Of a stretch of 59,688 nucleotides of DNA, positions 1 through 59,688 are shown piece after piece (positions within the stretch are counted from its first letter, which is position 1; each line of letters begins with the position of its first letter). The stretch comes from a bacterium (GTDB lineage: Bacteria; Patescibacteriota; WWE3; UBA101185; UBA10185), in assembly GCA_035358315.1 (NCBI GenBank), contig DAOPPB010000001.1, positions 1 through 59,688 of the forward strand. Direction: 5' to 3'. The notes below the pieces were generated by a model. That model did not search any database. It saw nothing but the letters and a program-made list of their open reading frames with translations, and had not been told where the DNA came from. The translations under genes were made by a program, and so were the position numbers.

Positions 1-284
1 AGGGGGAAAACACGATATTTTTTAGCTATATCATTACCGATCTTATCAAACAATTCGGGGTTTATCTGACCGACACCTGGATTTGCAAACCCGATACCAT
101 AAACTTCCCCGAAAGCTTGGGCGTAATCCTCGCTTTTTACATAACCCCTATCTTTTATGATGGAATCTATACTTTTTCCGGTGTTTACACTTTCAAATTT
201 AATGGCAGCAAGCTGATCGGAACTGATTAGTTTTTTTTCATAAAGAACATCAGCTACAGTTTTTGTTTCATTTAATTTATCCAT
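1..284 (-). CDS. N-terminal fragment of a PilB/GspE-type (type II secretion / type IV pilus) assembly ATPase; gene runs off the window
   Basis: Reverse-strand ATG at 284-282. My translation is MDKLNETKTVADVLYEKKLISSDQLAAIKFESVNTGKSIDSIIKDRGYVKSEDYAQAFGEVYGIGFANPG..., which resembles the T2SSE N-terminal domain. Only about 94 aa are visible and the ATPase core is outside the window. Confidence 0.5.
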   Translation of the reverse strand, partial: MDKLNETKTVADVLYEKKLISSDQLAAIKFESVNTGKSIDSIIKDRGYVKSEDYAQAFGEVYGIGFANPGVGQINPELFDKIGNDIAKKYRVFP

Positions 285-403
285 AGGGCAGAATTACACT
301 TATATTATGTTAACAACTGCGAGGATCAAATTCAACAAACAAAGTATTTTTTATTTTTAGTTAATTTTAATTTAATCTTCTTTATTAAGGTATAATTCCA
401 ATT

Positions 404-1108
404 ATGAATGGGTCTGTTTTAATTTTCGGTGGAAACAAAGAGGATAGAGAGAAGAAAATAGTGGATATTGTAAACAAAGAGGAAGGAAAGAATTTTGAAG
501 AAATTCAGGAATTGGAGGATAAACCTGATATTTTTATAATCAACCGTGAAAAAGGAGAAAAATCAATCGGCATATCACAAACGAGGGAAGGAACAAATTT
601 CCTTCGGGAGAAACCATTTTCGTATAGAAAGAAATTTCTCATAATTTTTGATGCCGAAAAAATGACCGTTCAAGCTCAAAACTCTCTTTTAAAAACACTT
701 GAGGAACCACCATCTCAATCAGAGATAATTTTGTCCGCAAAAACATATAATTTTATTCTTAACACAATAGTTTCAAGATGCCGGTTGATAGACTTAAAGG
801 AAAGAAAAAGTGAAAATGAAAATTACCGCACAGAAAACACCGTTATGCCGTCTCTTGAAGAAATTATAAAAATGGAGCCGGGAAAAAGATTGGATATTTG
901 CCCTGAAATCTCCAAGGAAGAAAAAGAGGATGTTATAGAAATGCTGGAAAAATGGGTGGAAGAGAGTAGAGAAGCTATGCTCAGAAATCCCAAAAATACT
1001 TCCGCTCCAAAAAATATCTCAAAAATCATTGAGGTAAAAAACGATCTTGAAAACTCCAATGTAAATGTCAGATTATCTCTTGAATCCCTAGTTTTAAATC
1101 TCTCCTAA
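404..1108 (+). CDS. holB: DNA polymerase III delta-prime subunit (short form)
   Basis: Clamp-loader box FLIIFDAEKMTVQAQNSLLKTLEEPP followed by IVSRC. There is no Walker A motif, as expected for delta-prime. Confidence 0.8.
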   Translation: MNGSVLIFGGNKEDREKKIVDIVNKEEGKNFEEIQELEDKPDIFIINREKGEKSIGISQTREGTNFLREKPFSYRKKFLIIFDAEKMTVQAQNSLLKTLEEPPSQSEIILSAKTYNFILNTIVSRCRLIDLKERKSENENYRTENTVMPSLEEIIKMEPGKRLDICPEISKEEKEDVIEMLEKWVEESREAMLRNPKNTSAPKNISKIIEVKNDLENSNVNVRLSLESLVLNLS

Positions 1109-1206
1109 AATCCTTGTTAAACGCTTATTTAACAGGTAAAATATAAAAGCTATTGTAGTTTGCATTCTAAAAGTGATATCTTAAATCCTGCTCATTTTTT
1201 GAACTT

Positions 1207-3186
1207 ATGGAAAATAAAAATAAAAATTTAGACGAATACGGAGCCGACCAAATACAGGTTTTAGAGGGCTTGGAACCGGTAAGAAAAAGGCCGGGAATGT
1301 ATATAGGCTCAACAGGGGAAGAAGGTTTAAACCATCTTGTAACGGAAATAGTCAACAACTCCATGGACGAGGCAATAGCCGGATATGCTACGCACATTAA
1401 AGTTGAGTTTAACAACGATGGCTCCTGTACCGTATACGACAACGGAAGAGGAGTACCGACCGATATAAAACAAGGATACGGGGTTAGCGCGCTGGAACTT
1501 GCTTTCACAAAACTTCATGCCGGAGGAAAATTCGGAAGCGGTGGATACAAGGTATCCAGCGGATTGCACGGAGTAGGCTCTTCTGTGGTAAATGCACTTT
1601 CCGAATGGTTTAGAGTAATAACAAAGCGAAACGGAAAAACTTTCATACAGGAATATGAGAACGGGGGAAACAAAGTAAGGCCGGTGGAGGAAATAGACCC
1701 TAAAAAACCGACAAAACTGAAAAACGCCGAATGGAACATAGATCTAGATAGTTGGAATTACGAAACTATGACCATAGTTCAATTCAAACCCGACAAGAAG
1801 ATTTTTGAAACTACCGACTTTGACTTTAAATTTTTCGTAAACCAGATAAAAGAGTACGCTTATCTCACAGCTGGAATAAAATTTGAGGTATTGAGTCATA
1901 AAATTGATCAAAAGTATGTTTTTTACTTTGAGGGAGGGATAAAAGCATATTTGGATGCACTGAACAAAAACAAAGATGTGATAAATCGGAAGCCCTTCTA
2001 TGTTCAAAAACAATACGGAGATGTAAATGTAGAGGTAGCCATGCAGTATAACGACACTTTTAGGGAAAATGTCCTTTGTTTTGCAAATCATTTGAAAAAC
2101 ATAGAGGGGGGAACTCACTTGACAGGTTTCAGGATGGCGTTAACCAGATGTTTAAATGATTACGCCAGAAAAATAGGTGCTCTAAAAGATAAGGATGATA
2201 ATTTATCGGGGGATGATTTAAAAGAAGGGCTGACAGCAATAATTTCCGTTTCTCTTGACTCTTCAACTCTTCAATTCGAGGGACAAACCAAATCAAAGCT
2301 GGGAAACACATCAGCAAGAATAGCAGTAGAGGCTGTGGTAAGAGAAGCATTAGAACAGTATTTGGCCGAAAACCCCAAGGATGCAAACGCCATAATAAGC
2401 AAAAATGTTCTTTCATATAAAGCAAGAATGGCCGCGAAAGCCGCAAGAGATACGGTTATAAGAAAAACAGCTCTTGAAAGCGGGGGAGTATTGCCGGGAA
2501 AATTAGCAGATTGCTCGGAAAAAAATCCCGAACTAACAGAATTATTCCTGGTAGAAGGAGATTCCGCGGGAGGAACTGCTAAACAAGCCAGAAACAGGGA
2601 TACACAGGCAATCTTACCCATTTTCGGAAAAATACTAAACACCGAACGCGCAAGATTGGACAAAATAGTTGATTCTGAAAAGTTTAAGGACATTATAGTG
2701 GCAATCGGTTGCGGAATAGGGGACCAATTTGACTCTTCAAAGCTAAGGTACCACAAAATAATAATCATGGCTGATGCCGATACCGACGGAATGCACATAA
2801 ATTCTCTTTATTTAACATTTTTTTACAGACATATGCCGGATTTAATAAAGAACGGAAACATTTATGTGGCCTTCCCACCGCTTTACAAGGCAGTTTGGGG
2901 GAAGGAAAAAAGATATCTTTTTACCGATAAAGATCGGGAGGAGTTTCTAAAAACTGAGGAAGGGAAAAAAGCTATTGTTCAAAGATTTAAAGGCCTCGGA
3001 GAAATGAATGCTGAGGAACTTTGGGAAACAACCATGAATCCGCAGACAAGAAGACTTAAAAAAATAACTGTGGAAGATGCCGAGCATGCCGATGAAGTTT
3101 TCACAACCCTTATGGGAGAAGAGGTGGCACCGAGAAAAAGATTTATCACCACCCACGCTCATGAAGCAAATATTGATATTACTTAG
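1207..3186 (+). CDS. gyrB: DNA gyrase subunit B
   Basis: Motifs GLEPVRKRPGMYIGST, GLNHLVTEIVNNSMDEA, LVEGDSAGGTAKQARNR, PIFGKILNTE and IMADADTDGMHI. Length is 659 aa. Confidence 0.97.
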   Translation: MENKNKNLDEYGADQIQVLEGLEPVRKRPGMYIGSTGEEGLNHLVTEIVNNSMDEAIAGYATHIKVEFNNDGSCTVYDNGRGVPTDIKQGYGVSALELAFTKLHAGGKFGSGGYKVSSGLHGVGSSVVNALSEWFRVITKRNGKTFIQEYENGGNKVRPVEEIDPKKPTKLKNAEWNIDLDSWNYETMTIVQFKPDKKIFETTDFDFKFFVNQIKEYAYLTAGIKFEVLSHKIDQKYVFYFEGGIKAYLDALNKNKDVINRKPFYVQKQYGDVNVEVAMQYNDTFRENVLCFANHLKNIEGGTHLTGFRMALTRCLNDYARKIGALKDKDDNLSGDDLKEGLTAIISVSLDSSTLQFEGQTKSKLGNTSARIAVEAVVREALEQYLAENPKDANAIISKNVLSYKARMAAKAARDTVIRKTALESGGVLPGKLADCSEKNPELTELFLVEGDSAGGTAKQARNRDTQAILPIFGKILNTERARLDKIVDSEKFKDIIVAIGCGIGDQFDSSKLRYHKIIIMADADTDGMHINSLYLTFFYRHMPDLIKNGNIYVAFPPLYKAVWGKEKRYLFTDKDREEFLKTEEGKKAIVQRFKGLGEMNAEELWETTMNPQTRRLKKITVEDAEHADEVFTTLMGEEVAPRKRFITTHAHEANIDIT

Positions 3187-3236
3187 CAATTTTCTTTCAT
3201 AGTAAGAAATAGTAAGAATAAGAATAAGAAGAAAAA

Positions 3237-4166
3237 ATGGAAAAAATAGGAGTAACACAAGCACTATATACATCAGACATGGATTCCCTTGCCTGTTCCA
3301 ACACCTACGCGGAACTTTTAAATCTAGAAGGAAAATACGCAGTGGCGTATGTACCGAAAGAGCCGACAAACAGCGTTACGGCGGAAATAAAATCCTGGGA
3401 CCTTAAATATGAAAAGGAGCCAAAAACCGAAGAATTAGAAGAATTAAAGTTTGTTATGGTTGACACAACGGATCCTCATACATTTCCCAAATTCGTTAGG
3501 GAAGAAAAAATAATAGAAATATATGACCATCACGTGGGATATGAAGAATATTGGAGGCAGAAATTAGGAGAAAAGGCAAAAATCGAAAACATCGGAGCGT
3601 GTGCGACATTAATATGGGAAGAATACAAGAAAAGAGGATTTTCGGATAAAATATCTCAGACAAGCGCGAAACTACTTTACGCCGCAATAGTTTCAAACAC
3701 CTTAAATTTTAAAACTTCATTGACATCACCTAGAGACGCGCAAGCTTTTGAAGATCTTATACCAAAAGCCGATATGCCCAAAAATTGGATTGAAAAATAT
3801 TTCATAGATCAGGAGGAATATGTTTATAAAAATCCGAGGCAAGCCATTATTGATGACGTAAAGATAATAGAATTCCCCAATTTGGGTACAAAATTTACAA
3901 TAGGGCAAATAGAACTATGGGAGAGCAAAAAATTTGTTGTTGACTACAGTCCTCTCATAAAAGAAGTATTAAACAATTTTGACCACCAAAGATGGTTTTT
4001 TAATGCTCCGTGCATTTCCATGGGAAAAACCTATATTTTAACGGAAAACGAAGACATACGCGAAATACTGGAACAGAAGTTCGGATTTAATTTTTCAGGC
4101 GACATCGGAACAGCCGATAAACTGATAGAAAGAAAAGAATTCGTAAAAGGCATTATGAGCCTTTAA
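3237..4166 (+). CDS. DHH-family phosphoesterase (family II pyrophosphatase-like architecture)
   Basis: 309 aa with [10 protein letters not shown] (DHH motif), an N-terminal acidic motif ([11 protein letters not shown]) and a central GACATLI segment, arranged as in PpaC-like proteins. The substrate cannot be inferred. Confidence 0.55.
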
Positions 4167-4210
4167 TAACGCTTCAATTTTCCCTTAAATTTGCTAAAAT
4201 TATTAGGTTT

Positions 4211-6781
4211 ATGAACGAAAAAGACAAAAAGACTGAAAATACGGAAATTACAGAAAATCCGAACATACTAAATACCGAAATAACGTCGGAGATGGAAAGT
4301 TCCTACCTTGATTACGCAATGAGCGTAATTGTTTCCAGGGCTCTTCCCGATGTAAGAGACGGCCTAAAACCCGTGCAGAGAAGAATAATATACGCTATGC
4401 AGGAGTCGGGAATGACTTTTTCGGGAAAATTTCACAAATGCGCTAGTGTGGTAGGGGGAGTTTTGGCAAAATATCACCCACACGGAGATATTTCCGTTTA
4501 CGACGCCTTAGTAAGGATGGGACAAGACTTCAGCATGAGATACCCGTTGATAAAACCGCAGGGAAATTTTGGAAGTATTGATGGGGATCCTCCGGCAGCC
4601 ATGAGATACACTGAATGCAAATTGGAGAAAATAGCGGAAGAGCTTTATGCTGATATAGACAAAGAAACCGTAGATTTCGAAGTGAACGATTTGCAAAACG
4701 AGGAACCCGTATATCTGCCTTCAAATATACCGAACTTGCTTTTAAACGGAGCGACGGGAATAGCTGTTGGTATGGCAACAAATATACCACCTCATAATCT
4801 CGGGGAAATAGTGGACGGCATAAATGTTTTGATAGACAAAGCGGAAGATATCGGAGAGGCGCCAAAAAAAGACGACCCAAAACAGGTAGCAACTCTAAAT
4901 TTCTCATCCGACGCCAATGTAGAGGATTTAACAAAAGTAATTCTTGGCCCGGATTTTCCGACCGGAGGAATAATTTACGACCAAAAAGAACTGGTGCAAA
5001 TGTACGCAACCGGCAGGGGAAAGGTGGTTACGAGAGCAAAAGTTGATGTAGAGGAAACCAAAAACGGAAAAACTAAATTGGTAGTAACGGAGATTCCGTA
5101 TATGGTGAATAAAGCCACTCTCATAGCAAAAATAGCCGATTTGGTAAAGGAAAAAAGAGTAATAGGAATTTCCGATATCAGGGACGAATCAAACAAAGAC
5201 GGCATAAGAATAGTAGTAGAGCTAAAAAAGGAGGCGGTTGTAAACAAGATAAAAAATCAACTTTTTAAATATACTCAGCTTCAAAACACCTTCAATTCAA
5301 ATTTTGTAGCTCTTTTAAACAACGAGCCTAAATTGATGCCTTTGAAAAACATCTTAGAAGAATTTGTAAAGCACCGACAACAAATAGTAGTAAGACGAAC
5401 AATTTTTTTACTCAAAAAAGCGGAGGAAAGAGCTCATATATTAAGAGGTTTGAAAATAGCCTTAGATAATCTCGATGAAGTCATAAAACTTATCAAATCA
5501 AGTAAGGATGCCGAAACCGCCAAGGAAGGGTTGATAACAAGATTTAAATTGTCAGAAATTCAAGCTCAGGCAATATTGGACATGCAACTTAGAAGATTGG
5601 CCGCATTGGAAAGGAAAAAAATAGAGGACGAACTAAAACAAATACTGGAGACAATTGCCGACTACGAAGACCTGCTTAAATCCCCGAAAAGAATAATTAA
5701 CACCATAAAAAGTGAGCTAAACGAATTAAAAAACAAATATGCCGATCCCAGAAAAACTAAGGTTATTAAGGGGAAAATAGGGGAGCTTAGCGATGAGGAT
5801 CTGATTGTAAATGAAAAATGTATCGTCACTATTTCTGAAGGAGGATACATAAAAAGATTAAAAGAGACAACGTACAAGAAACAGGGCAGGGGAGGAAAGG
5901 GAGTAAAGGGCCAGGAATTGAAAGAGGAAGACGCTGTTGAAACTATCAAGATATGCAATACTCATGACTGGGCGTTTTTCTTCACAAATACAGGAAAAGT
6001 CTACAAATTAAGAATATGGGAAATACCGGAATCCTCAAGAAACGCAAAAGGAACTCCCTTGATAAACTTCCTTAGTATGAAACAGGACGAGAGGGTAGAG
6101 GCCTTTTTAACCAAAACTAGTGAAGAGCTTGAGAGCAAAAACGGCTTTATTTTCTTCACCACATCCAGAGGAGTAGTCAAAAAAACTCCTATGGAAGATT
6201 TTGCAAATATCAGAACCGCGGGAATAATAGCCATAACACTGGACAAAGGAGACAACTTAACTTTTGTTGACACAACTTCGGGCGAGGATGATGTGTTATT
6301 AACTACCGAAATGGGTCAGTCTATAAGATTCAGCGAAAAAGATGTTAGACCTATGGGAAGATCAGCAAAAGGAGTAGGAGGAATAAAATTGTCGCGGGAA
6401 AAAGATAGCGTTGTGGGAACAGTCATAATACCTAAAAAGAGTAAAAATATTGAACTTTTAGTCCTTTCAGAGCTTGGTTACGGCAAAAAAACGGCAACAG
6501 AGGAATATAAAGTGCAAAAAAGAGCCGGTTCCGGAATCTTAACATACAAGGTAAAAGACAAAACAGGGCGTTTAGTCACCGCAAGGGCCATTGAGAGAGA
6601 TAAAAACCTTGATGTACTTATTGCTACAACATCGGGAAAAATCATAAGATTGTCGGCAAAACAAATTCCTACTTTAGGAAGAGCCACACAAGGGGTAAGA
6701 TTGATAAAACTGAACGAAAGAGATAAGGTAGCCTCAGTAGCAGTGATAGGTGAGGAAGAACAGGAAATATCCACTGAATAA
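4211..6781 (+). CDS. gyrA: DNA gyrase subunit A
   Basis: Motifs [22 protein letters not shown] and [10 protein letters not shown] (catalytic Tyr region), plus a C-terminal beta-pinwheel repeat region. Length is 856 aa. Confidence 0.97.
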
Positions 6782-6782
6782 A

Positions 6783-7655
6783 ATGAATTTCCGTGAAATT
6801 ACTCAATATGAAAGAAAACTTTATAACAACGGCATAAGATATGTAGCCGGAGTAGACGAGGTGGGTAGGGGACCGTTAGCCGGTCCATTTGTGGCAGTAG
6901 CGGTAATTCTGGACTTGGAAAAAATCTTCAGCAAAGATTTGGAAGATAGGTGGCCGAAAATGAATTCAAATATGGAAGTTACTGGGCGAGAAAATGTCGC
7001 AAGTAAGAGGAATAATGAAGAAATGAGTAAATTATTAGGTAATACTAAGACCGGAGATAAAAATAATGAAGAGAATGAAAGCAGAAAATATATAAATAAC
7101 GACGTCGAATATGCGAAAAACCGAAAATACAACCAACAAAAGAACGGAAGGGTAAGAAGAAACGAGGAAGGGACGGAATTTTATAGGAAAATAGACGATT
7201 CTAAAAAATTATCAGCTGGAAAAAGAGAAATTTTATCCGAATTCATAAGAAACGAGGCAATAAGTTACTCAATAGAGACCTTTGAAGCGGAAGAAGTGGA
7301 CAGAGTAGGATTATCAGAATTGACGCAAAGAGCTTTTCTTCAATCGATACGTGATTTGAAAATCAGACCGCAATTTGTACTCACCGACATGTTTAGAATT
7401 GACACAATAAGAAAAAAATACCAGAAAAATATTGTAAATGGGGACAGTAAAAGCATATCTATTGCCTCCGCCAGCATAGTGGCAAAAGTTTACAGGGATG
7501 AAATAATGATAAAAATGCATGAAAAATACCCGGTATATGGTTTTGATAGGCACAAGGGATATGGCACCGGATACCACATAGATGCCTTAAAAAAATATGG
7601 GCCGTGCGACATCCACAGGAAAAGCTTCAAGCCGGTTAAAGAATTGCTGGTTTAA
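6783..7655 (+). CDS. rnhB: Ribonuclease HII with a large internal low-complexity insertion
   Basis: Motifs VAGVDEVGRGPLAGPFVAVAVIL, DDSKKLS and DSKSISIASASIVAKV. I start it at the ATG at 6783, 2 nt after the gyrA stop, rather than the 6750 start that overlaps gyrA. Confidence 0.85.
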   Translation: MNFREITQYERKLYNNGIRYVAGVDEVGRGPLAGPFVAVAVILDLEKIFSKDLEDRWPKMNSNMEVTGRENVASKRNNEEMSKLLGNTKTGDKNNEENESRKYINNDVEYAKNRKYNQQKNGRVRRNEEGTEFYRKIDDSKKLSAGKREILSEFIRNEAISYSIETFEAEEVDRVGLSELTQRAFLQSIRDLKIRPQFVLTDMFRIDTIRKKYQKNIVNGDSKSISIASASIVAKVYRDEIMIKMHEKYPVYGFDRHKGYGTGYHIDALKKYGPCDIHRKSFKPVKELLV

Positions 7656-7668
7656 TTTCAGAATCTAG

Positions 7669-8694
7669 TCAATTAAGAGAAGAAACCCTATCCAAATTGT
7701 CCGAATTTTTGCCGGAATCATTATCTTCCGCAAAAATATCCTTATGGTACTTTTTATGAATATCTCTAAGCTGTTTATTGGTAACATGGGTGTAAATCTG
7801 AGTAGTTGAAACATTGGAATGCCCAAGAAGCTCCTGGACTTCACGAAGATCGGCCCCCTCTGACAAAAGACCGGTGGCATAGGTATGTCTTAGGGTATGA
7901 GGAGTAGCATCAACAGATATTCCGGCTCTTTTCACGTACTTTTTGATAAGTCTTTGAACACTTCTGGGGCTTATTCTTAAAGATTCCCCGTCGAAATCGT
8001 TTTCCTGCATTTTTTTACCTGAATATCTTATAAACAACGGGACAAAAGGATCCGCTCTGGCAGACAAATATCTTCTAAGCCACTTAATGGCTTCCGGAGA
8101 GAGATATACTGTACGAGCTTTTCTTCCTTTACCTACAACAGTAAACTCACCGGTATCCAGATTTATTTCATCACGATTTAACGCAACGAGCTCTGATACC
8201 CGCAAACCCGTACTGTATAATGTTTCAATAATAGCCTTATCCCTGATACCGGACTTTTTATCCAGATTTTGAACTTCAAACAATTTCCTCATTTGTTGAG
8301 AATTCAAAACTTTTGGAACTCTATCTTCAGACTTGCCTAAAATCACTTTTTCCGGGGGGATTATTTCCAAACCTTTTTCCACAACCAAATATTTCAAAAA
8401 TGCCCTCAGAGCGACAAGAAAAGTCTTTTGAGTTGACCTTTTAAACTCCGTATTAGATTTTGAGCTTATTCTTTTATTCAAATTGATACGATATTCCCTG
8501 ACAATGTCATCATTTATGTCTCCGATAGCAAAAACATCTTTTTTCAGGAAATTCCTAGACCATTGACCAAAGTCGGTCAGATAAAAGTGATACATTTTTA
8601 TAGTGTTTTGGGAAAGGTTTTTCTCAATTTCGCAGAATTCAAGATAATCTAAAACGACATCATCAAAATTTGAAGACAAATCTATTTTGGACAT
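7669..8694 (-). CDS. Tyrosine site-specific recombinase, XerC/XerD-like
   Basis: N-terminal SAM-like domain, catalytic region GLRVSELVAL, and HTLRHTYATGLLSEGADLREVQELLGHSNVSTTQIYTHV (R..HxxR..Y signature). Confidence 0.85.
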   Translation of the reverse strand: MSKIDLSSNFDDVVLDYLEFCEIEKNLSQNTIKMYHFYLTDFGQWSRNFLKKDVFAIGDINDDIVREYRINLNKRISSKSNTEFKRSTQKTFLVALRAFLKYLVVEKGLEIIPPEKVILGKSEDRVPKVLNSQQMRKLFEVQNLDKKSGIRDKAIIETLYSTGLRVSELVALNRDEINLDTGEFTVVGKGRKARTVYLSPEAIKWLRRYLSARADPFVPLFIRYSGKKMQENDFDGESLRISPRSVQRLIKKYVKRAGISVDATPHTLRHTYATGLLSEGADLREVQELLGHSNVSTTQIYTHVTNKQLRDIHKKYHKDIFAEDNDSGKNSDNLDRVSSLN

Positions 8695-8990
8695 ATGTTA
8701 TGATTATACGACATATTCCACATTTTCTACATTTGCTTAATTCGCGTAATTTTCTCAGATCTTTCAGACACCGATGCTCGCCCGCTGTCTGATCCAAACT
8801 TTATTTGAATACGATAAAAACATGCAGACGTAAGTGGCGTCAAAATGTGCGGAACCTTGGGAACACTCTCCAAACGATTCTGGAATGGTTTTGTTTTTAA
8901 AAATGCCTTAAAATCGATTCTGGAGCGTCGGTATTATTTTTTGTTGTCACTAAAACAAAAAACAGCATTATACCTGTATGTAAAAGGTGT

Positions 8991-9025
8991 GAAAATAGGA
9001 AAATAGGGGGAAATAGGGGATAGTG
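8991..9025. repeat. Left arm of an imperfect inverted repeat built from AAATAGG(G) modules ending in GGGATAGTG
   Basis: Sequence gaaaatagga aaataggggg aaatagggga tagtg. It mirrors 9790-9820 (cactatccc ta cccta ... cccta). The 9-mer GGGATAGTG is exact in inverted orientation. Confidence 0.5.
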
Positions 9026-9511
9026 TAACAACCGAACGTGAATTGTGATGAATATATACCGCAAAAGGAGGGAAGTAAAAGCGGGAAAAATAGGAAAGCA
9101 AAAGGAGTACAGAAATCCGGAGAGTAGGTGTAAAAATAGATCAATTAATCTTCATTTAATTCAAATCAAATTTAAATAAAAATTATTTTCCTGTAATTGT
9201 TTTCTTATAATTATTGATGGAAATTTAAGAGGATACTTGAGCGGGAAGCGGCTTTAGTCTACAGGGGCAACGTCGTATAATGTATGTTTAACGACGTTAA
9301 GACAGAGGTAAAACCTTATTACAATAGATAAATAAAAAACCCGCCTAAGAAGAGGCGCAAGAAGAGAAGTGAAATATAAACGCGCGTTAATTTATTAATT
9401 CATATTAGGATAATTAAATGAATTAAAATAAACTAATTTCCTAAATTAAGATTTCAGAATTTACGCGCAACCTGATTTTTCTATTTATCTTTTCTTTCCC
9501 CGCAGATAAAG

Positions 9512-9520
9512 TTATCCACA
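9512..9520 (+). promoter_or_regulatory. Perfect DnaA-box consensus TTATCCACA (single copy)
   Basis: Exact 9-mer seen in gttatccaca. I found no second perfect box nearby, so function is uncertain. Confidence 0.3.
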
Positions 9521-9541
9521 TTCCCTACTCCTCCGGAAAAG

Positions 9542-9730
9542 TATGACAATCCTACATTAAAATACTATGACAATATTACAGGAAGAAACCATGACAATCT
9601 TACATTAAATTATCGGTAACAGAACCCAAACATTAAATTCCCCTAAAATACTATGGGACTAAAAAATCGGGGTAAAATAAATAAGCACTCAAACCTATAG
9701 TATGACAAACGTAACTATGACAATCTTACA
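9542..9730 (+). repeat. Iteron-like direct repeats (T/C)ATGACAAT-N2-TACA, 5 copies plus 1 degenerate
   Basis: Copies start at 9542, 9566 and 9590 (exact 24-bp phasing) and at 9701 and 9716. A degenerate copy at 9652 (aaaatactatgggact) shares its left flank with the 9566 copy. ACATTAAA recurs five times across 9554-9840. Confidence 0.65.
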
Positions 9731-9789
9731 TCCAATGTGCCTTTAACATTAAAAATTAAGCTAAGAAATTAAATATATAATGAAAATTG

Positions 9790-9820
9790 CACTATCCCTA
9801 CCCTACTTTTCCCTAATATA
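9790..9820. repeat. Right arm of the imperfect inverted repeat (CACTATCCC + CCCTA modules)
   Basis: See 8991-9025. The arms are about 765 bp apart and enclose the iterons and the DnaA box. Confidence 0.5.
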
Positions 9821-9933
9821 TCAACTTATTTACATTAAATAAAGATTAAAATTTCCAAAAAGAAATGAATTAAAAATAAAACAAGAACCAAAATAAAATT
9901 GTATGTATGCTACCGATGTACATATACGAAAAA

Positions 9934-10743
9934 TTACGGTGCGAAAAACAGCAGGAAAGACAAAAAAACAAGGACGATAGCGATATAGCCCGTTATCATT
10001 CCCTTAGATATTTCATTCTTAAGATGAGCTGAAACATAATTCAAGAGAAAAAGGAGGACTGAAGACACAAATAGAGCTCTCAGAAAATCTTCCGAAGGAA
10101 AAAATGACACCACAAGAGAAGAAGTGAAAATAAAAAACAGAGAAAGAAAACACAGATAAAATCTCTCCCCCACTCCGATCTTTTTAGCATCAGGTTCGAA
10201 TCTGTAAATCCACAATTGATAATAAGTAAATAAAAAAGAAATTACGGCCACTATAATTGATTGCACATAGGGAGAGACATTTATCTTAAAAATACCGGAA
10301 AAAAGGGGTATGGCGACAATTACCTGCAATATTTGACTCCACGTTACGGCAACCCTGTAAAGAGGAATTGTCTCTTCCCTATCCTGTACTACCAAAAAAA
10401 TGTTATCTGCAAGGGAAACTAGATAGTAAACCCCGGCAAAAAAGAAAATAACCATTATTTTAAAAACATTCCCCAAATTAGGATAAAAATGGAGCGATAG
10501 AATAGCACCTCCTAAGACACCCAAGGGCATCAAGATACTGTATAAGAAATTCTCCCGTGTTACCCCCGGATAATGAGATATTAGTACTCCGGTTGTTACC
10601 AAAACCACAGAAAGAAGCGCCAAAATCAAGGGATCGACATCTAATACCCCTTGCGTAAAAATATAGATGAAAACAGCAACCAAAAAAGACTGGATCAGAT
10701 ATTTATTTTTCTTTTCGAGTTCAAGATGAATCTTAGAAAACAT
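9934..10743 (-). CDS. Polytopic integral membrane protein, function unknown
   Basis: 269 aa, almost entirely hydrophobic, with roughly 7-8 predicted TM segments. It sits 2 nt downstream of ruvC in the same orientation. Confidence 0.6.
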   Translation of the reverse strand: MFSKIHLELEKKNKYLIQSFLVAVFIYIFTQGVLDVDPLILALLSVVLVTTGVLISHYPGVTRENFLYSILMPLGVLGGAILSLHFYPNLGNVFKIMVIFFFAGVYYLVSLADNIFLVVQDREETIPLYRVAVTWSQILQVIVAIPLFSGIFKINVSPYVQSIIVAVISFLFTYYQLWIYRFEPDAKKIGVGERFYLCFLSLFFIFTSSLVVSFFPSEDFLRALFVSSVLLFLLNYVSAHLKNEISKGMITGYIAIVLVFLSFLLFFAP

Positions 10744-10744
10744 T

Positions 10745-11257
10745 TTATTTCTTTTTGTTTCCTTTTGGCTTGGAGCCGTCTAAAACCACCTTTTTTATAT
10801 AGCAAAGGGCCATAGCAATCGCATCATTAGCATCGTCAGATGCTACCTTATCAGCAAGCTTTAAAGTTTTTTTAACCGCTTCTTGCATGACCTTCTTATC
10901 GGACCTGCCATAGCCGGTTAATACCAACTTGGCTTCCAAAGCAGTAAATTCATTCACTTTTACTTTTCGATTCGCCGCCGTTAGCATACTTATACCCCTA
11001 GCCTGACCTACAGCTATTGCAGTTTTTGCATTTGTATTAAAAAAAAGCTTTTCAATTACCATAACATCAGGATTGTATTTCTTAAGAACGGATGTAAGAC
11101 TTTCATAAAGATATTTCAACCTGTTTTCAGGTTCCAAATCAGCGTGGGTTACTATAACGTCGCTTTCCAGTAAACGAATGTTCTTACCGTCTTTTCCCAC
11201 TTTTATAACACCATACCCCATTCTGGCTGTTCCTGGGTCAATTCCTATTATTATCAT
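10745..11257 (-). CDS. ruvC: Holliday junction resolvase RuvC
   Basis: Motifs MIIIGIDPGTARMGYGVI, VIEKLFF and DANDAIAMALC. Confidence 0.9.
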   Translation of the reverse strand: MIIIGIDPGTARMGYGVIKVGKDGKNIRLLESDVIVTHADLEPENRLKYLYESLTSVLKKYNPDVMVIEKLFFNTNAKTAIAVGQARGISMLTAANRKVKVNEFTALEAKLVLTGYGRSDKKVMQEAVKKTLKLADKVASDDANDAIAMALCYIKKVVLDGSKPKGNKKK

Positions 11258-11793
11258 TTTTCAGGGAGTTCAAAATTTACGTAAATATCTTGAATATCAT
11301 CGTGATCGTCAAGTTCATCGAGCAAATCCTCAAGTTTTTTCGCCGAAATATCATCAACATCCACCATATAAATAGGATTATCCGGATCGGATGCAAAAAT
11401 ATATGCAGTACTTCCGGCAGCTCCTAACGAACCACCATGCCTACTAAATATGTTTCTTATTTCCGCAACGGTTCTGTTTATATTATCAGTAAGCGCCTTA
11501 ATATAAAAAGCTTCTCCGTTAGGACCAAATCCCTCATACACTGCTTCAACAAAATTTACTGATCCCCCCTGCCCCGACCCCTTCTCTATTGCTCTCTCTA
11601 TATTCTCTCTGGGCATTCTGGCTTCTTTGGCCCGCTCAACGGCTAATCTTAGAGTGGGATTAGAATCAGGATCTGCACCGGATTTTGCCGCAACACTAAT
11701 AAGCCTGCTCATTTTAGAAAACAATCTGCTTTTTTTTGCGTCCGTCACTTCTTTTTTTCTTTTAATATTTGCCCATTTGGAATGACCTGACAT
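11254..11793 (-). CDS. YebC/PmpR-family DNA-binding regulator (short form)
   Basis: Starts MSGHSKWANIKRKK..., with NPTLRLAVERAKEARMPRENIERAI. I use the internal ATG at 11793 because the family N-terminus begins there. Confidence 0.88.
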   Translation of the reverse strand: MSGHSKWANIKRKKEVTDAKKSRLFSKMSRLISVAAKSGADPDSNPTLRLAVERAKEARMPRENIERAIEKGSGQGGSVNFVEAVYEGFGPNGEAFYIKALTDNINRTVAEIRNIFSRHGGSLGAAGSTAYIFASDPDNPIYMVDVDDISAKKLEDLLDELDDHDDIQDIYVNFELPEK

Positions 11794-11916
11794 AACAAGT
11801 ATATTACCACAATTCCTGATTATTTTTATAGCAAAAATCTCTATCGGCAGGTTACCTTGACCCAAATGCCCGTTTTATAAGAAAATTCTCTTATTGACAA
11901 AATTTTATATTTTAAT

Positions 11917-12618
11917 ATGCTATCTCTTATGAGTTTAAGCCTTGCCGTGTTGACAAAAAAGGCCGTTGAGGCTTCGTTGAAGCAAAATTGGGATGAAGCG
12001 ATAAAACTGAATTCCGAAATTCTTAAAATTTACCCAAATAACATAGATGCAAAAATAAGATTGGGCAGATGTTATCTTCAGACAAAAGATTTTACAAAGG
12101 CAAAAAAGCTATTTAAGGAAGTGCTGGCCGTGGATCCTATTAATTCCCTGGCGCTAAAAAATCTGGAACTGGCTAAAAACAAGAAAACCGAATCTAACGG
12201 AGAAAGCACACTAGTGAGTACAAAATCTTTGCTTAAAGAACCCGGAACCACCTATGAAACCGAAGTACCTATAACGGCGAAAGGGCTAAAAGAAGAGGAT
12301 TTTATTTCCGGTGAGGAATTGGAATTTAAAGTAAGAAAGGACGATATAGAGGTCTATAAAAATAAAAAAAATCACAAAATCCTAATAGGAACAATAAAAA
12401 ATGATTACGTCGTACAGAAAGTTAAATGTGTGCTGGATAAGGGGGCGAAAGCAAAGATTACATTTATAAGGTGGAAAGAAAAAGAACTTGTCGTCTTAAT
12501 AAAAACGTCTATCCCTGTGTTCAAACCTGATAAAGTGGAAATAAGACCTTATTTAAGAAAGGGGACCATAGAAGAACCTGAACTTGAAATAGAAATGGAG
12601 GAGGAGGAAACGGAATAA
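11917..12618 (+). CDS. TPR-repeat protein with acidic tail
   Basis: TPR-like helices (WDEAIKLNSEILKIYPNNIDAKIRLGRCYLQTKDFTKAKKLFKEVLAVDPIN). The C-terminus is ELEIEMEEEETE. Confidence 0.65.
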   Translation: MLSLMSLSLAVLTKKAVEASLKQNWDEAIKLNSEILKIYPNNIDAKIRLGRCYLQTKDFTKAKKLFKEVLAVDPINSLALKNLELAKNKKTESNGESTLVSTKSLLKEPGTTYETEVPITAKGLKEEDFISGEELEFKVRKDDIEVYKNKKNHKILIGTIKNDYVVQKVKCVLDKGAKAKITFIRWKEKELVVLIKTSIPVFKPDKVEIRPYLRKGTIEEPELEIEMEEEETE

Positions 12619-12649
12619 CTCCCCTGCTCTTTGCGCTAATTCTTCGTAA

Positions 12650-13510
12650 TTATCTCAAATCGTCGTCCTCTAATGCATTGTAAGAAGCTTTATTCTTTTC
12701 CGCGGGGCTACTCTCCTCAATTATTTTTTTACTTCCGGCACTTTCGGAGTCTTTTTTCATCTTTTTATTTACTGAACCCGAAACGTTATTACTATTATTC
12801 AACTTTTTCATACTTTTCGCATTTTTCAAACCCTGCCTAGTAGTATCTTTACCACCATGTTTCAAGGTAAAGGAGTTCCTATCTGCGGAAGCCTTCACTC
12901 CCCTATCCGCATTTTTATGAACATCAGTTTTTAATTTCTTTTTTCCCTCAATCTCAACTGAACTTTTAGCATCTTCGGAATTTTTCAGAACTTTGTCTAA
13001 ACAGGCAAACGGAACTTTAGTATTCTCAGCTGGTATTAGAGCTACAGCACGATCATTTAATTCAGCACTATTGAACTCTGCAGAAGCATCGGATATTTTG
13101 TAAGAGCCCACATCTGAAAGCAAATACCACTTACCTTCTTTTTTCGTCAAAACGCCTTCGATTACTCTTCTTTCTACTCTATCAATCTGCTTAAATATCT
13201 GTCTGCCTGAATCCGTAAAAACTTTCAAAATATCCCCGTAAACAAGCTTTGATTTCGCAGCGTAATTTGGAGGAACCTCAGTTTTCCTGCCATCTTGGGC
13301 TACCAGATACTGACCGTCAAATACACCTTCCGTTCCTGGAATACTTTGATAATGAGCCTTCCTTTCTTCTCTTTCCATATTATCAATGATATTCTGAATC
13401 TTCTCTATTTGGTTCAAAGCGGACTGCAAGAGATTTTTTACATTTTCATATTTTTTCTGATAAGTGCCCGTAAAATCAAATTCATCCTTATTTTTTTCCT
13501 GCTCTTTCAT
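12650..13510 (-). CDS. Hypothetical protein (coiled-coil N-terminus, Lys/Ser-rich C-terminus), translationally adjacent to the upstream ATPase
   Basis: 286 aa with no motif I recognise. It starts 3 nt after the stop of the 844-aa ATPase gene. Confidence 0.5.
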   Translation of the reverse strand: MKEQEKNKDEFDFTGTYQKKYENVKNLLQSALNQIEKIQNIIDNMEREERKAHYQSIPGTEGVFDGQYLVAQDGRKTEVPPNYAAKSKLVYGDILKVFTDSGRQIFKQIDRVERRVIEGVLTKKEGKWYLLSDVGSYKISDASAEFNSAELNDRAVALIPAENTKVPFACLDKVLKNSEDAKSSVEIEGKKKLKTDVHKNADRGVKASADRNSFTLKHGGKDTTRQGLKNAKSMKKLNNSNNVSGSVNKKMKKDSESAGSKKIIEESSPAEKNKASYNALEDDDLR

Positions 13511-13512
13511 TT

Positions 13513-16047
13513 TTATTTCTCCTCTGTACTCTCAAAATTATTACCTATTGAACCATTTATGTTCTTACCGGAATATTCTTGAGCAATTGCCATCCCCTTG
13601 TCAAATCTGGTCGACAGCCACTTGTTAACCTTAGACTCTACCTTTTCTCTCGGCACACCATATTTCTCCCTGCTCCTCTGCAATACTTTTTCTTTATTTC
13701 CTGTTTTTTTAATTAAAAACTCATCATCCCAAGGAACTAATATTTTAGCTGAAAAAGGATGGGAAGTCATCCCGTCCACCATCAATTTCATATAAACCTG
13801 GAATCTCTCAAGAGAAATAATATCCTCCTCGCTGAAATACGGAGCGAATTCTTTTGCCAATTCTTTGGCATCGGGAGCACCTAAGGCAAAGGTAATTATT
13901 GTGCCCACATTTCCGTATACGGCCTTTAAAAGATCTTCCGGGAGCTGACCAGTAAACTGATGTGTCAAATTCAGACCCAATTTATACTTTCTTGACTCAG
14001 ACAAAATCTCTTCAAAACTTCCGGTGGCAAAATTCTGGAACTCATCAACATAAAGATAGAACGGTCTTCTTTTTTCATTCGGAATTTTAGCTCTTTGAAG
14101 AGCATAAAACTGTATTCTGGATACGAGAAGCGCCCCCAACAAATTAGCGTTATCCTGCCCTATCTTCCCTTTTGACAAGTTCATAAGAAGTATTTTTCCC
14201 GAATTCATAGCATCCCAAATGTCTATTGTGGATTTTCTCTGACCCAGTATATTTCTAATAGTAGTGGAAGCTAAAAATCTATTAACTTTATTTTGTATAG
14301 GAGAAATTGCCTCCGTAACAAGTTTTTGATTTCCCTTCATTTGCTTAAACTCTTCCGACCAAAACTTTTGCACAACAGGATCTTTTACAAAATGCAAAAT
14401 ATAATTAAGATAATTTTGGTCTTCTAATAACCTGGTAATTCCAAGCATTGTAGTCCCAGGAACTTCCAACAAGGTCAGAACACAGTAATTTAACAGGTAT
14501 TCTAATCTAGGTCCCCATGAAAAATCGAAATGCTGTTTTATTGCAGAAACAAGACCGGACGCCATCAAGTTCTTCTGAGACGGGTCATCAATCTCGAGCA
14601 GATTAAGCCCGACGGGATATTCCGTATCCGAAGGATCCAAATATATTACATCTTCTATTCTGTTGTCGGGAATTCTATCCAAAACATTTTCAATAGTTTC
14701 TCCGTGAGGATCTAAAATAGCCGCCCCCTCACCATTGGCTATATCCTGAGCCATCATGGTAACAAAGAGAGATGATTTTCCGGTTCCGGACTTTCCAATT
14801 ACATAAACATGTCTCAACCTATCATCGTTGTCATTTCTTATACCGAATTTTACTGATTGATTTCTGTAAACGGTTTCGCCCAAGTAGGTGCAATTTTCCG
14901 TCGGCAGATTAGCAGGAGGTTCAGATTTTCTTGAATATACCCAGGATATGTTTGGCGTATCTATATGGGAAAGAGGAAAATGATAAATAGTTGCAAGTTC
15001 CTCAGTATTTAGAATAATGGCTCTATTGGGATCAAACTCTCTTTTTTTGTAAGCATTTAGTGCTAATTCTTTATTATCCTCATTTTTGCTGATTAAGCTG
15101 TTTATACTGGTTCCGGAAAATTGCTCAAAAGAAGCTATTATTCCTCTTAAATTGGCATCTACCCGAGACTCTTCCGGCGCGGCAGAAACAACTCTGATAA
15201 CGGCTTCAAAACCCATTCTGGAAAGTTTATTTTCTATGGACTTTAATTCCGTTTCTTTAGCGGCGCTTATCTTAGGAGTAGTTGTATATTTACCCTTTAC
15301 CTCAACTCCTTCTGCAGGGCGGGTAAATAAACCAACTATAACTCCTGTAAATATTTCTGAAATCTCTTTCTTCACAGTATCAAAAAAGATATTGAACGTA
15401 CTCTTTACTTTCCCGGGATCTTGCCCCTCTCTGACTTTGTTTACATAATCAAAACCCTCCTGTTGCCATTTATCAGCAATTGGCCTGGTCAGAATTTGCA
15501 ACCATACTTCTTCACTTTTGGATAAAGTAGATACCGAGGAAGACAGAGAGGACATAGGATCGGTCTCAAAATCCCTAAAACTTCTTATCGGGTAATAATC
15601 CGGCTTGGAGAAAACCAAGCTTGATACTTTATAATTTATATGAGACGGATTTATCGCAGGGGTATAGTCGGATACTACGTTAACTATAGCTGTCGGATAT
15701 TGTGCGTATATCTGGCTTTCCACAAACTCGAGCACACTTAACGGAGTAGTAACATAAAATCTTATACCTCTCTCCCCAGAAGCCACCATTTCAAAAGAAA
15801 TATGCTCTTGAAGATCGGGATCGGATTTTAACAATCCGTGCAGTGCAGAAAACATATTCTCCGCACTTAAAGAAGAAGCCTGTATATCCCGCTTCTGGTC
15901 TTCATTCCTACTTAGCTGTACTTCCAATATTCCCCTATCATCGGATTTTTTATCTCTCGATTTTTCGCGCTGCCTAATACGCAGATACACACCAAGCAGT
16001 ATTGCTATTACAGGCAAAATTAAAATTAAATAGTTGTTTAAAGTCAT
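13513..16047 (-). CDS. Membrane-anchored TraD/VirD4/HerA-like P-loop ATPase
   Basis: N-terminal TM (LILILPVIAILLGVYL), Walker A VIGKSGTGKSS followed by AILDPHGE, and Walker B FYLYVDEFQNFAT followed by RKYKLGLNLTHQ. This arrangement is typical of coupling-protein / DUF87-like ATPases. Confidence 0.7.
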   Translation of the reverse strand: MTLNNYLILILPVIAILLGVYLRIRQREKSRDKKSDDRGILEVQLSRNEDQKRDIQASSLSAENMFSALHGLLKSDPDLQEHISFEMVASGERGIRFYVTTPLSVLEFVESQIYAQYPTAIVNVVSDYTPAINPSHINYKVSSLVFSKPDYYPIRSFRDFETDPMSSLSSSVSTLSKSEEVWLQILTRPIADKWQQEGFDYVNKVREGQDPGKVKSTFNIFFDTVKKEISEIFTGVIVGLFTRPAEGVEVKGKYTTTPKISAAKETELKSIENKLSRMGFEAVIRVVSAAPEESRVDANLRGIIASFEQFSGTSINSLISKNEDNKELALNAYKKREFDPNRAIILNTEELATIYHFPLSHIDTPNISWVYSRKSEPPANLPTENCTYLGETVYRNQSVKFGIRNDNDDRLRHVYVIGKSGTGKSSLFVTMMAQDIANGEGAAILDPHGETIENVLDRIPDNRIEDVIYLDPSDTEYPVGLNLLEIDDPSQKNLMASGLVSAIKQHFDFSWGPRLEYLLNYCVLTLLEVPGTTMLGITRLLEDQNYLNYILHFVKDPVVQKFWSEEFKQMKGNQKLVTEAISPIQNKVNRFLASTTIRNILGQRKSTIDIWDAMNSGKILLMNLSKGKIGQDNANLLGALLVSRIQFYALQRAKIPNEKRRPFYLYVDEFQNFATGSFEEILSESRKYKLGLNLTHQFTGQLPEDLLKAVYGNVGTIITFALGAPDAKELAKEFAPYFSEEDIISLERFQVYMKLMVDGMTSHPFSAKILVPWDDEFLIKKTGNKEKVLQRSREKYGVPREKVESKVNKWLSTRFDKGMAIAQEYSGKNINGSIGNNFESTEEK

Positions 16048-16060
16048 TTTTTCTCCCCGT

Positions 16061-16190
16061 CAGAACAAAATAAACCCCCGCCCTCTGATTTAGACAAAGT
16101 CTGAATCCGAAGGGGCAAGAAAAACTTCTAAGACCTGTAAGAAGAACATTCTAAAAGCCTTCCTTGCAGAACAAAATAAACCCCCGCCCT
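16061..16190. repeat. Two copies of a 24-bp direct repeat CAGAACAAAATAAACCCCCGCCCT
   Basis: Identical 24-mers at 16061-16084 and 16167-16190. The second overlaps a CCCCCG...CGGGGG hairpin (16181-16205) that would serve as the minus-strand terminator of the LCP gene. Confidence 0.7.
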
Positions 16191-16234
16191 AATTTTGGAC
16201 GGGGGATAGAAAGGAGAGAGTACTATCCTTAATA

Positions 16235-17302
16235 TTAGTACAAGTCGCCTAAAGTGTCAAATCCAAAAATTACCGCCACATCGGATCTATCTATCTCCCC
16301 CTCCAGAAAATCCCAGGCCTCCTCTTTTGAAATAATCGAATATATCCTGAAAACTCTGGACAGAAAGGCGACTGTTTGGGAATTAACGTCATCGGCAATT
16401 ATTACGCTTTTATCATATATTTTTGATGTACTCTGAGTAGAAATCACCCTTCCGCCAAAATTTGATATAACCCTTGCTCCGAAGGCGGCTAAACCCGTAG
16501 AATCCGTACCATTCAGAACGGCTATATTCTTTTGCTCTTTAGCCAGAAAAGATTCGTAAGTAAATTCCCTTATGGAATTATCAAAATCTCTTGTGTTATA
16601 GAAGTCCCGTGGGCCATTCTTTTCCTCAACTACTCTATCCTTCGGAAGTGAGTAAACAAAGGAAATAAGATTGTAAAATTCACGGATGTCCAAATTTGTT
16701 CTAAGTGAGTCGCTTAGATCGGAAACATTTTTTAGACTAACCAAACTAAAAACTCCACCTTCACGCCAAATATTGTCAAAGAATTTCTCATGATTCTCAT
16801 CCGTCAGGACAAATTTATCCACTTTAAAACCAAACAGTTTAAAAATAGATCTGTTTATTGCTTCGGCACCGGAAACTAAACGATCATCGGAATTCAAACC
16901 ACCCAAAGCGAAAACCTTCCCCAAAACCTCTGATCCAAATTTCCCCGGCAACGAATAGCTAACATCCACGGGAATATCATACATAAAGACACGTTTGTCC
17001 GCTTTATCAAAAATTATGAAATTTACTTTCTTTACAACAATTGGGTCACTTTTTAAATCCTCTACTACAATGTAGGAAATGGTAGGAATTTGGTCATCAT
17101 ATATGGAATAACTAGAAGAAGACAAAGCGGAAGCGAATTTTTGATTTAAATATTTAAAAAAAGTGTAAGAGAAAAGAAATAAAAAAGAGATCAAAAATAT
17201 ACCTGCCACAAGCCCCATCCTAAGAAATCTTTTGCGGATAGAACGATTAATGGCAGTTTTAGAACCGGAACGATATTTTCTTCGGGCAGGAGACCTTTTC
17301 AT
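16235..17302 (-). CDS. LytR/CpsA/Psr (LCP)-family protein with LytR_C-type C-terminal domain
   Basis: Basic N-terminus plus a TM segment, an extracytoplasmic domain, and C-terminal IAVLNGTDSTGLAAFGARVISNFGGRVIS, typical of the LytR C-terminal domain. Confidence 0.65.
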   Translation of the reverse strand: MKRSPARRKYRSGSKTAINRSIRKRFLRMGLVAGIFLISFLFLFSYTFFKYLNQKFASALSSSSYSIYDDQIPTISYIVVEDLKSDPIVVKKVNFIIFDKADKRVFMYDIPVDVSYSLPGKFGSEVLGKVFALGGLNSDDRLVSGAEAINRSIFKLFGFKVDKFVLTDENHEKFFDNIWREGGVFSLVSLKNVSDLSDSLRTNLDIREFYNLISFVYSLPKDRVVEEKNGPRDFYNTRDFDNSIREFTYESFLAKEQKNIAVLNGTDSTGLAAFGARVISNFGGRVISTQSTSKIYDKSVIIADDVNSQTVAFLSRVFRIYSIISKEEAWDFLEGEIDRSDVAVIFGFDTLGDLY

Positions 17303-17323
17303 AATTATGACTGATATATCATA

Positions 17324-18022
17324 TTATATTTTGAATTCCGTTGGCAAGGGGGACCTGAAACGCCTAAATTTTCCTGTAGTAGGGCTAACAAAACCTAAAA
17401 TTTCCGCGTGCAACATCATTCTACTAAAAAGCTTAAAGTCCGATTTGAGTAAATTTTGTGCACAATATATCTCATCTCCCGCAACGGGGTGATTAATAGC
17501 AAATAGGTGAACTCTTATCTGGTGCGTCCTTCCGGTTTTCGGAAATACATCAACAAGTGTGTAAAAATTTCCGCCTAATTCCACAGTTTTAATTTTCTCA
17601 ATTACGGTAAGAGCAGACCTTCCACCGGAAACTACAGCCATTTTTAACGGATTTTTAGGATTTCTACCAAGAGGAGCGTTAATTTCAACAATTTCATCCT
17701 CTATCCTGCCATGCACCAGAGCAACATATTTTTTGTATGTTTTTCTTTCCTTAAACTGCTTTTGTAAAAAATAAAAAGATTCTGTGTTTTTCGCAGCTAC
17801 AATAACACCGGAAGTATCCTTATCTAATCTGTGAACTATTCCCGATCTGCTTACAAATTCAGAATCTTCGGTATCACCAAAACAATCGGGATATCTATCA
17901 CATAAAATATCCTGCAATGTTCTTTCTTTATACGTATTTGATTTATTTACAACCAAACCATACGGTTTATCTATCACAACAATATTTTTATCTTCGTATA
18001 TAGTTTCTATTTCTTTTTCCAT
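17324..18022 (-). CDS. RluA-family 23S rRNA pseudouridine synthase (RluD-like, no S4 domain)
   Basis: Motifs HRLDKDTSGVIVAAK and GRTHQIRVH. Confidence 0.9.
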   Translation of the reverse strand: MEKEIETIYEDKNIVVIDKPYGLVVNKSNTYKERTLQDILCDRYPDCFGDTEDSEFVSRSGIVHRLDKDTSGVIVAAKNTESFYFLQKQFKERKTYKKYVALVHGRIEDEIVEINAPLGRNPKNPLKMAVVSGGRSALTVIEKIKTVELGGNFYTLVDVFPKTGRTHQIRVHLFAINHPVAGDEIYCAQNLLKSDFKLFSRMMLHAEILGFVSPTTGKFRRFRSPLPTEFKI

Positions 18023-18321
18023 ATTGTTAACAAAAGCAAAATTACCCCAATTGTAATCATGATATCAGCGAAATTAAAGTGAAAAAAACTGAAAAAACTA
18101 AGGAAATCTTCCACACAACCCGTTGTCATCCTTTTGTTTAAATTATAAATACTGCCAAAAAAAATGAGAAAAAAACCAATATCCGAAACAATGGACCTAG
18201 CAAATTCAAGAAAATATAAAACAGAAAGCAAAAGAAGAAGAAAAAGGGAAAAAACTAGATAGTACTTTAAATCAATAAAATTAGAAAACGGATAACTACA
18301 ATTGTAAGCCACTTCCGTCAC
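18007..18321 (-). CDS. lspA: Short lipoprotein signal peptidase II-like membrane protein
   Basis: 104 aa. GSIYNLNKRMTTGCVEDFL and FNFADIMITIGVILLL resemble the LspA GN..DR..G.V.DF and FN.AD boxes. The classic lspA-rluD adjacency is present. The protein is about 50 aa shorter than typical LspA. Confidence 0.55.
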   Translation of the reverse strand: MTEVAYNCSYPFSNFIDLKYYLVFSLFLLLLLSVLYFLEFARSIVSDIGFFLIFFGSIYNLNKRMTTGCVEDFLSFFSFFHFNFADIMITIGVILLLLTIWKKK

Positions 18322-19367
18322 TGGGCATTTTTCTCCAGTATTTCGTCCTCCCTTACCTCATCAATTTGAGAGCGATCGGTTGCACAATCAATACAGGTAG
18401 TAGCCTCGGGATAGGCTCTTAATCTAGCCTTATCTATATCCTTACCGCAAACTTCACATTTTCCGTATTTTCCCAATTTCATCGCGGCCAGAGCTTTTCT
18501 TACCTGAATTTTCAAACTCCTGACGGTGGAAATTCTTGCATCCGTAACAATTTTTCCCGTATCTTCCATAACATCATCCAGCGTCTCGGCGTTGTCTGTG
18601 GCCCTTCCGTACTGCAAATAAGGATCTTCTTTGATTAATTGCTGCTGTTGTTGATCAAGTCTCTTCTCCTTAGATTGTAATTTTTTCTTTAAATTGTTCA
18701 AAACCTGTTCAGGAAATTTAGTATCGGACATATTTTTTCTACCTCTCAAATACAAATTTACCAAACCTATTGTAAACAAAATAGAAGAAAATAGCAAAGA
18801 CCCTTTTTTTCTTAAAAAGGTAAGGAGAGAAAAGACAACAAAAAAGATAAAGAACGAAAAAATCTGCCCCGACATAAATTTATATCCACGATGCCTAATT
18901 ACAAAAAAATAAAAAACTAAAGTAAGAATAAACAAAATCAGACAATCTGTCTGCCCCGACACTATAAATTCCCCCAAGCTCAAAATCATTAAAAGAACAG
19001 AAAAGGCCATTGTGTATATATCCAAAATTCTAAAAGCAGACCACTTAAATTTCTTTGCAAAAATAAAAATCGGTGCCAGACTCAAAAGGAAAACACAAAC
19101 TCCTAAGAGAGTTGTTTGATCTAAAATCAAAAGTCTGTTCGCCGGATGGTAAATTTTCAGCCATTCCAATAGTCTATAAATGAGAAAGGAAATACTTCCG
19201 GAAAGAATAACTGAGCTGAATATTAAATCAAAAAATCTTTGGGTATTAAAACCGTCTTTTTTTGACTCCCCCCAGAGTATAAACATCCAGCAGAAAACCC
19301 CCAGGAAAAATACAATCTCCATGAGCCTAACGTTAGCTGATCCTATTTTCACAACTTCGGGAATCAT
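18318..19367 (-). CDS. Fusion of a multi-pass membrane domain with a C-terminal DksA/TraR C4 zinc finger
   Basis: Residues 1 to about 205 are hydrophobic (about 6 TM). A coiled-coil linker follows, then CEVCGKDIDKARLRAYPEATTCIDCA (CxxC-N17-CxxC of the DksA/TraR family). It ends with TGA and overlaps the lspA start by 4 nt. Confidence 0.7.
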   Translation of the reverse strand: MIPEVVKIGSANVRLMEIVFFLGVFCWMFILWGESKKDGFNTQRFFDLIFSSVILSGSISFLIYRLLEWLKIYHPANRLLILDQTTLLGVCVFLLSLAPIFIFAKKFKWSAFRILDIYTMAFSVLLMILSLGEFIVSGQTDCLILFILTLVFYFFVIRHRGYKFMSGQIFSFFIFFVVFSLLTFLRKKGSLLFSSILFTIGLVNLYLRGRKNMSDTKFPEQVLNNLKKKLQSKEKRLDQQQQQLIKEDPYLQYGRATDNAETLDDVMEDTGKIVTDARISTVRSLKIQVRKALAAMKLGKYGKCEVCGKDIDKARLRAYPEATTCIDCATDRSQIDEVREDEILEKNAQ

Positions 19368-19370
19368 CTT

Positions 19371-19922
19371 TTAAGCCTTTGAAATATATTCGCCACTTCT
19401 TGTATCTACTTTTATTTTGTCACCTATTCTTATAAACATTGGAACCTTTACTTTTGTGCCATTTTCAAGTTCTGCATCCTTATAAACATTCGTTACCGTG
19501 TTGCCTTTAAATCCCGGCTCCGTATATTTTATTTCAAAAACCATGGTTATTGGGAGCTCAACACTAATAGGTTCACCTTCGAAGTATTTGATCATAACCC
19601 TCTCCCCTTCTTTTAAGAATTTAGCACTACCTCCTATCGTTTCTTCATTTATTGTAAATTGATCATAAGTATCCGGATCCATAAAAACATATCCGGAATC
19701 TTTATATAAAAACTGGGCATTTTTCGTTTCCACATAAGTATCCTCAACATGAGCCGTAGATTGCCAAGACCTTTCCAAAACCTGGCCTGTTATAAGATCT
19801 TTCACTCGCACCCTAACCTGGGCGCTTCCGCGGCTTAATTTTACGTGCTCGTATTTAAGAACAATAAAAGGATGCCCATTTTCTTTGAATATTGTTCCGT
19901 TTTTTAAATCCGTAACTACCAT
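19371..19922 (-). CDS. efp: Elongation factor P
   Basis: 183 aa with full-length similarity to EF-P (three OB/KOW-like domains). The tip loop reads HVKLSRGSAQVRV. Confidence 0.93.
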   Translation of the reverse strand: MVVTDLKNGTIFKENGHPFIVLKYEHVKLSRGSAQVRVRVKDLITGQVLERSWQSTAHVEDTYVETKNAQFLYKDSGYVFMDPDTYDQFTINEETIGGSAKFLKEGERVMIKYFEGEPISVELPITMVFEIKYTEPGFKGNTVTNVYKDAELENGTKVKVPMFIRIGDKIKVDTRSGEYISKA

Positions 19923-19952
19923 AATTTTTATATCCTCACCTCAAAAATAAAT

Positions 19953-20040
19953 TGGTGCCGTGGGTGGGAGTCGAACCCACACAGGATTTAATTCCCAGTG
20001 GTTTTTGAGACCACCGCGTATACCATTCCGCCACCACGGC
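19953..20040 (-). tRNA. tRNA-Leu (anticodon CAA), class II with long variable arm, CCA encoded
   Basis: Reverse complement is GCCGTGG TG GCGG..; the anticodon stem GTGGT/ACCAC has loop CTCAAAA. Long variable arm, T arm GGGTTCGACTCCCAC, 3' end ...CCACGGC A CCA. Confidence 0.9.
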
Positions 20041-20165
20041 AAATACCACGATTATTCTACCACAGAAAAACCGCAGAAAAATTCTCAATAGAGTTGCATT
20101 TCGGAAAAAGGCCAAAAAATTGTAAAATTATGAGAAAGTGAAAAATAAAAATAGGTAAAGAGTTA

Positions 20166-21509
20166 TTAATCTTCTTTTCGTTCTACCTCGTAGAATTTCG
20201 TGTATTCTGATCTAAAGAATAAATCTATCTCTCCGGTAGGCCCGTTTCTGTGTTTGGCTATAATCAGTTTCGCATTTGACTTATCCTCTTCATCGGGATG
20301 ATACAAAAACATTACTATATCAGCGTCCTGTTCAATGGAACCAGAATCTCTAAGGTCGGAAAGCTGTGGTTTTTTATCTCCCCCTCTTTGCTCAACAGCA
20401 CGGGAAAGCTGGGAAACTGCGAGAACCGGCACTTTTAGCTCTCTTGCTAAATTTTTCAAGCCCTGAGAAATTTTGGAGACTTCTTGTACTCTGCTTTCCG
20501 CCTGGGGGGCTTTTACCAACTGCATATAATCCACTATTATCAGATCTATTTTGTTTTCAAGCATAAGTCTTCTTGCTTTAGTTCTCATCTCCATAACACT
20601 TATACCCGCAGTATCATCAATAAAAATATTAGCCTCGGCGAGCTCTCCTGCGGCAACTCCATATTTTTCAAAATCCTCCTCATCCAAATTTCCGGTAGAA
20701 ATCTTCCAATTATCTATACCGGCCTGAGAAGATATCATCCTATCAACTAGCATTTCCCTACCCATTTCAAGAGAAAAAATAGCCACACCAAACTTTCCCT
20801 CCACAGCGGCATGCTGGGCAATATTCAAAGCTAAAGAAGTTTTTCCGACGGAAGGCCTCGCCGCTAAAACTATCAAATTTTCCTTCTGGAGACCAGAAAG
20901 CATTCTATCCAAACTTTTTAACCCCGTTGGAACCCCTCTCAAACTTCCTCTTTTTTTACTTAATTCATCAAGTCTCTCGAAAGTTACTTCCAAAGTATCT
21001 TTTACCGGCACAAAATCCTGGTGCGTTAAATCCTGGGATAATGAGTATATAAGTTGTTCAGATTTGTCCAAAAGGTCTTCAACCTCACCTTCGTCAAAAA
21101 CGGATTCTCCTATTTCCGAGGCGGCAGACATAAGAGATCTTTTTATAGCATCGTTTTTTATCAGCCTGGCGTAGGCCTCAATATTGGCCGAAGTTGGGAC
21201 AAAATTAACAAGTTCAGTTAAATAAGCTACACCTCCAACATTTTCCAATTCTTTCATTTTTTTCAATTGATTGGGAACAGTTATTAAATCTGCGGGCTCC
21301 CTTTTTTCATAAAGAGTCAGAATTGCTTCGTATATTTTTTCATGAGAAGGTTTATAAAAGTGCTTTGGTTTTAAAAATTCAACAACTTTAACTATTGCAT
21401 CTTTATCAATCAAAATAGCTCCGAGAACAGATTTTTCCGCCTCTAAATCGTGAGGGGGTACATGCACTCCGGAATCTTCACTTTTATTTTTTGCCCTTTG
21501 AGCCGCCAT
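20166..21509 (-). CDS. dnaB: Replicative DNA helicase DnaB
   Basis: Motifs PPHDLEAEKSVLGAIL, LIVLAARPSVGKTSLALN, IDLIIVDYMQL and QLSR..E. Confidence 0.95.
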   Translation of the reverse strand: MAAQRAKNKSEDSGVHVPPHDLEAEKSVLGAILIDKDAIVKVVEFLKPKHFYKPSHEKIYEAILTLYEKREPADLITVPNQLKKMKELENVGGVAYLTELVNFVPTSANIEAYARLIKNDAIKRSLMSAASEIGESVFDEGEVEDLLDKSEQLIYSLSQDLTHQDFVPVKDTLEVTFERLDELSKKRGSLRGVPTGLKSLDRMLSGLQKENLIVLAARPSVGKTSLALNIAQHAAVEGKFGVAIFSLEMGREMLVDRMISSQAGIDNWKISTGNLDEEDFEKYGVAAGELAEANIFIDDTAGISVMEMRTKARRLMLENKIDLIIVDYMQLVKAPQAESRVQEVSKISQGLKNLARELKVPVLAVSQLSRAVEQRGGDKKPQLSDLRDSGSIEQDADIVMFLYHPDEEDKSNAKLIIAKHRNGPTGEIDLFFRSEYTKFYEVERKED

Positions 21510-21533
21510 TAAATTTTCCTTAACCCTAATTTT

Positions 21534-22187
21534 TTAGTGTGTGGGTTTTAAAACTATCACCTCAGTCTCACCGTCTAAATCACTTTTAGCGTTTAACACC
21601 AATTTATCTAAGTCCTTTTTAACGCCATTTTCAACCCCCATCTCATCCAAAAACTCATCAACACTACTCAAACCGTCAATTCCGGTAAGATCAGGTGTTT
21701 TATAATGCATAGGAACAACATAAGAAGGTTCGAGGGAAGATATAACCTTTACTGCCGTTTTTGCATCAATCGTATATTTATTTCCTACAGGAATCATCAG
21801 CACATCTACATCGGGAATCTTTTCTAAATCCTCCTGGGAAAGCTCACAACCAAGATCTCCGAGATGAAGAATATTAAGTCCGTCCAGTGTAATAAGATAC
21901 ATAGTTACCTTTCCTCTCTCTGCGCCTCCTTTATTATCGTGGCTGACTTCTCTGCCGTAAATAAAACACCCGCCGATTTCGTACTCGCCGGGGCCGTCCA
22001 CTAAAAGCCGATACCCTTCCACACCCTGTATATAACTATGATCAAAGTGATTGTGTGTCACCAAAAGCGCGTCGCATGATAATTTAGGCAATTTATATCC
22101 TATTTTAGGATCGTACGGATCTATCACCAGAGTGATATTCTTATCCTTTATTTTAAAACAGGAATGTCCTATGTATGTAATTTCCAT
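21534..22187 (-). CDS. MBL-fold metal-dependent hydrolase (UPF0173-like)
   Basis: Motif LVTHNHFDH, 217 aa. Confidence 0.8.
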   Translation of the reverse strand: MEITYIGHSCFKIKDKNITLVIDPYDPKIGYKLPKLSCDALLVTHNHFDHSYIQGVEGYRLLVDGPGEYEIGGCFIYGREVSHDNKGGAERGKVTMYLITLDGLNILHLGDLGCELSQEDLEKIPDVDVLMIPVGNKYTIDAKTAVKVISSLEPSYVVPMHYKTPDLTGIDGLSSVDEFLDEMGVENGVKKDLDKLVLNAKSDLDGETEVIVLKPTH

Positions 22188-22285
22188 GAGAACAATATAC
22201 CAAAGTAGATTAAATTTTGAAAGATTGAGATTGTACCCAAATTATTGGTAAAATAATTGCATTGCACACCGATATGGCACGATAT

Positions 22286-22363
22286 GGTGGTTGTAGCTCA
22301 GTTGGTTAGAGCGCCTCTCTGTGGAAGAGGAGGTCGCGGGTTCGAGACCCGTCAACCACCCCA
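22286..22363 (+). tRNA. tRNA-His (anticodon GTG) with genome-encoded G-1 and CCA
   Basis: G-1 + GTGGTTG acceptor, D arm GCTC/GAGC, anticodon stem CCTCT/AGAGG with loop CTGTGGA, T arm GCGGG TTCGAGA CCCGT, acceptor CAACCAC, discriminator C (pairs with G-1), CCA. Confidence 0.92.
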
Positions 22364-22587
22364 TATAAATGTATATGAACCCGAAGTATTTGCACATACA
22401 TATGCTAGGTTTTGCGGGGTGAGAATGATCCGCGACGAGCGGGAGGGAAAAGACCGATGGATACATCCACAGATACGAACAGAAGACCGGGACCTGTCAA
22501 CTACTCCACTGTCCTTCACAAATTTGACGTCTCACGAAAATAGCATTAATATCAGCACAAAATACAGGGAAAAAAGGAGAAAGAAAA

Positions 22588-22962
22588 ATGACTGAACCGG
22601 CTGAAATTAGACGTGTTGTCCTTTCCGTTGAATTTACCAATACCCAAAGTGCTGATAAAATCAACATGAATATTGGGCAATCCGCCCCCGACTTCATTCT
22701 CATAGCTTTTCAGGATAGCTCACGTGATTTCATACTTTCAACATGGGAGCCACTGGAAATGCTAAGAAAAGAGAAAGAGTTGAGTGAGGAATTACGCCAA
22801 AAAATAGGGGGAAAAGCTAAATATTTTATTGCTATAACACTAGGAATATTCATTCAGAAGAACGATGAGGAAGAGTGGCCAAACATTATATTCGATACAA
22901 TGAGAATTGTATCCGAAGTGCTTAACTCGAGTTGTTACTTATCCGGTACGCTGGAGCTCTAA
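22588..22962 (+). CDS. Hypothetical protein, 124 aa
   Basis: Strong SD (aaaaaggagaaagaaaaATG) and a clean terminator downstream. No recognisable motif. Confidence 0.5.
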   Translation: MTEPAEIRRVVLSVEFTNTQSADKINMNIGQSAPDFILIAFQDSSRDFILSTWEPLEMLRKEKELSEELRQKIGGKAKYFIAITLGIFIQKNDEEEWPNIIFDTMRIVSEVLNSSCYLSGTLEL

Positions 22963-22969
22963 AAAACCA

Positions 22970-23015
22970 AGTCCCTGTCTGAAAGAACAAAATCTTCACA
23001 GGGACTTTCCTTTTT
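22970..23015 (+). terminator. Rho-independent terminator
   Basis: AGTCCCTG (22970-22977) pairs with CAGGGACT (22998-23005), followed by TTCCTTTTTC. Confidence 0.7.
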
Positions 23016-23125
23016 CATCTTTTCCACTAATAAAACATAATTAAACCCCAAACTTAAATAATTCAAACAAATCGCCCCAAAAATGTATAATAAATATCAG
23101 TCCGCTTTTTTTAAATAAGATAAAA

Positions 23126-24436
23126 ATGGATAAAAACGCAAAAGAAAAACTAAACACGCAGCCCTATAAAGGTGCGAGAGACTTTTACCCCGAAGATATG
23201 AAGGTAAGAAATTTCATATTTGAAAATTGGAAAAAAGTATGTAAATCCTATGGTTACGAAGAATATGACGGACCTTTCTTAGAAAATTTTGACTTGTACG
23301 CCGCCAAATCCGGTGAGGAACTCGTGAATGAGCAACTTTATAGTTTTACGGACAGGGGAAACAGAAAAGTAGCTATCAGACCGGAAATGACACCTACTCT
23401 CGCTCGAATGGTTGCAAAGAAACTCAATGAACTAGCTAAACCGATAAGATGGTTTTCAATTGCAAATTTCTGGAGATACGAAAAACCTCAAAGGGGACGC
23501 GGAAGAGAGTTTTTTCAGCTTAACGCCGACATTTTCGGATTTGAAGGAATAGAAGCGGATTTTGAAGTAATTTCCCTTGCGATTGATTTAATGAAATCTT
23601 TCGATGCAAAAGAGGGGATGTTTGAGATAAGAATAAATGACAGAAAACTTATAGACGATTTTTACAGAAAACTGAAATTAAATGAATCTCAGATAAAAAT
23701 AGTAAACAAGGCAATAGACAAAAAAACAAAAATATCAGAGGAAGAATTTGAAGAATGGCTTGCAGATGAAGCAAAAATGAGCAAGCCACAGCTGGAAAAA
23801 CTGGTTAATTTCATGGAAAATCCCTACCCTACTTTAGAAGAATTATTAAATGAAAAATCAGAGGGAGCTTTAGAATTAAAAAATATCTTGAATTTAATTG
23901 ATAAGTACAAATTGAACAACTTGGTAAAATTCAGCCCATCGGTAATAAGAGGCCTCGATTACTACACAGGAATGGTATTTGAGATATTCGATTTAAATCC
24001 GCAAAATACCAGGGCTATTGCAGGAGGTGGAAGATATGACAATCTTATAAACCTATTCAGTGAAGAAAATCTTACAGGAACAGGATTTGCCATGGGTGAT
24101 ATCACTCTTCAGGATTTTTTGCTAACATGGAATCTTCTCCCGGGTTTTGAAAGTGAATGCGAGTACTTGGTTACCTTATGGCCCTCTGAAGACACAAAAT
24201 TCCTTGAAAAAACGCTTGAAGTATCAAATATTTTAAGAGGTAAGGGTAAAAATGTTTCAACATGGCTTGAAAAAAACACAAAACTGGATAAGCAACTAAA
24301 ATACGCCGATAAAAAAGGATTCAAATATGCCGTTATCATCGGAGAAAATGAAATAAAGAAAAACACGATAATGATAAAAGATATGGTAACAAAAAACCAA
24401 TCCGAAATTGAACTTAATGATGAATTTTCAATATAA
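23126..24436 (+). CDS. hisS: Histidyl-tRNA synthetase
   Basis: Class II motifs: GARDFYPEDM, RPEMTPTLARMVA, FRYEKPQRGRGREFFQ and AGGGRYDNL. Confidence 0.95.
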   Translation: MDKNAKEKLNTQPYKGARDFYPEDMKVRNFIFENWKKVCKSYGYEEYDGPFLENFDLYAAKSGEELVNEQLYSFTDRGNRKVAIRPEMTPTLARMVAKKLNELAKPIRWFSIANFWRYEKPQRGRGREFFQLNADIFGFEGIEADFEVISLAIDLMKSFDAKEGMFEIRINDRKLIDDFYRKLKLNESQIKIVNKAIDKKTKISEEEFEEWLADEAKMSKPQLEKLVNFMENPYPTLEELLNEKSEGALELKNILNLIDKYKLNNLVKFSPSVIRGLDYYTGMVFEIFDLNPQNTRAIAGGGRYDNLINLFSEENLTGTGFAMGDITLQDFLLTWNLLPGFESECEYLVTLWPSEDTKFLEKTLEVSNILRGKGKNVSTWLEKNTKLDKQLKYADKKGFKYAVIIGENEIKKNTIMIKDMVTKNQSEIELNDEFSI

Positions 24437-24447
24437 GATAGTTGCCG

Positions 24448-25440
24448 ATGCGTAAAAACAAGCTGCCCGACAATCTGCTAAAAGGTTATGTTTTCCTTCT
24501 TATAACAACAATACTATGGTCCGCCGGAGGGCCGGTAATAAAGTATACTCTTTCCTACATACCTCCTTTTACATTCCTTTTTTTAAGATTTCTAATTGTC
24601 TGCATTATTTTGTTGCCTTACACAATATACGAGGTTCAAAAGGTAAAGGTGGATCCGAGGGATTATCTCAATCTCTTTCTGCTGGGTGTATTTTCTCAAT
24701 CAGCTATAGCTCTCATTTTTGTAGCCCTAAAATACACAACCGTAATAGACGATGCCACTATAGGAGTGCTGGGATCCATATTATCCGTCGCTGCCGGAAG
24801 CTATTTTTATAATGAAAAAATAAGCAAAAATCTTAAAATAGGTCTGGTTTTGTCTTCCATAGGAACACTGATTATTGTAATAGAACCTCTTTTCACCGGG
24901 CTTGGAAAAACCGAAATCACCGGCAGAATATTCGGAAATATCTTACTTCTTTTATATAATTTCTTTTGGGTGGTTTTTATTGTATGGTCAAAAATGGATA
25001 TGGGTGAAGAATCCAAATTACTGAAAAAAACCCTAAGTTTTGTTCACATCAAACCGATGAGAAAAAATTATCCCCCCACTCTTATAACTGCCATATCAAT
25101 GTTTGTCGGTCTATTTACAATAGCTCCTCTTTCCGTTTTTGAAATGACGGGAACTTTCGGAGAAATTAATAACTTTAATATAATGGAAATAGACCCCAAA
25201 GGAATTTTCGGATTGTTGTATATGGCAATATTTTCATCCATAGTTGCTTACGCTCTTTATCAAAAAGCCATATCCATGGTAAGAGTTTCCGATTTAGCTT
25301 TTTTCCATTACCTAAGTCCTGTGTTTACTATTCCCTTCGCGTACCTGCTTTTAAAGGAAATTCCGACTCCTTTAGTCATAATCGGTTCAGTATTTATAGC
25401 AATTGGTATTTACATAGCCGAGAAAAACGGTTCAGATTAA
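24448..25440 (+). CDS. EamA/DMT-superfamily transporter
   Basis: About 10 TM segments in two EamA-like halves. I use the ATG at 24448, two codons inside the TTG-initiated ORF. Confidence 0.75.
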   Translation: MRKNKLPDNLLKGYVFLLITTILWSAGGPVIKYTLSYIPPFTFLFLRFLIVCIILLPYTIYEVQKVKVDPRDYLNLFLLGVFSQSAIALIFVALKYTTVIDDATIGVLGSILSVAAGSYFYNEKISKNLKIGLVLSSIGTLIIVIEPLFTGLGKTEITGRIFGNILLLLYNFFWVVFIVWSKMDMGEESKLLKKTLSFVHIKPMRKNYPPTLITAISMFVGLFTIAPLSVFEMTGTFGEINNFNIMEIDPKGIFGLLYMAIFSSIVAYALYQKAISMVRVSDLAFFHYLSPVFTIPFAYLLLKEIPTPLVIIGSVFIAIGIYIAEKNGSD

Positions 25441-25493
25441 TTTTCAATTAACGCTTGTTGAATGAAGAAAATCCTGTTATACTCCCTGTCGTT

Positions 25494-25844
25494 ATGAAAA
25501 AGGACATACATCCAAAACTAAACAAAGAATGTGTAGTAACCTGCGCTTGCGGGAATACATTTACCACCATGTCTACCCTACCCTCAATAACTGTTGAGAT
25601 ATGCAGTGCGTGCCATCCGTTTTATACCGGACAAGCTAAATTTGTTGATACAGAGGGAAGGATAGAAAAATTCTCCAAAAAGCTAAAAGTAGCGGAGGAG
25701 AAGAAAAAGGCAGCCACAGAGCTGGAGCAGATAAAAAATGCAAAAAAGAAAAGCACCGAAGAATACAAAGAAATGTCACTGAAAGAGATGCTTCAAAAAG
25801 CTCAAATAAAAGAAAAAGACGTTGATGAGCCTGATAAGATTTAA
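25494..25844 (+). CDS. rpmE: 50S ribosomal protein L31 (zinc-binding type) with Lys/Glu-rich C-terminal extension
   Basis: [23 protein letters not shown]...[10 protein letters not shown]. There are about 50 extra residues after the conserved core. Confidence 0.9.
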
Positions 25845-25846
25845 GT

Positions 25847-26827
25847 ATGAATCAGGAATATCTTAAAAACGAGATTGATAAGTTAGATGGGGAGGTAAAA
25901 AAGAATCTTGATTTGTTGGAAAAAGAAAAAGATGAAGAAATGAAGAAAATGATTGAGGAAGAGATAGAAACATTGAAAAAACAAAAAACAGAATTAGAAC
26001 AATCCCTGAGTAATTTTTCCGACAGCTACCACCAGAAAGACAAAAACTCCGAGGAACAGGATGAAATACCAGCTATTGATGAAAACACGGCTATACTGGA
26101 AATAAGATCGGGAGCTGGTGGAGATGAGGCAGGTCTTTTTGCAAGAGATTTATATAGGATGTATTCAAGATATGGAGAAAAATCCGGGTGGAAAATAACG
26201 GAAACCTATGTTAATGAAAACGAGGCTGGAGGTATAAAAACATTAACAGCTGAAATAAAAGGTCAAAATGTATATAACCTGCTCAAATACGAGTCAGGAG
26301 TTCACAGGGTACAAAGAATACCTATAACTGAAGCCGCAGGAAGAATACATACATCAACTGCTACAGTAGCGATTCTCCCAAAATTCAAAAGAATAGAAAT
26401 TGAGATCAAACCTGAGGACCTGAAATGGGATTTTTTCAGGTCGGGTGGAAAAGGAGGACAGAATGTAAATAAAGTATCCACCGCCGTCAGATTAACGCAC
26501 ATTCCGACAGGAACCGTAGTTGAGTGCCAGGAAGAAAGATTTCAGGGAAGAAATAGGGAAAAAGCTTTGGAAATACTACGCTCTAAACTATATTCCGAAA
26601 TGCAGGAGCAAAAGGTTAAGAATATTTCGGATTTAAGATCGTCCCAGGTAGGTTCGGCAGAAAGAAGCGAAAAAATAAGAACATACAATTTCCCTCAGGA
26701 CAGAATTACCGACCACAGAATAAATAAAACTTGGCACAGTATTGAAAAGGTTATGGACGGAGAAATAGAAAATATCTTAAAAGAAACCAGAGAGGAAATG
26801 GAGCAGGCGGAGGCAGAAAGAAAATAA
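25847..26827 (+). CDS. prfA: Peptide chain release factor 1
   Basis: [20 protein letters not shown] (GGQ). [23 protein letters not shown] carries a PxT-type tripeptide (PIT) rather than the SPF of RF2. Confidence 0.88.
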
Positions 26828-26831
26828 GTTC

Positions 26832-27986
26832 TTAATCGTTGGGCATTTCAGCAAGTGTTGCACTAATTGTTAGTTCTTTTCCGCTTCTATCTATTGTTAA
26901 AGTTACTTTATCCCCAACCTCCAAAGTACTTATAACCTTTGATAAAGTATTTTCACCTGTAATTTTTTCGTTGTTTACCTTCAAAATTATATCTCCCCTC
27001 TTCAAACCGGCTTTATCTGCAGGAGAATTTTGCATAACAGAAGAAACATAAGCGCCTTCAGGCATATTCCTGGATTTGGCCAGCTCCTTTGTGATCAGAA
27101 CGTATGAAACACCCAAATAAGGTCTCACTATTTTTCCCTTTTCTATAAAAGAAGCCAAGATGGGTTTGACAACATTAACTGGAATCGCGAAACCAATATT
27201 TTCCGCGCCTAGTGTCGTCGCTACATTAACGCCTATTACCTGACCGGATGAATTTAACAAAGGACCACCAGAATTTCCGGGATTTAAAGCCGCATCCGTT
27301 TGAATAACATTTTCATATGTTTTCCGCTGTCCAAAACCCGAAGAGGCCTGCACTTCTCTGGCTGTACCTGATATAACACCTACCGTAACGGTATTATCAA
27401 ATCTCCCAAGAGCATTTCCTATAGCAATAGCTTTTTGCCCGACTTTCAGACTATCGGAATCACCGAACTCCACTGTAGGAAGATTTCTTGCGGTTATTTC
27501 CAAAATCGCGATATCGGAATACTCATCCAGATGGATCTTATCAACGGAGTAAGTCGTTCCATCCTTTAACACAACCGAGTATTCCCCGTTCGGATCATTT
27601 ACTACATGACTGTTTGTAATTATCAAACCATTGGAATCAACAATAAAACCGGTTCCTATTCCCGATTCATACGTGTCGGTAAATCCGGAAAAAATATCAA
27701 AATCTGTAGTTTTCACAACAATAGAAACAACAGCAGGAGAAACTTTGTCGACAACACTTATAGTTTCGGACTCTTCCTGCACTATTTTCTGATTAACAAT
27801 TTCAACCGGGCCTTCATACTTCTTCTCTTTTTCTTTGAATAGACCTGATTCTCTGAAAATTCCGCTGAAAATCTCAGAACTTCTTTCCCTTAACAGAGAC
27901 CAATTGTATTTAAAAACAGGAAAAAATACGAGTATAAAAATCGCTATGGATACAAAAAGTATTATTCTTTTCTTACCTTTTGACAT
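26832..27986 (-). CDS. HtrA/DegP-family serine protease with one PDZ domain
   Basis: N-terminal TM, TNSHVV, DIAIL, GNSGGPLLN, and a C-terminal PDZ (GLKRGDIILKVN). Confidence 0.9.
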   Translation of the reverse strand: MSKGKKRIILFVSIAIFILVFFPVFKYNWSLLRERSSEIFSGIFRESGLFKEKEKKYEGPVEIVNQKIVQEESETISVVDKVSPAVVSIVVKTTDFDIFSGFTDTYESGIGTGFIVDSNGLIITNSHVVNDPNGEYSVVLKDGTTYSVDKIHLDEYSDIAILEITARNLPTVEFGDSDSLKVGQKAIAIGNALGRFDNTVTVGVISGTAREVQASSGFGQRKTYENVIQTDAALNPGNSGGPLLNSSGQVIGVNVATTLGAENIGFAIPVNVVKPILASFIEKGKIVRPYLGVSYVLITKELAKSRNMPEGAYVSSVMQNSPADKAGLKRGDIILKVNNEKITGENTLSKVISTLEVGDKVTLTIDRSGKELTISATLAEMPND

Positions 27987-28010
27987 ATATCAGCGCAGAT
28001 TATAAACAGA

Positions 28011-29225
28011 TTAAAATTCTTTTGCAAGTTCAATTGCTTTATTAAGCTGAGCATCAACACCGTTACTCAAATCTTCGTCTGTTATTTCAACTTTAATATC
28101 CGGCTCCAATCCTTTTCCATGAACCCATTCTTTTTTGGGAGTAAGCCATTTTGCTATTGTTATGTGCAATCCAGAATTGTCATTGAAATCCTTGGCATCC
28201 TGTATAGTTCCTTTTCCGAAAGATTTCTCCCCGATTAACTTTGCTCCGATGTTATCCCTAAGAGCCGCTGCCAATATTTCAGAAGCGGAAGCACTACCCT
28301 GGTCTATCAACACAAATACAGCCGGAACATCTTTAAACACACCAACTTTAGAAGTTTTAAATGGTATCTGTTCCCCCATTGATGTTTCCTCGTATAAAAC
28401 CGTTTTATCACGGAAAAAGTCTTCTGAAATATGAATAGCCGACTCAAGATAACCACCCGGGTTTCCCCTTACATCTACGATTATTGCATCTAATTCCGGC
28501 ATTTTCACATTTACTTCGGAAGCCACTCTATCCCATTCCGTATTTGTATCGGTTCCGAATCTACTAATTCTTATGTAAGCCGTCCCATCACCCTTATCTT
28601 CCCATGTTACACTGGAAACGGTAATTACTCCCCTGGTAACTATAACTTCCCTGGGAGCTTCCGTGCCGGTCTGGAGAACTAATTTAACAGTTGTTCCGGA
28701 ATCTCCCCTGATTAAAGCAACCGCTTCACTGACATCCATTCCCGCAGTACTTTTGTCATCTATCTGTAATATCTTATCACCCGGTTTTGCACCCGCATTT
28801 TTGGCGGGAGACCCGTCAAAAGGGGAAACAATTATTAGGTTACCGTCTTTTAAACTAAGTTCCGCTCCGATGCCCTCATATCTTCCCCCCATTGAGTCCA
28901 TAAAACTCTCATTAACATCGGGAGGCAAAAAAGATGTGTAGGGATCACCTAAGGAATTAACCATACCGCTGATGGCTCCGTACATCATCTTTTTCTGGTC
29001 AATCGGTCTTTCCAAATATGTCGAATTCAGAAGATCCCATACTTCCCAAAAAAGTGAGAAATCTAATTTTCCGTCCGGAGGAAATTTATTGGTTATCTCA
29101 ATTTTTGGTGGATCTTTTCTTACTTCAAAAACAAAACCTCTCTTACCGAAGTAATACCCCCCGTAAAAAAACCCGATGGCTATCAAAACAGTTATTAAAA
29201 TACGTTGAAATTTCCTAAATTTCAT
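28011..29225 (-). CDS. S41 carboxy-terminal processing peptidase
   Basis: N-terminal TM, PDZ (AKNAGAKPGDKILQIDD), GNPGG and GSASASEILAAAL. Confidence 0.9.
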   Translation of the reverse strand: MKFRKFQRILITVLIAIGFFYGGYYFGKRGFVFEVRKDPPKIEITNKFPPDGKLDFSLFWEVWDLLNSTYLERPIDQKKMMYGAISGMVNSLGDPYTSFLPPDVNESFMDSMGGRYEGIGAELSLKDGNLIIVSPFDGSPAKNAGAKPGDKILQIDDKSTAGMDVSEAVALIRGDSGTTVKLVLQTGTEAPREVIVTRGVITVSSVTWEDKGDGTAYIRISRFGTDTNTEWDRVASEVNVKMPELDAIIVDVRGNPGGYLESAIHISEDFFRDKTVLYEETSMGEQIPFKTSKVGVFKDVPAVFVLIDQGSASASEILAAALRDNIGAKLIGEKSFGKGTIQDAKDFNDNSGLHITIAKWLTPKKEWVHGKGLEPDIKVEITDEDLSNGVDAQLNKAIELAKEF

Positions 29226-29231
29226 AAAAAT

Positions 29232-30257
29232 CTACTCAACTATCAAAAAGTTCGGGGATTTTATCTCCGCGCTTTTATCATTCAATCCGAACTTAACAAA
29301 TATACTAGATTCGGCAACTCTGTCAACCACCCCGACCCACCCAAAGTACGGCTTTTGAAGAACCTGAACACTCATGCCACTTTCTACATTTTTAACATAC
29401 TCGGGATGATCTCTTTCGTCTCTATTTTTACCTGAAGTTTTTTTATCCGATTTTGCTGAAAATCTACTTAAGTCTTCCTTTCTTACAGGAACTCTCAGAA
29501 TATTTTTTTCACCTTCAAAAAAGACATATCTATAAGAAACTGAGCTTAAAAACTTATAAACATCTTCGGGAGTTCTTATTTCCCCAAATCCCGAAAATAC
29601 TCCTAAAGCAAGGTTGTACTTTTGGGCAAGTTCAAAAACCTCGCTGTGAACACTTCCCGCAATAACGGCGGATACGCCCAACTCATAAGCCCGTTTTGCA
29701 ACATCCAAGCCTACGTTGTTTCCGATATAAATTATCTTTTTCCTGGAATCTTTTATGAATTTCTCCAAATAAGAGGTTTTCAAAACGTCGGAAGGATTAG
29801 GAAAAACTACCAACTCACCTGATGTGTACACATTTGTACTAGCTGAAAAAAGAATATCTTTAGACTGCGATTCTATCAACGCGGATTTATTCTCAAAAAG
29901 AGATCTGATTTTCCCCCAAACACCGGACAGTAATATGTAATCCCTCTCTGCTTCCTCAAAAATATATCCCTTTCCCCTTGTTTCCACTAAATTGCCATCA
30001 TATGGAGCATAAAATTTCTCTTTTCCTGTCTTTCCGACAAGACTACCCGCATAATAAAACTTTTTGGGAGGGTTAAAATCAACGGGTTTAAATTTCCCGG
30101 GAAGAATTTTTGAATTTTGCGAGAAACGACACTTGCCCAAAGGGCTGAAGGGCTCAACGAAATCCTCCGGCTTAACAAGCCACTCACCATCAACGGGAAA
30201 AACCCTCTCTACCAAGCAATTATTTTCGGTTATTCTCCTTAGAACGGGAGCCAGCAT
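29232..30257 (-). CDS. Hypothetical protein, 341 aa (possible KOW/SH3-like C-terminal module)
   Basis: No signal peptide or TM. The C-terminal GMSVQVLQKPYFGWVGVVDRV...IFVKF is KOW-like. The gene is tightly packed between the upstream 341-aa ORF and the S41 protease gene. Confidence 0.5.
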   Translation of the reverse strand: MLAPVLRRITENNCLVERVFPVDGEWLVKPEDFVEPFSPLGKCRFSQNSKILPGKFKPVDFNPPKKFYYAGSLVGKTGKEKFYAPYDGNLVETRGKGYIFEEAERDYILLSGVWGKIRSLFENKSALIESQSKDILFSASTNVYTSGELVVFPNPSDVLKTSYLEKFIKDSRKKIIYIGNNVGLDVAKRAYELGVSAVIAGSVHSEVFELAQKYNLALGVFSGFGEIRTPEDVYKFLSSVSYRYVFFEGEKNILRVPVRKEDLSRFSAKSDKKTSGKNRDERDHPEYVKNVESGMSVQVLQKPYFGWVGVVDRVAESSIFVKFGLNDKSAEIKSPNFLIVE

Positions 30258-30258
30258 A

Positions 30259-31284
30259 TTATTTTTTATTTAAAATTACCTCAAACTGCTTCATACAATC
30301 ATTTAATAATTTGACATCAGAATAAATACTTTTATTTTCCACTCTAGTATCAAAAATCAATCCGATTTCTCCTCCCATTGTTCTGATATCTATAGTTCCA
30401 AGACCGTGGCTCTTAACTGATAATCTAGCCGGATTTTCGAGCTTTACCGGAAGAACAAAAATCTTGTTTTCTTCAATTTCAATAAACTGGTCGTCACCTA
30501 ATCCCGTACTAAGTAGACATTCACAAGCCCCGCCGGTACGGATAAACAACCCAGATTTTTCAAAATATTTCCAAATATCCTGGACTAAACTTCTATCGTA
30601 CATTTGAATTGTCTTAGAGAGAGCAAAAGAATTGAATTTATCCAGATAAACCTCAAAAATCCCCAAACCCCGTAATATTTCCAGTATAAGAATGTAATCT
30701 GATTCTCTATACGGAATTTTTTGAGAAAATCTTCCGCCAGTAAAAACCAACTTACGCCCAGATTCGAAAATGAATTTTTCGGGAATTTTCTCGCATATTT
30801 GGGAATCAACGCTGATCTGAGAAGAAATGTCCTCAGGAATTATTTGCGGATAACAAAAAAAGTTAGCCTCATCATCCTGCTCTCCAAAGGCCTCTCCCTC
30901 AGAATAGCGTCTCTCCCCCCAGTATGTTTCCTGCGAGCTGATTATTCCTTCGGTCATAAACGCACAGTTATTGACAAAAACCGGAGTCATTTCGTTTGAA
31001 TTTTCAATTAAAGAAGACACCCCAACTGACAGTTTGGTTTTTATATCGAGTTCGAGAGGCTCAAAAAAACTACTGATTAATATGCTGCATAAATTCGGTT
31101 TAACCCCCCTGTCAAGAAGAACCTTTTCAACCAGATAGGTATAAAATTGCTTTTCATTGCATTGGTTAGAAAATATCCCTTTGGAATAAACATACGGAAA
31201 ACTGAACAACTCAACATCCTTCTTGCTTTTTTTAAAAAGGAAATCCACACCGGAAACATCAAAATGAGCAGCTAATAGAGACAT
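30259..31284 (-). CDS. Hypothetical protein, 341 aa (weak actin/ASKHA-like glycine loops)
   Basis: No TM. AHFDVSG, FTGGRFS and IRTGGACE are faintly reminiscent of ASKHA phosphate loops, but this is not enough for assignment. Confidence 0.45.
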   Translation of the reverse strand: MSLLAAHFDVSGVDFLFKKSKKDVELFSFPYVYSKGIFSNQCNEKQFYTYLVEKVLLDRGVKPNLCSILISSFFEPLELDIKTKLSVGVSSLIENSNEMTPVFVNNCAFMTEGIISSQETYWGERRYSEGEAFGEQDDEANFFCYPQIIPEDISSQISVDSQICEKIPEKFIFESGRKLVFTGGRFSQKIPYRESDYILILEILRGLGIFEVYLDKFNSFALSKTIQMYDRSLVQDIWKYFEKSGLFIRTGGACECLLSTGLGDDQFIEIEENKIFVLPVKLENPARLSVKSHGLGTIDIRTMGGEIGLIFDTRVENKSIYSDVKLLNDCMKQFEVILNKK

Positions 31285-31302
31285 GAATATATAATACCAT
31301 CA

Positions 31303-31560
31303 CTAGAGCGCGTGTCTATCGGTATAAGGAAGCAAACCCATGTATCGGGCTTTTTTTATCTCTTTTGCAAGAAGTCGTTGATTTTTGGCTGTCAAGCCGC
31401 TGTACTTTTGAGGAAGTATCTTTCCTCTCTCGTTTATAAATCTCCTCAAAACAAGAACTTCCTTATAATCCGGCTTGGTTCCGGTTTCAGTAAAATAGCA
31501 GTTTTTAACTACTGGGAATTTTCTTTCTCTTCTTATTTTTTTATCCTTGCTATTTATCAT
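31303..31560 (-). CDS. rpsR: 30S ribosomal protein S18
   Basis: Motif LRRFINERGKILPQKYSGLTAKNQRLLAKEIKKARYMGLLPY. Confidence 0.92.
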   Translation of the reverse strand: MINSKDKKIRRERKFPVVKNCYFTETGTKPDYKEVLVLRRFINERGKILPQKYSGLTAKNQRLLAKEIKKARYMGLLPYTDRHAL

Positions 31561-31701
31561 AATTATCTCCTAATTAATTTCGACTACTTGATTCCCAAAG
31601 TATTTTAGCAAAAAAGGCGGTGCAGGAAAAACATTCGACCAAACGGACGCACTACGACTCGTTCATGAACATGTACAGACAAACGCATAAGGCTGAAGGA
31701 G

Positions 31702-31728
31702 GGCCGCTCCGCCTCCGGCGGAGCGGCC
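31702..31728. other. Perfect 12-bp GC-rich hairpin in the ssb-rpsR spacer
   Basis: GGCCGCTCCGCC tcc GGCGGAGCGGCC. It is very GC-rich for this genome and has no clear U-run on the coding (minus) strand. Confidence 0.6.
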
Positions 31729-31749
31729 ACAATTATACTTAAACTCCGC

Positions 31750-32220
31750 TTATTTGCTTTCCTCCGAGGCGCTATCTAAATCCCCAAGATCCAGATCATC
31801 AAGATTTACTTCCTCTTCGGGACCAACCTCCTCCGATTCATGGAAATCAATATCCTCTATTTCTTCTTCGGACTCTTCTCCTGCTTTTTTAGGAGTCAGG
31901 ATTATCATATCGTCTATAATAATTTCGGTTTTGTACCTTTTTTTACCGTCTTCTCCGACCCAATCTCTGGTCTGAAGTCTTCCCTCCACAAAAACCTTCA
32001 TTCCTTTCTTAAGAAGCTGCCCGCATATTTCAGCCAATTTATTCCAAGCAACAACGTTATGAAAGTCAACAGATTGCTTTTTTTCTCCCTGCGTAACCCA
32101 CTCTCTGTTAGTGGCTATTACAAAACTTGCTACTGCATTCCCCTGGGGAGTGTATCTTACCTCAGGGTCTCTTGTCAGATTACCTATAAGCATTACTTTA
32201 TTCAGATTCCTGGATGCCAT
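31750..32220 (-). CDS. ssb: Single-stranded DNA-binding protein
   Basis: OB fold (NKVMLIGNLTRDPEVRYTPQGNAVASF) and an acidic tail ending in DLDLGDLDSASEESK. Confidence 0.93.
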   Translation of the reverse strand: MASRNLNKVMLIGNLTRDPEVRYTPQGNAVASFVIATNREWVTQGEKKQSVDFHNVVAWNKLAEICGQLLKKGMKVFVEGRLQTRDWVGEDGKKRYKTEIIIDDMIILTPKKAGEESEEEIEDIDFHESEEVGPEEEVNLDDLDLGDLDSASEESK

Positions 32221-32242
32221 AGTGTCTCCTTGCCTCCTCTGC

Positions 32243-32524
32243 TCATTTCTGAGCAGTAACTAGATACCTTACCAAACCGTTTATCAGGTTTAGTTTTTCT
32301 TTTAAATTTTTGATAACAGAAGAATCAATTTCAAAAGTAAAAACATCATAAAATCCTTCGGTGTTATGATTTATTTCGTATGCAAACTTTCTTCTTCCCC
32401 AAAAATCGTTTTTTACATCCTTTGCTCCCATAGAGCTAAGAATTTCCGATACTTTCCCGGAAAGCGCCTTTGCCCCTTCCTCACCGAGCTCGTTTTTATA
32501 AATTGTCATCATCTCGTATTTCAT
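32243..32524 (-). CDS. rpsF: 30S ribosomal protein S6
   Basis: MKYEMMTIY... WGRRKFAYEI, with rpsF-ssb-rpsR synteny. Confidence 0.9.
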   Translation of the reverse strand: MKYEMMTIYKNELGEEGAKALSGKVSEILSSMGAKDVKNDFWGRRKFAYEINHNTEGFYDVFTFEIDSSVIKNLKEKLNLINGLVRYLVTAQK

Positions 32525-32868
32525 TTTTAACCTTTATCTAAAACTATAGTCAAATTATATATTTAAAACTACGGCTGTCCATATTTGTTACTCTACTTAC
32601 AATAGAATAACAAAGGACCGAAAAATGTTATCAAAATTCAGAAAAAAGGCAAGTACTACCGATTTTATACTAGAAATTAGTGATAATGGTCTTTGATAAG
32701 AAAGCTGCAGAGGAAGAGATAGATGAAATTAAAGATTTTTATGAGGACTATACAAAAGTTGTTATTGACATAAAAAGATGGACTCTAGCTATAGAAGAAA
32801 GACATTAGGTTGATCAAAGATAAATATTCTCTGAACTGCGGCATCCAGGTTAAGTGAGAATTAAAAAT

Positions 32869-33987
32869 TTAAACACTGAATCTAAAAACTGCCACATCTC
32901 CATCCTGCATAACATAATCCTTCCCCTCAAGCCTTATCAAACCCTTTTCTTTAGCGGTTTTTAAGCTTCCTATTTCCACTAAAGTTTCGTAATTTATTAT
33001 CTCGGCGGATATAAAACCTCTTTCAAAATCCGTGTGAATTTCCCCAGCGGCTTGTGGAGCTTTTGAACCTTTTTTAATTGTCCATGCCCGTACCTCTTTA
33101 GGACCCGCTGTGAAAAATGTATTCAATCCTAAAATTTCGTATCCTTTTTTTATCAATTTATCCAAACCGGAATATTCAATCCCAAGTTCTTTTAAGTAAC
33201 TTTCCCGTTCATTTTTATCAAAATCAGCCAGTTCGGCCTCTAATTTTGCGCAAATTACTATGGCGTCTTCTAAACCTTTAGGAAGCTTTTGTTCACTTTT
33301 TTTACTCAAATATTCCTCTTCTACATTCAGAACGTAAATCTGGGGTTTAAGAGTTAACAAATTTAATTCTTTGGAAGATTCTAATTCTTCTTCACTTAGC
33401 TCCAAGTCACTCGCAAAAACACCGTTGTTTAACCCTTCTAAAATTTTCTTTGCCGTTTCGTATTTTAATTTTACTTCCTTATCCGCCGAACCTTTAACTT
33501 CCTTTTCCAGTTTTTCCATTACTTTTTCAAGTGATTGAATATCCGCGAGCATAAGCTCCGTATTTACGGTTTGTCTGTCATTTTCAGGATTCTCCGAACC
33601 TGCTCTTACAACATTTTCATCTTCAAAAGCCCTGACAACATGGGCAATAGCATTTACCTCTCTGATATGCCCCAAAAAGGCATTTCCAAGCCCCTCTCCT
33701 TTTGACGCTCCTTTTACCAAACCTGCGATATCATAGAACTTTACCACCGCAGGAGTTACTTTTTCCGGTATTTCCCTGCCCTCAAAACCTCTACCGTAGT
33801 CATTTACAACTATTTTGCACAATTCTTCCAACCTATGATCGGGAACATCTACAACACCTACATTTGGCTCAATGGTAGCAAATGGATAATTTGCGGCTAA
33901 GGCGGCCTGGCGTTTTAATAATGCATTAAAAAGTGTGGATTTACCGACGTTTGGGAGCCCGATTATTCCTATTGATAGTGATGACAT
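32869..33987 (-). CDS. ychF: Ribosome-binding ATPase YchF
   Basis: GIIGLPNVGKSTLFNAL and a C-terminal TGS-like IHTDFERGFI. Confidence 0.95.
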   Translation of the reverse strand: MSSLSIGIIGLPNVGKSTLFNALLKRQAALAANYPFATIEPNVGVVDVPDHRLEELCKIVVNDYGRGFEGREIPEKVTPAVVKFYDIAGLVKGASKGEGLGNAFLGHIREVNAIAHVVRAFEDENVVRAGSENPENDRQTVNTELMLADIQSLEKVMEKLEKEVKGSADKEVKLKYETAKKILEGLNNGVFASDLELSEEELESSKELNLLTLKPQIYVLNVEEEYLSKKSEQKLPKGLEDAIVICAKLEAELADFDKNERESYLKELGIEYSGLDKLIKKGYEILGLNTFFTAGPKEVRAWTIKKGSKAPQAAGEIHTDFERGFISAEIINYETLVEIGSLKTAKEKGLIRLEGKDYVMQDGDVAVFRFSV

Positions 33988-34030
33988 AGAGTTATTTTAG
34001 CAGTGGGGGAAAAAAATTAAAATGAAAACC
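33963..34030. repeat. Direct repeat copy A (ychF codons 1-8 plus 43 bp upstream); putative att-like junction
   Basis: Aligns ungapped to 40982-41049 with 54 of 68 identical positions by hand count. Confidence 0.8.
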
Positions 34031-34071
34031 TTAATTAACTTTCATCACAAAGACTACCCACATGGTTAAAC

Positions 34072-35406
34072 CTATCTCGGGTTTACCTTAATTACATCGC
34101 CCAATTTGTGCTCAACACTATGTGTCACAACACATATAAAACCTACCCCAGGCTGGTAAAGATAGACTGCGGGCACGATATGTGCATAGGACAACGCTAT
34201 TTCTGCCGAAGCCCAATTAGATGTTTTACCACTCAAAAAAACGGGTTTACCAGGTTCTGTTTCCGGCGGGATAATCTCACCTAAATTTTTACTATCAACT
34301 ATTGTAAACCGATCTTTAGCATACTCAACCAAGGTTCCGCCTTGAAAGCCTTCTGTAACTTTCCAAGGTAAGGGCCCACTACCATTCCCTTCGGGGCAAT
34401 TGCTTCCCTTTATTCCGATAACACCACCTTTAATTTTACTGTCCGCCAATGCCACCTCACTCGGATGCAAAGCATGTAAAATGTTAATAATTAAAAACTG
34501 GGGAGCTCTGCCATCAATAACAAATTTTCCCCCTCTCTCTGCCATTTTCTGCAAGGCACTATAAACTGCAGACAACTCTTCCGGCTTCCAATCTAACCCT
34601 TTTATAGGCTCTCTACCTGGTAAAAAAATTTCCTCAGGTTTTTTACCAATCATCTCTGCTATAGATTCTATACTGATTTTTTCATACTCTGACATGATTA
34701 CTTTTTCCTCCTTAGGAGGTACTCTTTCCAAAAGATATGATGCTAACTCTCTCAGTGTTCCTGAATCTTTAAATTTCCCCCTATCAAGCCCAACTACAAC
34801 TCCTTCCGTTTCCCAGTCCTCACCGGGTGTTCTTATAAACGACTCAGACTGGGTTCCGTCTAGTGTTGAATGTAGGACGGCTAAAATGTTTAACCCGGTT
34901 CTATTTGCAAGTTCAACCCATTCAGTAATTTTTCCGGGGTCGGAAGAAATAACAATCATGGAGTTAGCTTCTTTACATATTTCTTCATTTTCAGGGCTAA
35001 CCACACCACCAACGTCAACCAGGGTAAAACGGCTGTTACTATTTGCAACCTGTAATTTCCAGTGGCCAACATTTTCTGGTGAAAAATCACCTTTATTTCT
35101 AAGTTGCCGTGCTAAATCACTATCCTCCCCATATAAATTCTGGGTCCAATCTCCCTCCCCATCGGGTTGCGCCGCCACCCGCATCGTATCCTCCAAAGGT
35201 AACATGCTTCGAATAAATCTCTCGGCTATAGACTTTCCGGAGTGTGGGGGACCCACAATTACTATTTTGGCCTCGTTGCCAATTTCCTTCTTAGCGGGTA
35301 TTTCATCTTTAGGAGCCTCGTTGGAATTCACGGATCCCGAGCCAGATTCACTCGATTTCTCAACAGAAAGCGATAAATCATTTTTATTAGGGTCGATCTC
35401 AAGCAT
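34072..35406 (-). CDS. P-loop NTPase fused to two tandem Csx3-like domains
   Basis: Walker A IVGPPHSGKS, and LVDVGG (Walker B / G3-like). Two C-terminal segments, KFVIDGRAPQFLIINILHALHPSEVALADSKIKGGVIGI and KPVFLSGKTSNWASAEIALSYAHIVPAVYLYQPGVGFICVVTHSVEHKLGDVI, resemble the Csx3 signature as I recall it. I use the ATG at 35406; a TTG at 35457 is the alternative start. Confidence 0.55.
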   Translation of the reverse strand: MLEIDPNKNDLSLSVEKSSESGSGSVNSNEAPKDEIPAKKEIGNEAKIVIVGPPHSGKSIAERFIRSMLPLEDTMRVAAQPDGEGDWTQNLYGEDSDLARQLRNKGDFSPENVGHWKLQVANSNSRFTLVDVGGVVSPENEEICKEANSMIVISSDPGKITEWVELANRTGLNILAVLHSTLDGTQSESFIRTPGEDWETEGVVVGLDRGKFKDSGTLRELASYLLERVPPKEEKVIMSEYEKISIESIAEMIGKKPEEIFLPGREPIKGLDWKPEELSAVYSALQKMAERGGKFVIDGRAPQFLIINILHALHPSEVALADSKIKGGVIGIKGSNCPEGNGSGPLPWKVTEGFQGGTLVEYAKDRFTIVDSKNLGEIIPPETEPGKPVFLSGKTSNWASAEIALSYAHIVPAVYLYQPGVGFICVVTHSVEHKLGDVIKVNPR

Positions 35407-35502
35407 AAATTTTCCGTTTTTAAAATAAAAATTCGTGAAAACTCTACTTCTGAACAAATGATAGCATTTTTTATAACAAAGAAAGAAAATGGAAGTAAAA
35501 AA

Positions 35503-35579
35503 AGCCCGGACGTTAAATATATGATTAGATTACAAAAGTGTCCTACCAACACTTGTTATCATATGCAAACATCCGGGCT
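35503..35579 (-). promoter_or_regulatory. Terminator-like hairpin + U-run inside the 5' leader of the NTPase-Csx3 gene (possible attenuator)
   Basis: AGCCCGGA (35503-35510) pairs with TCCGGGCT (35572-35579). On the minus strand the hairpin is followed by TTTTTTT, about 40 nt before the start codon. A 9-codon micro-ORF (MFAYDNKCW) with the SD-like GAGGGGAG lies inside it. Confidence 0.35.
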
Positions 35580-35729
35580 TTTCTCCCCTCAATGGAGCTA
35601 CACATTACCCATTAAGCTCTATGCAGGGTTTAGTTTGGCTTAACATTTGAATAAAATGTTATCTCCTTACCGATTGTTCGGTAATAAAAAACAAAGTTAA
35701 AAATATAATTTGGTTTTTTACCACAAAAC

Positions 35730-35803
35730 AAAAAAAGATGTTGCGGAGAGGCTCACATAGTTGCATTGAAATTTTCAATGTTAATATATGTGTGAGCCTC
35801 TCC
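35730..35803 (-). terminator. Strong rho-independent terminator of the 316-aa gene
   Basis: Perfect 13-bp stem GGAGAGGCTCACA (35745-35757) / TGTGAGCCTCTCC (35791-35803). On the minus strand it is followed by a T-run (the complement of aaaaaaa at 35730-35736). Confidence 0.8.
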
Positions 35804-35817
35804 TTTGATTGCTTCTC

Positions 35818-36768
35818 TTACTCTCTCAGCTGCAGGTTTGCAGCTAGGATTTCGGAAATCTTTGACCTTTCCCACGCCTCAGCCATCTCAGGTGTGGTTC
35901 CCACAAACATGACCCCCTCGCCGTTATAATTAATTACCAAAACCTTAAGACCTATTAATTCGTAACCCCCTCCGTCAACCAGGTCAACCAGGGCGTACAC
36001 TCCCCCCCTATAGTTATTATTTATCAATACCTCTCCCTGATACGGGGGTAACAAAACGTCACCCTTCTTGTGTTCGGTCACGGGATTAAAACTGAAATCC
36101 ACCCCATATAGGTCATAATAGACCCATTCAGTTCTATCCCTGTTTCTCTCTAGCCACCTCAAGGCTTCTTCGGCGTCCTTTCCGAGGACGTCAGAATAAG
36201 TCCTCCACCCATCCTGGGTGGCAATGTACCACCCCCCTGGTTCCCCGAATAAAGTCCCTTCGGGGACTTGGCTGACCACCGATCCTTCTACAAGAAAACA
36301 GTTGCCGTCTGGCAACTCTAGTAACTTGTAACCACTACCCACGACAAAAATATTTGAAGCAATTGCTTCAAATATTCTTACCCTATCCAGGCGTCCCTCA
36401 GGTTTAAAAAATAAAGCCTCCTCCCAGAAGGCCCTTTCATAAACCACGTCCGGATCCCCCTTTAGGATTTCTTCGACTTTTCTGTAGAAATCCCTCTCAT
36501 CATTCCAGCTCCAAAGGCCATATTTGAAATCAAGCCCGAGGGCCTTCTTCCCAACTTCAACTACAAAATCCCCCGGGACATTGCCCCTTTGAATAAAACA
36601 CATCAGCTCAAAGCTGATTTGCTTTGCGTCTTCCATGGCCTTCGGGATCAATTTGACCCCACATCCAAGATCAAGAGCTCTATTATAGAGCTCTTTAACA
36701 ACGCTTAACTCCCCCCTCACTTTGTATTTGTAATCGATTGGAACATATGGGTATATTTTCTTTGCCAT
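35818..36768 (-). CDS. Hypothetical protein, 316 aa, GC-rich relative to the genome
   Basis: Perfect SD GGAGGTAAAA before the ATG at 36768, and a strong terminator downstream. No motif I recognise. Confidence 0.6.
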   Translation of the reverse strand: MAKKIYPYVPIDYKYKVRGELSVVKELYNRALDLGCGVKLIPKAMEDAKQISFELMCFIQRGNVPGDFVVEVGKKALGLDFKYGLWSWNDERDFYRKVEEILKGDPDVVYERAFWEEALFFKPEGRLDRVRIFEAIASNIFVVGSGYKLLELPDGNCFLVEGSVVSQVPEGTLFGEPGGWYIATQDGWRTYSDVLGKDAEEALRWLERNRDRTEWVYYDLYGVDFSFNPVTEHKKGDVLLPPYQGEVLINNNYRGGVYALVDLVDGGGYELIGLKVLVINYNGEGVMFVGTTPEMAEAWERSKISEILAANLQLRE

Positions 36769-36850
36769 TTTTACCTCCTTTACGGGGTGGCAGACCCCAT
36801 GTTTTATTTCTATTAAGCTAATTTTGCTCAATAGCTAGTACAGGCATTCT

Positions 36851-37704
36851 TTTGGTAGGCAGGATTAAATACCTGTACATAGTTATTGAACAAATAATTA
36901 CGACGATTTTTGAATTTTCATTGATATGACTTAAATTTTCAAAGTACCCTTTCCTTAACTTTTTCCTAATCTCAACCCTGATTTTTTAAAAAAATAAGAG
37001 CTGAGTTAGGAGATCATCCTACAAAAGCAAGATGATGGACTCTCCCTTTTAGGTAGTATCCATAAACCTATTTGGCAGGATACTTTTGTCAGGAGTAAAC
37101 AGATTAATATTTACCACCCTTTAAAGTTCTTGTAATATCTGAACTTTTAAATTCTTCTTAGATCTTTTAATTTAAAATCTCTAAGAGCGAATATTTAAAG
37201 CAATCAATTTTTGGGCCACTCTCTTTAGACGGTAAACCGTCGCTTGCTTTGCAAGCTAAAAGCAGATTCCCTATATTTGTTAAGATTTTAACCTAACTTC
37301 TGAACAATTATTCATTATCCAGATGAGGTCTTCCTAATCCTTCTATTGTGGGGCCTTTATAATTTGGCAGGTTTGCCCAATCAATAACCATTATTTGGCG
37401 ATGAAAGATATAGGTGACTATATTTTTTTGTGTTTAAAAAGATTCAATTTTATCTTTTAAACAGAAATCTGTCCGAGATACCGGAATAAATTAGTACTCT
37501 CCCCGTTTAAATTAAAAAGATAAATGTTATCTTGAAACATGGGAATTTTGTTCGTGTATCTCAGGCAAGTTTTTGCTTAAAAGATTTCTCCGGATAAAAA
37601 AGCCGGGACCTAATGAGAATTATATTTTTTTAATTCTCACCAAATCTCGGCTTTTTGTTTTTTAAAAGAAAATCTTCTTTGGCAGGCCTTTAAGATTTGG
37701 TAGG
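36851..37704 (+). repeat. Dispersed same-orientation repeat family, core TTTGG(C/T)AGG, 5 copies
   Basis: Cores at 36851, 37071, 37363, 37678 and 37696. Two copies extend to about 19 bp (gcctttataatttggcagg at 37353-37371 against gcctttaagatttggtagg at 37686-37704, 16 of 19 identical). Spacing is irregular. Confidence 0.55.
37595..37662. terminator. Bidirectional terminator-like nested hairpin
   Basis: Outer stem AGCCGGGA (37601-37608) / TCTCGGCT (37645-37652) with one G-U pair. Inner stem GAGAATTA (37615-37622) / TAATTCTC (37631-37638). An A-run precedes it and TTTTTGTTTTTT follows. Confidence 0.55.
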
Positions 37705-37896
37705 TTCTTTTTTGCTTCTTATTTTTATATAGTTTTTAAAGTACCCTTCTGCCTTTCTCTTTTATCTTCCTTGACCTTGAACAAACACATTATAACTTAT
37801 AGTTTTATGTTTGTCAAGTGCTTTTGATAATTAATAAATAGTATAACTAGCTATTTTTCTCCCTTTATTAGGGATAATATACTATAAGTTTTTATA

Positions 37897-37918
37897 TTTG
37901 TCAAGTATATTTGACAAA
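37897..37918. promoter_or_regulatory. Palindromic operator candidate TTTGTCAA-N6-TTGACAAA overlapping TTGACA -35-like hexamers
   Basis: Perfect 8-bp inverted repeat 46 bp upstream of the TrmB-like gene ATG. The half-site TTTGTCAAGT with the same left flank (TATAA.TT.T.ATGTTTGTCAAGT) recurs at about 37795-37820. Confidence 0.55.
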
Positions 37919-37963
37919 ATAATAATTGACATAGTATTGGTCTTTTGGTATCTTCAAGAAGAT

Positions 37964-38740
37964 ATGTATTCAAAGATTTTAAAAGAGTCGGGATTAAAAG
38001 ATAAAGAAGCAATCGTTTATGACATATTATTAGAACACGGCACATTACCCGTTTCAGAAATCATAAAAAAATCAGGATTAAAAAGAGGTATAGTTTATAA
38101 AACACTTTATGATCTTCAAGATAAAGGTTTGGCCTCTCAAAAAATAATTAAAAAGAGGTTACATTTTAGTGCCGAACACCCATACAAACTCTCGGACCTT
38201 ATTGAAGAGCAGTTAAAGGAAGCACAAAACCATCAATTAACGTTACAAACCTATCTACCACAACTAATATCTGCCTTTAAAACCGGGGATAACAAACCAG
38301 GCGTGAAAATATACGAAGGGTTAAGCGGAATCAAAGAAGTTTACAACGACACATTAAAAGAGGGTAAGGAAATTTTGGCAATATTACAAACTTCGGAAGT
38401 GGAACCAAAAATTTACGAGTGGTTAACACACGTTTACAGCAAAAAAAGAGCGGATATGGGTATTTGGGCGAAAGTTATAGCAGCAGAGGACGTTAAAACG
38501 AAGGCGTATGTGAGTAAAAACGAGGCTGAAAAACGTGAAACAAGGGTTGTTCCCAAAGATAAGTTCCCTATTGGTATTGAAGTAGATATCTACGGTAACA
38601 AAGTGGCCTTTATAAACTTCCACAAAGATGGGGATTTAGTAGGCATTATTGTTCAAAACGAGCTTATTGCCAATACAATGTGTGCCATGTTTACATTAGC
38701 ATGGGAAAAAGCTGGCGACTATGTCACCCAGCTTCAGTAG
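37964..38740 (+). CDS. TrmB-family winged-helix transcriptional regulator
   Basis: N-terminus MYSKILKESGLKDKEAIVYDILLEHGTLPVSEIIKKSGLKRGIVYKTLYDLQDKGLA matches the TrmB HTH pattern. I use the ATG at 37964 rather than the upstream non-ATG start at 37898. Confidence 0.8.
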   Translation: MYSKILKESGLKDKEAIVYDILLEHGTLPVSEIIKKSGLKRGIVYKTLYDLQDKGLASQKIIKKRLHFSAEHPYKLSDLIEEQLKEAQNHQLTLQTYLPQLISAFKTGDNKPGVKIYEGLSGIKEVYNDTLKEGKEILAILQTSEVEPKIYEWLTHVYSKKRADMGIWAKVIAAEDVKTKAYVSKNEAEKRETRVVPKDKFPIGIEVDIYGNKVAFINFHKDGDLVGIIVQNELIANTMCAMFTLAWEKAGDYVTQLQ

Positions 38741-38746
38741 AAACTC

Positions 38747-40783
38747 TTAATATCTTCTAGAAGGTCTATGCGAAATTTCAAAATAAATCGTTCCATTTTC
38801 CATTTGTGTTCTTACCTCGCCTAATCTTCCTTGCCTATAGGATTCGCGCATATCCCAAAGTGCATCAGGTTGCCCCCCTCCCATATACATTATTGGGATA
38901 CCCATTGGCAACCCCCATGCATCCACATACCTGTTGTAGTCTATACCCGGGTCAAGTAATCCTATGGAGGCTACAGCGTAACTAAATTCCTGAGGGTCAA
39001 TTTCATCTACAACAAAATCTGGGTCTTTTTCTATAATGTAGTAACTATTATTAAATAGATTACTATCTCCTATTGGTGCCTCTTCTACTTTGTTTACTTT
39101 AAACCCAAATAGCTTTGCATACGCCCTAAATTGAGAATCGGTCATAGTCATCCTGTTAAATTTGTGTTTTTCATCAGGACCATCAAAGATGTTTCGCGTT
39201 CTCCCCGGTTCTACACCTAGTGACTCCAGATGTCTGGCATACCTGGTTATTTCCTCTGCATATTGATCCCGTACTTCTGAAACTCGATCTTCCGGTATTT
39301 TCGGAATATCTATAATACCAACGCCATTGTATGTCAGTACACGTTGCATTTCATCAAAGAAATTAGCCATTTTTTCTGGAGTATTGTTATGCAAAATAGT
39401 TCTACCCAAACAGTAAAATACCTCAGGAGACAAATCATCAAAGTAATTTCCATCGGGAAAAGGCATGTGATGCCAATCTGTCACAGCAACTTTAATAGAA
39501 GGGTCTTGTTCCTTAATTTTCCTGGCGTGATGCTGTTCATACTCCAAAGCCGTAACATCGTAACCTAATTTATGTAGAGGAACTGCATGCCTGCCTGTCC
39601 CGGCACCGACATCTATAATTCTTACCTGTCGTGCGGTCTTTCCAGTTCTCTCAGCAAATGCTTGTATTTGTTCTTGCACAATTCCTAACTCTCTAGTAGT
39701 TAATTCGGGATTATTTAAGACATACTGGTGAAAATCTACTGATTTATATATTTCGGTTAAGCTAGTCATTACCTGCTGAATATCTTGACCCTGTAATGTC
39801 TTGTATAAACGTGTTAACGCCTCGTTATTTCTGCTATGACTAGCTATTGACTCAATAGTAGGAACAACACCAAAAACATTCATTTCTTGAACAGCTAATA
39901 CAAGTCTAGCGCTATCACTTAACCCTTCAGAAGTAAGTAAGTCGGTCGCAACCTCTAATTCTTCCATTGTTTCTAGTTTTTCCAATACTTTTTTTACCGC
40001 ATGATTATTGCCTTCTTCAGCAAACTCCCGAGTTGCACGAACTACAAGAGGTAATAAATGTTCTCTCTCTTTATCGTATTCTCCCTTATTCCGTTGATAA
40101 CTTGGTCCGAATTCTTCACCTAGATAAGGACTGGTCATTTTAACTCGATTGTTCGCAACCCATAAGCGATATGTTAGGTATTCGAGCAATACCTCCCTCT
40201 GTTCAAAAGATTTATCAAAAAGTAATTGCTCTATTTTGGAAATACCAGAAAAAGCCGTTGTCTCCTCACCACTAAGTCTGGCCAATAAATCTCTTTTTCC
40301 TGGGTCTAATACCATTTCCATAGTCCGATGGTAATTCATTGCTTTACTATCCCAATAATCCTCAATAAATCTGTTCTCCTGGGTTGGCTTGCGGTAGAGC
40401 CGTTCAAACTGATTGAAGGAGAACCTCCACGCAGCTAAAACATGGCCAATATCTTCTTTTGTTCCCCCTGTTCTGATTATATTCCTGTGCGATTCCCAGG
40501 CGACACCGTCAATAGGTGCAAAATTTTCTATAGGTGTATATTCTTCGGCCACTTCGGGAACTCGGCTAATAATCTCAGCAAGTTGCTCGTGAGAAGTAAT
40601 ATTGGCTTCCAAACCCCATACAAAAACCGGCGATTCCTGATATTTTTTCGGGGATCCGTTAGTTTCAGTTGGTTCAGAAACTTTTGCATCGGGAAAAAAC
40701 TGATGTACTAAATCTTTATCAGCTTCTTTGTCCGGTGTAATGCTAACCACCTCTTCTTTTAGTTCTTCCGATGTAATGGGCAT
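38747..40783 (-). CDS. Large multidomain protein with central class I SAM-dependent methyltransferase fold
   Basis: RIIDVGAGTGRHAVPLHKLGYDVTALE (motif I and post-I) and LTYNGVGIIDIP. About 370 aa N-terminal and about 170 aa C-terminal are unassigned. A TTG at 40801 is the alternative start. Confidence 0.65.
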   Translation of the reverse strand: MPITSEELKEEVVSITPDKEADKDLVHQFFPDAKVSEPTETNGSPKKYQESPVFVWGLEANITSHEQLAEIISRVPEVAEEYTPIENFAPIDGVAWESHRNIIRTGGTKEDIGHVLAAWRFSFNQFERLYRKPTQENRFIEDYWDSKAMNYHRTMEMVLDPGKRDLLARLSGEETTAFSGISKIEQLLFDKSFEQREVLLEYLTYRLWVANNRVKMTSPYLGEEFGPSYQRNKGEYDKEREHLLPLVVRATREFAEEGNNHAVKKVLEKLETMEELEVATDLLTSEGLSDSARLVLAVQEMNVFGVVPTIESIASHSRNNEALTRLYKTLQGQDIQQVMTSLTEIYKSVDFHQYVLNNPELTTRELGIVQEQIQAFAERTGKTARQVRIIDVGAGTGRHAVPLHKLGYDVTALEYEQHHARKIKEQDPSIKVAVTDWHHMPFPDGNYFDDLSPEVFYCLGRTILHNNTPEKMANFFDEMQRVLTYNGVGIIDIPKIPEDRVSEVRDQYAEEITRYARHLESLGVEPGRTRNIFDGPDEKHKFNRMTMTDSQFRAYAKLFGFKVNKVEEAPIGDSNLFNNSYYIIEKDPDFVVDEIDPQEFSYAVASIGLLDPGIDYNRYVDAWGLPMGIPIMYMGGGQPDALWDMRESYRQGRLGEVRTQMENGTIYFEISHRPSRRY

Positions 40784-40976
40784 AAATTTATTATATTTCA
40801 AAAATTGAACAAAGTCGTTAGTTTTATAAGTGCAACGGGGGGCTTAGAATGTACTATTCTCCCTTCATGGTCCCGCTACACGATTACCCTACTCCCCAGC
40901 GGCTCCGGAAGTCTAACTTTTATTTGAAATGGGATCTTTTTCATGAAGTTACCAGGGAATAAATACTTCACCACGC

Positions 40977-41006
40977 TTAATTTATTCCTGTTGGAAGCGA
41001 CGACAT
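40977..41006 (-). pseudogene. Remnant of a ychF 5' end (MSSLPTGIN-stop)
   Basis: ATG TCG TCG CTT CCA ACA GGA ATA AAT TAA, compared with the genuine ychF ATG TCA TCA CTA TCA ATA GGA ATA ATC... Confidence 0.65.
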
Positions 41007-41049
41007 AGGTTTATTTTAGCAGTGAGATCGAAAAATGAAAATGAAAAAC
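40982..41049. repeat. Direct repeat copy B; putative att-like junction next to the tgt stop
   Basis: See 33963-34030. Confidence 0.8.
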
Positions 41050-41082
41050 AGAAATAGCGGAACTTTTTAAACATCTGCATTA

Positions 41083-42204
41083 TTATATTTCTTTCTGCAA
41101 TCTCTCCACCAGCAAACTATAAAATCTAAGATTATGTATGGTAGCCAACCTTAAAGATGTAGTTTCATCATTTTTAAAAAGATGATGCAGATAAGAGCGG
41201 TAATATCTTCTGCATAATAAGCAGTCACAAGCTTTACTCACGGGTTCTGTATCACAGTAATATTTTTGCTTGCATGGGTCAAAAAATGAGTAAAAATTAT
41301 CATCTCTAATGTCTATTTCGTTAATTGACTTAGCATTATAAACATATAATCTGCTATGACGAGCATCTCTAGTTGGAAGAACACAATCAAAAATATAAAA
41401 TCCTAAATCAAAACACTTAACAATCTCGTCGGGCTTTCCTACTCCCAGCCCATAAAGTAAATAATTTTCGGGCGAATTTTCCGCTATTATTCTAGGAACG
41501 TCAAAATTAAATTCCCCGTTTTCTCTTATCGGCCAGCCTCCGTACCCCAAGCCGTCGAAACCTATCTTTACCAGCTCTTTCGTGCAGTATTCTCGGAGAT
41601 CTAAATACTCTCCTCCCTGCACCACTCCCAAAATATAAGGTCTGTCTTTTTCATTCAGTTTTTCTTTTTCACAAATTCTTAAAAACTCCTCTTTTGATCT
41701 TTTTGCCCAAACAATCGTCCTTTCAACCGTTTCTTTCGCTTTTTCGTAAGTACATCCGGGCTCTGTAAAATCGTCCAAAACAACCACCATATCGGTTTTT
41801 AAAAGCATCTGAAACTGAATAGATTTTTCCGGGGTTAATTTTATCTTTTCCCCACCTTGAGGTTTAAATGTGACTCCCTCGTCTGTTATTAAGCCCCTTT
41901 TTTCGCTGTTTTTTGCCAGACTCATAACCTGAAAACCTCCCGAATCCGATATAACAGCGCCATTCCATGACATAAATTGTCTTATTCCGTCGTGTTTTTC
42001 AAGAACTCTTTTGCCCAAATCTTTGTACAAATGGTAAGTATTAACCAAAACCCCGGGCGTTTTCGTACTCTCTATGTCGGATGAATCTAGGGTTTTAATC
42101 ACTGCCCTTGTAGCATCAGGAAAAAACACCGGTAGAGGTATATCACCGAATTTTGTTTTAAATTTTTTAATCGTTCTTTTTGGAACCACAGTTGAATAAT
42201 ACAC
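41083..42204 (-). CDS. tgt: Queuine tRNA-ribosyltransferase (tRNA-guanine transglycosylase)
   Basis: Motifs VISDSGGFQVMSL, GLGVGKPDE and the zinc site CDCLLCRRYYRSYLHHL. GTG start. Confidence 0.92.
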   Translation of the reverse strand: MYYSTVVPKRTIKKFKTKFGDIPLPVFFPDATRAVIKTLDSSDIESTKTPGVLVNTYHLYKDLGKRVLEKHDGIRQFMSWNGAVISDSGGFQVMSLAKNSEKRGLITDEGVTFKPQGGEKIKLTPEKSIQFQMLLKTDMVVVLDDFTEPGCTYEKAKETVERTIVWAKRSKEEFLRICEKEKLNEKDRPYILGVVQGGEYLDLREYCTKELVKIGFDGLGYGGWPIRENGEFNFDVPRIIAENSPENYLLYGLGVGKPDEIVKCFDLGFYIFDCVLPTRDARHSRLYVYNAKSINEIDIRDDNFYSFFDPCKQKYYCDTEPVSKACDCLLCRRYYRSYLHHLFKNDETTSLRLATIHNLRFYSLLVERLQKEI

Positions 42205-42279
42205 ATTAAATAAATCTTTCCAACACTCTCTTACAGATTAATTATGGAAGTAAGAAAGGAAATGTCGTAATATTGTCCT

Positions 42280-42894
42280 ATGCTGGAAACATTAGAAAGA
42301 ACTATAGATGCAACAGAGAAACCACATAATTTTTCTTCAAATTTACCGGAGAAAAATCAGCCGGAAACAAGAAACGAAAAACCCGAAGATGAGTTCGTTA
42401 AAATAACCGATCCGGAGGAATTTTTGGAAAAATTCTTTGAAAGTGATGGGTACAAAGAGGCTTACGATAATTATTTCAAAGGAAAGAAACTTGATTCTGA
42501 TGTGACAGAAGAGGAAAAAGCAGATTCTTTTAACAGTTCGGATAATGCAAGAATAGCTCTCATAAATTTCTCCAGGAATAACAGAATCATAATTAAATAC
42601 GATCGGCGTATGTATTCGGAAGAGTTCAACAAGAATTTCCAAGATTATGTACACTCTATTGGGGACGTGAGAAAAAAGACAAAGTGGGTAGATGAAGACA
42701 AAATCAAAGGATGGGATCAAGACAGAAGAAGTTGCCACTCAAGATGTTCGGATACGCTAGTAAAAGATGGGGTTGTAAGATATAAAAATTTGGCCGAGGG
42801 TTTGGTACAATTACTTTCCATAGAAAAGGGTCTAGAAACTTTCGGCAACGCCGAAGAACCTACATATGAAAGAATTAGACGCTCTCTCGTATAG
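42280..42894 (+). CDS. Hypothetical acidic protein, 204 aa
   Basis: Long ORF with no recognisable motif and no obvious SD. Confidence 0.4.
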   Translation: MLETLERTIDATEKPHNFSSNLPEKNQPETRNEKPEDEFVKITDPEEFLEKFFESDGYKEAYDNYFKGKKLDSDVTEEEKADSFNSSDNARIALINFSRNNRIIIKYDRRMYSEEFNKNFQDYVHSIGDVRKKTKWVDEDKIKGWDQDRRSCHSRCSDTLVKDGVVRYKNLAEGLVQLLSIEKGLETFGNAEEPTYERIRRSLV

Positions 42895-43031
42895 TAATAG
42901 GATCTACCAAGAGATAAAAAATGTCACATAAGATACAAAATATCACAAACTCTTTCCTCCAATACACAAATGCTTGTAAAAACCTTTATCAGTGCTAGAA
43001 TCTCCAAAAATCAACAACAAAGGAGAGAAAG

Positions 43032-43355
43032 ATGGGAGATTTATTTTTGGAAGTCAGTGATCTTCTACCAAAAACGGATCGGTGCCAGGTATTTCGCATA
43101 AGCCTTGAGAGTGACGAAACTTTGATAGAGGTGCTTGAATCGTACTTTATTTTGATTACAAGGAAAGATAGCGGGGAAAGTAGTACAGAATATTCATCTA
43201 AAATCCGCAGGGGGAACGATGTAAACATAAATATTATAGGTACTGCAAAGTCGGAGAATTTGAGAGATATCATCCGTATTTCTCTTCAGATTGTTCTTGA
43301 CTACTTGCTAAAGGACAAATTGGCTTTAGAAGAGCTTCTAGAGTCGTTCAAATAA
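43032..43355 (+). CDS. Hypothetical protein, 107 aa
   Basis: Good SD (aaaggagagaaagATG) and a clean terminator immediately downstream. Confidence 0.5.
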   Translation: MGDLFLEVSDLLPKTDRCQVFRISLESDETLIEVLESYFILITRKDSGESSTEYSSKIRRGNDVNINIIGTAKSENLRDIIRISLQIVLDYLLKDKLALEELLESFK

Positions 43356-43366
43356 CTGCACTTAAA

Positions 43367-43409
43367 ATAGTCCAATTATCCCCCGCCGGAAACATTGGAC
43401 TATTTTTTT
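43367..43409 (+). terminator. Rho-independent terminator
   Basis: ATAGTCCAAT (43367-43376) pairs with ATTGGACTAT (43394-43403), followed by TTTTTT. Confidence 0.75.
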
Positions 43410-43505
43410 AAATCATTTTATTCGTGACTCCATTTTTACACCATTGGTATCAACTATGAGCACCAGTTCTTTAAAATATAAGAAAAATCCTCTATGATAT
43501 AAGCA

Positions 43506-45482
43506 ATGCCCGAAAATAATAAGTATCCAGGAAAAATTTTAAGGTGCCTGTCTCTTCTGGTTTTACTAGTTCTTCCGATTAGGACATTTGCTGATACAAC
43601 CCCTCCTGTTACAACTATCGAAAAATCCCCTCCTACTCCTGACGGAAAGAATTTGTGGTACAAGCAACCGGTAAAAATTACATTAATCGCAACTGACCTT
43701 GAAAGTGGTGTAAAAGAGATAAATTACAGAATTGATGGAAAAGTATGGGAAAAGAAAACTTTCTCCGATTCCCTTAATCTAGCTCCAAATCCGTCTTTTG
43801 AAATAATCGGTATGGACGCCCCTTTATACACACAAGACTGGAAAATAAGCAATTCGAGCCCCGGAGCAACTTACTCCAAAGATAGCTTAATTTACCAAAG
43901 TGATTTTCCAAACACTTCAATAAGGATAGAAGCAACAGAAAACAGTTGGCATGCCATAGATCACTCTGATATGTTTGCCGCCGCAAATTCATTTGACAAT
44001 ATGAGCGCCTATGTCTGGCTAAAAACATCCAGTGTATCGGGAAATGCATTTTTCAATGTTTACTCAATTTCTCAGGATGCTCTCGGACAAAAAACAATTT
44101 CCTTTATTAAATCCAGTCCTGTTTTAACAGGAACCAATGATTGGACAGAGATTTCAACGGTCTTTACACCAACAGCTGAAAATGTAATAGGAGTTTACTT
44201 AGAAATAGGTATTTACGGAACTGGAAAAATTTGGATTGACGCCGTAAATATAAGTAAATCGGGAAATCCGACAACCTCTTTTTATGTAAGTACAGACGGG
44301 AATCACACTGTTGAATATTATAGTATAGATAAAGCAAACAATACGGAAATAACAAAATCCATTGATCTCAAAATAGACCAAACTCCTCCGGGAAATTGGA
44401 GAGAATCAGGAGCAGTAAGGTCTTTATTCGGAAATGACCACCAGCTATATGTATGGACTCATGTTGATGATAAAACCTCAGGATTGTCAACATTAACGGA
44501 TAAATTTCAATATTTTGTACCCAGAATCAGTACTGAATTTGGAAGATTTCCCAACTTAAGCAGATGCGCAGGAACGTGGGAAGTAGACGGCTGGGCTATA
44601 CTTGCCAGCCCGCCTTTTCTTCCTGGTGTCAAGACAGCTTATCTAATAACTCCCATGGTAGACTTTTGCGACAGCGAGTGGTCAAAAAATTGCCACTTTA
44701 TTAGGTTTTACGCGGAGGACATGGCAGGAAATTCTTCCACACGAGACATGTGTATTAACGGACCATGGATAAAAATCAGGGGGAAAGGGATAGTAAGATC
44801 AAATCAAAATATAGATATGATATCGGAAGCTTACGAGGACAACACAGATGGTTTGGTAGAAACAGGCGGGCCATCAATAAATTTTTTCAGGTCCAGTATT
44901 GGCGCTTACGTCACCAACTCTCCCACTCCCACAGATTACACGTATCAAAAATTCTTTGACGAAGTAAAAGGGACAAAAAATCAAATATCAGCAACCGGAG
45001 ATCTTGTTGCATCTTCAGGAATATACTTCATAGATGGAGATTACAATATCACTTCGAATAAAATCCCCAGCAACTACGATGATATTTCATTCAATCAAAT
45101 AGTTTTTGTGAACGGAACTTTAACCATATCAAGCAATATAGAGATAGGAAATAATTCTACGGCGCTTTTTATTGTAAAGGGGAAAGAAGTATCGTCTGTC
45201 CCGATAGGTGTAAACATAGATAAATCGGTTTCAAACATTGAAGCAGGAATAATTACCGATGGAAACTTCTACACAGCGTACAACGCAGAAGAAGGAAAAT
45301 ATACATCAGATATAACACTAAGAGGAATTTTTATAGCAAATAGATTCTATTTCCAGCGAACTCTTCAGGGTACCAGAAATGAAAAATATCCATCGGACAT
45401 AATAATTTATGAACCCAAGTATGCAGTCAATCTTAATGATTATCTCGGAACGAATACGGTAAAATGGGTTTACTCCGATTAG
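43506..45482 (+). CDS. Secreted/surface protein with OmpL47-type Ig-like modules and a CBM4/9-like jelly-roll
   Basis: Signal peptide (LRCLSLLVLLVLPIRTFA). DTTPPVTTIEKSPPTPDGKNLWYKQPVKITLIATDLESGVKEINYRIDG, and a second HTVEYYSIDKANNTE...DQTPPGNW module. The NPSFE...W block is typical of CBM4/9. Confidence 0.65.
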   Translation: MPENNKYPGKILRCLSLLVLLVLPIRTFADTTPPVTTIEKSPPTPDGKNLWYKQPVKITLIATDLESGVKEINYRIDGKVWEKKTFSDSLNLAPNPSFEIIGMDAPLYTQDWKISNSSPGATYSKDSLIYQSDFPNTSIRIEATENSWHAIDHSDMFAAANSFDNMSAYVWLKTSSVSGNAFFNVYSISQDALGQKTISFIKSSPVLTGTNDWTEISTVFTPTAENVIGVYLEIGIYGTGKIWIDAVNISKSGNPTTSFYVSTDGNHTVEYYSIDKANNTEITKSIDLKIDQTPPGNWRESGAVRSLFGNDHQLYVWTHVDDKTSGLSTLTDKFQYFVPRISTEFGRFPNLSRCAGTWEVDGWAILASPPFLPGVKTAYLITPMVDFCDSEWSKNCHFIRFYAEDMAGNSSTRDMCINGPWIKIRGKGIVRSNQNIDMISEAYEDNTDGLVETGGPSINFFRSSIGAYVTNSPTPTDYTYQKFFDEVKGTKNQISATGDLVASSGIYFIDGDYNITSNKIPSNYDDISFNQIVFVNGTLTISSNIEIGNNSTALFIVKGKEVSSVPIGVNIDKSVSNIEAGIITDGNFYTAYNAEEGKYTSDITLRGIFIANRFYFQRTLQGTRNEKYPSDIIIYEPKYAVNLNDYLGTNTVKWVYSD

Positions 45483-45494
45483 AAACCATTGACC

Positions 45495-46880
45495 CTAAAA
45501 TTTCTTTTTTAACTTAAATTCTCCGTTAGAAAGGTCTTCAATGATATATCCAAGACCTTCTATCTGCCTTCTTAAAACATCTGCTTTATCCCAAATACCG
45601 TTTTTTCTGTACTCGCTTCTCATTTTTGCCAATTCTTCCACATTTTTCGGCACTTCTATTCCCACATGCTCCTGAAGTTTTAAACCTAAAAAATTATCCA
45701 TTTCTAAAATGGTATTCAATTTAGAAGCTTCCGATATGTTGCTTTTCACTAATTCCCAAAACACAGCTAAAGCTTCCGGAACATTTAAATCCTCGTTTAA
45801 TCTTTCCAGAAATTTTTTAACATATTTATCGGACGCCTCTGCTTTCGGGTCATATTCATAGCCGGAAACCACTTCAAATATCCTTTTTAGGGAATTTTGA
45901 GCACTTTGCATTGCTCCCCAGGTAAAATTCAAGGGAACTCTGTAATGAGCTGTCATGAAAAAATACTTCAGATCAAGAGGACTAAATCCTCTTTGTTTAA
46001 TATCCGAAAGCGTATAGAAATTACCTAAACTTTTGCTCATTCTTCCGCCATCAACAGTTAAAAAAGCTCCGTGCACCCAATAATTTACAAATTTCTTACC
46101 CGTTGCGCACTCACTCTGAGCAATTTCGTTCTGATGATGAATCATTTTTAAGTCCTCGCCACCGACATGAATATCTATCGAATCCCCAAGCTCCGACAAA
46201 ACCATCGAAGAACACTCTAAGTGCCATCCCGGAAAACCTACACCCCAAGGAGATTGCCATTCCTGCTGTCTCTTTTTATCTTTAGGCGAAAACTTCCATA
46301 AGGCAAAATCGGTAGGATTTTTCTTTTCCGGATTAGGATCTATTCTCGCTCCTTCTTTTATACTCTCAACTGTAAGACCAGAAAGCGCCCCATAATTCGC
46401 AAACTTGGAAGTATCAAAATATATTCCGTCGGAGGTCTCGTAAGTAAAACCTTTTTCCTCCAATGTAAGAATTAAATCAATTTGCTCATCTATGTACTCT
46501 GTGGCTTTGGTAAACTTTCTTGGCTCCATAAGATTCATCTCGTGATATTCCTGCAGAAAACTTTTTGCATACATATCAACTATTTCCCGGGCAGATTTTC
46601 CCTCGTCGGAAGATTTTTGCTCAATTTTATCTTCCCCGCCCTCAGGATCCCCCCCAAACTCATATAAATGACCGACATCGGTCATGTTCATTATGAAATC
46701 CACTTTGTAACCATTCATTTTCAGCACTCTGTATAGAAAATCGGCGAGGGTAAAGGTTCTCCAATTTCCGATCTGCGGATAGTTATAAACCGTGGGACCA
46801 CAGCAATACATCTTAACAGCATCCGGTTCAATAGGTTTAAACTCTTCCACTTGTTTGGTTAAGGAGTTGTATATCTTCAT
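45495..46880 (-). CDS. cysS: Cysteinyl-tRNA synthetase
   Basis: Motifs CGPTVYNYPQIGNWRTF (HIGH-box position), NMTDVGHL, GWHLECS and RMSKSLGN (KMSKS). Confidence 0.94.
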   Translation of the reverse strand: MKIYNSLTKQVEEFKPIEPDAVKMYCCGPTVYNYPQIGNWRTFTLADFLYRVLKMNGYKVDFIMNMTDVGHLYEFGGDPEGGEDKIEQKSSDEGKSAREIVDMYAKSFLQEYHEMNLMEPRKFTKATEYIDEQIDLILTLEEKGFTYETSDGIYFDTSKFANYGALSGLTVESIKEGARIDPNPEKKNPTDFALWKFSPKDKKRQQEWQSPWGVGFPGWHLECSSMVLSELGDSIDIHVGGEDLKMIHHQNEIAQSECATGKKFVNYWVHGAFLTVDGGRMSKSLGNFYTLSDIKQRGFSPLDLKYFFMTAHYRVPLNFTWGAMQSAQNSLKRIFEVVSGYEYDPKAEASDKYVKKFLERLNEDLNVPEALAVFWELVKSNISEASKLNTILEMDNFLGLKLQEHVGIEVPKNVEELAKMRSEYRKNGIWDKADVLRRQIEGLGYIIEDLSNGEFKLKKKF

Positions 46881-46901
46881 ATCGGGTTGAATTTTACCAC
46901 A

Positions 46902-47570
46902 TTAAAGCTTTGAACGCCCTTCTAAAGCCCTGGTCAAAGTGATGTCGTCGGCATATTCAATATCTCCGCCGACGGGAAGTCCTCTGGCAATCCTTGTTAT
47001 TTTTACCCTATCCTCGCTAAATCCGGAGTCTCTTATTAATTTTGATATATACATGGCCGTTGATTCCCCTTCCATACTGGTATTAGTTGCCAGAATAATC
47101 TCAACCATTCCAAAGTCATCAGAGTTGTCCGAAGATTCTTCATTTGTTTGCTCGTTTGGTTTTTCACTTACCAGAGTTTTAATCCTCTCTACAAGCTCTT
47201 TAATAAAAATGTCGTCGGGACCGATATTATTAAGCGGATCAATTATCCCGTGTAAAACATGATAAACGCCTTTAAAGTTGGTCTTTTCTAAAGCAAAAGT
47301 ATCTAATGAGCTCGCCACAACAGCTATTGTCCTTTTATCGCGCATAGGATCGTCACAAACCGAACAAATGTCATATTCCGTAACATTTTTACATATAGAA
47401 CAAAGTTTGGTTTCTTTTTTTAGATTCATAAGATAACCGGAAAATTTTTCAAGCTCTTCCTGAGGAAAATTCAAAAGAGAAAAAGTCAATCTTTGCGCAG
47501 TCTTAGGCCCGATTCCCGGGAGTCTTTCAAAATAGTCTATTAAATTGGATATCGGCTTCGGTAATTTCAT
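46902..47570 (-). CDS. recR: Recombination protein RecR
   Basis: LPGIGPKTAQRL (HhH), Cys4 finger CSICKN...CSVCDD, and Toprim with a short acidic insert. Confidence 0.92.
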   Translation of the reverse strand: MKLPKPISNLIDYFERLPGIGPKTAQRLTFSLLNFPQEELEKFSGYLMNLKKETKLCSICKNVTEYDICSVCDDPMRDKRTIAVVASSLDTFALEKTNFKGVYHVLHGIIDPLNNIGPDDIFIKELVERIKTLVSEKPNEQTNEESSDNSDDFGMVEIILATNTSMEGESTAMYISKLIRDSGFSEDRVKITRIARGLPVGGDIEYADDITLTRALEGRSKL

Positions 47571-47597
47571 AATAACAGGAATTTAAATTTCAGCTTT

Positions 47598-49229
47598 TCA
47601 ACTCATTATAGGCAGACCACCATCAAAAACATCTAAAATTGATTTTTCATTTATATCCTTAGGGTTCACCACATTCAAATCTGTCAGTTTATCAGTATCA
47701 CCATTGGAAAATTTCTTTGGTTTTTCCTTACTCAAAACACACTTGAAATTCAAATCTACACCGAAAACTTCTTCGCTCAGGCCGGCAATTAATCTTCCAA
47801 TACCCGCACTTTCAAGTCTTTCTTTATGAAAAGGATAAAAAACCTCTACTATTATAGATTTTCCTTCTACTCTAATCGGTTTGCATAAATTCAACAAGGC
47901 GGTCAACGAGTGATTTAGATCTTTGCTGCTTCTTACAAACTCGTTCCAATTTTTTTCTACTTTTTTGAAAGAAATCGCAGGTTTCTCACGCTCTTGAACC
48001 TCGTCACCCCTCTCCTTAATAGCTCCCTTTTTCTTCGCCTTTGATGGGCTAAACCCTGTTTTATGTATATCCAAGGTAGAATTTTCCTGGCGGCTATCTT
48101 CAACACTCTTACCGAATCTGCCGAACCCATCACTTTTTTCTTCTGCCTCACTACCCGCTATGTCCGCATCAAAATCCCCCAAACATATCCTCACCACAGC
48201 CATCTCTACCGGCAACTGTGGAATAAAAGAGCTTTTTATATTTTTATGGGCTTCCAACAATATTTCAATAGTTCTATCCAACCATTTCACGTCTACCTTT
48301 TTTGACTGTTCTTTTATTTCATCCAAAACTTCCACGGTAGCATCAGTTACAATATCTGAAACTCCGGATTTGACAAAAAGCATGGATCTCAAATATTTTA
48401 AAAGCTCCCCCACCCAGACATATAAATCTATCCCTTCGTTGTATACTTCCGAAACCGTATTTAAGGCGCCGGAAACATCCGAGTTCAACAAGAAATCTAC
48501 ACATTCAACATATTTCTTTTTGGAACTCAAACTTAAAAGAGTGTTTACATTTATATCCCCTTCATGAACCTGTTCTAATAGAACGCATGCACCTCTGTAA
48601 TCTCCCATAGATGCTTCTGCGATTTTTACCAAATCATCGTTCGATATTTTTATTTCCTCACCTTTCGCCACACCCTTGAGAACGGACACAATTTGCTCTA
48701 TTGTCGGTCTTTTGAATCTGAGAATCTGACAACGCGACTTTATAGTTGACGGAACCTTGTGGTCTTCCGTCGTACAGAGAATAAAAACAGTTTTTTTAGG
48801 AGGCTCTTCCAAAGTCTTTAAAAGTGCGTTAAAAGCCTCGGGAGTGAGCATGTGAACTTCATCTATAATATAAACTTTCATTTTTCCCATCGTTGGAGCC
48901 AGTTTTATCTTATCTTTTAGTTCCCTGATATCGTCAATTCCCCTGTTACTGGCCGCGTCTATCTCCACTAAGTCTATAAAAGAACCTTCCTTTATGGAGA
49001 GGCAATTTGCGCATTTATCACACGGGTCTCCGTTTTCCTTAAGCTTCTCGCAATTAAGGGCTTTTGCCAATATCCTGGCAGTAGTGGTTTTTCCCGTTCC
49101 TCGTGGACCGACCATGAGATAAGCATGAGCGGTCTTACCTGTCTGAACTTGCTTTGCAATAACGCCTGCAACATCACTGGTTTTGCTCATTTCACTGAAT
49201 TTTTGTGGGCGATACTTGGTGTAATACAT
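47598..49229 (-). CDS. dnaX: DNA polymerase III gamma/tau subunit
   Basis: Motifs YRPQKFSEM, GPRGTGKTTTARILAKALNC, the zinc module CDKCANC, and IIDEVHML. Confidence 0.93.
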   Translation of the reverse strand: MYYTKYRPQKFSEMSKTSDVAGVIAKQVQTGKTAHAYLMVGPRGTGKTTTARILAKALNCEKLKENGDPCDKCANCLSIKEGSFIDLVEIDAASNRGIDDIRELKDKIKLAPTMGKMKVYIIDEVHMLTPEAFNALLKTLEEPPKKTVFILCTTEDHKVPSTIKSRCQILRFKRPTIEQIVSVLKGVAKGEEIKISNDDLVKIAEASMGDYRGACVLLEQVHEGDINVNTLLSLSSKKKYVECVDFLLNSDVSGALNTVSEVYNEGIDLYVWVGELLKYLRSMLFVKSGVSDIVTDATVEVLDEIKEQSKKVDVKWLDRTIEILLEAHKNIKSSFIPQLPVEMAVVRICLGDFDADIAGSEAEEKSDGFGRFGKSVEDSRQENSTLDIHKTGFSPSKAKKKGAIKERGDEVQEREKPAISFKKVEKNWNEFVRSSKDLNHSLTALLNLCKPIRVEGKSIIVEVFYPFHKERLESAGIGRLIAGLSEEVFGVDLNFKCVLSKEKPKKFSNGDTDKLTDLNVVNPKDINEKSILDVFDGGLPIMS

Positions 49230-49383
49230 AACTGCCTCTGAACTTTAGTATAGATTTCAGAAACGTGTAAACCCACTAATTTACATTGGATATTTATTAT
49301 TTGATTCTTTTAATTAATCAAGGAAACGGTACGAATTTTTTATGTATTAAAGGAAAAAAAACAGTATTAAAGCCCAGCTTTAA

Positions 49384-49890
49384 TTATTTTGATATTAACG
49401 CAGATATCAAATCTAACCTAGTTATAACACCAAGTTCATTCTCTCCAAAATCCTGCAAAACCCACTCGTCAACCGGAATGTTTTTATCTTCAGGCTTCCC
49501 TATTCCAACCCTAACTCTCCAAAAATCTTTCGTTCCAAGTTTTTTAATTATATCTTCTACCCCATGATGCCCCGCCGAATTTTTTCCTTTTTGTTTTTTT
49601 ATACTGCCTAAAGGAAGATCAACATCATCATGAACAACAATTAAGTCATCGGGAAAAATTTTGTAAAAACTCATTATTTTGGAAACAGCATCTCCGGAAT
49701 TATTCATAAAAGTTTGAGGTTTAACCAAAATTACATCATTGTATTCCGCAATTTCCGAGCCAAATCTTGCCGAATTTTCCCACTCTAACCCTCTTTCTTC
49801 AGCCAACCTATTTAAAACAATAAAACCAGTATTATGCCGGGATTTCTGATATTTTTCACCCGGATTTCCGAGACCGACTATTAATTTCAT
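49384..49890 (-). CDS. pth: Peptidyl-tRNA hydrolase
   Basis: Motifs MKLIVGLGNPGEKYQKSRHNTGF and GHHGVEDI. Confidence 0.93.
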   Translation of the reverse strand: MKLIVGLGNPGEKYQKSRHNTGFIVLNRLAEERGLEWENSARFGSEIAEYNDVILVKPQTFMNNSGDAVSKIMSFYKIFPDDLIVVHDDVDLPLGSIKKQKGKNSAGHHGVEDIIKKLGTKDFWRVRVGIGKPEDKNIPVDEWVLQDFGENELGVITRLDLISALISK

Positions 49891-50195
49891 AATCCCCCAT
49901 CCTCGGGATGATGAATCCCCAATAGATGCAAAACACCGTGGCCAACCAATTCCGATATTTCCTCCTCAAAACCATTTCCATATTTTCCCGCCTGTCTTTT
50001 GGCCTGGTCTTTATTAACAACTATATCTCCAAGATAAAATGAACCATCTTCCTGTTTTTCCCTAATTTCAAAGGACAAAACATCCGTGGGATAATCCCTT
50101 CCCATGTATTTTTTATTCAATTTCTTCATCTCCTCATCATTTGTTATAAAAACTGAGATGAAAGTGTCTTTATCTAAAATATTTCCGGTGTTCAT
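49887..50195 (-). CDS. ybeY: rRNA maturation endoribonuclease YbeY (short form)
   Basis: Motifs PTDVLSF and GHGVLHLLGIHH. Confidence 0.85.
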   Translation of the reverse strand: MNTGNILDKDTFISVFITNDEEMKKLNKKYMGRDYPTDVLSFEIREKQEDGSFYLGDIVVNKDQAKRQAGKYGNGFEEEISELVGHGVLHLLGIHHPEDGGL

Positions 50196-50239
50196 ATAAG
50201 CTTAAACCTTTTAAAACAATAAAACGTATGCAAATTACT

Positions 50240-50584
50240 TTAATTTCCAATCTTTGGATTTTGATTATTCATAGGGCGGGGTGTGTCCAACTCAAAAGGA
50301 AAAAGCTTTGCAAATTCCAGATAAACTTCCAATTCTGCCTTTTCCTTGTCCAGTAAGTCCTTTCTTCCTATTTTCTCATACAACTCAATGTTTTCTTTCC
50401 TATTTTTTACTTCTTTCTTCAAAACTCTAAAAGCATCTTCGTCAGTCAGTTCTTTATGAGAAGACCTAAGCTCAATTTCTTTATTTTTCACCTGGGAAAG
50501 ATAAAACCTCAGTACACCAACTCTTAAAGTATCATTGGCTTTTTGAAATTCAAATAATTTGGACCTCAGTTCATCTATTATCAA
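50240..50584 (-). CDS. GatB/YqeY-domain protein
   Basis: RVGVLRFYLSQVKNKEIE and a helical YqeY-like pattern. Classic rpsU-yqeY adjacency. Confidence 0.75.
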   Translation of the reverse strand: MIIDELRSKLFEFQKANDTLRVGVLRFYLSQVKNKEIELRSSHKELTDEDAFRVLKKEVKNRKENIELYEKIGRKDLLDKEKAELEVYLEFAKLFPFELDTPRPMNNQNPKIGN

Positions 50585-50772
50585 TATTTATTCCTCTCAA
50601 GATAAAACTTTCTCTTAAGTTCTTTATTTTTTTGCCTTTTAACCTCACTGGGCTTTGAATAATGCTCCCTGTCTTTCATCTCCTGAATAATCCCGGACTT
50701 CAAAACTTCTTTATTAAACCTCCTAAGAGCCTGGTCCAAACTTTCTCCGTGTCTGACTTTAATTTTTGTCAT
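50581..50772 (-). CDS. rpsU: 30S ribosomal protein S21
   Basis: Motif KVRHGESLDQALRRFNKEV...HYSKPSE..R. Confidence 0.9.
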   Translation of the reverse strand: MTKIKVRHGESLDQALRRFNKEVLKSGIIQEMKDREHYSKPSEVKRQKNKELKRKFYLERNKY

Positions 50773-51166
50773 ATTATTTCGCTAAGTCTTGGCTTATTTT
50801 TATCAAACTACAAGACAATATGCTAATCCCAAAAACGGGATCCTTAAAAACACCTCCAAACTATCTATTTTTTAATTAAATACACCACAAATTCCCAAAA
50901 TAACATCCTTATGCTACCTCACCACATTGTCATAATTTTTTTGGCACTCAAAAAATATAACTGACAATAATACTAACATTTAACAATCTGTTAGCCTTAA
51001 CATAGTGCACATTCTTATAACATATTAATTTTTCAAACCAACTTGACATTTCTAGTATATACCCAACACTTAAAAATTTGCAAAAACTTATACCACAAAC
51101 AAATAGTTACAGCAATGAGAAAAAGTCGGATTGAGATTTTATTCTTAAAACAACAAAGAAACAGGA

Positions 51167-52324
51167 TTACCAGTTTCTTATATCTTTAAATGTAATAAGG
51201 GTGATTAACAATAGCAAAATCATCATACCGAAATTATGAACTCTTGATTCAAAATCAGGATTTACTCGTTTTTTTGTAATACCCTCGTATATCCTAAAAA
51301 CTACTCTCCCGCCGTCCAAGGCCGGGATGGGTAAGATATTGGTAAAAGCGAATCCTGCCGATATCACTGCAACTGTATCCATTAAGATAAGAGCTCTCTT
51401 TTTACCACCTTCCTGAACTATCATCCCTAAGATATTAACCAAACCTACAGGACCGGTCATGCTGCTCGCAACCGGCTCAATATCCTTTGTTTTTACGGAT
51501 ATACCAATAATCTTTCCCAAAGAGGAAATGGAATAAGATAGCATGTTATAGGTGTGCATCGGACCGGATAGTATTTTTTCAACCGGCTTTTCATAAACTA
51601 TGGATTTTGCCTCTCCCAAATAAACACCGATAATAGCATCCCCTTCATCCGGACTCTCGGGAACATAGGAATCAGGTACTAAGACATACTCTTTTTTCCC
51701 TCTATCTAAAGCTTCATTAATGTTAATTGTTTCCACTTTAACCTCAATTCCCGCTTTTCCATTCAGAGCTTTCCTCAAATCATAAACATTTTTTATATCA
51801 TTTCCATCAATTTTCAAAATTACCTCTCCGGGCTTTATTCCCGCTTTATCTGCCGGGGATTCAGCTTCCACATCAAAGATTACCGTACTATAAGAAAGTT
51901 CTTTTCCGAATTTAAAATGGTGATCAAATATCATCGGGGTGTAAAAACTTCTAAAACCAGTGAAAAAGAAAAATATGTAGTAAAGAAGAAAACTCAATAA
52001 CAGATTCATAAAAACACCTGCGATCAATATCTGTGACTTCTGCCACGGGTTTTTAACAGAAAAACTGTGAGGGTCAAACTCTTCTTTTTCACTTTTTTCA
52101 CCTTCATCTTCACCGGTTATCTTTACAAAACCCCCAAAAGGAATCAAATTAATGGAATAAACAGTATCTCCTATTTTCTTACCGAAAATTCTCGGGGGGT
52201 AGCCAACACCAAATTCCTCTACTCTTACACCGTTTCTCTTTGCAGCGCAGTAATGTCCAAATTCATGAACAACAACGAGAATAGATATTATTACTAAAAC
52301 TATTACAACGGTAATAAGACTCAT
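51167..52324 (-). CDS. rseP: Site-2 (RIP) zinc metalloprotease RseP/M50
   Basis: HEFGHY, an internal PDZ (AGIKPGEVILKIDG), and the C-terminal NILPIPALDGG. Confidence 0.9.
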   Translation of the reverse strand: MSLITVVIVLVIISILVVVHEFGHYCAAKRNGVRVEEFGVGYPPRIFGKKIGDTVYSINLIPFGGFVKITGEDEGEKSEKEEFDPHSFSVKNPWQKSQILIAGVFMNLLLSFLLYYIFFFFTGFRSFYTPMIFDHHFKFGKELSYSTVIFDVEAESPADKAGIKPGEVILKIDGNDIKNVYDLRKALNGKAGIEVKVETININEALDRGKKEYVLVPDSYVPESPDEGDAIIGVYLGEAKSIVYEKPVEKILSGPMHTYNMLSYSISSLGKIIGISVKTKDIEPVASSMTGPVGLVNILGMIVQEGGKKRALILMDTVAVISAGFAFTNILPIPALDGGRVVFRIYEGITKKRVNPDFESRVHNFGMMILLLLITLITFKDIRNW

Positions 52325-52333
52325 AACAAAAAA

Positions 52334-52885
52334 CTAAATAGTCATTAGCTCCTTCTTTTTTTCTTCTCCGATTTTATCCGCCTGATCAATAAAATCCTTA
52401 ACTATTTCCTCAATAAGCTCCTTTTCTTTGAATTTTTCATCTTCTGAAATAGATTTCTCTGAGAACTCTTTTTCTATTTCTTTCATGGCATCCTGTCTGA
52501 TTTTTCTAATGGAATTTTTGCAATTTTCTACTTCTTCAGAAACCTGTTTGGTAAACTCAACTCTTTTCTCCTCAGTTAAAGCCGGTACGCTAACTCTTAC
52601 TCTGTCAGCTTCCTTTACCGCACTGACTCCGAGTCCGCTGTTTCTTAACCCGTTTACTATCAAGTCCAAGACAGTTTTATCCCAAGCCATAATGGCAAGA
52701 TTATGCGGGTCCATAACTGAGATAGAACCAAGTTCCTTTATGGTCAAAAAAGATCCGGGGTATGCCTCAATTGAAACATCGGAAACAAGAGCAGGAGAAA
52801 CCCTTCCTGTTCTTATCTGATTTAATTCCGACACAAGGAAATCAATAGATTTGGAGAGTTTGTTTTTTAATTCGGAGGTATTCAT
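52334..52885 (-). CDS. frr: Ribosome recycling factor
   Basis: Full-length RRF pattern (LNQIRTGRVSPALV ... LTEEKRVEFTKQV). Confidence 0.94.
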   Translation of the reverse strand: MNTSELKNKLSKSIDFLVSELNQIRTGRVSPALVSDVSIEAYPGSFLTIKELGSISVMDPHNLAIMAWDKTVLDLIVNGLRNSGLGVSAVKEADRVRVSVPALTEEKRVEFTKQVSEEVENCKNSIRKIRQDAMKEIEKEFSEKSISEDEKFKEKELIEEIVKDFIDQADKIGEEKKKELMTI

Positions 52886-52911
52886 AACAATGATGATACC
52901 AAAAAGACTAT

Positions 52912-53370
52912 TTATTCTCCAACAGTAAACTTAGCAAATCTTCTGATCTCTATCTTCTCACCTACTTTTGCAATAGTTTCATTCACTAAATCGCTGATTT
53001 TTTTTGATGGGTCTCTGATATAATCAGAGTTTAGAAGACTTTCAACATTTTCGTAATCTTCCGTGCAAACCTGCATTGCCACTTCTTTGCAAAGTTTTTG
53101 AAAATCGTCTGTTCTTGCCACAAAATCGGTCTCACAACTTAAAAGGACCAAGCTGCCTACCTTGCCACTGCTATGTATATACGAATAAACCAACCCGTCT
53201 TCAGCAATTCTATCGGATTTCTTGGCTGCTTTTGAAGCTACCTTTTTCATTAGCTCTTCTTTTGCCTTTTCAAAATCCTCTCCCGTCTTTTCCAAAACAT
53301 CTCTGATCTCCAATATCCCCGCTCCGGTTTCATCTCTTAATTTTTTTATTATTTCTACATTTATTGCCAT
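52912..53370 (-). CDS. tsf: Elongation factor Ts, minimal form
   Basis: IKKLRDETGAGILEIRDVLEK (UBA-like N-terminus) and CETDFVART. It is 152 aa, against about 280 aa in typical bacteria. Confidence 0.85.
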   Translation of the reverse strand: MAINVEIIKKLRDETGAGILEIRDVLEKTGEDFEKAKEELMKKVASKAAKKSDRIAEDGLVYSYIHSSGKVGSLVLLSCETDFVARTDDFQKLCKEVAMQVCTEDYENVESLLNSDYIRDPSKKISDLVNETIAKVGEKIEIRRFAKFTVGE

Positions 53371-53401
53371 ATTTTTTTATTTAAGCAATCTCTCTAAATC
53401 G

Positions 53402-54313
53402 TTAATCATTTTTCTTTTCGCTCTTTTCATCCTCTTTATCCGTGCCAACCTCCTTAATTGCAATTTCGTTCTCCTCTTTTACAGCTTCCTTAACCAACTT
53501 CTCCTCTACATCAACAACTACTTCCTCAGGAACAATCTCCGTTCTCTCCTCCAGCCGATTTTCTTTTTCTTTCATCTCCTCAGCTTCCTCTCTTTCCTTC
53601 TTCTCTTTTTCGGTCTTACCAAATTCCTTGTACCCCTCTTCTACTGCATCCGCTATAGCTCTAACAATTAATGCCACAGATTTTATAGCATCATCATTGC
53701 CCGGAATCGGATAATCTACTTCTGCGGGATTAGCATTTGTGTCAACAATAGAAATTATCGGGACACCTGATCTTCTTGCCTCTCTAACGGCCGTTTTTTC
53801 TCTCTTCGGATCAACAACAAAAAGCACCTCGGGAGCTTTCTTAAGAGAAACTATTCCCCCATAAGCCGCCTGTAGTTTCTCTATCTCCCTATCAATCAAA
53901 AGTCTTTCCTTTTTGGTATAAACCGAAAATTTTCCTTCTTCCTTTCCCTTGATGTGATCAAGAAGTTTATCAATATTCTTTTTTATTGTTTCAAAATTTG
54001 TTATTGTACCGCCCACCCATCTTTCATTTACATAAAGAGCTCCACTTCTCTTTGCCTCGCTCTCTATAATATCCTTCGATTGCTTTTTGGTACCGACAAA
54101 AACAATAGTTTTACCCATAGAGGCTTGCTCATACAGAAAATCACAGGCCTTTTTAAGCATTTCCTCGGTCTTTTCCAAGTCTATTATGTGGATTCCTTTG
54201 CTTACGGTGTATATGTACGGCTCCATTTTAGGATGCCATCTTTTCGTCTGATGCCCGAAATGAACTCCGGCATCAATCATCTCCTGTATTTTCGGTAACT
54301 TATATTTTGCCAT
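53402..54313 (-). CDS. rpsB: 30S ribosomal protein S2 with acidic C-terminal extension
   Basis: Motifs AGVHFGHQTKRWHPKM, VFVGTKKQ and PIISIVDTNANP. It ends in a Glu/Lys-rich tail of about 60 aa. Confidence 0.95.
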   Translation of the reverse strand: MAKYKLPKIQEMIDAGVHFGHQTKRWHPKMEPYIYTVSKGIHIIDLEKTEEMLKKACDFLYEQASMGKTIVFVGTKKQSKDIIESEAKRSGALYVNERWVGGTITNFETIKKNIDKLLDHIKGKEEGKFSVYTKKERLLIDREIEKLQAAYGGIVSLKKAPEVLFVVDPKREKTAVREARRSGVPIISIVDTNANPAEVDYPIPGNDDAIKSVALIVRAIADAVEEGYKEFGKTEKEKKEREEAEEMKEKENRLEERTEIVPEEVVVDVEEKLVKEAVKEENEIAIKEVGTDKEDEKSEKKND

Positions 54314-54698
54314 CTTATTTTTATTTTATTCCGTTTATTTTGAGGGAATTCACAAAAAGATTTTTGGGTTTCCCTCTTTTACTTTTGAAATTAATTTTAC
54401 TTTAAATTTCTCACCCGAGCCCATCTAATTGGGAGAGAGTTTCGGGACATTGGTAAGTTACCACAGGAAGAAAAACTTTGCAATAGTATATGCAAATCTA
54501 AACATCTTTACATCTTATAAATGTCTAATTATAAAAAATGGTGAAAGTAAATAAAAATTAAAACCGGTGCAAAAATGAAAATAGAGATATTTTGTGCTAT
54601 CATCACAGGTATAAATAAAGAGGCGGGATCTAGAAGAAAGGGAGAGATGAAAAGCTTCCGTATTAGATTTTTTAAAAAAACTAAAATAGAAGATTAGG

Positions 54699-54711
54699 AA
54701 GGAGGTGATCC
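54699..54711 (+). promoter_or_regulatory. 13-nt perfect complement of the canonical 16S rRNA 3' tail (AAGGAGGTGATCC)
   Basis: Exact string read in the topA-rpsB spacer. No canonical start codon lies 5-10 nt downstream. A second purine block, AAAGGAGGAAGCCATCC, is at 54786-54802. Confidence 0.4.
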
Positions 54712-54856
54712 GATTCTCTGTTTTTCTGTGCGATATGTGTTCAACGGGAACAAAACTATCGCATTATAATGAAAATATATAGAGAAAGGAGGAAGCCATC
54801 CTATCATTAAACAAAAACCCGCCTCTTTTTTCTTACATATATCTACCGACTTGTTG

Positions 54857-57109
54857 CTATATCAACGATCGCATAGTTTCCCTTTTGGTCTCATGTTTTT
54901 CTTTTGATGAGGGATTCGCCCAACTGCTCCATTTACAATCCGGATATCTGCTGCACCCGTAAAACACTTTGTTTTTAGCTTTTTTTACAACAACATCACC
55001 CTCTCCACACTCGGGACATTTCATACCAATTTTCTCCAGATAATTTTTTGTAGTTTTACACTTGGGGTAATTACTGCAGGCTAAAAATTTTCCAAATCTT
55101 CCTTGTTTCAGAACAAAAACACCACCCTCACAATTGGGACATTTCCCATAGTCAACACCTTCATCTTCTTCCAAATTATTATCACCAGATATGGGCCTGG
55201 CATATTTGCACTCCGGGTACCCTGAGCAACTCAAAAATTTTCCGTATCTTCCGAGCTTAAAAACTAAAGGTCTTCCGCATTCCGGACACTTTTCATCACT
55301 GTATCCAAGGTTAGTAACATCTCTCTTGTTCAAAACCTCTTCCTTCTCCTTTAATTCTTTTTCAAAAGGTACATAAAAACTTCTTATTATGTTTACCCAT
55401 TCTTTCTCACCCAAAGCTACCTCATCCAAATTTTGCTCCATCTCAGCAGTAAAACCGTAATCAACAATATCTGGAAAATTCTCAACGAGAAGGTCGTTTA
55501 CAACATAAGCGACATCTTTAGGAACAAAATATCTACCCTCTTTTTCCACATAGCCACGAGCTTGAATCGTACTTATAGTGGGCGCATACGTAGAAGGTCT
55601 TCCGACGCCGAGTTCTTCCATTTTCTTAATTAGAGTGGCGTCGCTATACCTGGGAGGAGGTTGAGTAAAATGTTGCTCGGAAGTAATAGCTTTAAGATTT
55701 AATTTATCGTTCTCCGAAACACGGGGAATAGATGTAAAAACATTTCCTTCATCGTCAGCCCCATCCTGATTATTTCGCGGCATTTTCAAAAATTTTCCAA
55801 CTGCCAACCACCCGTCAAATTTTATTTGAGAACCCACAGTTTTAAACTTGTAACCATTACCGGAAGAAACAGTAACCGTCGTCTGGTCATAAACAGCGGG
55901 ATTCATCTGGCACTCAACCGCACGTTTCCATACCATTGTATAAACTTTCAGCTCATCAGATTTCAGTTTCTTGTTATCCCTTCCCGGTACAAAAAGAACA
56001 CTTGTCGGTCTTATAGCTTCGTGCGCTTCCTGAGCATTTCTTGATCTGGTTTTATAAAAAATAGGATTCTTGGGCAAGTAAGCAGACCCGAATCCTGTTT
56101 GAATAAAATTTCTGGCGGCGGCGACAAAGAATGGAGACAAATTTAAGGAATCCGTTCTATGATAAGTAATATATCCTTGTTCAAATAAACTTTGCGCCGC
56201 CGCCATAGTTCTTTTTGCTGTGAAGCCAAAAACATTTGACATTATCTGCTGTAACGTGGAAGTGCTAAGAGGAGGATAGGGTGTATTTTTTCTTTCAGTT
56301 TTTTTTACTGACGAAACAATAAAAGAATCACTCTTAAGATCCTCTTCTATTATTTTTGCCGATTCTTTATCTGGTATTTTAATTTTCTTATTGTCTTTTT
56401 CTATTAGCTGTGCTTCAAAACTCTCCTCACTAGAAGTGGCGCTAATAGGTTGAAAAAGACCCCCCAATGTCCAGTATTCTTCGGCTTTAAAATCCGATCT
56501 TTCCCTTTCCCGCTCCACAATAAGTCTTACAGCGACGCTCTGAACCCTACCCGCGGATAATCCGTACATTACTTTTTTCCATAATAGCGGAGACAGTTTA
56601 TATCCGACCAATCTGTCCAAAACTCTTCTGGCTTGCTGGGCGTTAACCAGGTTCATATTTATATCACCCAAACTTTTAAACGCTTCTTTCACTGCTTCTT
56701 CGGTCAATTCATGAAATGAAACCCTTCCAAACTTTTTCTCTGTTTTTTTCTTTTTACTGATTTTGTCTCCGTCAGCGTTCTCCCCGTTTTCAGAGGATTT
56801 TTTATTTCCTGTCTGTTGTAATAGGTATTTTAAATGCCATGCTATAGCCTCTCCTTCCCTATCAGGGTCTGTTGCTAAAATTACCTCATCGGCATCTTTG
56901 GATTTCTTTTTCAGAACATTGATGGTTTTTTTAGCTTTCGGCGGAACTACATATTCAGGTTCAAAATCTTTTTCAACATCGACACCTAAACCGCTTTTGG
57001 GAAGGTCCCTGACATGCCCCATAGATGCTTCTATTATGTAATCCTTTTTTGACAGGATTGATGAAAGAGTTTTTGCCTTTGTTGGTGATTCAACAATTAC
57101 CAGCTTCAT
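54857..57109 (-). CDS. topA: DNA topoisomerase I
   Basis: Toprim MKLVIVESPTKAKT, DPDREGEAI, catalytic GYITYHRTDS, and three C-terminal C4 zinc ribbons. Confidence 0.95.
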   Translation of the reverse strand: MKLVIVESPTKAKTLSSILSKKDYIIEASMGHVRDLPKSGLGVDVEKDFEPEYVVPPKAKKTINVLKKKSKDADEVILATDPDREGEAIAWHLKYLLQQTGNKKSSENGENADGDKISKKKKTEKKFGRVSFHELTEEAVKEAFKSLGDINMNLVNAQQARRVLDRLVGYKLSPLLWKKVMYGLSAGRVQSVAVRLIVERERERSDFKAEEYWTLGGLFQPISATSSEESFEAQLIEKDNKKIKIPDKESAKIIEEDLKSDSFIVSSVKKTERKNTPYPPLSTSTLQQIMSNVFGFTAKRTMAAAQSLFEQGYITYHRTDSLNLSPFFVAAARNFIQTGFGSAYLPKNPIFYKTRSRNAQEAHEAIRPTSVLFVPGRDNKKLKSDELKVYTMVWKRAVECQMNPAVYDQTTVTVSSGNGYKFKTVGSQIKFDGWLAVGKFLKMPRNNQDGADDEGNVFTSIPRVSENDKLNLKAITSEQHFTQPPPRYSDATLIKKMEELGVGRPSTYAPTISTIQARGYVEKEGRYFVPKDVAYVVNDLLVENFPDIVDYGFTAEMEQNLDEVALGEKEWVNIIRSFYVPFEKELKEKEEVLNKRDVTNLGYSDEKCPECGRPLVFKLGRYGKFLSCSGYPECKYARPISGDNNLEEDEGVDYGKCPNCEGGVFVLKQGRFGKFLACSNYPKCKTTKNYLEKIGMKCPECGEGDVVVKKAKNKVFYGCSRYPDCKWSSWANPSSKEKHETKRETMRSLI

Positions 57110-57205
57110 AGTAGTCTGATAAATAATACCATGAGGGTGTTTTTGTCAAGGAAAATCCCCGGTAATTAAGTGGTTTAATACGCGAAGTTATGCTAAAATA
57201 CTAGC

Positions 57206-57745
57206 GTGGCAGTAAAAAAAATTTTGACAATACCGGATCCGATACTATTCAAAAAAACACAAAAAGTCGGAAAAATAGATGAAGATATAGAAAACATAGC
57301 TAAAGATCTTATGGATACTGTCAAGATTGCAAAAGACCCCGAAGGAGCAGGCTTAGCTGCGCCACAATTAGGAGTATCCAAAAGGATATGCGTTGTAAGG
57401 AACTTCTTCGAAGATCCCTTAAACTCGGATGATATAAACTCCGACGATATAATTTTGATAAATCCGAAAATAATACAGTACTCCGCCGAAAAAGAAATTG
57501 ATTGGGAAGGGTGCTTAAGTGTTCCTAATGTTTACGGTCTTGTTGAAAGAGCAAGAAAAATAAAGGTTACCGCAAAGGACATCGATGGAGGAATAATAAA
57601 AATAAAAGCTGAAGGATTTTTTGCCAGAACTATCCAGCACGAAATTGATCATCTAGATGGAATACTCTTCACGTCCAAAATAGAAGGAAAACCAATAGAT
57701 CAGGAAGAGTTTGACAAAATGATGGAAGATCAACATACATTATGA
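57206..57745 (+). CDS. def: Peptide deformylase
   Basis: Motifs GAGLAAPQLG, EGCLSVP and HEIDHLDG. GTG start. Confidence 0.93.
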   Translation: MAVKKILTIPDPILFKKTQKVGKIDEDIENIAKDLMDTVKIAKDPEGAGLAAPQLGVSKRICVVRNFFEDPLNSDDINSDDIILINPKIIQYSAEKEIDWEGCLSVPNVYGLVERARKIKVTAKDIDGGIIKIKAEGFFARTIQHEIDHLDGILFTSKIEGKPIDQEEFDKMMEDQHTL

Positions 57746-58695
57746 ATCCCTTCAAAACAACTAAAATAATATTCTTTAGCACTTCAGATAGGTCTTTGCC
57801 AATACTTGAAAGTGTCAAAGATAATTTTAATCTAATATTCTGTGTAACCAAAAAAAATTCCAAAATAGGAAGATACCAAATTGAAAAAGAAACTGAAGTA
57901 AAAAGGTGGTGCAAGAAAAACAAGGTAGATTTTATTGAAGTCAGCTGTTTAAAAGGCGAAGACTTAGAGTATTTATCACAGAGAATAAAAAAAGCGGATC
58001 CTGATTACGGAATAGTTGCCGACTTCGGATTTATAATTCCTCAGCAAGTTATAGAATCCATAAAGGGAGGAATTATAAATGTACATTTCTCTCTCTTGCC
58101 TAAATACCGGGGTGCAAGCCCAGTCCAGAACGCCATATTAAATGGAGATAAGAAAACAGGAGTTACATTTTATCTTCTTGATAAAAACATGGATACCGGC
58201 GATATAATTACGCAAATAGAGTACAAAATTGACTCAAAATATACATCGGACGAACTATATAAAATACTTTTTCAAATCTCAGCGGAAAAACTACCTGAAA
58301 TAATCAAAAAATATTCCGAAGGTAAAATTATTCCTATAAAACAGGACGAAAATTTAGCAACCTATACTATTTCAAAAACCAACCCAAAAAGCACGCTAAT
58401 CAGCAGGGAAGATGCTCTGATAGATTGGAACGAAAATCCTGAAAAAATAGAAAGAGCTATCAGAGCTTTCTACCCCTGGCCGATAGCATGGACATATCTG
58501 AGAGATATGGAGAAAGCCGAAATTTTTCCCGAGAAAGTAGAATTGAAAGACCATATTAACAAAAACCTTAGAGTTAAAATATTCAAATCACACCTTGATG
58601 ACGGAAAATTGAAAATAGATGAGATACAGGTAGAGGGAAAAAACAAAATGAATTGGGAGAGTTTTAAAAATGGCTACCTTAAGAAAACAAACTAA
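57742..58695 (+). CDS. fmt: Methionyl-tRNA formyltransferase
   Basis: HFSLLPKYRGASPVQ, with def-fmt overlap and synteny. Confidence 0.92.
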   Translation: MNPFKTTKIIFFSTSDRSLPILESVKDNFNLIFCVTKKNSKIGRYQIEKETEVKRWCKKNKVDFIEVSCLKGEDLEYLSQRIKKADPDYGIVADFGFIIPQQVIESIKGGIINVHFSLLPKYRGASPVQNAILNGDKKTGVTFYLLDKNMDTGDIITQIEYKIDSKYTSDELYKILFQISAEKLPEIIKKYSEGKIIPIKQDENLATYTISKTNPKSTLISREDALIDWNENPEKIERAIRAFYPWPIAWTYLRDMEKAEIFPEKVELKDHINKNLRVKIFKSHLDDGKLKIDEIQVEGKNKMNWESFKNGYLKKTN

Positions 58696-58741
58696 AAGCT
58701 GGTTGATTATTTCGACGCGTTTCTGGTTTTAGGTAACTTCT

Positions 58742-59008
58742 CTACCTAATTTCTACGGAGGGATTAACCAATTTAGCTTGGTCTTCTCCCAAAATCTTCT
58801 TTAATTCCATATCGTCTTTTTTTAATCTTTTTAAACACGAAGAACAGAGAATTACCTTTACTTTTGAACCATCAATATTAAACCTTTTAACCCTCAAGTT
58901 AACGGAATTTCTCTTTGTAGTTCTTCTGGTGACACGATTTCCTATTCCTCTGGGAACTAATTTCCCTTTTTGATACATTTTTCCGCATATTTGACATCTT
59001 TTCGACAT
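58742..59008 (-). CDS. rpmB: 50S ribosomal protein L28 with C-terminal extension
   Basis: MSKRCQICGK..G..V....N...R....NL. Confidence 0.88.
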   Translation of the reverse strand: MSKRCQICGKMYQKGKLVPRGIGNRVTRRTTKRNSVNLRVKRFNIDGSKVKVILCSSCLKRLKKDDMELKKILGEDQAKLVNPSVEIR

Positions 59009-59060
59009 AGCACTGTGAATTAAACCATACTTGGTGTTTTAAAGTCAATAAAAAACAATA

Positions 59061-59097
59061 AAAAAAGCTGGGGCGAAAGAGAAAACCTCAGCTTTTT
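59061..59097. terminator. Bidirectional rho-independent terminator
   Basis: AGCTGGGG (59066-59073) pairs with CCTCAGCT (59086-59093) with one G-U pair. It is flanked by an A-run and a T-run and lies just downstream of the Cys-rich ORF on the minus strand. Confidence 0.7.
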
Positions 59098-59142
59098 ATC
59101 CGTTTACCAAAATTAACTTTTAATTATTATTTTTAAATTTAT

Positions 59143-59400
59143 TTAACAGTCGAAATCCGGACAGTTTTTTGGAAATCCATCACACTGTCCTAATCGATAC
59201 AAGCAGCATTGAAAAGCATTTGAACAATCGGGACCTTCCTCCTGCATACCAAGTTCTTCTAAAGAACAACAGGAATACCCTTCCGTTCTGTCCTTGTCCA
59301 ATTGCACCTCCTCTGGATGTTTCGACACCCACTGAAGTAGTGCATCTAAGATTATATTTTCTCCCCCAATACTCACCTCTTCTTTCATTTTCGCTTTCAT
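59143..59400 (-). CDS. Small cysteine-rich protein, 85 aa
   Basis: SD GGAGAG 5 nt before the ATG, with its own terminator. There are 8 Cys in the last 43 residues (SCC..DC..QCC..QC..NC..DC). Two overlapping alternative ORFs exist, but only this one has both signals. Confidence 0.5.
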   Translation of the reverse strand: MKAKMKEEVSIGGENIILDALLQWVSKHPEEVQLDKDRTEGYSCCSLEELGMQEEGPDCSNAFQCCLYRLGQCDGFPKNCPDFDC

Positions 59401-59612
59401 TTTGTCTCTCCATTTCTTTAATTTTGGTAAACTTTGCCATAGATGTTATCACTTTAATGAGATTATCTCAATACTCGTATTAAGAAATCTTCGGTGGATA
59501 TGGTTTTACGCACAAAAATAAAGATACAACAACGGAAGTATGTTAAAATTTGAAGGCCCGAAAGCCCAACCATTTGAAAAATTAATATAGTAAAATGTAA
59601 TTAATATTAAAT

Positions 59613-59687
59613 GCCGTCTTAGCTCAATGGCAGAGCAGGCGCTTTGTAAGCGTCAGGTTGTGAGTCCGACTCTCACAGACGGCTCCA
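59613..59687 (+). tRNA. tRNA-Thr (anticodon TGT), CCA encoded
   Basis: GCCGTCT TA GCTC AATGGCA GAGC A GGCGC TTTGTAA GCGTC AGGTT GTGAG TCCGACT CTCAC AGACGGC T CCA. Confidence 0.88.
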
Positions 59688-59688
59688 T

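What the first reader, a model, noticed from the sequence alone, without database searches (positions are those of the whole stretch)
9542..9730. Iteron-like array: TATGACAAT repeats with exact 24-bp phasing in a gene desert next to a tyrosine recombinase
(T/C)ATGACAAT-NN-TACA occurs at 9542, 9566 and 9590, exactly 24 bp apart (about two helical turns). It occurs again at 9701 and 9716, with a degenerate copy at 9652. ACATTAAA is interleaved with it. Phased short direct repeats of this kind are typical of iterons of Rep-dependent origins, of partition or centromere sites, or of multimeric regulator binding sites. One perfect DnaA box (9512-9520) lies 22 bp upstream of the first copy. A related string (reverse complement TATGACAATGTG at about 50926-50937, and CTGACAATAATAC at about 50961) appears in the other G-poor intergenic region at 50773-51166.
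Basis: seen in the sequence. Interest (0 to 1): 0.6.

Follow-up and report, generated by a model that had tools for sequence, protein, structure and literature searches.

The report
Conserved protein-site array beside dif
The phased TATGACAA repeats are real and conserved across a whole class of tiny uncultured bacteria (WWE3). They are not a replication origin: with one DnaA box they form a fixed block of protein-binding sites beside the chromosome's dif-like Xer recombination site, and the protein and purpose are unknown.

Summary
Observation confirmed. YATGACAAT-NN-TACA stands at 9542, 9566 and 9590 (24-bp phase) and at 9716, with a variant at 9701. These are the only copies of that 15-mer in the 645-kb genome.

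The origin reading is rejected:
- dnaA and a cluster of four perfect DnaA boxes lie on another contig.
- Genes and GC skew converge on this gap, which is terminus-type polarity. Origin polarity would be the reverse.
- No Rep gene was found.

About 250 bp to the left, at 9270-9297, lies a 28-bp dif-like site next to a Xer-family gene. It has 11-6-11 architecture and is single-copy. Its 25-bp core (9271-9295) matches 75 of 85 family genomes at up to 3 mismatches, most of them exactly.

Oriented on that core, the same order recurs across class WWE3: AT-rich tract, GTTATCCACA, then 2-5 TATGACAA units, always on the same side and strand. Unit spacing is mostly 23-25 bp, and the box lies mostly 26-29 bp (mode 28) before the first unit. 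No RNA family or consensus RNA fold fits.

Best reading: a binding-site array for an unknown protein, together with DnaA, forming one arm of the dif module. I rank an accessory role in Xer recombination first (about 0.33) and a polar replication-fork barrier second (about 0.22).

This scan had already met the same module in other WWE3 genomes (e1-1287268, e1-886455). I found no published description.

The parts
7669..8694 (-). Xer-family tyrosine recombinase gene (341 aa)
   Evidence: Pfam Phage_integrase plus SAM-like N domain. NCBIfam XerC/XerD about 250 bits, below the equivalog cut-offs. Linked to the core in 17 of 18 loci that encode relatives and syntenic in 11 genera.
8703..8712 (-). 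Copy of the core's left arm (GTCGTATAAT) overlapping a TATAAT 8 nt before the xer start codon
   Evidence: Sequence. Exact in most genomes of this genus; 18 of 55 loci at up to 1 mismatch, against 1 of 55 for the reversed control. Suggests Xer binding at its own promoter (inferred).
8903..8957 (.). Conserved block AATCGATTCTRG ... TTGTTGT-A--AACAA
   Evidence: Conserved in the genus alignment. AATCGATYCTAG-like in about half of the class loci at -215 to -476 from the core. The palindrome is genus-only. Role unknown.
9270..9297 (+). dif-like core: ACGTCGTATAA / TGTATG / TTTAACGACGT (11-6-11)
   Evidence: Arms match in 9 of 11 positions as inverted repeats. The 25-mer is single-copy, found in 75 of 85 family and 88 of 134 class genomes at up to 3 mismatches, mostly 0; reversed control 0. 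Arm changes keep the dyad, e.g. GTCGTTAAA-TGTATG-TTTAACGAC.
9385..9470 (.). AT-rich spacer with TTAATTAAT-type words
   Evidence: AATTAAT and TAATTAA recur at +80 to +170 from the core in 30-31 of 52 loci. The sequence is otherwise conserved only within the genus.
9495..9540 (+). CTTTCCCCGCA, then perfect DnaA box (9512-9520), then TTCCCTACTCCTCCGG
   Evidence: GTTATCCACA (up to 1 mismatch) lies at +196 to +282 from the core in 47 of about 55 loci. Invariant in the genus.
9542..9604 (+). Proximal array: three TATGACAAT-NN-TACA units in 24-bp phase (9542, 9566, 9590)
   Evidence: Homologous units lie at the same place in relatives.
9649..9730 (+). Distal sub-array: TACTATGGG (9649-9657), AAGCACTC (9683-9690), CCTATAG (9694-9700), then units at 9701 and 9716
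   Evidence: TACTATARG ... TAGCACTC ... CCTATAGTATGACAAACGTAC is conserved in the genus and family. CCTATAG is concentrated at about +360. It sits between units in other genera.
9787..9810 (.). Conserved block TTGCACTAT..CT.CCCCACT (TAGGG-type module on the minus strand)
   Evidence: Genus alignment. Mirrors GGGGAAATAGGGGATAG at 9007-9022 on the plus strand (inverted repeats I16, I20, I21). Role unknown.
9934..10743 (-). 269-aa multi-pass membrane protein gene whose 3' end faces the array; ruvC and yebC follow
   Evidence: Synteny conserved in 11 genera.

Best explanation
**Shown.**
- The repeats are a conserved array of short DNA sites with consensus AAnTATGACAAwcnTAC, 2-5 copies, mostly 23-25 bp apart and all on one strand.
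- The first unit follows a perfect DnaA box, most often by 26-29 bp.
- The box-plus-array block lies about 200-450 bp to one fixed side of a single-copy 28-bp dif-like site, next to a Xer-family gene.
- This holds throughout class WWE3 of the Patescibacteria.
- The block sits where genes and GC skew converge. It is not an origin.

**Inferred.**
- The units bind an unidentified sequence-specific DNA-binding protein, and the box binds DnaA. Together they build a polar nucleoprotein complex that acts in cis on the dif site.
- The role I rank first is an accessory (architectural) arm of the Xer synapse. It would control when, or between which partners, recombination at dif occurs. This is the job that the accessory sequences with PepA plus ArgR or ArcA do at plasmid cer and psi, and it would use DnaA as a borrowed host factor, as at the Tn5/IS50 end (from my own knowledge).

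**How likely.** The general statement, a protein-binding arm of the dif module and not an origin, is about 0.85. The specific accessory-arm mechanism is about 0.33, and that is the confidence given here.
For: - The repeats are non-random and unique to this locus.
- The motif, its phase, its strand and its side relative to the asymmetric core are kept in 55 distinct loci across several families. Flanking proteins are only 30-73% identical.
- The phased pair TATGACAA-N14-18-TATGACAA occurs in 57 of 134 class genomes, always at one locus beside the core. The reversed control gave 1 hit.
- The array stays with the core even in family f14, where the core has drifted and the DnaA box has moved.
- One-sided placement, fixed orientation and a bounded distance to the core (box at +196 to +282) are typical of accessory arms of site-specific recombination sites. 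The review of cer and accessory factors is PMC5357621.
- There is no RNA signal. Rfam has no hit even at E<10, and RNAalifold gives energy 0 on both strands across the array.
- The core meets the sequence criteria of a dif site.
Against: - No chromosomal dif studied so far needs accessory sequences. This genome has a complete FtsK with a gamma domain, the usual controller of Xer.
- About 200 bp of AT-rich DNA separate the array from the core, and the array lies on the side of the better-conserved arm. At cer and psi the accessory DNA abuts the XerC arm.
- The core-to-box distance shows no helical periodicity (p=0.56).
- No PepA homologue was found.
- The binding protein is unidentified, and DnaA binding is inferred only from a perfect, conserved box.
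Confidence: 0.33

Rival explanations
1. Polar replication-fork barrier: a third kind of Ter system. The unknown protein bound to the directly repeated units, perhaps helped by DnaA, would stop the fork that arrives first, so that replication ends at dif.
For: - The array sits at a sharp change of skew and gene strand. In the 878-kb single-contig relative G125 the sign changes at the core, with minus skew for 164 kb to its right.
- All units point one way, as a polar barrier requires.
- In 5 of 5 long assemblies the core lies only 23-30% of the chromosome from dnaA, and the array faces that shorter arm. Unequal arms would need a barrier for forks to meet at dif.
- Tus and RTP show that fork traps have arisen independently, and dif lies inside them (PMC10331603).
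Against: - Sites lie on one side only, whereas known traps have two opposed groups.
- No Tus or RTP homologue was found, although a convergent system would not have one.
- A barrier does not explain the AT-rich spacer, the bounded distance to the core or the DnaA box.
- Skew left of the core in G125 is flat for about 185 kb, so the true fork-fusion point is not pinned down. dnaA may not mark the origin.
Confidence: 0.22
2. A DnaA-linked replication-control element or dormant origin. The AT-rich tract, DnaA box and iteron-like units would be an origin-like module, either used only for rescue or acting as a DnaA-titrating or timing site in the manner of datA or DARS.
For: The order AT-rich tract, GC cluster, perfect DnaA box, phased direct repeats, then an inverted repeat resembles iteron plasmid origins (review PMC4980987 listed). 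The box is conserved class-wide.
Against: - Skew and gene polarity are the reverse of an origin's, with no local inversion at 5-10 kb resolution.
- There is a single box, whereas datA, DARS and oriC have several.
- No conserved DnaA-trio-like triplets adjoin the box (inspection).
- No Rep_3 gene was found.
- No other TATGACAAnnnTAC site exists in the genome to pair with.
Confidence: 0.15
3. Another DNA-level role at the chromosome end region. Candidates are a terminus-anchoring or segregation site (matS- or centromere-like), an SMC-unloading platform, or a protein roadblock that stops convergent transcription from running into dif.
For: The array begins just downstream of the convergent memb269-ruvC-yebC genes. 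Arrays of short direct repeats are typical of centromere-binding proteins (from my own knowledge).
Against: No par or matP-like genes adjoin it. There is a single cluster per genome. Nothing specific points to these roles.
Confidence: 0.1
4. Part of a non-coding RNA or a 3'UTR element of the upstream minus-strand operon.
For: The gap is long and conserved. A terminator-like hairpin on the minus strand lies at 9357-9342.
Against: - There is no Rfam hit at E<10 other than noise. RNase P RNA and tmRNA lie elsewhere.
- RNAalifold finds no consensus fold on either strand. The one exception is a -3.8 kcal/mol pairing of invariant bases with no covariation.
- Conservation falls on short words with a fixed DNA phase, not on paired stems.
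- The hairpin is not conserved.
Confidence: 0.05
5. Remnant of a mobile element (a plasmid ori-res module, or an element integrated at dif) with no present function.
For: Its layout is plasmid-like: a recombinase gene, a resolution-type site and iteron-like repeats.
Against: The same place and synteny hold across a class, with motif-level purifying selection. There is no match in plasmids. Viral-contig hits are unrelated perfect tandem repeats.
Confidence: 0.02

Closest known systems
Accessory sequences of plasmid Xer sites cer and psi (PepA with ArgR or ArcA)
   Same: Non-coding protein-binding DNA on one side of an 11-6/8-11 Xer core, in fixed orientation and using host DNA-binding proteins. 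It acts in cis on recombination.
   Different: This module is chromosomal and about 200 bp from the core. It lies on the side of the better-conserved arm. It is built of phased direct repeats plus a DnaA box. No PepA was found.
Single-module Xer systems: XerS/difSL, XerH/difH, archaeal XerA/dif
   Same: The recombinase gene lies next to its conserved site as one module (PMC5357621).
   Different: This genome has two Xer-family genes, and the core has classic 11-6-11 geometry. None of those systems is described with a DnaA box and a repeat array beside the site.
Iteron origins of plasmids and secondary chromosomes (pSC101, F ori2, RK2, P1, Vibrio ori2)
   Same: DnaA box, AT-rich tract, direct repeats about two helical turns apart, and a nearby inverted repeat.
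   Different: There is no Rep gene beside it or detected in the genome. Skew and gene polarity are terminus-type. Only 8+3 bp of each 24-bp unit are conserved.
Replication fork traps: Tus-Ter (E. coli) and RTP-Ter (B. subtilis)
   Same: Polar protein-binding sites close to dif at a skew switch. In RTP-Ter, neighbouring sites of unequal strength give the polarity (PMC10331603).
   Different: No Tus or RTP homologue was found. Sites lie on one side only and at a fixed short distance from dif.
DnaA box in the Tn5/IS50 outside end (from my own knowledge)
   Same: A single DnaA box used as a host-factor site inside a recombination complex.
   Different: That is a transposase synapse, not a tyrosine recombinase synapse, and it has no repeat array.

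Membership tests
Iteron-type (Rep-dependent) replication origin | Phased direct repeats about two helical turns apart, with a DnaA box and an AT-rich tract | tested here: met
   24-bp phase, box 21 nt upstream, AT-rich 9385-9470.
Iteron-type (Rep-dependent) replication origin | Cognate Rep initiator gene next to the iterons or in the genome | tested here: not met
   The neighbours are xer and the 3' end of a membrane-protein gene. Pfam Rep_3 was not found at E<=0.1 in the 92.5%-complete genome.
Chromosomal oriC | Cluster of DnaA boxes, usually by dnaA | tested here: not met
   There is one box here. Four of the 13 perfect boxes in the genome cluster around dnaA on contig C6.
Chromosomal oriC | Skew minimum and diverging genes | tested here: not met
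   Skew goes from plus to minus and genes converge, in this window and in 11 relatives. In G125 there is 164 kb of minus skew to the right.
dif / Xer site (the neighbouring core, 9270-9297) | Two 11-bp arms of partial dyad symmetry around a 6-bp centre | tested here: met
   ACGTCGTATAA-TGTATG-TTTAACGACGT, 9 of 11 dyad positions. The definition is from PMC5357621.
dif / Xer site (the neighbouring core, 9270-9297) | One copy per chromosome, conserved among relatives, with Xer recombinase(s) and FtsK present | tested here: met
dif / Xer site (the neighbouring core, 9270-9297) | Located at the replication terminus, opposite the origin | tested here: inconclusive
   A sharp plus-to-minus switch falls at the core. 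But the core is 23-30% of the chromosome from dnaA in five assemblies, and skew is flat for about 185 kb to its left in G125.
dif / Xer site (the neighbouring core, 9270-9297) | Xer-catalysed dimer resolution at the site | not testable with these tools
   Needs an experiment.
cer/psi-type accessory sequences | One-sided accessory DNA in fixed orientation relative to the core | tested here: met
   Same side and strand in all oriented loci.
cer/psi-type accessory sequences | Abuts the XerC-side arm; bound by PepA with ArgR or ArcA | tested here: not met
   There is a 200-bp spacer. The array is on the side of the more conserved arm. No Peptidase_M17 was found. ArgR and ArcA were not searched.
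cer/psi-type accessory sequences | Imposes resolution selectivity (a topological filter) | not testable with these tools
   Needs in vitro or in vivo recombination assays and product topology.
Tus-Ter / RTP-Ter fork trap | Terminator protein of the Tus or RTP family | tested here: not met
   PF05472 and PF02334 were not found.
Tus-Ter / RTP-Ter fork trap | Two opposed groups of polar sites flanking the terminus | tested here: not met
   There is one group on one side. No inverted copies lie left of the core beyond chance.
Tus-Ter / RTP-Ter fork trap | Orientation-dependent fork arrest | not testable with these tools
2D gels would be needed.
Structured non-coding RNA | Match to a known family, or a conserved fold with covariation | tested here: not met
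Partition centromere (parC/parS type) | Adjacent partition genes (ParA/ParB, ParM/ParR) | tested here: not met
   The neighbouring genes are xer, a membrane protein, ruvC and yebC. A genome-wide par search was not done.

The most novel reading that the evidence does not exclude
WWE3 bacteria, and perhaps other Patescibacteria where this scan noted DnaA boxes and repeat arrays beside dif-like sites, may tether an origin-like nucleoprotein complex to dif. The complex would be DnaA plus an unknown iteron-binding protein. It would serve as a new, convergently evolved terminus machine, either a one-sided replication-fork trap or a DnaA-dependent switch licensing Xer recombination. It would hold chromosome resolution at a site that lies only about a quarter of the chromosome from dnaA.
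Probability: 0.2. Interest if true: 0.85.

Novelty: new variant of a known kind. Interest (0 to 1): 0.6.

Why it matters
How replication ends and how sister chromosomes are resolved is known in detail for only a few model bacteria. Only two fork-trap systems (Tus, RTP) and a handful of Xer variants are described. Here a whole class of ultra-small, uncultured bacteria keeps about 0.8 kb of non-coding DNA in a streamlined genome. In it a dif-like site is joined to a DnaA box and a phased site array. That points to an undescribed protein and a new link between DnaA and events at dif. It also gives a precise DNA bait (AAnTATGACAAwcnTAC x3 at 24 bp) for finding that protein. The off-centre position of the site relative to dnaA raises a testable question about replichore balance in these organisms.

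Tried and rejected
- **Origin reading.** Rejected on DnaA-box clustering elsewhere, skew and gene polarity, and absence of Rep.
- **Known RNA.** Rfam at gathering threshold and at E<10 gave only tRNAs or noise. RNase P RNA and tmRNA lie on other contigs. RNAalifold with column shuffles found no fold (one search was a script error).
- **Small ORF starting at the box (MWIT...).** Rejected by inspection of the alignment. The frame and length are not conserved among relatives, and only the nucleotides are.
- **KOPS-like reading of the flanking TAGGG modules.** A search for strand-skewed 7- and 8-mers pointing at the core in G125 and in this contig gave only generic purine-rich coding-strand words. 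Inconclusive.
- **TATGACAA as a genome-wide polar motif.** Its frequency is at chance.
- **A palindromic version of the unit left of the core (GTTGTTATAACAAC).** It is genus-only: 13 of 53 loci against 14 of 53 on the control side.
- **Helical phasing of the core-to-box distance.** None found (p=0.56).
- **The module outside WWE3.** The box-plus-unit pattern in 376 other Patescibacteria gave only isolated chance hits with no core. The core 16-mer was at control level.
- **Mobile-element origin.** There was no plasmid match. The 14 viral-contig hits are unrelated perfect tandem repeats.
- **Candidate binder among neighbours.** The syntenic 286-aa basic protein has no Pfam or PDB match.

Full report
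**Setting.** The window is a whole 59,688-bp contig (C1) of a 645-kb genome in 29 contigs, 92.5% complete, GC 37%. Records of close Xer relatives are labelled candidate division WWE3 or Patescibacteria. The finding lies in a 1.24-kb ORF-free gap, 8695-9933. On its left is a Xer-family tyrosine recombinase gene (7669-8694, minus strand). On its right is the 3' end of a 269-aa membrane-protein gene (9934-10743, minus strand), followed by ruvC and yebC. gyrA and rnhB lie further left on the plus strand.

Units stand at 9542, 9566 and 9590, exactly 24 bp apart, and at 9716, with a variant at 9701. YATGACAAT occurs 6 times in the window against 0.99 expected, and none of 100 shuffles reached that. 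The 15-mer with TACA occurs four times in the genome, all here. The perfect DnaA box is at 9512-9520. There are four corrections:
- The 9701 copy lacks TACA.
- The '9652 copy' is half of a separate conserved CTATAG-type inverted repeat.
- ACATTAAA is private to this genome.
- The strings near 50.9 kb are at chance level (14 genome-wide against about 13.6 expected) and sit in an ordinary upstream region.

**It is not an origin.**
- dnaA lies on contig C6, and four of the 13 perfect DnaA boxes in the genome cluster around it. The box here is one of nine scattered singletons.
- In this window GC skew is positive up to about 8 kb and negative from there on, and genes converge on the gap.
- In 11 relatives from different genera, oriented on the core described below, genes are mostly plus-strand on the left and minus-strand on the right. 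Skew is negative on the right in 11 of 11 and positive on the left in 9 of 11. Local synteny is conserved, so these 11 cases are not independent.
- In the 878,109-bp single-contig relative G125, about 44% of the genome was sampled. Skew is positive from about 630 kb through the contig ends, taken here as joined in a circle, to about 245 kb. It is flat from 270 to 445 kb, changes sign at the core (456,298), and is negative up to about 620 kb.
- That is terminus-type polarity, the reverse of an origin's.
- No Rep_3 initiator was found.

**What lies beside the array.** A BLAST of the gap against 40 relatives showed that it is conserved in 13 of 13 genomes of the genus. A 26-nt stretch (9270-9295) is 96-100% identical far beyond the genus. 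It is the heart of a 28-bp site, ACGTCGTATAA-TGTATG-TTTAACGACGT (9270-9297), with 11-bp arms of partial dyad symmetry around a 6-bp centre. This is the geometry that defines dif (PMC5357621).
- The 25-mer is single-copy. It is found in 75 of 85 family genomes and 88 of 134 class genomes at up to 3 mismatches, mostly with none. The reversed control gave none.
- Variants keep the dyad, for example GTCGTTAAA-TGTATG-TTTAACGAC.
- It lies next to the Xer gene in 17 of 18 loci that encode relatives.
- The genome has a second Xer-family gene on C3 and a full FtsK with a gamma domain.
- A copy of the left arm (GTCGTATAAT, 8712-8703, minus strand) overlaps a TATAAT 8 nt before the xer start codon. It is exact in most genomes of the genus: 18 of 55 loci against 1 of 55 for the reversed control. 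This suggests autoregulation and that this Xer binds that arm.

**The array is part of a conserved module.** Oriented on the core, 55 distinct loci show the same order:
- an AT-rich tract with TTAATTAAT words at +80 to +170;
- GTTATCCACA at +196 to +282;
- TATGACAA units from about +220 to +450, always on the same strand and side;
- CCTATAG(T) palindromes among the distal units.

The numbers behind this:
- The 161 units give the consensus AAnTATGACAAwcnTAC.
- Of 109 spacings, 56 are 23-25 bp.
- The box precedes the first unit by 26-29 bp in 23 of 47 loci (mode 28).
- Copy number is 2-5 in 51 of 55 loci.
- The phased pair TATGACAA-N14-18-TATGACAA occurs in 57 of 134 class genomes, always at one locus beside the core. 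The reversed control gave one hit.
- It is also present in family f14, where the core has drifted to GTCGYAATCTGTATATTTAACGAC.
- Flanking proteins are only 30-73% identical over the same span of divergence, so the short words are under selection.
- Outside WWE3 the box-plus-unit pattern gives only isolated chance hits with no core.

**DNA sites, not RNA.** Rfam gives nothing. RNase P RNA and tmRNA lie elsewhere. RNAalifold finds no consensus structure on either strand across the array, apart from a weak pairing of invariant bases with no covariation. Conservation falls on 8+3-bp words at a fixed DNA phase. A possible small ORF starting in the box is not conserved in frame or length (inspection).

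**Mechanism.** It is shown that this is a polar, phased, conserved array, rigidly spaced from a perfect DnaA box and tied to one side of the dif-like core. It is inferred that an unidentified protein binds the units and that DnaA binds the box.

I rank first (0.33) an accessory arm of the Xer synapse, by analogy with cer and psi.
- For: one-sidedness, fixed orientation, bounded distance to the core, and co-inheritance with the core even where the box moves.
- Against: the 200-bp spacer, placement on the side of the better-conserved arm, no helical phasing (p=0.56), no PepA, and a normal FtsK.

I rank second (0.22) a polar fork barrier.
- For: the sharp polarity change at the core, the uniform orientation of the units, and the position of the core in five long assemblies. 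There the core is only 23-30% of the chromosome from dnaA, with the array facing that shorter arm.
- Against: one-sidedness, no Tus or RTP homologue, and a flat skew to the left in G125 that leaves the true fusion point open.

A DnaA-linked control element or dormant origin (0.15), other terminus functions (0.10), an RNA (0.05) and a dead mobile-element remnant (0.02) follow.

**Earlier notes of this scan.** After I had reached this reading, look-ups showed that the same module had been met before in other WWE3 genomes. These were e1-1287268 ('joined to an unexplained replication-origin-like block of repeats') and e1-886455 (TATGACAA and CTATAGGTT repeats). Similar combinations of a dif-like site, a DnaA box and an array were noted in other Patescibacteria classes (e1-2186776, e1-830356, e1-1023849, e1-1028958). 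I confirmed the WWE3 picture independently. I did not test the other classes. e1-1287268 says the site is not at a visible terminus. My data show a sharp terminus-type switch at the core but also an off-centre position, so the two accounts agree only in part.

**Literature.** Searches found no description of dif or of this array in Patescibacteria.

**Limits.** I therefore have no read-depth or RNA evidence and only one sampled whole-genome skew profile.

Noticed in passing
window 9270-9297: A single-copy 28-bp dif-like site (ACGTCGTATAA-TGTATG-TTTAACGACGT) lies beside the xer gene. Its 25-bp core is found in 75 of 85 family genomes at up to 3 mismatches, most of them exact. I found no published description for Patescibacteria.
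   Followed up: yes
window 8703-8712 (minus strand): A copy of the core's left arm, GTCGTATAAT, overlaps a TATAAT 8 nt before the xer ATG, so the mRNA is probably leaderless. It is conserved in this genus. It suggests that Xer represses its own promoter and binds that arm.
   Followed up: partly
relatives G125, G131, G115, G116, G076 (core and dnaA coordinates): The dif-like core lies only 23-30% of the chromosome from dnaA instead of opposite it. In G125 the cumulative skew has a roughly 200-kb plateau ending at the core. Either the replichores are very unequal or dif is off-terminus.
   Followed up: partly
genome contig C6:23332-25273: Four perfect DnaA boxes flank dnaA (one upstream, three in the 578-bp gap after it). 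Yet genes for about 15 kb upstream of dnaA run the same way and skew stays positive. In G125 the skew switch is about 55 kb from dnaA.
   Followed up: partly
window 9007-9022 (+) and 9800-9815, 9523-9530 (-): TAGGG-type modules face each other across the gap (GGGGAAATAGGGGATAG on one side, GTAGGGTAGGGATAG on the other), reminiscent of converging KOPS. A strand-skewed word search was inconclusive.
   Followed up: partly
window 9554, 9602, 9630, 9746, 9832: ACATTAAA occurs five times within 300 bp, against 85 copies counted over both strands of the 645-kb genome. It is not conserved in relatives, so it is a species-specific overlay on the array.
   Followed up: partly
window 12650-16047: A membrane-anchored TraD/VirD4-like ATPase and a 286-aa basic protein with no family match keep a fixed place 3-6 kb from the core in 11 genera. 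A link to the dif module is untested.
   Followed up: no
window 9342-9357 (minus strand): A terminator-like hairpin (CGCCT-CTTCTT-AGGCG followed by a T run) lies 50 nt from the core. It is not conserved in relatives.
   Followed up: no
L112 (IMGVR_UViG_3300037493_000618), near the contig end: A viral contig carries four 25-bp units AAAAGTATGACAAAACATACTTTTT next to AT-rich DNA. This looks like an iteron-type array with a similar core word. It is probably unrelated.
   Followed up: no

What the first reader, a model, noticed from the sequence alone, without database searches (positions are those of the whole stretch)
33963..41049. About 7 kb of accessory DNA between ychF and tgt is bracketed by a 68-bp direct repeat containing the first 8 codons of ychF
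Positions 33963-34030 and 40982-41049 align without gaps at 54 of 68 positions by my hand count. Copy A is the real ychF start (ATG at 33987) plus 43 bp of upstream sequence. Copy B lies 7 kb away, just beyond the tgt stop codon, and reads ATG TCG TCG CTT CCA ACA GGA ATA AAT TAA (MSSLPTGIN-stop) against the genuine MSSLSIGII. Three of the coding differences are synonymous third-position changes (TCA/TCG twice, CTA/CTT). That pattern is expected if copy B came from a once-functional ychF allele rather than from chance similarity. Homology stops abruptly inside codon 9. Everything between the repeats is non-housekeeping and partly much more GC-rich than the flanks. This is the attL/attR signature of site-specific insertion into the 5' end of a gene, with the incoming DNA supplying a replacement 5' end and promoter. 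No integrase, transposase or relaxase lies inside; the only recombinase in the window is the Xer-like gene 25 kb away.
Basis: seen in the sequence. Interest (0 to 1): 0.8.

Follow-up and report, generated by a model that had tools for sequence, protein, structure and literature searches.

The report
Displaced ychF start flanking swapped island
In an uncultivated Patescibacteria genome, 7 kb of strain-variable accessory DNA sits where tgt and ychF are normally neighbours, and the old ychF promoter and first eight codons survive next to tgt as a scar; this is a real but fairly ordinary footprint of island insertion, and no integrase of its own was found.

Summary
The 68-bp direct repeat is real: 54/68 ungapped, against a next-best match of 37/68 anywhere in the window and about 4e-8 expected by chance. 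It is present in independent assemblies. Five related lineages have tgt directly followed by ychF, four of them with one copy of the segment, so copy B is the displaced native ychF promoter plus codons 1-8. Copy A is the working replacement. The island is compositionally the most deviant part of the window.

The "attL/attR of a site-specific element" reading is only partly supported. No integrase was found in the window island or in the scanned or pre-annotated genes of the other island variants. The tgt-ychF interval is a hotspot. Strains 99% identical in the flanks carry different cassettes, with swap boundaries at the last tgt codon and about ychF codon 10. Part of the cargo (large protein, TrmB-like regulator, 1-kb non-coding block) is syntenic at this locus in other lineages without repeats.

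In favour of site-specificity, a second independent event (L169/L091) breaks ychF within 1-2 nt of the same position, and both joints carry an inverted copy of the GGAATA core.

Best reading: a scar of homology-anchored insertion at a recombination hotspot, enzyme unresolved. Ordinary kind, new member.

The parts
40982..41049 (-). Copy B: relic of the native ychF promoter (extended -10, TGCTAAAAT) plus ATG and 8 codons, ending in a stop (MSSLPTGIN*). It is contiguous with tgt.
   Evidence: aligns to empty-site intergenic region plus ychF start of L089, L099 and L095. (promoter-like TTTTCA-17-TAAAAT with TG, minus strand 41041->41013). (codons 2-4 equal the L153/L154 working allele).
33963..34030 (-). 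Copy A: working ychF promoter, ATG (33987) and first 8 codons, lying on the island side of the joint.
32869..33987 (-). ychF (372 aa), followed by rpsF, ssb and rpsR in conserved order.
41083..42204 (-). tgt (373 aa). 99.1% DNA identity to strain L087 up to its last codon (41089), where the two strains' islands diverge.
34031..40981 (.). 6951-bp strain-variable island (configuration W).
38747..40801 (-). 684-aa protein with a central SAM-methyltransferase domain (residues about 390-500). 63% identical to the L096 protein at the same locus.
37898..38740 (+). TrmB-like winged-helix regulator (probable start ATG 37964). 83% identical to the L096 protein.
36832..37897 (-). ORF-less block conserved across lineages. 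It has two tandem near-consensus promoters (37904->37876, 37817->37789) and a terminator hairpin (37646->37607).
35818..36831 (-). p337: near-orphan protein of unknown function, GC 45.9%.
34072..35457 (-). P-loop NTPase fused to a C-terminal Csx3/Crn3 domain (the AAA-Csx3 family). Gene callers start it at 35406.
40956..40988 (.). Perfect 9-nt inverted repeat (GGAATAAAT / ATTTATTCC, 15-nt spacer) spanning the joint between copy B and the island.
   Evidence: shuffle p about 0.001. An analogous inverted core copy occurs at the L169 and L091 joints.

Best explanation
Copy B is a scar. An ancestor had tgt, about 50-75 nt of intergenic DNA holding an extended -10 promoter, and then ychF. About 7 kb of DNA from a related lineage, in which cargo lay directly upstream of that lineage's own ychF promoter, was recombined in. 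The new DNA brought a working ychF promoter and start (copy A). The resident promoter and codons 1-8 were left stranded next to tgt (copy B), where the relic promoter now points into the methyltransferase-domain gene.

The island is not an autonomous mobile element. It belongs to a recombination hotspot between two conserved genes, where whole cassettes are exchanged between strains by homologous recombination in tgt and ychF.

Shown: the repeat, the empty sites, the foreign composition, the cassette swap between 99%-identical strains, and the absence of recombinase genes in the genes examined.

Inferred: the original joint was made by host recombination anchored in the conserved P-loop-coding part of ychF, which begins at codon 9-10. 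The left end was joined illegitimately at the border of homology, either by one-sided homologous plus illegitimate recombination or by a single crossover of circularised DNA. It was not made by an island-encoded integrase. The enzyme is unresolved. I put about 0.5 on this host-recombination route and about 0.3 on a site-specific recombinase.
For: 1. Empty sites occur in three separate clades: L088/L089/L099, L095 and L100. The first four carry a single copy of the segment.
2. Copy B aligns to those sites right up to GGAATAA.
3. Copies A and B are as divergent from each other as from other clades' versions, so this was an import and not an in-place duplication.
4. The island has the window's strongest tetranucleotide and GC deviation. 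The Csx3 fusion is 71% identical to a copy in a lineage whose YchF is only 41% identical, which indicates horizontal transfer.
5. No integrase was found in the window island or in the scanned or pre-annotated genes of the other variants of the interval.
6. Same-species strains, 99.1% identical upstream and 98.8% downstream, carry different islands. The boundaries are at the last tgt codon and at ychF nt 30-54: five mismatches in nt 1-30, one at nt 54, then none up to nt 390.
7. L093 keeps an internal ychF fragment (codons about 209-265) upstream of its cassette. This relic is not at the codon-9 position.
8. Relic-leaving displacement without an integrase is documented at T6SS and Rhs loci (PMC5361080). 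Single-crossover integration of recircularised DNA gives flanking duplications of the homologous segment (PMC3240628).
Against: 1. A second, independent event shared by L169-L172 and L091/L124 leaves a ychF relic that ends after GGAATAGT, within 1-2 nt of the window's break after GGAATAA. It too supplies a new -10 and new codons 1-8. Random illegitimate joints would coincide this closely in about 0.4% of cases over the whole gene, or about 4% if only pre-P-loop joints are tolerated.
2. Both joints have an inverted copy of the GGAATA core in the inserted DNA.
3. The 'border of homology' argument is my inference and was not tested.
4. The donor sequence is unknown, so microhomology at the joint cannot be checked.
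5. ychF and the region upstream of it are bona fide att sites for integrase-bearing elements in other phyla (PMC11551731, PMC10383233).
Confidence: 0.5

Rival explanations
1. One reading: a site-specific recombinase (tyrosine or serine) integrated a circular element into a core at ychF codons 7-9. The element carried a replacement promoter and 5' end. The integrase has since been lost or acts in trans, so the present island is a cis-mobilizable, integrase-less remnant flanked by attL and attR.
For: The 3' edge of homology is sharp. Two independent events share it to within 1-2 nt, and both supply a substitute promoter plus 8 codons ending at the same place. An inverted copy of the core lies near both joints. 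The empty site has one copy of the segment. ychF is a known att target elsewhere (PMC11551731, PMC10383233). The classic analogue, from my own knowledge, is SXT integrating into the 5' end of prfC and supplying a new promoter and N-terminus.
Against: No integrase was found in the window island or in the scanned or pre-annotated genes of the other island variants. The only recombinase found among the window ORFs scanned is a housekeeping-type Xer next to rnhB, 25 kb away. No relatives turned up in IMG/VR, phage or plasmid collections. The other filled sites have no repeat next to tgt, and their left junction is at the tgt stop. The identical runs between the copies are short (at most 15 nt). 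The inverted repeat is not placed where core-type arms of known integrases would be: the sequence switch is at the edge of an arm, not within a 6-8 bp overlap or at the centre of the dyad. Part of the 'element' is syntenic at this locus in lineages without repeats.
Confidence: 0.3
2. Reverse polarity: the filled state with both repeats is ancestral for the clade, and the 'empty' tgt-ychF sites arose repeatedly by homologous deletion between the two copies.
For: The large-protein + TrmB + non-coding module is widespread at this locus, at flank-like divergence. Empty and filled sites are interleaved on the tgt tree. Direct repeats of 68 bp can mediate precise deletion.
Against: Only the window lineage keeps a copy next to tgt. 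This model still needs an earlier insertion into a tgt-ychF junction to create copy B, so it changes the timing and not the nature of the event. L100 has tgt and ychF only 5 nt apart without the promoter segment.
Confidence: 0.12
3. In-place duplication: a 68-bp target-site duplication made by a transposon, or a local tandem duplication followed by insertion of cargo.
For: Direct repeats flank the insert. An IS30-like transposase occurs in one variant of the interval (L091).
Against: The copies differ at 14 of 68 positions while the flanks are 99% identical between strains. They are as different from each other as from other clades. The island has no transposase and no terminal inverted repeats at its ends. 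68 bp is far beyond known target duplications.
Confidence: 0.03
4. Chance or convergent similarity of two AT-rich promoter regions, or an assembly chimera.
For: The best-conserved block is the promoter (CACTGCTAAAATAA), which could recur at other genes.
Against: The match extends through ATG and 8 codons. It is 17 matches above the best other match in the window, with an expectation below 1e-7. The profile of the segment hits nothing else in the fetched loci searched except ychF starts and relics. The same structure is found in independent assemblies.
Confidence: 0.01

Closest known systems
SXT/R391 integrative conjugative elements at the 5' end of prfC (from my own knowledge; Hochhut and Waldor 1999)
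   Same: Insertion into the 5' end of a conserved translation-associated GTPase-family gene. The incoming DNA supplies a new promoter and N-terminal codons, so the gene stays functional. Short direct repeats flank the insert.
   Different: SXT encodes its own tyrosine integrase, excisionase and conjugation genes, and recombines at a defined 17-bp core. Here no recombinase or transfer gene was found, the repeat is 68 bp at 79% identity, and part of the cargo is native to the locus in related lineages.
Cis-mobilizable elements (CIMEs) and other integrase-less island remnants flanked by att sites (from my own knowledge; Streptococcus thermophilus)
   Same: Accessory DNA bracketed by att-like direct repeats, with no integrase or transfer genes.
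   Different: CIMEs have a known cognate ICE whose integrase uses the same att site. No such partner was found for ychF in this lineage.
Elements that use ychF as attachment site: pipolins with large serine recombinases (PMC11551731) and a pneumococcal satellite prophage integrated upstream of ychF with 26-bp att sites (PMC10383233)
   Same: The same target gene region.
   Different: They occur in other phyla, carry integrases and have short, near-identical att sites. There is no sequence relationship to this island.
Displacement relics at T6SS effector-immunity, Rhs and CDI loci, attributed to homology-facilitated illegitimate recombination (PMC5361080)
   Same: An incoming module anchored in a conserved flank displaces the resident gene end, which stays behind as an orphan fragment. 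No integrase is involved, and the loci are strain-variable hotspots.
   Different: In those loci the relics are 3' ends or immunity genes and accumulate in arrays. Here a 5' end plus promoter of a housekeeping gene is displaced, once.
Single-crossover (Campbell-type) integration of recircularised DNA, which gives a duplication of the homologous segment (PMC3240628)
   Same: It produces direct repeats of exactly the segment shared by insert and chromosome, without a site-specific recombinase.
   Different: It was shown experimentally with 109-950 bp of identical homology in E. coli. Here the homology is 68 bp and divergent.

Membership tests
Integrase-mediated integrative island (attL/attR) | Direct repeats bracketing the insert, derived from the target site | tested here: met
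   54/68 repeat containing the ychF promoter and codons 1-8.
Integrase-mediated integrative island (attL/attR) | Empty site with a single copy of the segment in relatives | tested here: met
   L088, L089, L099 and L095 have tgt, one copy of the segment, then ychF. L100 has tgt and ychF 5 nt apart.
Integrase-mediated integrative island (attL/attR) | Integrase or recombinase gene inside or next to the island | tested here: not met
   Pfam finds none in the four island ORFs. None is found in the genes of other variants that were scanned or carry precomputed Pfam hits. The Xer-like gene is 25 kb away.
Integrase-mediated integrative island (attL/attR) | The same crossover position in independent insertions | tested here: inconclusive
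   Two independent events break at ychF nt 25-26. However, L093 has an internal ychF relic, and the other filled sites have junctions at the tgt stop.
Integrase-mediated integrative island (attL/attR) | Identical core shared by attL and attR, with recombinase-binding arms around it | tested here: inconclusive
   The identical blocks are 14, 10, 8 and 7 nt long. There is a 9-nt inverted repeat at the joint, but it is not in a canonical arrangement.
Integrase-mediated integrative island (attL/attR) | Excised circle (attP) and restored attB detectable | not testable with these tools
   No read-level data are available. The junction pattern is absent from IMG/VR.
Cis-mobilizable element (integrase-less, att-flanked) | A cognate integrase-bearing element using the same att site in related genomes | tested here: not met
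   None was found among the fetched relatives of the interval or in IMG/VR.
One-sided homologous plus illegitimate recombination product (HFIR) | Relic of the resident sequence next to the insert, with the other end of the insert continuous with homologous DNA | tested here: met
   Copy B abuts the island. Copy A runs without a break into ychF.
One-sided homologous plus illegitimate recombination product (HFIR) | Donor-type tract in the anchor gene next to the insert | tested here: inconclusive
   Only ychF nt 1-30 are divergent between W and L strains (5/30), followed by one mismatch at nt 54 and none up to nt 390. Later homogenisation could have erased a longer tract.
One-sided homologous plus illegitimate recombination product (HFIR) | Microhomology of 3-10 nt at the illegitimate joint | not testable with these tools
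   The donor sequence upstream of ATTAAGCG is unknown.
Transposon with target-site duplication | Transposase, terminal inverted repeats and short identical duplication | tested here: not met
   There is no transposase and no terminal inverted repeats. The copies are 79% identical and 68 bp long.
Csx3/Crn3 ring nuclease family (cargo gene 34072-35457) | Csx3 domain | tested here: met
   Pfam Cas_csx3 7e-12 at residues 386-457. The PADLOC AAA-Csx3 model covers residues 65-458, E 3e-35. The TIGR02579 score is below its cut-off.
Csx3/Crn3 ring nuclease family (cargo gene 34072-35457) | Association with a type III CRISPR-Cas locus | tested here: not met
   The window has no CRISPR-like array, and none of the ORFs scanned is a cas gene. 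Homologues sit in unrelated contexts. Not all window ORFs were scanned.

The most novel reading that the evidence does not exclude
Patescibacteria of this clade have a recombinase-in-trans, or otherwise unrecognised, site-specific cassette-insertion system. It targets ychF codons 7-9 (core ATAGGAATA[A/G]T). The inserted DNA always brings a replacement promoter and first eight codons, plus an inverted copy of the core. This would explain two independent insertions with the same breakpoint and no integrase in the cargo.
Probability: 0.2. Interest if true: 0.65.

Novelty: new member of a known kind. Interest (0 to 1): 0.36.

Why it matters
It is a clean, sequence-level example of how a reduced, uncultivated Patescibacteria genome gains and swaps accessory genes at a fixed hotspot between two housekeeping genes. 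It leaves a datable scar and probably captures the stranded promoter for a new gene. If the recurrent breakpoint at ychF codon 8/9 reflects a dedicated recombination system, it would point to an unrecognised route of gene-cassette exchange in a phylum with few known mobile elements. The locus also exposes a conserved 1-kb non-coding block and two interchangeable 'large protein + TrmB-like regulator' cassette types that deserve study on their own.

Tried and rejected
1. GTDB species representatives, queried with YchF. The closest genome is only 62% identical and tgt is not near ychF there, so this was uninformative for the locus.
2. Search for relics next to tgt in the other filled sites. None was significant.
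3. Possible tgt 3'-end remnant left of copy A. Not significant.
4. ATTAAG hexamer at both inner ends of the island. Noted by eye and judged too weak to use; it was not tested separately.
5. Rfam at gathering and at permissive thresholds on the island. Only noise.
6. Fold of the 180-nt leader between copy B and the methyltransferase gene. No better than shuffles, z = -0.4.
7. Relatives of p337, MT684 and the junction or att patterns in IMG/VR. None.
8. Island DNA against plasmid and phage collections. No match.
9. p337 structure prediction. pLDDT 38, unusable, so no fold search was made.
10. tRNA remnants in the window's non-coding block, since L159 has three tRNAs there. None.
11. Duplicated ychF starts in 116 loci from other bacteria. 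Besides the window strain's own contig (L003), only intergenic repeats in L008 and L071, so it is not a general phenomenon.
12. My early reading of L126 as a recombinant tgt. Withdrawn: the drop in protein identity comes from a roughly 64-nt gap and frameshift in that contig.
13. The divergent first 30 nt of ychF between strains. I first took this as independent support for a crossover at codon 10. It is equally expected from homogenisation of the flanks up to the edge of the heterology, so I do not count it.
Full report
**Observation.** All the genes concerned are on the minus strand. In order they are tgt (42204->41083), copy B (41049->40982), about 7 kb of other DNA, copy A (34030->33963) and ychF (33987->32869), followed by rpsF, ssb and rpsR.
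- The two 68-nt segments match at 54/68 without gaps.
- The best other match of copy A in the window is 37/68. Random 68-mers reach at most 43/68. The expected number of matches this good over all position pairs is below 1e-7.
- Copy B reads ATG TCG TCG CTT CCA ACA GGA ATA AAT TAA. Homology to ychF ends after GGAATAA.
- Both copies are present in contigs assembled independently from other samples (L001, L003).

**Organism.** The window is from a Patescibacteria lineage. The nearest GTDB representative has only 62% YchF identity, and named relatives at about 65% are WWE3-type. The matching JGI, ENA and Logan contigs are all metagenome assemblies.

**Was tgt-ychF once contiguous?** Yes. A metagenome scan with the tgt protein gave a graded series of relatives.
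- tgt is directly followed by ychF in L088, L089 and L099 (tgt 88-90% identical), in L095 (83%) and in L100 (73%).
- In the first four, a single segment matches both copies: tgt stop, about 50-60 nt, CACTGCTAAAATA..., ATG TCx TCx CTx TCA xTA GGA ATx. A profile of that segment hits once in each of them and twice only in the window strain.
- Copy B, which is contiguous with tgt, aligns to the empty-site sequence up to GGAATAA (z = 27 against L089).
- A same-species strain (L153/L154, YchF 98%) starts its working ychF with ATG TCG TCG CTT TCA ATA GGA ATA GTC. This is copy B's synonymous signature without copy B's two non-synonymous changes.

**Was one copy imported?** Copies A and B are no closer to each other (54/68) than to the orthologous segments of other clades (45-54/68). 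Yet the flanks of strains of this species are about 99% identical. An in-place duplication or a target-site duplication is therefore excluded unless it is very old. One copy came from another lineage.
- The island holds every 3.5-kb window of the contig with a tetranucleotide z-score above 1.5 (peak 3.4).
- p337 (45.9% GC) and the Csx3 fusion (42.0%) stand out against 37.3% for the window.
- The Csx3 fusion has a 71% identical homologue in a lineage whose YchF is only 41% identical.

**What the interval looks like across the clade.** It is a hotspot, not a single insertion.
- L087/L126 are 99.1% identical to the window from 46000 down to the last tgt codon. From there they carry a different 764-aa protein plus a TrmB-like regulator (27% identical to the window's). 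They then rejoin the window's non-coding block at 86.6% identity.
- L096 has the window-type pair (63% and 83% aa identity) and a different 235-aa gene, but no repeat, no p337 and no Csx3 fusion.
- L169 has a third version of the large protein + TrmB pair, and the non-coding block at 72% identity over 907 nt.
- L093/L159 have about 16 kb, including three tRNA genes.
- L091 has an IS30-like transposase and Fic. L097 has a toxin-antitoxin pair. L098 has 8 kb that includes rlmN and Fic.
- None of the genes in these variants that I scanned or that carry precomputed Pfam hits is an integrase.
- Apart from the window, no filled site has a relic next to tgt; their left junctions lie at the tgt stop.
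- Within the window's own species there are two configurations, W and L. Their difference spans exactly from the last tgt codon to about ychF nt 30. Contigs from mixed samples break at that point (L002, L153).
- Cassette exchange by homologous recombination in the two conserved flanks is therefore directly visible.
- The large-protein + TrmB + non-coding module is a long-standing tenant of the locus. It is not cargo of a discrete element.

**Evidence that keeps a site-specific mechanism alive.** L169-L172 (YchF 84%) and L091/L124 (85%) share a different event.
- Immediately upstream of their working ychF lies a relic of the canonical promoter, ATG and 8 codons. In L169 it reads ...CACCGCTAAAATAATCCC ATG TTA TCA CTT TCA ATA GGA ATA GT|.
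- After the relic come about 55 nt of unrelated DNA, a new -10 (TAGAAT) and a new, synonymously very different start: ATG TCA TCT TTA AGT ATC GGA ATA GTA.
- The spacer is unrelated to the window's island ends, so this event is independent.
- Its breakpoint is nevertheless within 1-2 nt of the window's.
- In both events the inserted DNA carries an inverted copy of the GGAATA core close to the joint. The window has GGAATAAAT-N15-ATTTATTCC (shuffle p about 0.001). L169 has GGAATAG-N26-CTATTCC (p about 0.05). L091 has ATTCCGATG/CATCGGAAT.
- ychF and its upstream region are att sites for integrase-bearing elements in other phyla (PMC11551731, PMC10383233).

**Weighing the mechanisms.**
- Against an integrase:
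  - no recombinase was found in any variant examined;
  - no related element is present in viral, phage or plasmid collections;
  - junctions elsewhere are variable;
  - L093 has an internal ychF relic (codons about 209-265);
  - the inverted repeat does not sit where the arms of known integrase sites would.
- A non-site-specific route fits these facts. DNA from a 'filled' lineage (cargo, promoter, ychF) pairs with the recipient through the conserved P-loop-coding part of ychF, which begins at codon 9-10. The heterologous tail is then joined at the border of homology. Alternatively, a circularised fragment integrates by a single crossover.
- Relic-leaving displacement of this kind is described for T6SS and Rhs loci (PMC5361080). 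Duplication by single crossover of recircularised DNA has been shown experimentally (PMC3240628).
- The shared border of homology could explain the shared breakpoint, but that is my inference and is untested.
- My estimates are about 0.5 for host recombination, 0.3 for a site-specific recombinase (lost or acting in trans), and 0.12 for the reverse-polarity variant. In that variant the filled state is ancestral and empty sites arose by deletion between the repeats. It would change the timing, not the nature, of the event.

**Function of the parts (inferred).**
- Copy B keeps the extended -10 (TGCTAAAAT) and points into the 684-aa methyltransferase-domain gene 180 nt downstream. The stranded promoter may now drive that gene.
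- Copy A's -10 ends 9 nt before the ATG with no Shine-Dalgarno sequence, so ychF is probably leaderless or nearly so.
- The cargo comprises:
  - an AAA-Csx3 fusion, a family known as a type III CRISPR accessory, here without any CRISPR-Cas nearby;
  - a near-orphan 337-aa protein with three remote homologues among 1.84 billion representatives;
  - a TrmB-like regulator;
  - the methyltransferase-domain protein;
  - a conserved non-coding block.

**Verdict.** The specific claim of an attL/attR pair from a site-specific element is not established and is, on balance, less likely than recombination at a hotspot. This is a new example of a known kind of feature. It is of moderate interest mainly for Patescibacteria genome dynamics and for the recurrent breakpoint.

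Noticed in passing
window 36960-37917 (minus strand); L169 7777-8599; L087 14403-14622; L093 17826-18082 / L159 988-1244: An ORF-less block of about 0.95 kb next to the TrmB-like gene is conserved at 72-87% across lineages whose neighbouring protein cassettes differ. It opens with two tandem near-consensus promoters that are invariant in four lineages, and it has a strong terminator hairpin (37646->37607). This implies an RNA of about 180 nt followed by further conserved blocks. There is no Rfam match. In L093/L159 it is followed by tRNA-Glu, tRNA-Gly and tRNA-Trp. It is a candidate new small RNA or leader.
   Followed up: partly
window 35818-36831 (-): p337 is a near-orphan. Only three remote homologues (45%, 39%, 29% identity) were found among 1.84 billion representative proteins. 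Its GC content is 45.9% against 37.3% for the contig. A single-sequence structure model was unusable (pLDDT 38).
   Followed up: partly
window 34072-35457 (-); L146 10001-11311: A P-loop NTPase fused to a Csx3/Crn3 domain (the AAA-Csx3 family) is present with no CRISPR array or cas gene in sight. Homologues at 64-75% identity are scattered in unrelated contexts in other Patescibacteria, one of them in a lineage whose YchF is only 41% identical. This suggests horizontal spread of an orphan cyclic-oligoadenylate-related gene.
   Followed up: partly
window 40956-40988; L169 9919-9980; L091 3890-3985: The inserted DNA next to each ychF relic carries an inverted copy of the GGAATA core: a 9-nt perfect inverted repeat with a 15-nt spacer in the window, and 7-9 nt repeats in L169 and L091. 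In L169 and L091 the inverted copy and the new codons 5-8 bracket the new promoter. The meaning is unknown; it could be a recombination signal, a regulatory hairpin or chance.
   Followed up: partly
L093 13844-14013: A 170-nt internal fragment of ychF (codons about 209-265, 74% identical to the window's gene) lies between tgt and the 795-aa cassette gene. It is a second kind of ychF relic and is not at the codon-9 position.
   Followed up: partly
window vs L087 (11225-14373), L093 (14069-17306), L169 (4672-7777), L096 (11705-14553): Two unrelated families of 'large protein (680-800 aa) + convergent TrmB-like regulator' occupy the same slot after tgt. The regulators of the two families are 27-32% identical, and the large proteins share no detectable similarity. 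Strains that are 99% identical in the flanks carry different families. This looks like functionally analogous, interchangeable cassettes of unknown role.
   Followed up: partly
L002 position 1; L153 position 1: Contigs from two other assemblies end 18 and 43 nt upstream of the ychF ATG. This is exactly where the two island configurations converge, which suggests that co-existing strains break assemblies at this hotspot.
   Followed up: no
L126 around 764-767 (= window 41223-41289): This otherwise 98-99% identical tgt copy lacks about 64 nt, which would frameshift the gene. It is either a pseudogene or an assembly error.
   Followed up: no
window 9537-9609: Three tandem copies of a 24-nt unit (73% matches) lie in an intergenic stretch near the Xer-like gene.
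   Followed up: no
L154 2-97, L091 2796-3824, L098 9584-10711: A Fic-domain gene lies directly upstream of the ychF promoter in three separate lineages, including the alternative configuration of the window's own species. In L154 only the C-terminal 31 residues are on the contig, and the Fic assignment there rests on similarity of that tail. Fic-ychF adjacency seems to be another recurrent state of this interval.
   Followed up: no

What the first reader, a model, noticed from the sequence alone, without database searches (positions are those of the whole stretch)
34072..35457. Orphan P-loop NTPase fused to two tandem Csx3-like (cyclic-oligoadenylate ring-nuclease family) domains, with no CRISPR-Cas in sight
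The N-terminal part has a Walker A (IVGPPHSGKS) and an hhhhDVGG motif. The C-terminal ~200 aa contains two consecutive segments that match the Csx3/Crn3 signature as I recall it from Archaeoglobus fulgidus AF1864 (approximately GVVISGRGPIWLHCFLAHKYHH..FVAVYDPRLGAVVVQSHS....GDVI). Segment 1 is KFVIDGRAPQFLIINILHALHPSEVALADSKIKGGVIGI. Segment 2 is KPVFLSGKTSNWASAEIALSYAHIVPAVYLYQPGVGFICVVTHSVEHKLGDVIKV. Csx3 is known as a homodimeric cA4-binding and cA4-cleaving accessory protein of type III CRISPR systems, and fusions to AAA-type ATPases have been reported. Two copies in one chain would form a pseudo-dimer with one ligand site. The two halves differ (ALADSK against LYQPG at the position of the acidic residue), so one half may be non-catalytic. 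The window has no cas10, no other cas gene, no CRISPR array and no CD-NTase, and the gene sits in an apparently inserted islet. It could be a stand-alone nucleotide-signal sensor, effector or decoy. That is inference.
Basis: partly seen in the sequence, partly recalled or inferred. Interest (0 to 1): 0.8.

Follow-up and report, generated by a model that had tools for sequence, protein, structure and literature searches.

The report
Orphan NTPase with double Csx3
A gene in a small-genome (CPR/Patescibacteria) bacterium fuses a nucleotide-hydrolysing switch to two copies of the CRISPR "ring-nuclease" domain Csx3; it belongs to an already catalogued but never characterised CRISPR-accessory family (AAA-Csx3), and here it has no CRISPR system nearby.

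Summary
Window 34072-35406 (-) encodes a 444-aa protein made of a disordered N-terminus, a P-loop NTPase domain and two Csx3-like domains in tandem. It is not a new architecture. PADLOC's profile for the type III accessory family C3a67 "AAA-Csx3" (Shah et al. 2018) matches it end to end (E 3e-35). In Chloroflexota, relatives sit beside Cas10/Cmr genes.

New points:
- The "AAA" domain is a kinase/GTPase-class P-loop (GPPHSGKS, PDGEGDWT, LVDVGG), not AAA+.
- The Csx3 part is an asymmetric double module. The Crn3 catalytic residues occur once only: H311, H314, D322 and K324 in copy 1, and H429 in copy 2.
- That double module also exists alone (~200 aa) and fused to HD or MazF domains.
- 25 Patescibacteria loci, including this window, show no cas gene or array within 10 kb or more.

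The gene is not inserted: its GC3 is native and it keeps partial synteny with ychF-rpsF-ssb-rpsR. The upstream ORFan is compositionally foreign.

Most likely it is a single-chain oligoadenylate receptor, possibly ligand-cleaving, coupled to an NTPase and now separated from CRISPR. Ligand and activity are untested. It is a new member of a known kind, of moderate interest.

The parts
34072..35406 (-). Gene for the 444-aa P-loop NTPase + tandem Csx3 protein. The stop codon is 34072-34074. The ORF can be extended to a TTG at 35457, but the ATG at 35406 is the likely start.
   Evidence: (P0001 is 100% identical and 444 aa). PADLOC C3a67 AAA-Csx3 matches the full length at E 3e-35.
35275..35406 (-). 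N-terminal ~44 residues: low-complexity, Ser/Glu/Lys-rich, predicted disordered, and not conserved in the family.
   Evidence: pLDDT is 42-53 for residues 1-30. This segment is variable or absent in the A1 alignment.
34711..35274 (-). P-loop NTPase domain (residues 45-232), of the kinase/GTPase (KG) class rather than AAA+.
   Evidence: No Pfam hit even at E<=10. Foldseek PDB hits are SRP54/FtsY, Cfd1, HypB, MinD and small-molecule kinases at E about 1e-3 to 1e-2. BFVD hits are P-loop kinases and Zeta toxin. The same domain occurs in ~300-aa cyanobacterial Csx3-P-loop proteins, and PADLOC 'Csx3-AAA' matches residues 37-213 at E 6e-39.
35230..35253 (-). Walker A motif, GPPHSGKS (residues 52-59; K58).
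   Evidence: Invariant or near-invariant in 51 family members.
35143..35166 (-). Family signature PDGEGDWT (residues 81-88), placed after strand 2. It may be a switch-I or substrate loop.
   Evidence: P81, D82, G85 and W87 are invariant, and G83, E84 and T88 nearly so. The proposed role is inference.
35005..35022 (-). Walker B / DxxG motif, LVDVGG (residues 129-134). No Glu follows the Asp.
   Evidence: D131, G133 and G134 are invariant. The only sequence-level PDB resemblance is to G-alpha switch II, DVGGQRSE.
34387..34701 (-). Csx3-like copy 1 (residues 236-340), divergent. It carries G299-R300-x-P302, H311 (=AfCsx3 H57), H314 (=H60), D322 (=D69) and K324 (=R71).
   Evidence: Pfam 19.1 bits, E 1.2e-3. 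hhalign against copy 2 gives 96% probability, E 3.6e-9. A copy-1 HMM scores 24-38 bits on the Csx3 domains of annotated cyanobacterial Crn3/Csx3 proteins. AF2 plus Foldseek puts AfCsx3 as top hit, but at TM 0.41-0.49. Residue map.
34075..34386 (-). Csx3-like copy 2 (residues 341-444), canonical fold. It carries S392-G393-K394...W398 and H429 (=AfCsx3 H80), but L405/A408/Q418/G420 at the H57/H60/D69/R71 positions.
   Evidence: Pfam 33.2 bits. PDB phmmer E 4e-4. Foldseek TM 0.80-0.87, rmsd about 1.9 A. Residue map.
35516..35544 (-). Weak sigma-70-like promoter match (AGGACA-17-TATATT, 9 of 12) about 110 nt upstream of the ATG. No terminator-like site lies between this gene and ychF (32869-33987), 84 nt downstream.
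   Evidence: This is a consensus match only; co-transcription with ychF is inference.

Best explanation
**What it is (shown).** It is a chromosomal member of the AAA-Csx3 (C3a67) protein family that has been separated from CRISPR. The protein has a kinase/GTPase-class P-loop NTPase followed by two Csx3/Crn3-like domains in one chain. The gene is a long-term resident of a Patescibacteria lineage whose closest relatives are Candidatus Dojkabacteria MAGs.

**How it most likely works (inferred).**
- The two Csx3 copies pack like the Csx3 homodimer and form one binding cleft for cyclic tetra-adenylate or a closely related oligoadenylate. Both copies keep the ligand loop: G-R-x-P in copy 1 and S-G-K...W in copy 2.
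- The Crn3 catalytic residues survive as a single composite set. D322 and K324 of copy 1 lie on the 'D69 face'. H311 and H314 of copy 1, plus H429 of copy 2, lie on the 'H60 face'.
- Head-to-tail association of two molecules around the ligand could therefore still cut it, at one site rather than two. That would make the protein a self-limiting receptor.
- The invariant NTPase is the coupled output or gate. NTP binding or hydrolysis would either respond to ligand occupancy or control the stacking.
- In this lineage the module works without an adjacent type III system. It probably acts on oligoadenylates as part of nucleotide or RNA turnover, or within a signalling route not yet found.
For: **Family membership**
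- The PADLOC C3a67 profile covers residues 48-441 against model positions 7-379 of 382 (E 3e-35), and the Csx3-AAA profile covers the P-loop (E 6e-39).
- The first search found 64 homologues, most sharing the same architecture. The GTDB species genomes hold 295 relatives.

**Csx3 identity of the C-terminal half:**

**Residue map against the published AfCsx3 mechanism** (PMC7371418)
- In the 16-sequence window clade, D322 and K324 are 16/16, H311 11/16, H314 12/16 and H429 11/16.
- In the next clade, H311 is 12/13, H314 13/13 and H429 13/13.
- Copy 2 has Q at the D69 position almost everywhere.

**Active NTPase:** the P-loop motifs are invariant in all 51 aligned members despite about 25% overall identity.

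**The tandem module behaves as a portable sensor**
- It occurs alone as ~200-aa proteins that start with Met and have no P-loop gene nearby.
- It is also fused to HD and PemK/MazF domains.

**CRISPR ancestry**
- In 38 of 48 Chloroflexota loci the gene sits next to core type III genes (29 loci: Cas10/Cmr2, Cmr3, RAMPs) and/or a divergent CARF-HTH gene (9 further loci have only that gene).
- A Bacillota MAG member lies about 180 nt from an 18-repeat array with Cas6.

**Separation from CRISPR**
- 23 Patescibacteria-titled loci, plus L001 and the window, have no cas hit and no array within 10 kb or more.
- CPR genomes rarely carry CRISPR-Cas (PMC4742961).

**Native status:** GC3 z +0.44, with ychF-rpsF-ssb-rpsR shared with L001.
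Against: - No ligand, cleavage or NTPase activity has been measured for any member of this family. I found no such work in the library.
- The pseudo-dimer geometry was not checked.
- Copy 1 is only weakly Csx3-like by fold (TM below 0.5).
- TIGR02579, the Crn3 equivalog model, is not reached (38 bits against a 55.4 cut-off).
- The His residues are not universal even in the window clade (11-12 of 16). They are largely absent from the type III-linked Chloroflexota members, so catalysis may not be the family's core function.
- No source of cA4 is known in this organism.
Confidence: 0.55

Rival explanations
1. It is an accessory that acts in trans. The genome encodes a type III CRISPR-Cas system (or mCpol or another oligoadenylate cyclase) outside this 59.7-kb contig, and the protein is an ordinary cA4-responsive accessory or ring nuclease that merely sits elsewhere.
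For: The family is demonstrably type III-linked in Chloroflexota, Thioploca and a Bacillota MAG. Ring nucleases are sometimes found in loci without an effector and may serve another locus in trans (PMC12409355). Some CPR lineages do carry CRISPR-Cas (PMC6509639).
Against: None of 25 Patescibacteria loci from at least five candidate phyla shows a cas gene or array within 10 kb or more. In contrast, core type III genes flank 29 of 48 Chloroflexota loci, and a CARF-HTH gene alone flanks 9 more. CPR genomes are mostly devoid of CRISPR-Cas (PMC4742961). In Saccharibacteria the gene sits in its own conserved operon with HD_4 and MYG1.
Confidence: 0.15
2. It is a binding-only sensor. The tandem Csx3 module only senses a ligand, as a CARF or SAVED domain does, and does not cleave it. 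The P-loop NTPase or kinase is the sole effector.
For: The type III-linked Chloroflexota members keep the ligand-binding face of copy 1 (GRGPxW and FDPRLG) but lack H57, H60 and H80 equivalents. The same tandem module is fused to classical effector domains such as MazF/PemK and HD. Shah et al. proposed allosteric control of the ATPase by Csx3 (PMC6546367).
Against: The window clade and the neighbouring clade retain the HxxH pair, the Asp and the H80 equivalent far more than drift would predict. Stand-alone tandem-Csx3 proteins with the same residues and no effector exist, which fits an enzyme better than a sensor.
Confidence: 0.2
3. It works in RNA or nucleotide turnover. In CPR bacteria the protein acts on RNA 3' ends or linear oligoadenylates, using the deadenylase-type activity first reported for Csx3. 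The P-loop acts as a kinase or motor, and the products feed nucleotide salvage rather than signalling.
For: **Recurrent CPR neighbours**
- HD_4 hydrolase, translationally coupled in 7 loci, and the MYG1/UPF0160 exonuclease family in 10 loci, in Saccharibacteria.
- A DEAH/HA2 helicase in L004, L012, L013, L020 and L030.
- In L001: CCA-adding enzyme, beta-CASP RNase, ribose-1,5-bisphosphate isomerase family and an AMP-phosphorylase-like gene, all on one strand.

**Other points**
- AfCsx3 cleaves and binds RNA in vitro (Yan et al. 2015, as cited in PMC7371418).
- Foldseek places the P-loop as close to small-molecule and polynucleotide kinases as to GTPases.
Against: The associations differ between lineages and none is present in the window itself. 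AfCsx3 binds cA4 about 100-fold more tightly than RNA (PMC7371418). There is no direct evidence for kinase activity.
Confidence: 0.2
4. It is anti-defence cargo of a mobile islet, acting as a decoy or sponge for a host's cyclic oligoadenylates.
For: Overall GC of the gene is high for the window (0.427, z +2.2), and the adjacent ORFan is clearly foreign. In three other Patescibacteria loci (L018, L020, L024) the family gene is itself GC3-foreign (z +2.7 to +5.5), so the gene does move horizontally.
Against: The gene's GC3 here is native (z +0.44). No integrase, tRNA or repeat flanks it. There is 1 hit in 2.9 million IMG/VR contigs, none in 50,697 GenBank phages, and no Csx3-like match in BFVD. 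The NTPase motifs are invariant, which a sponge would not need.
Confidence: 0.03

Closest known systems
C3a67 'AAA-Csx3' type III CRISPR accessory family (Shah et al. 2018, cluster 67, exemplar Caur_2269; PADLOC PDLC01059)
   Same: The full-length profile matches (residues 48-441 against 7-379 of 382, E 3e-35). The domain order is the same: P-loop first, Csx3 last. The invariant P-loop motifs are the same. Both have the tandem Csx3 arrangement with Q at the D69 position of copy 2.
   Different: It is about 25% identical to the Chloroflexota members. No type III genes or CARF-HTH partner lie nearby. Copy 1 has the HxxH pair and copy 2 the H80 equivalent, which the Chloroflexota members mostly lack. 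R71 is replaced by K. It has an extra disordered N-terminus.
Crn3/Csx3 ring nuclease (Archaeoglobus fulgidus AF1864; PDB 6YUD, 3WZI; Pfam PF09620, TIGR02579)
   Same: Copy 2 has the Csx3 fold (TM 0.80-0.87). Both copies keep the SG(R/K)...W ligand loop. Equivalents of H57, H60, D69, R71 (as K) and H80 are all present somewhere in the chain.
   Different: It is one chain with two unequal copies rather than a ~110-aa homodimer. Each catalytic residue occurs once, not twice. It is fused to an NTPase. It scores below the TIGR02579 equivalog cut-off (38 against 55.4 bits). It is not next to a type III locus.
Csx3-AAA / Csx3' of cyanobacteria (Shah cluster 35, CYB_0599; PADLOC PDLC01045; NCBI 'CRISPR-associated ring nuclease Crn3/Csx3', ~300 aa)
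   Same: It has the same dedicated P-loop domain. The family N-domain HMM scores 101-125 bits on P0066-P0078, and PADLOC gives E 6e-39.
   Different: The domain order is reversed (Csx3 first) and there is a single Csx3 copy.
Stand-alone tandem-Csx3 proteins (~200 aa; e.g. P0081, P0083, P0095, P0097) and their HD or MazF fusions; unnamed in the sources I could read
   Same: The same two-copy module at 33-45% identity, with the HxxH pair in copy 1 and T/S-H-S in copy 2.
   Different: They have no P-loop domain and no P-loop gene nearby. Others carry HD (P0093) or PemK/MazF (P0111) domains instead.
CARF- or SAVED-domain sensor-effector fusions of type III CRISPR and CBASS (Csm6/Csx1, Cap4 and others)
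   Same: The logic is analogous only: a cyclic-oligonucleotide sensor fused to an output domain, often degrading its own ligand.
   Different: The sensor fold is unrelated. Csx3 is described as closer to STAS domains (PMC12409355; PMC7159879). No CARF or SAVED domain is present here.

Membership tests
C3a67 AAA-Csx3 (protein family) | Full-length match to the family profile | tested here: met
   PADLOC PDLC01059: E 3e-35, 120 bits, residues 48-441 against model positions 7-379 of 382.
C3a67 AAA-Csx3 (protein family) | N-terminal P-loop NTPase followed by C-terminal Csx3 | tested here: met
   The architecture is described in PMC6546367.
C3a67 AAA-Csx3 (as a type III CRISPR accessory gene) | Encoded next to a type III cas cassette | tested here: not met
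   The window has no cas gene or array, and neither do 24 other Patescibacteria loci. The feature is met in Chloroflexota relatives. The whole genome is not testable here.
Csx3/Crn3 (Pfam PF09620) | Score at or above the Pfam gathering score | tested here: met
   45.5 bits against 21 for the whole protein. Copy 2 alone scores 33.2; copy 1 alone scores 19.1, just below.
Csx3/Crn3 ring nuclease (NCBIfam TIGR02579 equivalog) | Score at or above the equivalog cut-off | tested here: not met
   38 bits against a cut-off of 55.4.
Csx3/Crn3 ring nuclease | Csx3 fold | tested here: met
   Copy 2: TM 0.80-0.87 and rmsd about 1.9 A to 3WZG/6YUD. Copy 1 is inconclusive: AfCsx3 is the top hit, but at TM 0.41-0.49 and E 0.09.
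Csx3/Crn3 ring nuclease | H57, H60, H80, D69 and R71 conserved in every protomer | tested here: not met
   Copy 1 has H311, H314, D322 and K324 but no H80 equivalent. Copy 2 has H429 only, with L405, A408, Q418 and G420 at the other positions. A single composite set is present.
Csx3/Crn3 ring nuclease | Two-fold dimer forming the cA4 site, with head-to-tail stacking for catalysis | not testable with these tools
The pTM of 0.85 only says that domain packing is confident.
Csx3/Crn3 ring nuclease | Binds cA4 and cleaves it in a Mn2+-dependent manner | not testable with these tools
   This is a biochemical question.
AAA+ ATPases | AAA+ profile or fold, with a Walker B hhhhDE | tested here: not met
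   No Pfam hit of any family on residues 1-239 except Colicin_Ia at E 0.1. Walker B is LVDVGG, with no Glu. Structural neighbours are SRP/FtsY, MinD, HypB and P-loop kinases. The only AAA+ entries in the profile search (Vesicle-fusing ATPase/NSF) match the Walker A stretch alone, positions 5-25.
P-loop GTPase superclass (TRAFAC/SIMIBI) | G1 (GxxxxGKS/T), G3 (DxxG) and G4 (NKxD) motifs, and the fold | tested here: inconclusive
   G1 and G3 are present and invariant. No NKxD is present; only S180 is conserved at that strand end. Fold matches are weak (E about 1e-3, TM 0.2-0.4) and equal to those for kinases.
CARF superfamily | CARF-domain profile or fold match | tested here: not met
   The protein has no CARF hit. 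The only 'CARF3' PADLOC hit in the window is the wHTH of the TrmB-like gene at 37898-38740, which matches model positions 135-191 of 204.

The most novel reading that the evidence does not exclude
Patescibacteria, which mostly lack CRISPR-Cas, may have kept and re-used a type III accessory as the core of a CRISPR-independent oligoadenylate pathway. A single-chain Crn3-like receptor and ring nuclease, gated by an NTPase, would detect or destroy cA4-like molecules, whether self-made, phage-made or leaking from the host the episymbiont is attached to. Its products would pass to an HD_4 hydrolase and a MYG1-type exonuclease, the Saccharibacteria operon partners, and on to AMP salvage.
Probability: 0.12. 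Interest if true: 0.75.

Novelty: new member of a known kind. Interest (0 to 1): 0.4.

Why it matters
No AAA-Csx3 or Csx3-AAA fusion has been characterised experimentally in anything I could read. Reviews still call the partner domain an 'AAA+ ATPase of unknown function'.

This analysis adds four testable points:
1. The partner is a kinase/GTPase-class P-loop.
2. The Csx3 part is an asymmetric tandem pseudo-dimer that keeps one composite catalytic set.
3. That tandem module is a portable unit. It occurs alone, with the P-loop, with HD and with MazF.
4. A sizeable clade lives in Patescibacteria without cas neighbours, and in Saccharibacteria it sits in an operon with nucleotide and RNA hydrolases.

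If that clade really works without Cas10, it would be an example of a CRISPR signalling part re-used in reduced-genome symbionts. If a type III system lies elsewhere in the genome, the gene is an ordinary accessory.

Tried and rejected
- **CRISPR array or cas genes in the window.** TRF, a direct-repeat search, Rfam, and PADLOC plus Pfam on all 47 ORFs found none. The PADLOC 'CARF3' hit is only the wHTH of a TrmB-like regulator.
- **P-loop identity by sequence.**
  - Pfam on the isolated domain (E<=10) gave nothing relevant.
  - NCBIfam on the full-length protein gave only TIGR02579 and a chance sigma-70 hit.
  - A profile search of PDB gave only motif-level hits (adenylate-kinase Walker A, G-alpha switch II).
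  - The class is therefore assigned only broadly.
- **First genome-contig scan.** The 51-sequence alignment failed for lack of a conserved 7-mer. A 15-sequence alignment worked.
- **Phage origin or decoy role.** One IMG/VR contig, no GenBank phage, and no Csx3-like BFVD structure. Rejected.
- **Inserted islet.** Rejected for the gene on GC3 and synteny. Retained for the neighbouring ORFan.
- **k-mer 'array' signal in L010/L016.** It proved to be three tandem promoter-like copies 85 nt apart, not CRISPR.
- **Were the 'stand-alone' tandem-Csx3 proteins split genes?** No P-loop domain exists in any frame of L093-L097.
- **Literature.** Makarova et al. 2020 (CARF classification) and Brown et al. 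2020 (JBC) are not held. I therefore cannot exclude that the tandem nature of C3a67 was already noted there. No held paper links Csx3 with Patescibacteria or CPR.
- **The 1.07-kb non-coding stretch at 36832-37897.** Rfam gave only chance-level matches.
Full report

Yes. The window holds an ORF at 34072..35457 (-), 461 aa from a TTG. A 100%-identical database protein is 444 aa (P0001), so the likely start is the ATG at 35406. All quoted strings are present: GPPHSGKS, LVDVGG and both 'Csx3-like' segments.

The Csx3 assignment rests on these results:
- Pfam PF09620 scores 45.5 bits (gathering score 21) with two stretches.
- Tested separately, copy 2 scores 33.2 bits and copy 1 scores 19.1 bits (E 1.2e-3).
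- phmmer against PDB sequences finds A. fulgidus Csx3.
- An AF2 model built on 51 homologues is confident (pLDDT 90.7, pTM 0.85). Its C-terminal domain matches AfCsx3 at TM 0.80-0.87 and about 1.9 A.
- Copy 1 is a real but divergent copy.
  - Its profile aligns to that of copy 2 with hhalign probability 96% (E 3.6e-9).
  - It scores 24-38 bits on the Csx3 domains of annotated cyanobacterial Crn3/Csx3 proteins.
  - A separate AF2 model has AfCsx3 as its best PDB matches, but only at TM 0.41-0.49.

**2. What family is it?**

It is not a new fusion.
- PADLOC's profile PDLC01059, 'C3a67 AAA-Csx3', matches residues 48-441 against model positions 7-379 of 382 (E 3e-35).
- PDLC01045, 'Csx3-AAA', matches the P-loop half (E 6e-39).
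- Shah et al. 2018 defined both clusters as type III accessory families. Cluster 35 has Csx3 then AAA and is cyanobacterial. Cluster 67 has the opposite order, with exemplar Caur_2269 (PMC6546367).
- Later reviews repeat 'fused to an AAA ATPase of unknown function' (PMC8284326; PMC12409355).
- I found no experimental work on either fusion.

**3. Family anatomy.**

The first search found 64 homologues, most 370-460 aa with the same layout. GTDB species genomes hold 295 relatives.
- Residues invariant across about 25% identity are almost all in the P-loop domain: G52-P-P-H-S-G-K58-S, P81-D-G-E-G-x-W87-(T), R103, K105, L-V-D131-V-G-G134, W163 and S180.
- That domain has no relevant Pfam hit.
- Its structural neighbours are SRP54/FtsY, Cfd1, HypB, MinD and small P-loop kinases. 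No AAA+ protein is among them.
- The only sequence-level echoes are an adenylate-kinase-type Walker A and the G-alpha switch II motif 'DVGGQRSE'.
- No Glu follows the Walker B Asp. I therefore call it a kinase/GTPase-class P-loop, and treat 'AAA' as a historical label.
- The same domain follows a single Csx3 in the ~300-aa cyanobacterial proteins. It is thus a dedicated Csx3 partner.

**4. The two Csx3 copies are unequal.**

I mapped them onto the AfCsx3 mechanism (PMC7371418). In AfCsx3, cA4 is bound mainly by the 'D69 face': S44-G45-R46, I49 and R71, with D69 essential. A second dimer supplies the 'H60 face' (H57, H60, H80).
- Copy 1 of the window protein has G299-R300-x-P302, H311 (=H57), H314 (=H60), D322 (=D69) and K324 (=R71), but no H80 equivalent.
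- Copy 2 has S392-G393-K394...W398 and H429 (=H80), but L405, A408, Q418 and G420 at the H57, H60, D69 and R71 positions.
- Every catalytic residue therefore occurs once, as a composite set.
- In the 16-sequence window clade, D322 and K324 are 16/16, and the three His are 11-12/16. In the next clade the three His are 12-13/13.
- The type III-linked Chloroflexota members keep the binding face of copy 1 (GRGPxW, FDPRLG) but mostly lack the histidines.
The asymmetry holds across the whole family.

**5. The tandem module is portable.**

An exhaustive HMMER search with residues 236-444 found 93 cluster representatives.
- Many are ~200-aa proteins consisting of the tandem module alone. They start with Met. 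They have upstream non-coding DNA and no P-loop domain in any frame of their contigs.
- Others carry HD (P0093) or PemK/MazF (P0111) domains.
- This is how a ligand-sensing or ligand-processing cassette behaves.

**6. Genomic context across the family.**

I called ORFs in 92 loci, clustered them and built HMMs of the recurrent neighbours. Pfam named the clusters.
- **Chloroflexota.**
  - A CARF (Cas_NE0113)-HTH gene lies divergently next door in 23 loci, with a median gap of 24 nt.
  - Core type III genes (Cas10/Cmr2, Cmr3 or RAMPs) flank 29 of 48 loci, and 9 more have only the CARF-HTH gene.
  - Most of the rest are contigs under 7 kb.
- **Other CRISPR-linked members.**
  - A Bacillota MAG member (33% identical, with the His residues) lies about 180 nt from an 18-repeat CRISPR array with Cas6.
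  - Short P-loop-Csx3 proteins in Chlorobiaceae, Thioploca and Parabeggiatoa sit by arrays or Cmr genes.
- **Patescibacteria.**
  - The sample is 23 titled loci (Dojkabacteria, Saccharibacteria, Moraniibacteriota, Paceibacterota, Doudnabacteria), plus L001 and the window.
  - None has a cas hit or an array within 10 kb or more. The one k-mer signal was three tandem promoter-like repeats.
- **Tree.** An approximate NJ tree separates the Chloroflexota clade from a CPR-rich superclade that also contains the CRISPR-linked Bacillota, Thioploca and Chlorobi members. This fits a CRISPR-associated ancestry with later separation.

**7. What surrounds it in CPR genomes?**
- In Saccharibacteria there is a conserved string: a ~110-aa ORF, the family gene (~495 aa), an HD_4 hydrolase whose start overlaps the family gene's stop, a MYG1/UPF0160 protein and a ~555-aa ORF.
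- HD_4 recurs divergently in a Paceibacterota locus.
- A DEAH/HA2 helicase is adjacent in L004, L012, L013, L020 and L030.
- A TrmB-like wHTH regulator lies divergently upstream within 5 kb in the window, L018, L020, L025 and L030.
- In L001 (71% identical) the gene is embedded, on one strand, among a CCA-adding enzyme, DUF3850, a beta-CASP RNase, an IF-2B-family isomerase and a thymidine/AMP-phosphorylase-family gene. The ychF-rpsF-ssb-rpsR block follows about 7 kb downstream.
- In the window the same block follows directly, 84 nt away, with no terminator-like site between.
- The recurring theme is RNA and nucleotide hydrolysis, but the partners differ by lineage. This is suggestive, not conclusive.

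**8. Inserted islet?**

Not for this gene.
- Its overall GC is high (0.427, z +2.2), but its GC3 is 0.362 (z +0.44). The L001, L004 and L012 orthologues are also GC3-native.
- No tRNA or repeat lies next to it. One ORF in the window hits Pfam Phage_integrase, but I did not locate it.
- The upstream ORF 35818-36831 is different.
  - It has the highest GC (0.459) and GC3 (0.506, z +4.5) in the window.
  - It has no Pfam or PADLOC hit.
  - It has no homologue among 5.8 billion proteins other than itself.
  - It is followed by 1.07 kb without an ORF.
- In L018, L020 and L024 the family gene itself is GC3-foreign (z +2.7 to +5.5). The family does move horizontally into some Patescibacteria, but not recently here.

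**9. Mechanism.**

*Shown:*
- domain composition;
- family membership;
- invariant NTPase motifs;
- a composite catalytic set;
- portability of the tandem module;
- CRISPR linkage in some phyla and its absence in Patescibacteria loci.

*Inferred:*
- The two copies form a Csx3-like pseudo-dimer with one oligoadenylate site.
- Two molecules stacked head-to-tail could cleave the ligand once.
- NTP binding or hydrolysis gates or reports this. Kinase/GTPase-class P-loops commonly dimerise on NTP.
- I rate this self-limiting receptor model at about 0.55.

*Rivals:*
- a binding-only sensor (0.2);
- an RNA or oligo-A turnover enzyme with a kinase-like P-loop (0.2);
- an ordinary accessory serving a type III system elsewhere in the genome (0.15);
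- a mobile decoy (0.03).

**10. Verdict.**

The protein is a new member of a known but uncharacterised family, so the architecture is not a discovery.

What is worth following up:
- the corrected domain assignment;
- the asymmetric tandem Csx3;
- the stand-alone and alternatively fused versions;
- the CRISPR-less Patescibacteria clade.

Interest is 0.4. The whole-genome check for Cas10 and a cA4 binding and cleavage assay would settle most of the open points.

Noticed in passing
window 35818-36831 (-): ORFan directly upstream of the Csx3 gene on the same strand (337 aa from TTG; 316 aa in its database twin P0167). It has no Pfam or PADLOC hit and no homologue other than itself among 5.8 billion proteins. 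It has the highest GC (0.459) and GC3 (0.506, z +4.5) of all 47 window ORFs, so it looks like a recent foreign insertion.
   Followed up: partly
window 36832-37897: A 1.07-kb AT-rich stretch (GC about 0.31) with no ORF of 30 aa or more apart from trivial ones, which is unusual for a compact genome. On the minus strand a perfect TTGACA-17-TATAAT promoter match (37817-37789) is followed about 140 nt later by a 16-bp hairpin with a T-run (37646-37607). This could be a small RNA. Rfam gives only chance-level matches.
   Followed up: partly
L059 8999-14858, and L058, L060, L066, L073, L076, L087, L089, L091 (Saccharibacteria): Conserved gene string: a ~110-aa ORF, the P-loop-Csx3x2 gene (with a ~97-aa N-terminal extension), an HD_4 hydrolase (PF13328) whose start overlaps the preceding stop, MYG1/UPF0160 (PF03690) and a ~555-aa ORF with no Pfam hit.
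   Followed up: partly
L001 8517-16248: In a 71%-identical relative the gene lies on one strand between a CCA-adding enzyme and DUF3850, two small ORFs, a beta-CASP RNase, an IF-2B-family (ribose-1,5-bisphosphate isomerase-like) gene and a thymidine/AMP-phosphorylase-family gene. Together these look like an RNA-to-AMP salvage cluster.
   Followed up: no
L018, L020, L024 (family gene at about 10001-11200, or 1675-2802 in L020): In these Patescibacteria loci the family gene is strongly GC3-foreign (0.51-0.76 against 0.28-0.46 for its neighbours; z +2.7 to +5.5), which indicates recent horizontal acquisition. The window clade and Saccharibacteria copies are native.
   Followed up: partly
window 37898-38740 (+); L018 6985-7812, L020 641-1450, L025 4690-5577, L030 6445-7233: A TrmB-like wHTH regulator with an uncharacterised ~190-aa C-terminal domain recurs divergently upstream of the family gene in five distantly related loci, including the window. 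Its HTH weakly resembles that of Csa3/CasR-type CARF regulators.
   Followed up: partly
L007 8810-11877 (also L008, L009): Two family members lie in tandem: P0032 (395 aa) is followed 180 nt downstream by a 566-aa paralogue that is 29% identical to the window protein.
   Followed up: no
L005 7538-9905 (Ardenticatena): Here the divergent CARF(Cas_NE0113)-HTH partner heads an RtcB RNA-ligase gene rather than cas genes, which recalls CARF-regulated RNA-repair operons.
   Followed up: no
L094 1024-6544: A stand-alone 201-aa tandem-Csx3 gene sits immediately upstream of a type IV pilus gene set (PilC/T2SSF, PilM, PilO and an N-methyl pilin) on the same strand.
   Followed up: no
L010 8996-9219: Three tandem copies, 85 nt apart, of a 54-nt element containing consensus-like -35 and -10 boxes lie in the 1.7-kb gap upstream of the family gene.
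   Followed up: no
window 16061-16084 and 16167-16190: A perfect 24-nt direct repeat (CAGAACAAAATAAACCCCCGCCCT), 106 nt apart, in the intergenic region downstream of the 844-aa ORF 13513-16047.
   Followed up: no

What the first reader, a model, noticed from the sequence alone, without database searches (positions are those of the whole stretch)
36832..37963. 1.1-kb ORF-free stretch inside the islet with a dispersed ~20-bp repeat family and stacked hairpins
In a genome where most intergenic gaps are 2-100 bp, this 1.1-kb stretch has no ORF above about 20 codons on either strand apart from a 64-aa antisense shadow overlapping the TrmB start. It carries five same-orientation copies of TTTGG(C/T)AGG at 36851, 37071, 37363, 37678 and 37696. 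Two of them extend to GCCTTTA.A.ATTTGG.AGG (16 of 19 identical). It also has adjacent small hairpins: GACGG-taaa-CCGTC and GCTTGC-ttt-GCAAGC at about 37228-37257. A nested hairpin with A- and T-runs at 37595-37662 looks like a bidirectional terminator. An 11-mer, AAAGTACCCTT, repeats at 36941 and 37738 near the two ends. Possible explanations are a long structured non-coding RNA, an array of protein-binding sites (for example for the adjacent TrmB-like regulator, or centromere-like), or a thoroughly decayed gene.
Basis: seen in the sequence. Interest (0 to 1): 0.6.

Follow-up and report, generated by a model that had tools for sequence, protein, structure and literature searches.

The report
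New large structured RNA, WWE3 bacteria
The 1.1-kb "empty" stretch most likely encodes a roughly 1-kb folded non-coding RNA of a family not in Rfam, found in some ultra-small WWE3 (Patescibacteria) bacteria, always back-to-back with a TrmB-type regulator gene that probably switches it on and off.

Summary
The gap (really 36770-37963) has no ORF, and all five TTTGGYAGG copies of the 59.7-kb window lie in it.

It is not junk. The stretch is about 76% identical in DNA in two same-genus genomes whose adjacent TrmB proteins are only 55% and 28% identical. Recognisable relatives occur in 15-17 of 134 WWE3 genomes searched, always next to a TrmB-like gene.

Three long helices pass compensatory-change controls. 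G·U counts (44 vs 2 and about 40 vs 3), lower folding energies and two near-perfect sigma-70 promoters (12/12, 11/12) all place the RNA on the minus strand. It would therefore be transcribed divergently from trmB. Palindromes TTTGTCAA-N6-TTGACAAA overlap the -35 boxes.

The RNA is modular (about 400-1300 nt).

Nothing in Rfam matches. No pseudogene, CsrA, phage link or conserved downstream gene was found.

My reading: a new class of large structured RNA, probably a multivalent scaffold or decoy, controlled by the TrmB-like protein.

Function, RNA ends and the role of the internal terminator-like hairpin remain inferred. One helix (P7) favours the plus strand.

The parts
36812..37782 (-). Candidate large structured non-coding RNA (about 970 nt if made from P1 as one transcript). 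The 5' end is inferred from the promoter. The 3' end is not defined.
   Evidence: Conserved at about 76% nt identity in G008 and G004. Covarying helices. Minus-strand G·U excess. Minus-strand folds are more stable.
37789..37817 (-). Promoter P1: TTGACA-17 nt-TATAAT, 12 of 12.
   Evidence: It is one of only five perfect 17-nt-spaced sigma-70 consensus sites in the 645-kb genome. An equivalent 10-12/12 site is present in all 15 genomes.
37876..37904 (-). Promoter P2: TTGACA-17 nt-TATATT, 11 of 12. It is a duplicate of the P1 box 87 nt upstream.
   Evidence: The direct repeat 37803-37830 / 37890-37917 is (D3).
37810..37831 (.). Operator-like imperfect palindrome O1, TTTGTCAA-GTGCTT-TTGATAAT, overlapping the -35 of P1.
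   Evidence: Read from the sequence. The box is conserved in all members.
37897..37918 (.). Operator-like perfect palindrome O2, TTTGTCAA-GTATAT-TTGACAAA, overlapping the -35 of P2 and lying next to the trmB promoter.
   Evidence: Read from the sequence. Conserved in all members.
37926..37954 (+). Probable promoter of the TrmB-like gene: TTGACA-17 nt-TATCTT with TG extension.
   Evidence: 10 of 12.
37964..38740 (+). TrmB/TrmBL2-like DNA-binding protein (258 aa): winged helix, long helix, then a C-terminal alpha/beta domain.
   Evidence: Pfam TrmB 1.5e-10. AF2 model pLDDT 83. Foldseek TrmBL2 5bpd E 2e-16 and TrmB 3qph E 1.5e-10. It is adjacent to the RNA in every member.
37665..37782 (-). 5' leader with a purine-rich stretch, the conserved UUAAAAACUAUAUA block, and module M9', a hairpin whose loop shows CCUACCAAA (+ strand 37692-37709).
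37594..37660 (-). M8': a 22-bp hairpin followed by U6-7. It looks like an intrinsic terminator on the minus strand.
   Evidence: terminator-like on the minus strand; 93.6% paired, 15 compensatory cells vs 5.3±1.7 (0/500), about 40 G·U against 3 A·C.
37461..37580 (-). M7': a domain closed by the 19-bp helix P7. It is an optional module, present in 11 of the 16 aligned element sequences (10 of 15 genomes).
   Evidence: 91.9% paired, 19 compensatory cells vs 7.8±2.4 (0/500). This helix alone carries more G·U on the plus strand (26 vs 12).
37213..37271 (-). M4': conserved GRGCCACUCU ... CAGAUUCYC (plus-strand spelling) clamping a stem-loop of variable sequence. GGG/CCC swaps with GAG/CUC.
   Evidence: The stems differ between members: CUCA/UGAG, CCUAU/AUAGG, UCUGC/GCAGA, GUAC/GUAC and others.
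37029..37120 (-). M2': the most conserved core. It is a long hairpin made of H1', a CAU/AUG step, H4', and the terminal hairpin H3' with a CCUACC loop.
   Evidence: CM R1 hit at 37029-37119; 17 pairs, 97.2% paired, 14 compensatory cells vs 2.7±1.6 (0/500), 44 G·U against 2 A·C. H3' stems are listed.
36812..37028 (-). M1' (hairpins hpB' and hpA', 36973-37049) and M0' (two hairpins, 36812-36876): the 3' part of the RNA.
   Evidence: The stems differ in sequence between genera (inspected by eye, no statistics).
36851..37704 (+). The five TTTGGYAGG copies (36851, 37071, 37363, 37678, 37696), which read CCURCCAAA in the RNA.

Best explanation
The gap most likely encodes a large, modular, highly structured non-coding RNA of a family that is not in Rfam. 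It is made from the minus strand of the window.

Transcription would start at two near-consensus sigma-70 promoters (P1, P2) that sit back-to-back with the promoter of the TrmB/TrmBL2-like gene. Two palindromes (TTTGTCAA-N6-TTGACAAA) overlap the -35 boxes. The TrmB-like dimer most likely binds them and gates RNA synthesis, and probably its own.

The RNA runs leftwards through a leader, a terminator-like 22-bp hairpin, and then a chain of hairpin domains ending near 36812. Its most striking property is 3-9 hairpin-displayed copies of single-stranded CCU(A/G)CC, often followed by AAA, with almost no complementary copy in the same RNA. Purine-rich GRRAGAG stretches lie between domains.

I therefore read it as a trans-acting multivalent scaffold or decoy that binds several copies of one partner, either a protein or an RNA carrying GGYAGG.

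Shown: conservation, covarying helices, strand bias, promoter and palindrome sequences, the link to TrmB, and motif enrichment. Inferred: transcription itself, the RNA ends, repression by TrmB, and the scaffold/decoy function.
For: Conservation above the neighbours:
- The stretch is about 76% nt identical over 0.85-1.05 kb in G008 and G004.
- The adjacent TrmB proteins are only 55% and 28% identical.
- In G004 the flanks are otherwise unrelated.

Family and linkage:
- The pattern search and CM R1 found 15 members in 134 WWE3-class genomes, plus a variant lacking the core domain M2 in G017.
- Every member lies directly next to a TrmB-like gene.

Structure:
- M2': 97.2% paired, 14 compensatory cells vs 2.7±1.6, 0/500 shuffles, slid controls 26-46%.
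- M8': 93.6% paired, 15 vs 5.3±1.7, 0/500.
- P7: 91.9% paired, 19 vs 7.8±2.4, 0/500.
- Higher-GC relatives carry extra self-contained hairpins at the same places.
- The clamp GGG/CCC swaps with GAG/CUC, 6 sequences against 6.

Strand:
- G·U against A·C is 44:2 in M2' and about 40:3 in M8' on the minus strand.
- RNAalifold gives -15.0 vs -3.0 for M2 and -143 vs -117 for the genus trio.
- Summed window folding energies are lower on the minus strand in 14 of 16 sequences.

Promoters:
- 12/12 and 11/12 sites on the minus strand, conserved in all members.
- Only five perfect sites exist in the whole genome.

Motif: 83 CCURCC copies in 15 RNAs (about 0.1 expected each) against 3 of the complement. 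They lie in hairpin loops.

Regulator: TrmB fold.
Against: - There is no transcript evidence.
- Helix P7 has more G·U on the plus strand (26 vs 12) and folds better there (-18.65 vs -12.1).
- M8' looks like a strong intrinsic terminator only about 120-190 nt after the start. If it is efficient, the bulk of the structured region would need read-through or a promoter I did not find.
- No terminator is visible at the 3' end in this genome. The RNA would run into the 316-aa gene.
- The covariation rests on 10-15 related sequences and partly on MAFFT alignments. No phylogeny-aware test (R-scape) was available.
- No binding partner was identified.
- TrmB homologues also occur without the RNA.
Confidence: 0.68

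Rival explanations
1. There are two units on the minus strand. The first is a short sRNA of about 120-280 nt, made from P1/P2 and ended by the M8' terminator. The downstream 650 nt (M7' to M0') would then be made only by regulated read-through, as an attenuator, or from a separate promoter.
For: M8' is a 22-bp hairpin with a U6-7 tail conserved in all members that have it. G003 and G002 have a simpler hairpin with a U tail at the same place. The leader with its CCUACC hairpin is conserved.
Against: The minimal member G067 has no such hairpin between P1 and the core domain M2'. No other strong minus-strand promoter lies downstream: the best are 9/12 and none reaches 10/12 in relatives. The A-rich 5' arm pairs with the U tail, which may simply lengthen a structural helix.
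Confidence: 0.3
2. The RNA is made from the plus strand. It would show GGYAGG (D-loop-like UUGGYAG) in its loops and end at the 37597-37656 hairpin with its T run.
For: P7 has 26 G·U against 12 A·C on the plus strand and folds better there. In this genus the hairpin is followed by TTTTTGTTTTTT on the plus strand. The region 37343-37643 folds slightly better on the plus strand.
Against: M2 and M8 would carry 44 and about 40 A·C mismatches on the plus strand. The plus-strand alifold energy of M2 is -3.0 against -15.0. No plus-strand promoter of 10/12 or better lies left of the element in any member. The plus-strand U tail is weak outside this genus.
Confidence: 0.1
3. The stretch is a very long structured 5' leader that regulates, in cis, the gene lying downstream on the minus strand (here the 316-aa gene at 35818-36768).
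For: In nearly all members the next gene is on the same strand as the RNA, and no terminator separates them in G000 and G008.
Against: The downstream proteins of 15 members share no detectable similarity (no BLASTP hit at 1e-3). In G004 the next genes are three tRNAs. A cis-regulator normally travels with its target gene.
Confidence: 0.1
4. It acts as DNA: an array of protein-binding sites (for TrmB, a partition protein or a replication initiator), or a decayed gene.
For: A short motif is repeated in one orientation. The stretch is AT-rich. It lies next to a DNA-binding protein.
Against: The motif sits in loops of stems that keep pairing while their sequence changes. The G·U asymmetry is a single-strand property. 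Relatives have hairpin-shaped insertions. No frame is open under any stop reassignment tried, and indels are of 1-2 nt. There is no GC-skew turn at this place.
Confidence: 0.04

Closest known systems
Large 'ornate' bacterial non-coding RNAs of unknown function: OLE, GOLLD, ROOL (also raiA, HEARO)
   Same: It is 0.4-1.3 kb long and made of many conserved hairpin domains with covarying stems. It has a narrow, patchy phylogenetic spread. One member sits next to tRNA genes, as GOLLD and ROOL often do (from my own knowledge; their structures are in PMC12286853, their discovery in PMC5737381). OLE, like this RNA, has a dedicated neighbouring protein gene.
   Different: cmscan against all 4227 Rfam 15 families gave nothing above chance. 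The partner gene is a TrmB-type DNA-binding protein transcribed divergently, not a membrane or RNA-binding protein. The repeated loop motif has no complementary copy in the same RNA (83 vs 3), so self-assembly through kissing of that motif is not expected. The host is a 0.65-Mb Patescibacteria genome. No phage link was found.
Protein-sequestering sRNAs (CsrB/RsmZ type)
   Same: Many copies of one short motif are shown in hairpin loops and linkers of a single RNA. Purine-rich, GGA-containing stretches (GRRAGAG) lie between domains.
   Different: No CsrA gene was found in the 92.5%-complete genome. The dominant motif is CCURCC, not GGA. The RNA is 3-4 times longer and has long-range helices.
Divergent regulator/target gene pairs with operators in the shared intergenic region (classic bacterial arrangement); TrmB and TrmBL2 of Thermococcales
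   Same: The winged-helix, coiled-coil and C-terminal domain fold matches TrmBL2 and TrmB. Palindromic sites overlap the -35 boxes of divergent promoters.
   Different: The divergent target is a non-coding RNA, not a sugar transporter or metabolic operon. The host is a bacterium. No sugar-binding residues were examined. The C-terminal domain resembles a PLD-like fold without an HKD motif.

Membership tests
Any Rfam 15 family (including OLE, GOLLD, ROOL, HEARO, raiA, RNase P, tmRNA, 6S, SRP, group I/II introns) | A covariance-model match at or near the family's gathering score | tested here: not met
   The best hits in 36000-38800 are eukaryotic miRNA and snoRNA models at 13-26 bits, against gathering scores of 40-117 and E 0.06-9. 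At gathering threshold the window and three homologous loci give only tRNAs.
Structured non-coding RNA (generic) | Base pairs maintained by compensatory changes beyond what shuffled and slid controls give | tested here: met
   Three helices give 14-19 compensatory cells each, with 0/500 shuffles reaching the observed value. They are 92-97% paired against 26-65% when the partner is slid. Caveat: only 10-15 related sequences, and no phylogeny-aware statistic.
Structured non-coding RNA (generic) | Evidence of transcription | not testable with these tools
There is only promoter-like sequence.
CsrB/RsmZ-type CsrA sponge | A CsrA protein encoded by the organism | tested here: not met
   PF02599 has no match in the own genome (92.5% complete), while the controls in E. 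coli, B. subtilis and T. maritima were found.
Riboswitch / cis-acting leader | A conserved class of downstream gene | tested here: not met
   The 15 downstream ORFs share no BLASTP similarity at 1e-3. One locus has tRNA genes instead.
Intrinsic (rho-independent) terminator, for the 37594-37660 hairpin | A stable G+C-containing stem followed directly by a U tract on the transcribed strand | tested here: met
   On the minus strand there is a 22-bp stem with a U6-7 tail in all 10 aligned members. Whether it terminates transcription was not tested.
TrmB family transcription regulator (neighbouring gene) | An N-terminal TrmB-type winged helix, a dimerisation helix and a C-terminal domain | tested here: met
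   Pfam PF01978 at 1.5e-10, above its cut-off. The AF2 model (pLDDT 83) matches TrmBL2 5bpd at E 2e-16 and TrmB 3qph at E 1.5e-10. NCBIfam equivalog cut-offs are not reached, so it is not an orthologue of the archaeal sugar sensors.
Pseudogene / decayed coding region | A residual reading frame or codon-patterned conservation | tested here: not met
   The longest stop-free run is 53 codons, or 54 with TGA or TAG read as sense. One- and two-nucleotide indels occur inside highly conserved blocks. No blastx against a protein database was run.

The most novel reading that the evidence does not exclude
This may be a new class of regulated RNA machine in Patescibacteria: an RNA of about 1 kb whose 3-9 hairpin-displayed CCURCC(AAA) loops capture several copies of a cellular RNA carrying UUGGYAG(G/A). 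That sequence is the spelling of many tRNA D-loops in this genome, so the RNA could hold or chaperone tRNAs or pre-tRNAs. Alternatively the loops could bind several copies of an unknown protein. In either case production would be switched by a dedicated TrmB-type sensor. That would make it the first large ornate RNA with an identified transcriptional regulator and a predicted ligand class.
Probability: 0.12. Interest if true: 0.92.

Novelty: new variant of a known kind. Interest (0 to 1): 0.78.

Why it matters
Large structured bacterial RNAs of unknown function (OLE, GOLLD, ROOL) are rare, and recent cryo-EM work found unexpected architectures in them. As far as my Rfam and paper searches reach, none has been described in Patescibacteria/CPR, whose 0.6-1 Mb genomes leave little room for non-functional DNA.

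A conserved, modular RNA of about 1 kb that occupies 0.15% of such a genome, is driven by one of its five perfect promoters and is tied to its own regulator is a strong candidate for a new RNA function.

The divergent TrmB-like gene offers an experimental handle that other large RNAs lack: an operator, and probably a ligand that reveals when the RNA is needed. The modular natural variants (about 400 to 1300 nt) define a minimal core for structural work.

Tried and rejected
- Rfam at permissive E-values gave only noise.
- Alternative genetic codes open no frame.
- The pattern GGGCCACTCT-N-CAGATTCCC over all GTDB genomes returned 3 true hits among about 34 chance hits.
- The metagenome scan added only near-duplicates of G095, G067 and G004.
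- The viral contig scan found nothing.
- I first analysed everything on the plus strand, including an alternative fold (hpC/hpD) of the core domain. I dropped this after the promoter scan and the G·U counts.
- A whole-element MAFFT alignment was too poor for RNAalifold in module M1.
- mafft-qinsi could not run, because its extension package is missing.
- The CsrA-sponge idea is rejected: no CsrA gene.
- The leader-of-a-conserved-gene idea is rejected: the downstream genes are unrelated.
- Self-assembly by kissing of the repeated loops is unlikely: the complement is absent.
- CM R1 found no core domain upstream of the TrmB homologues in ten further genomes tested.

Full report
**Observation**

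The stretch is as described. Between the 316-aa minus-strand gene and the TrmB-like gene (ATG 37964) there is no ORF longer than 30 aa, apart from a 64-aa antisense shadow over the trmB start. The 316-aa gene most likely starts at ATG 36769, behind a GGAGGT Shine-Dalgarno. Reading TGA or TAG as sense opens nothing longer than 54 codons.

GC is 30.5% against about 38% around it. All five TTTGGYAGG copies of the 59.7-kb window lie here on one strand, where 1.3 are expected. They are 5 of the 12 same-strand copies in the whole 645-kb genome. The longer repeat pair, the AAAGTACCCTT pair and the hairpins are all present.

**Organism**

The window is contig 1 of a 645-kb, 29-contig genome that is 92.5% complete. 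Homologous contigs are titled candidate division WWE3 / Patescibacteria.

**Conservation**

- Two same-genus genomes carry the stretch at about 76% nucleotide identity over 0.85-1.05 kb, with invariant blocks of 20-30 nt.
- The TrmB-like proteins next to it are only 55% (G008) and 28% (G004) identical to the window's.
- In G004 nothing else around it aligns at the DNA level, and the other flank is a set of tRNA genes.
- Non-coding DNA that outlasts its protein-coding neighbours is under selection of its own.
- Indels of one and two bases inside conserved blocks rule out coding.

**Family**

- A different genus (G095, higher GC) has a recognisable copy, with extra self-contained GC hairpins inserted at several points.
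- A degenerate pattern for the best-conserved block found ten real members in 134 class genomes. The reversed control pattern found none.
- A covariance model of that block (R1) raised this to 15 genomes in three GTDB families.
- A variant without that block exists in G017, and partly in G044.
- The metagenome scan added only near-duplicates, and the viral contig scan nothing.
- Every member lies directly beside a TrmB-like gene.
- TrmB homologues occur in 29 of the 134 genomes. All RNA-bearing genomes are among these, but some homologues have no RNA next to them.
- Members range from about 400 nt (G067) to about 1300 nt (G025) through presence or absence of whole modules.

**Structure**

| Helix | Window coordinates | Sequences | Pairs | Paired | Compensatory cells (observed vs shuffled) | Shuffles reaching observed | Paired when partner slid |
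|---|---|---|---|---|---|---|---|
| Core domain M2' | 37029-37120 | 15 | 17 | 97.2% | 14 vs 2.7±1.6 | 0/500 | 26-46% |
| Hairpin M8' | 37594-37660 | 10 | 22 | 93.6% | 15 vs 5.3±1.7 | 0/500 | 40-65% |
| Helix P7 | 37461-37580 | 11 | 19 | 91.9% | 19 vs 7.8±2.4 | 0/500 | 28-53% |

Smaller elements agree with these:
- The terminal hairpin of M2' keeps a CCUACC loop on stems of 12 different sequences.
- The conserved clamp GRGCCACUCU...CAGAUUCYC holds a stem-loop whose sequence differs in almost every member. Its outer pairs switch between GGG/CCC and GAG/CUC.

**Strand**

I began on the plus strand and changed my mind. Four lines of evidence point to the minus strand:
- The two best promoter-like sites of the region are on the minus strand: TTGACA-17-TATAAT (12/12, 37817→37789) and TTGACA-17-TATATT (11/12, 37904→37876).
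- Only five perfect sites of this kind exist in the genome, and all 15 members keep such sites at the same place.
- On the minus strand M2' has 44 G·U cells against 2 A·C, and M8' about 40 against 3. On the plus strand these G·U pairs would be mismatches.
- RNAalifold prefers the minus strand: -15.0 vs -3.0 for M2, and -143 vs -117 for the genus trio. Summed window folding energies are lower on the minus strand in 14 of 16 sequences.

The exception is P7, which has 26 G·U against 12 A·C on the plus strand and folds better there. I cannot explain this. The P7 strand concerned contains a CCURCC-like copy, and its sequence may be constrained for another reason.

**Control region**

The palindromes TTTGTCAA-GTGCTT-TTGATAAT (37810-37831) and TTTGTCAA-GTATAT-TTGACAAA (37897-37918) overlap the two -35 boxes. 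The second abuts the plus-strand trmB promoter at 37926-37954.

The neighbouring protein has a TrmB winged helix. Its model (pLDDT 83) matches TrmBL2 and TrmB over the whole length. The simplest reading is a divergent regulator/target pair in which the target is the RNA. Binding and repression are inferred, not shown.

**Anatomy on the RNA strand (5' to 3', high to low coordinates)**

1. A leader with a purine-rich stretch and a conserved UUAAAAACUAUAUA block.
2. A hairpin showing CCUACCAAA.
3. The 22-bp hairpin M8' with a U6-7 tail, which looks like an intrinsic terminator.
4. M7', then M6'-M3', M4', the core M2', then M1' and M0'.

Across 15 members there are 83 CCURCC copies, 3-9 each where about 0.1 is expected. 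There are only 3 copies of the complement. The purine motif GRRAGAG occurs 33 times against 1.

No terminator is seen after M0' in this genome. The next gene downstream is always on the same strand but is unrelated from genome to genome.

**What it is not**

- No Rfam family matches.
- It is not a pseudogene.
- It is not a CsrA sponge, because there is no CsrA gene.
- It is not a leader of a conserved gene.
- It is not phage-borne, as far as the viral collection shows.
- Paper searches for large structured RNAs in CPR/WWE3 returned nothing relevant.

**Mechanism**

I commit to a TrmB-gated, trans-acting RNA that presents many copies of one single-stranded motif on a rigid, modular hairpin scaffold. 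That makes it a multivalent binder or decoy for a partner not yet identified.

- Self-assembly through the repeated loops is unlikely, because the complement is missing.
- The loops are complementary to UUGGYAG, which is how many tRNA D-loops in this genome are spelled. One member is followed by tRNA genes. I record this only as a lead.
- The internal terminator-like hairpin may make the distal 650 nt conditional, as an attenuator. The minimal natural variant lacks it.

**Caveats**

- The sequence set is small and related.
- The alignments come from MAFFT or were fitted to the model.
- The 3' end is unknown.
- One helix disagrees on strand.

Noticed in passing
window 37224-37263 (inside module M4); L013 about 1500-1560: A 59-nt block containing the two small hairpins (GACGG-taaa-CCGTC, GCTTGC-ttt-GCAAGC) is 97% identical between this genome and G095, which belongs to another genus. 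It is absent from the closer relatives G008 and G004, and from L095, a 97.6%-identical variant of G095 that has a 4-bp hairpin there instead. This looks like lateral exchange of an RNA sub-module.
   Followed up: partly
window 37964-38740: The TrmB-like protein is 83-86% identical to those of G067, G017, G044 and G001 (three of these are in other genera). It is only 55% and 28% identical to those of G008 and G004, whose RNA is the closest to this one. Regulator and RNA seem to have different histories, which points to recombination or transfer within the islet.
   Followed up: partly
window 35818-36831: The ORF listed from TTG 36831 more likely starts at ATG 36769, which follows GGAGGT. The 60 nt between these two points hold the last hairpin of the RNA and a GGGGT-ggcag-ACCCC hairpin.
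   Followed up: partly
window 35622-35832 vs L009 5149-5362: The intergenic stretch between the NTPase-Csx3 gene and the 316-aa gene is 82% identical to a stretch in G008, although the flanking genes there differ.
   Followed up: no
left (3') flank of the RNA in 15 genomes, loci L101-L115: The slot just after the RNA holds a different small gene in each genome, of 100-420 aa and with no mutual similarity. In G004 it holds three tRNA genes. It behaves like a variable cargo site.
   Followed up: partly
window 36936-36951 and 37733-37748; equivalent places in relatives: A direct repeat GUACUUU(G/A)A(A/U)AA..AAUAG (RNA spelling) occurs once in the 5' leader and once near the 3' end of the element in most members. 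It resembles the GTACTTGACAA half of the promoter/operator box. It may be a duplication scar, a processing site or an extra regulator half-site.
   Followed up: no
genome contigs C3:2803, C12:12269, C19:6027, C24:18: These are the only other perfect TTGACA-17-TATAAT sites in the genome. Two of them (C12, C24) share the spacer ...AAAAAGGT and the downstream sequence, so they may be a repeated, possibly stable-RNA, promoter.
   Followed up: no
L116 (G001), L119 (G050), L120 (G021): These close TrmB homologues have no RNA. They sit directly against a divergent protein-coding gene.
   Followed up: no
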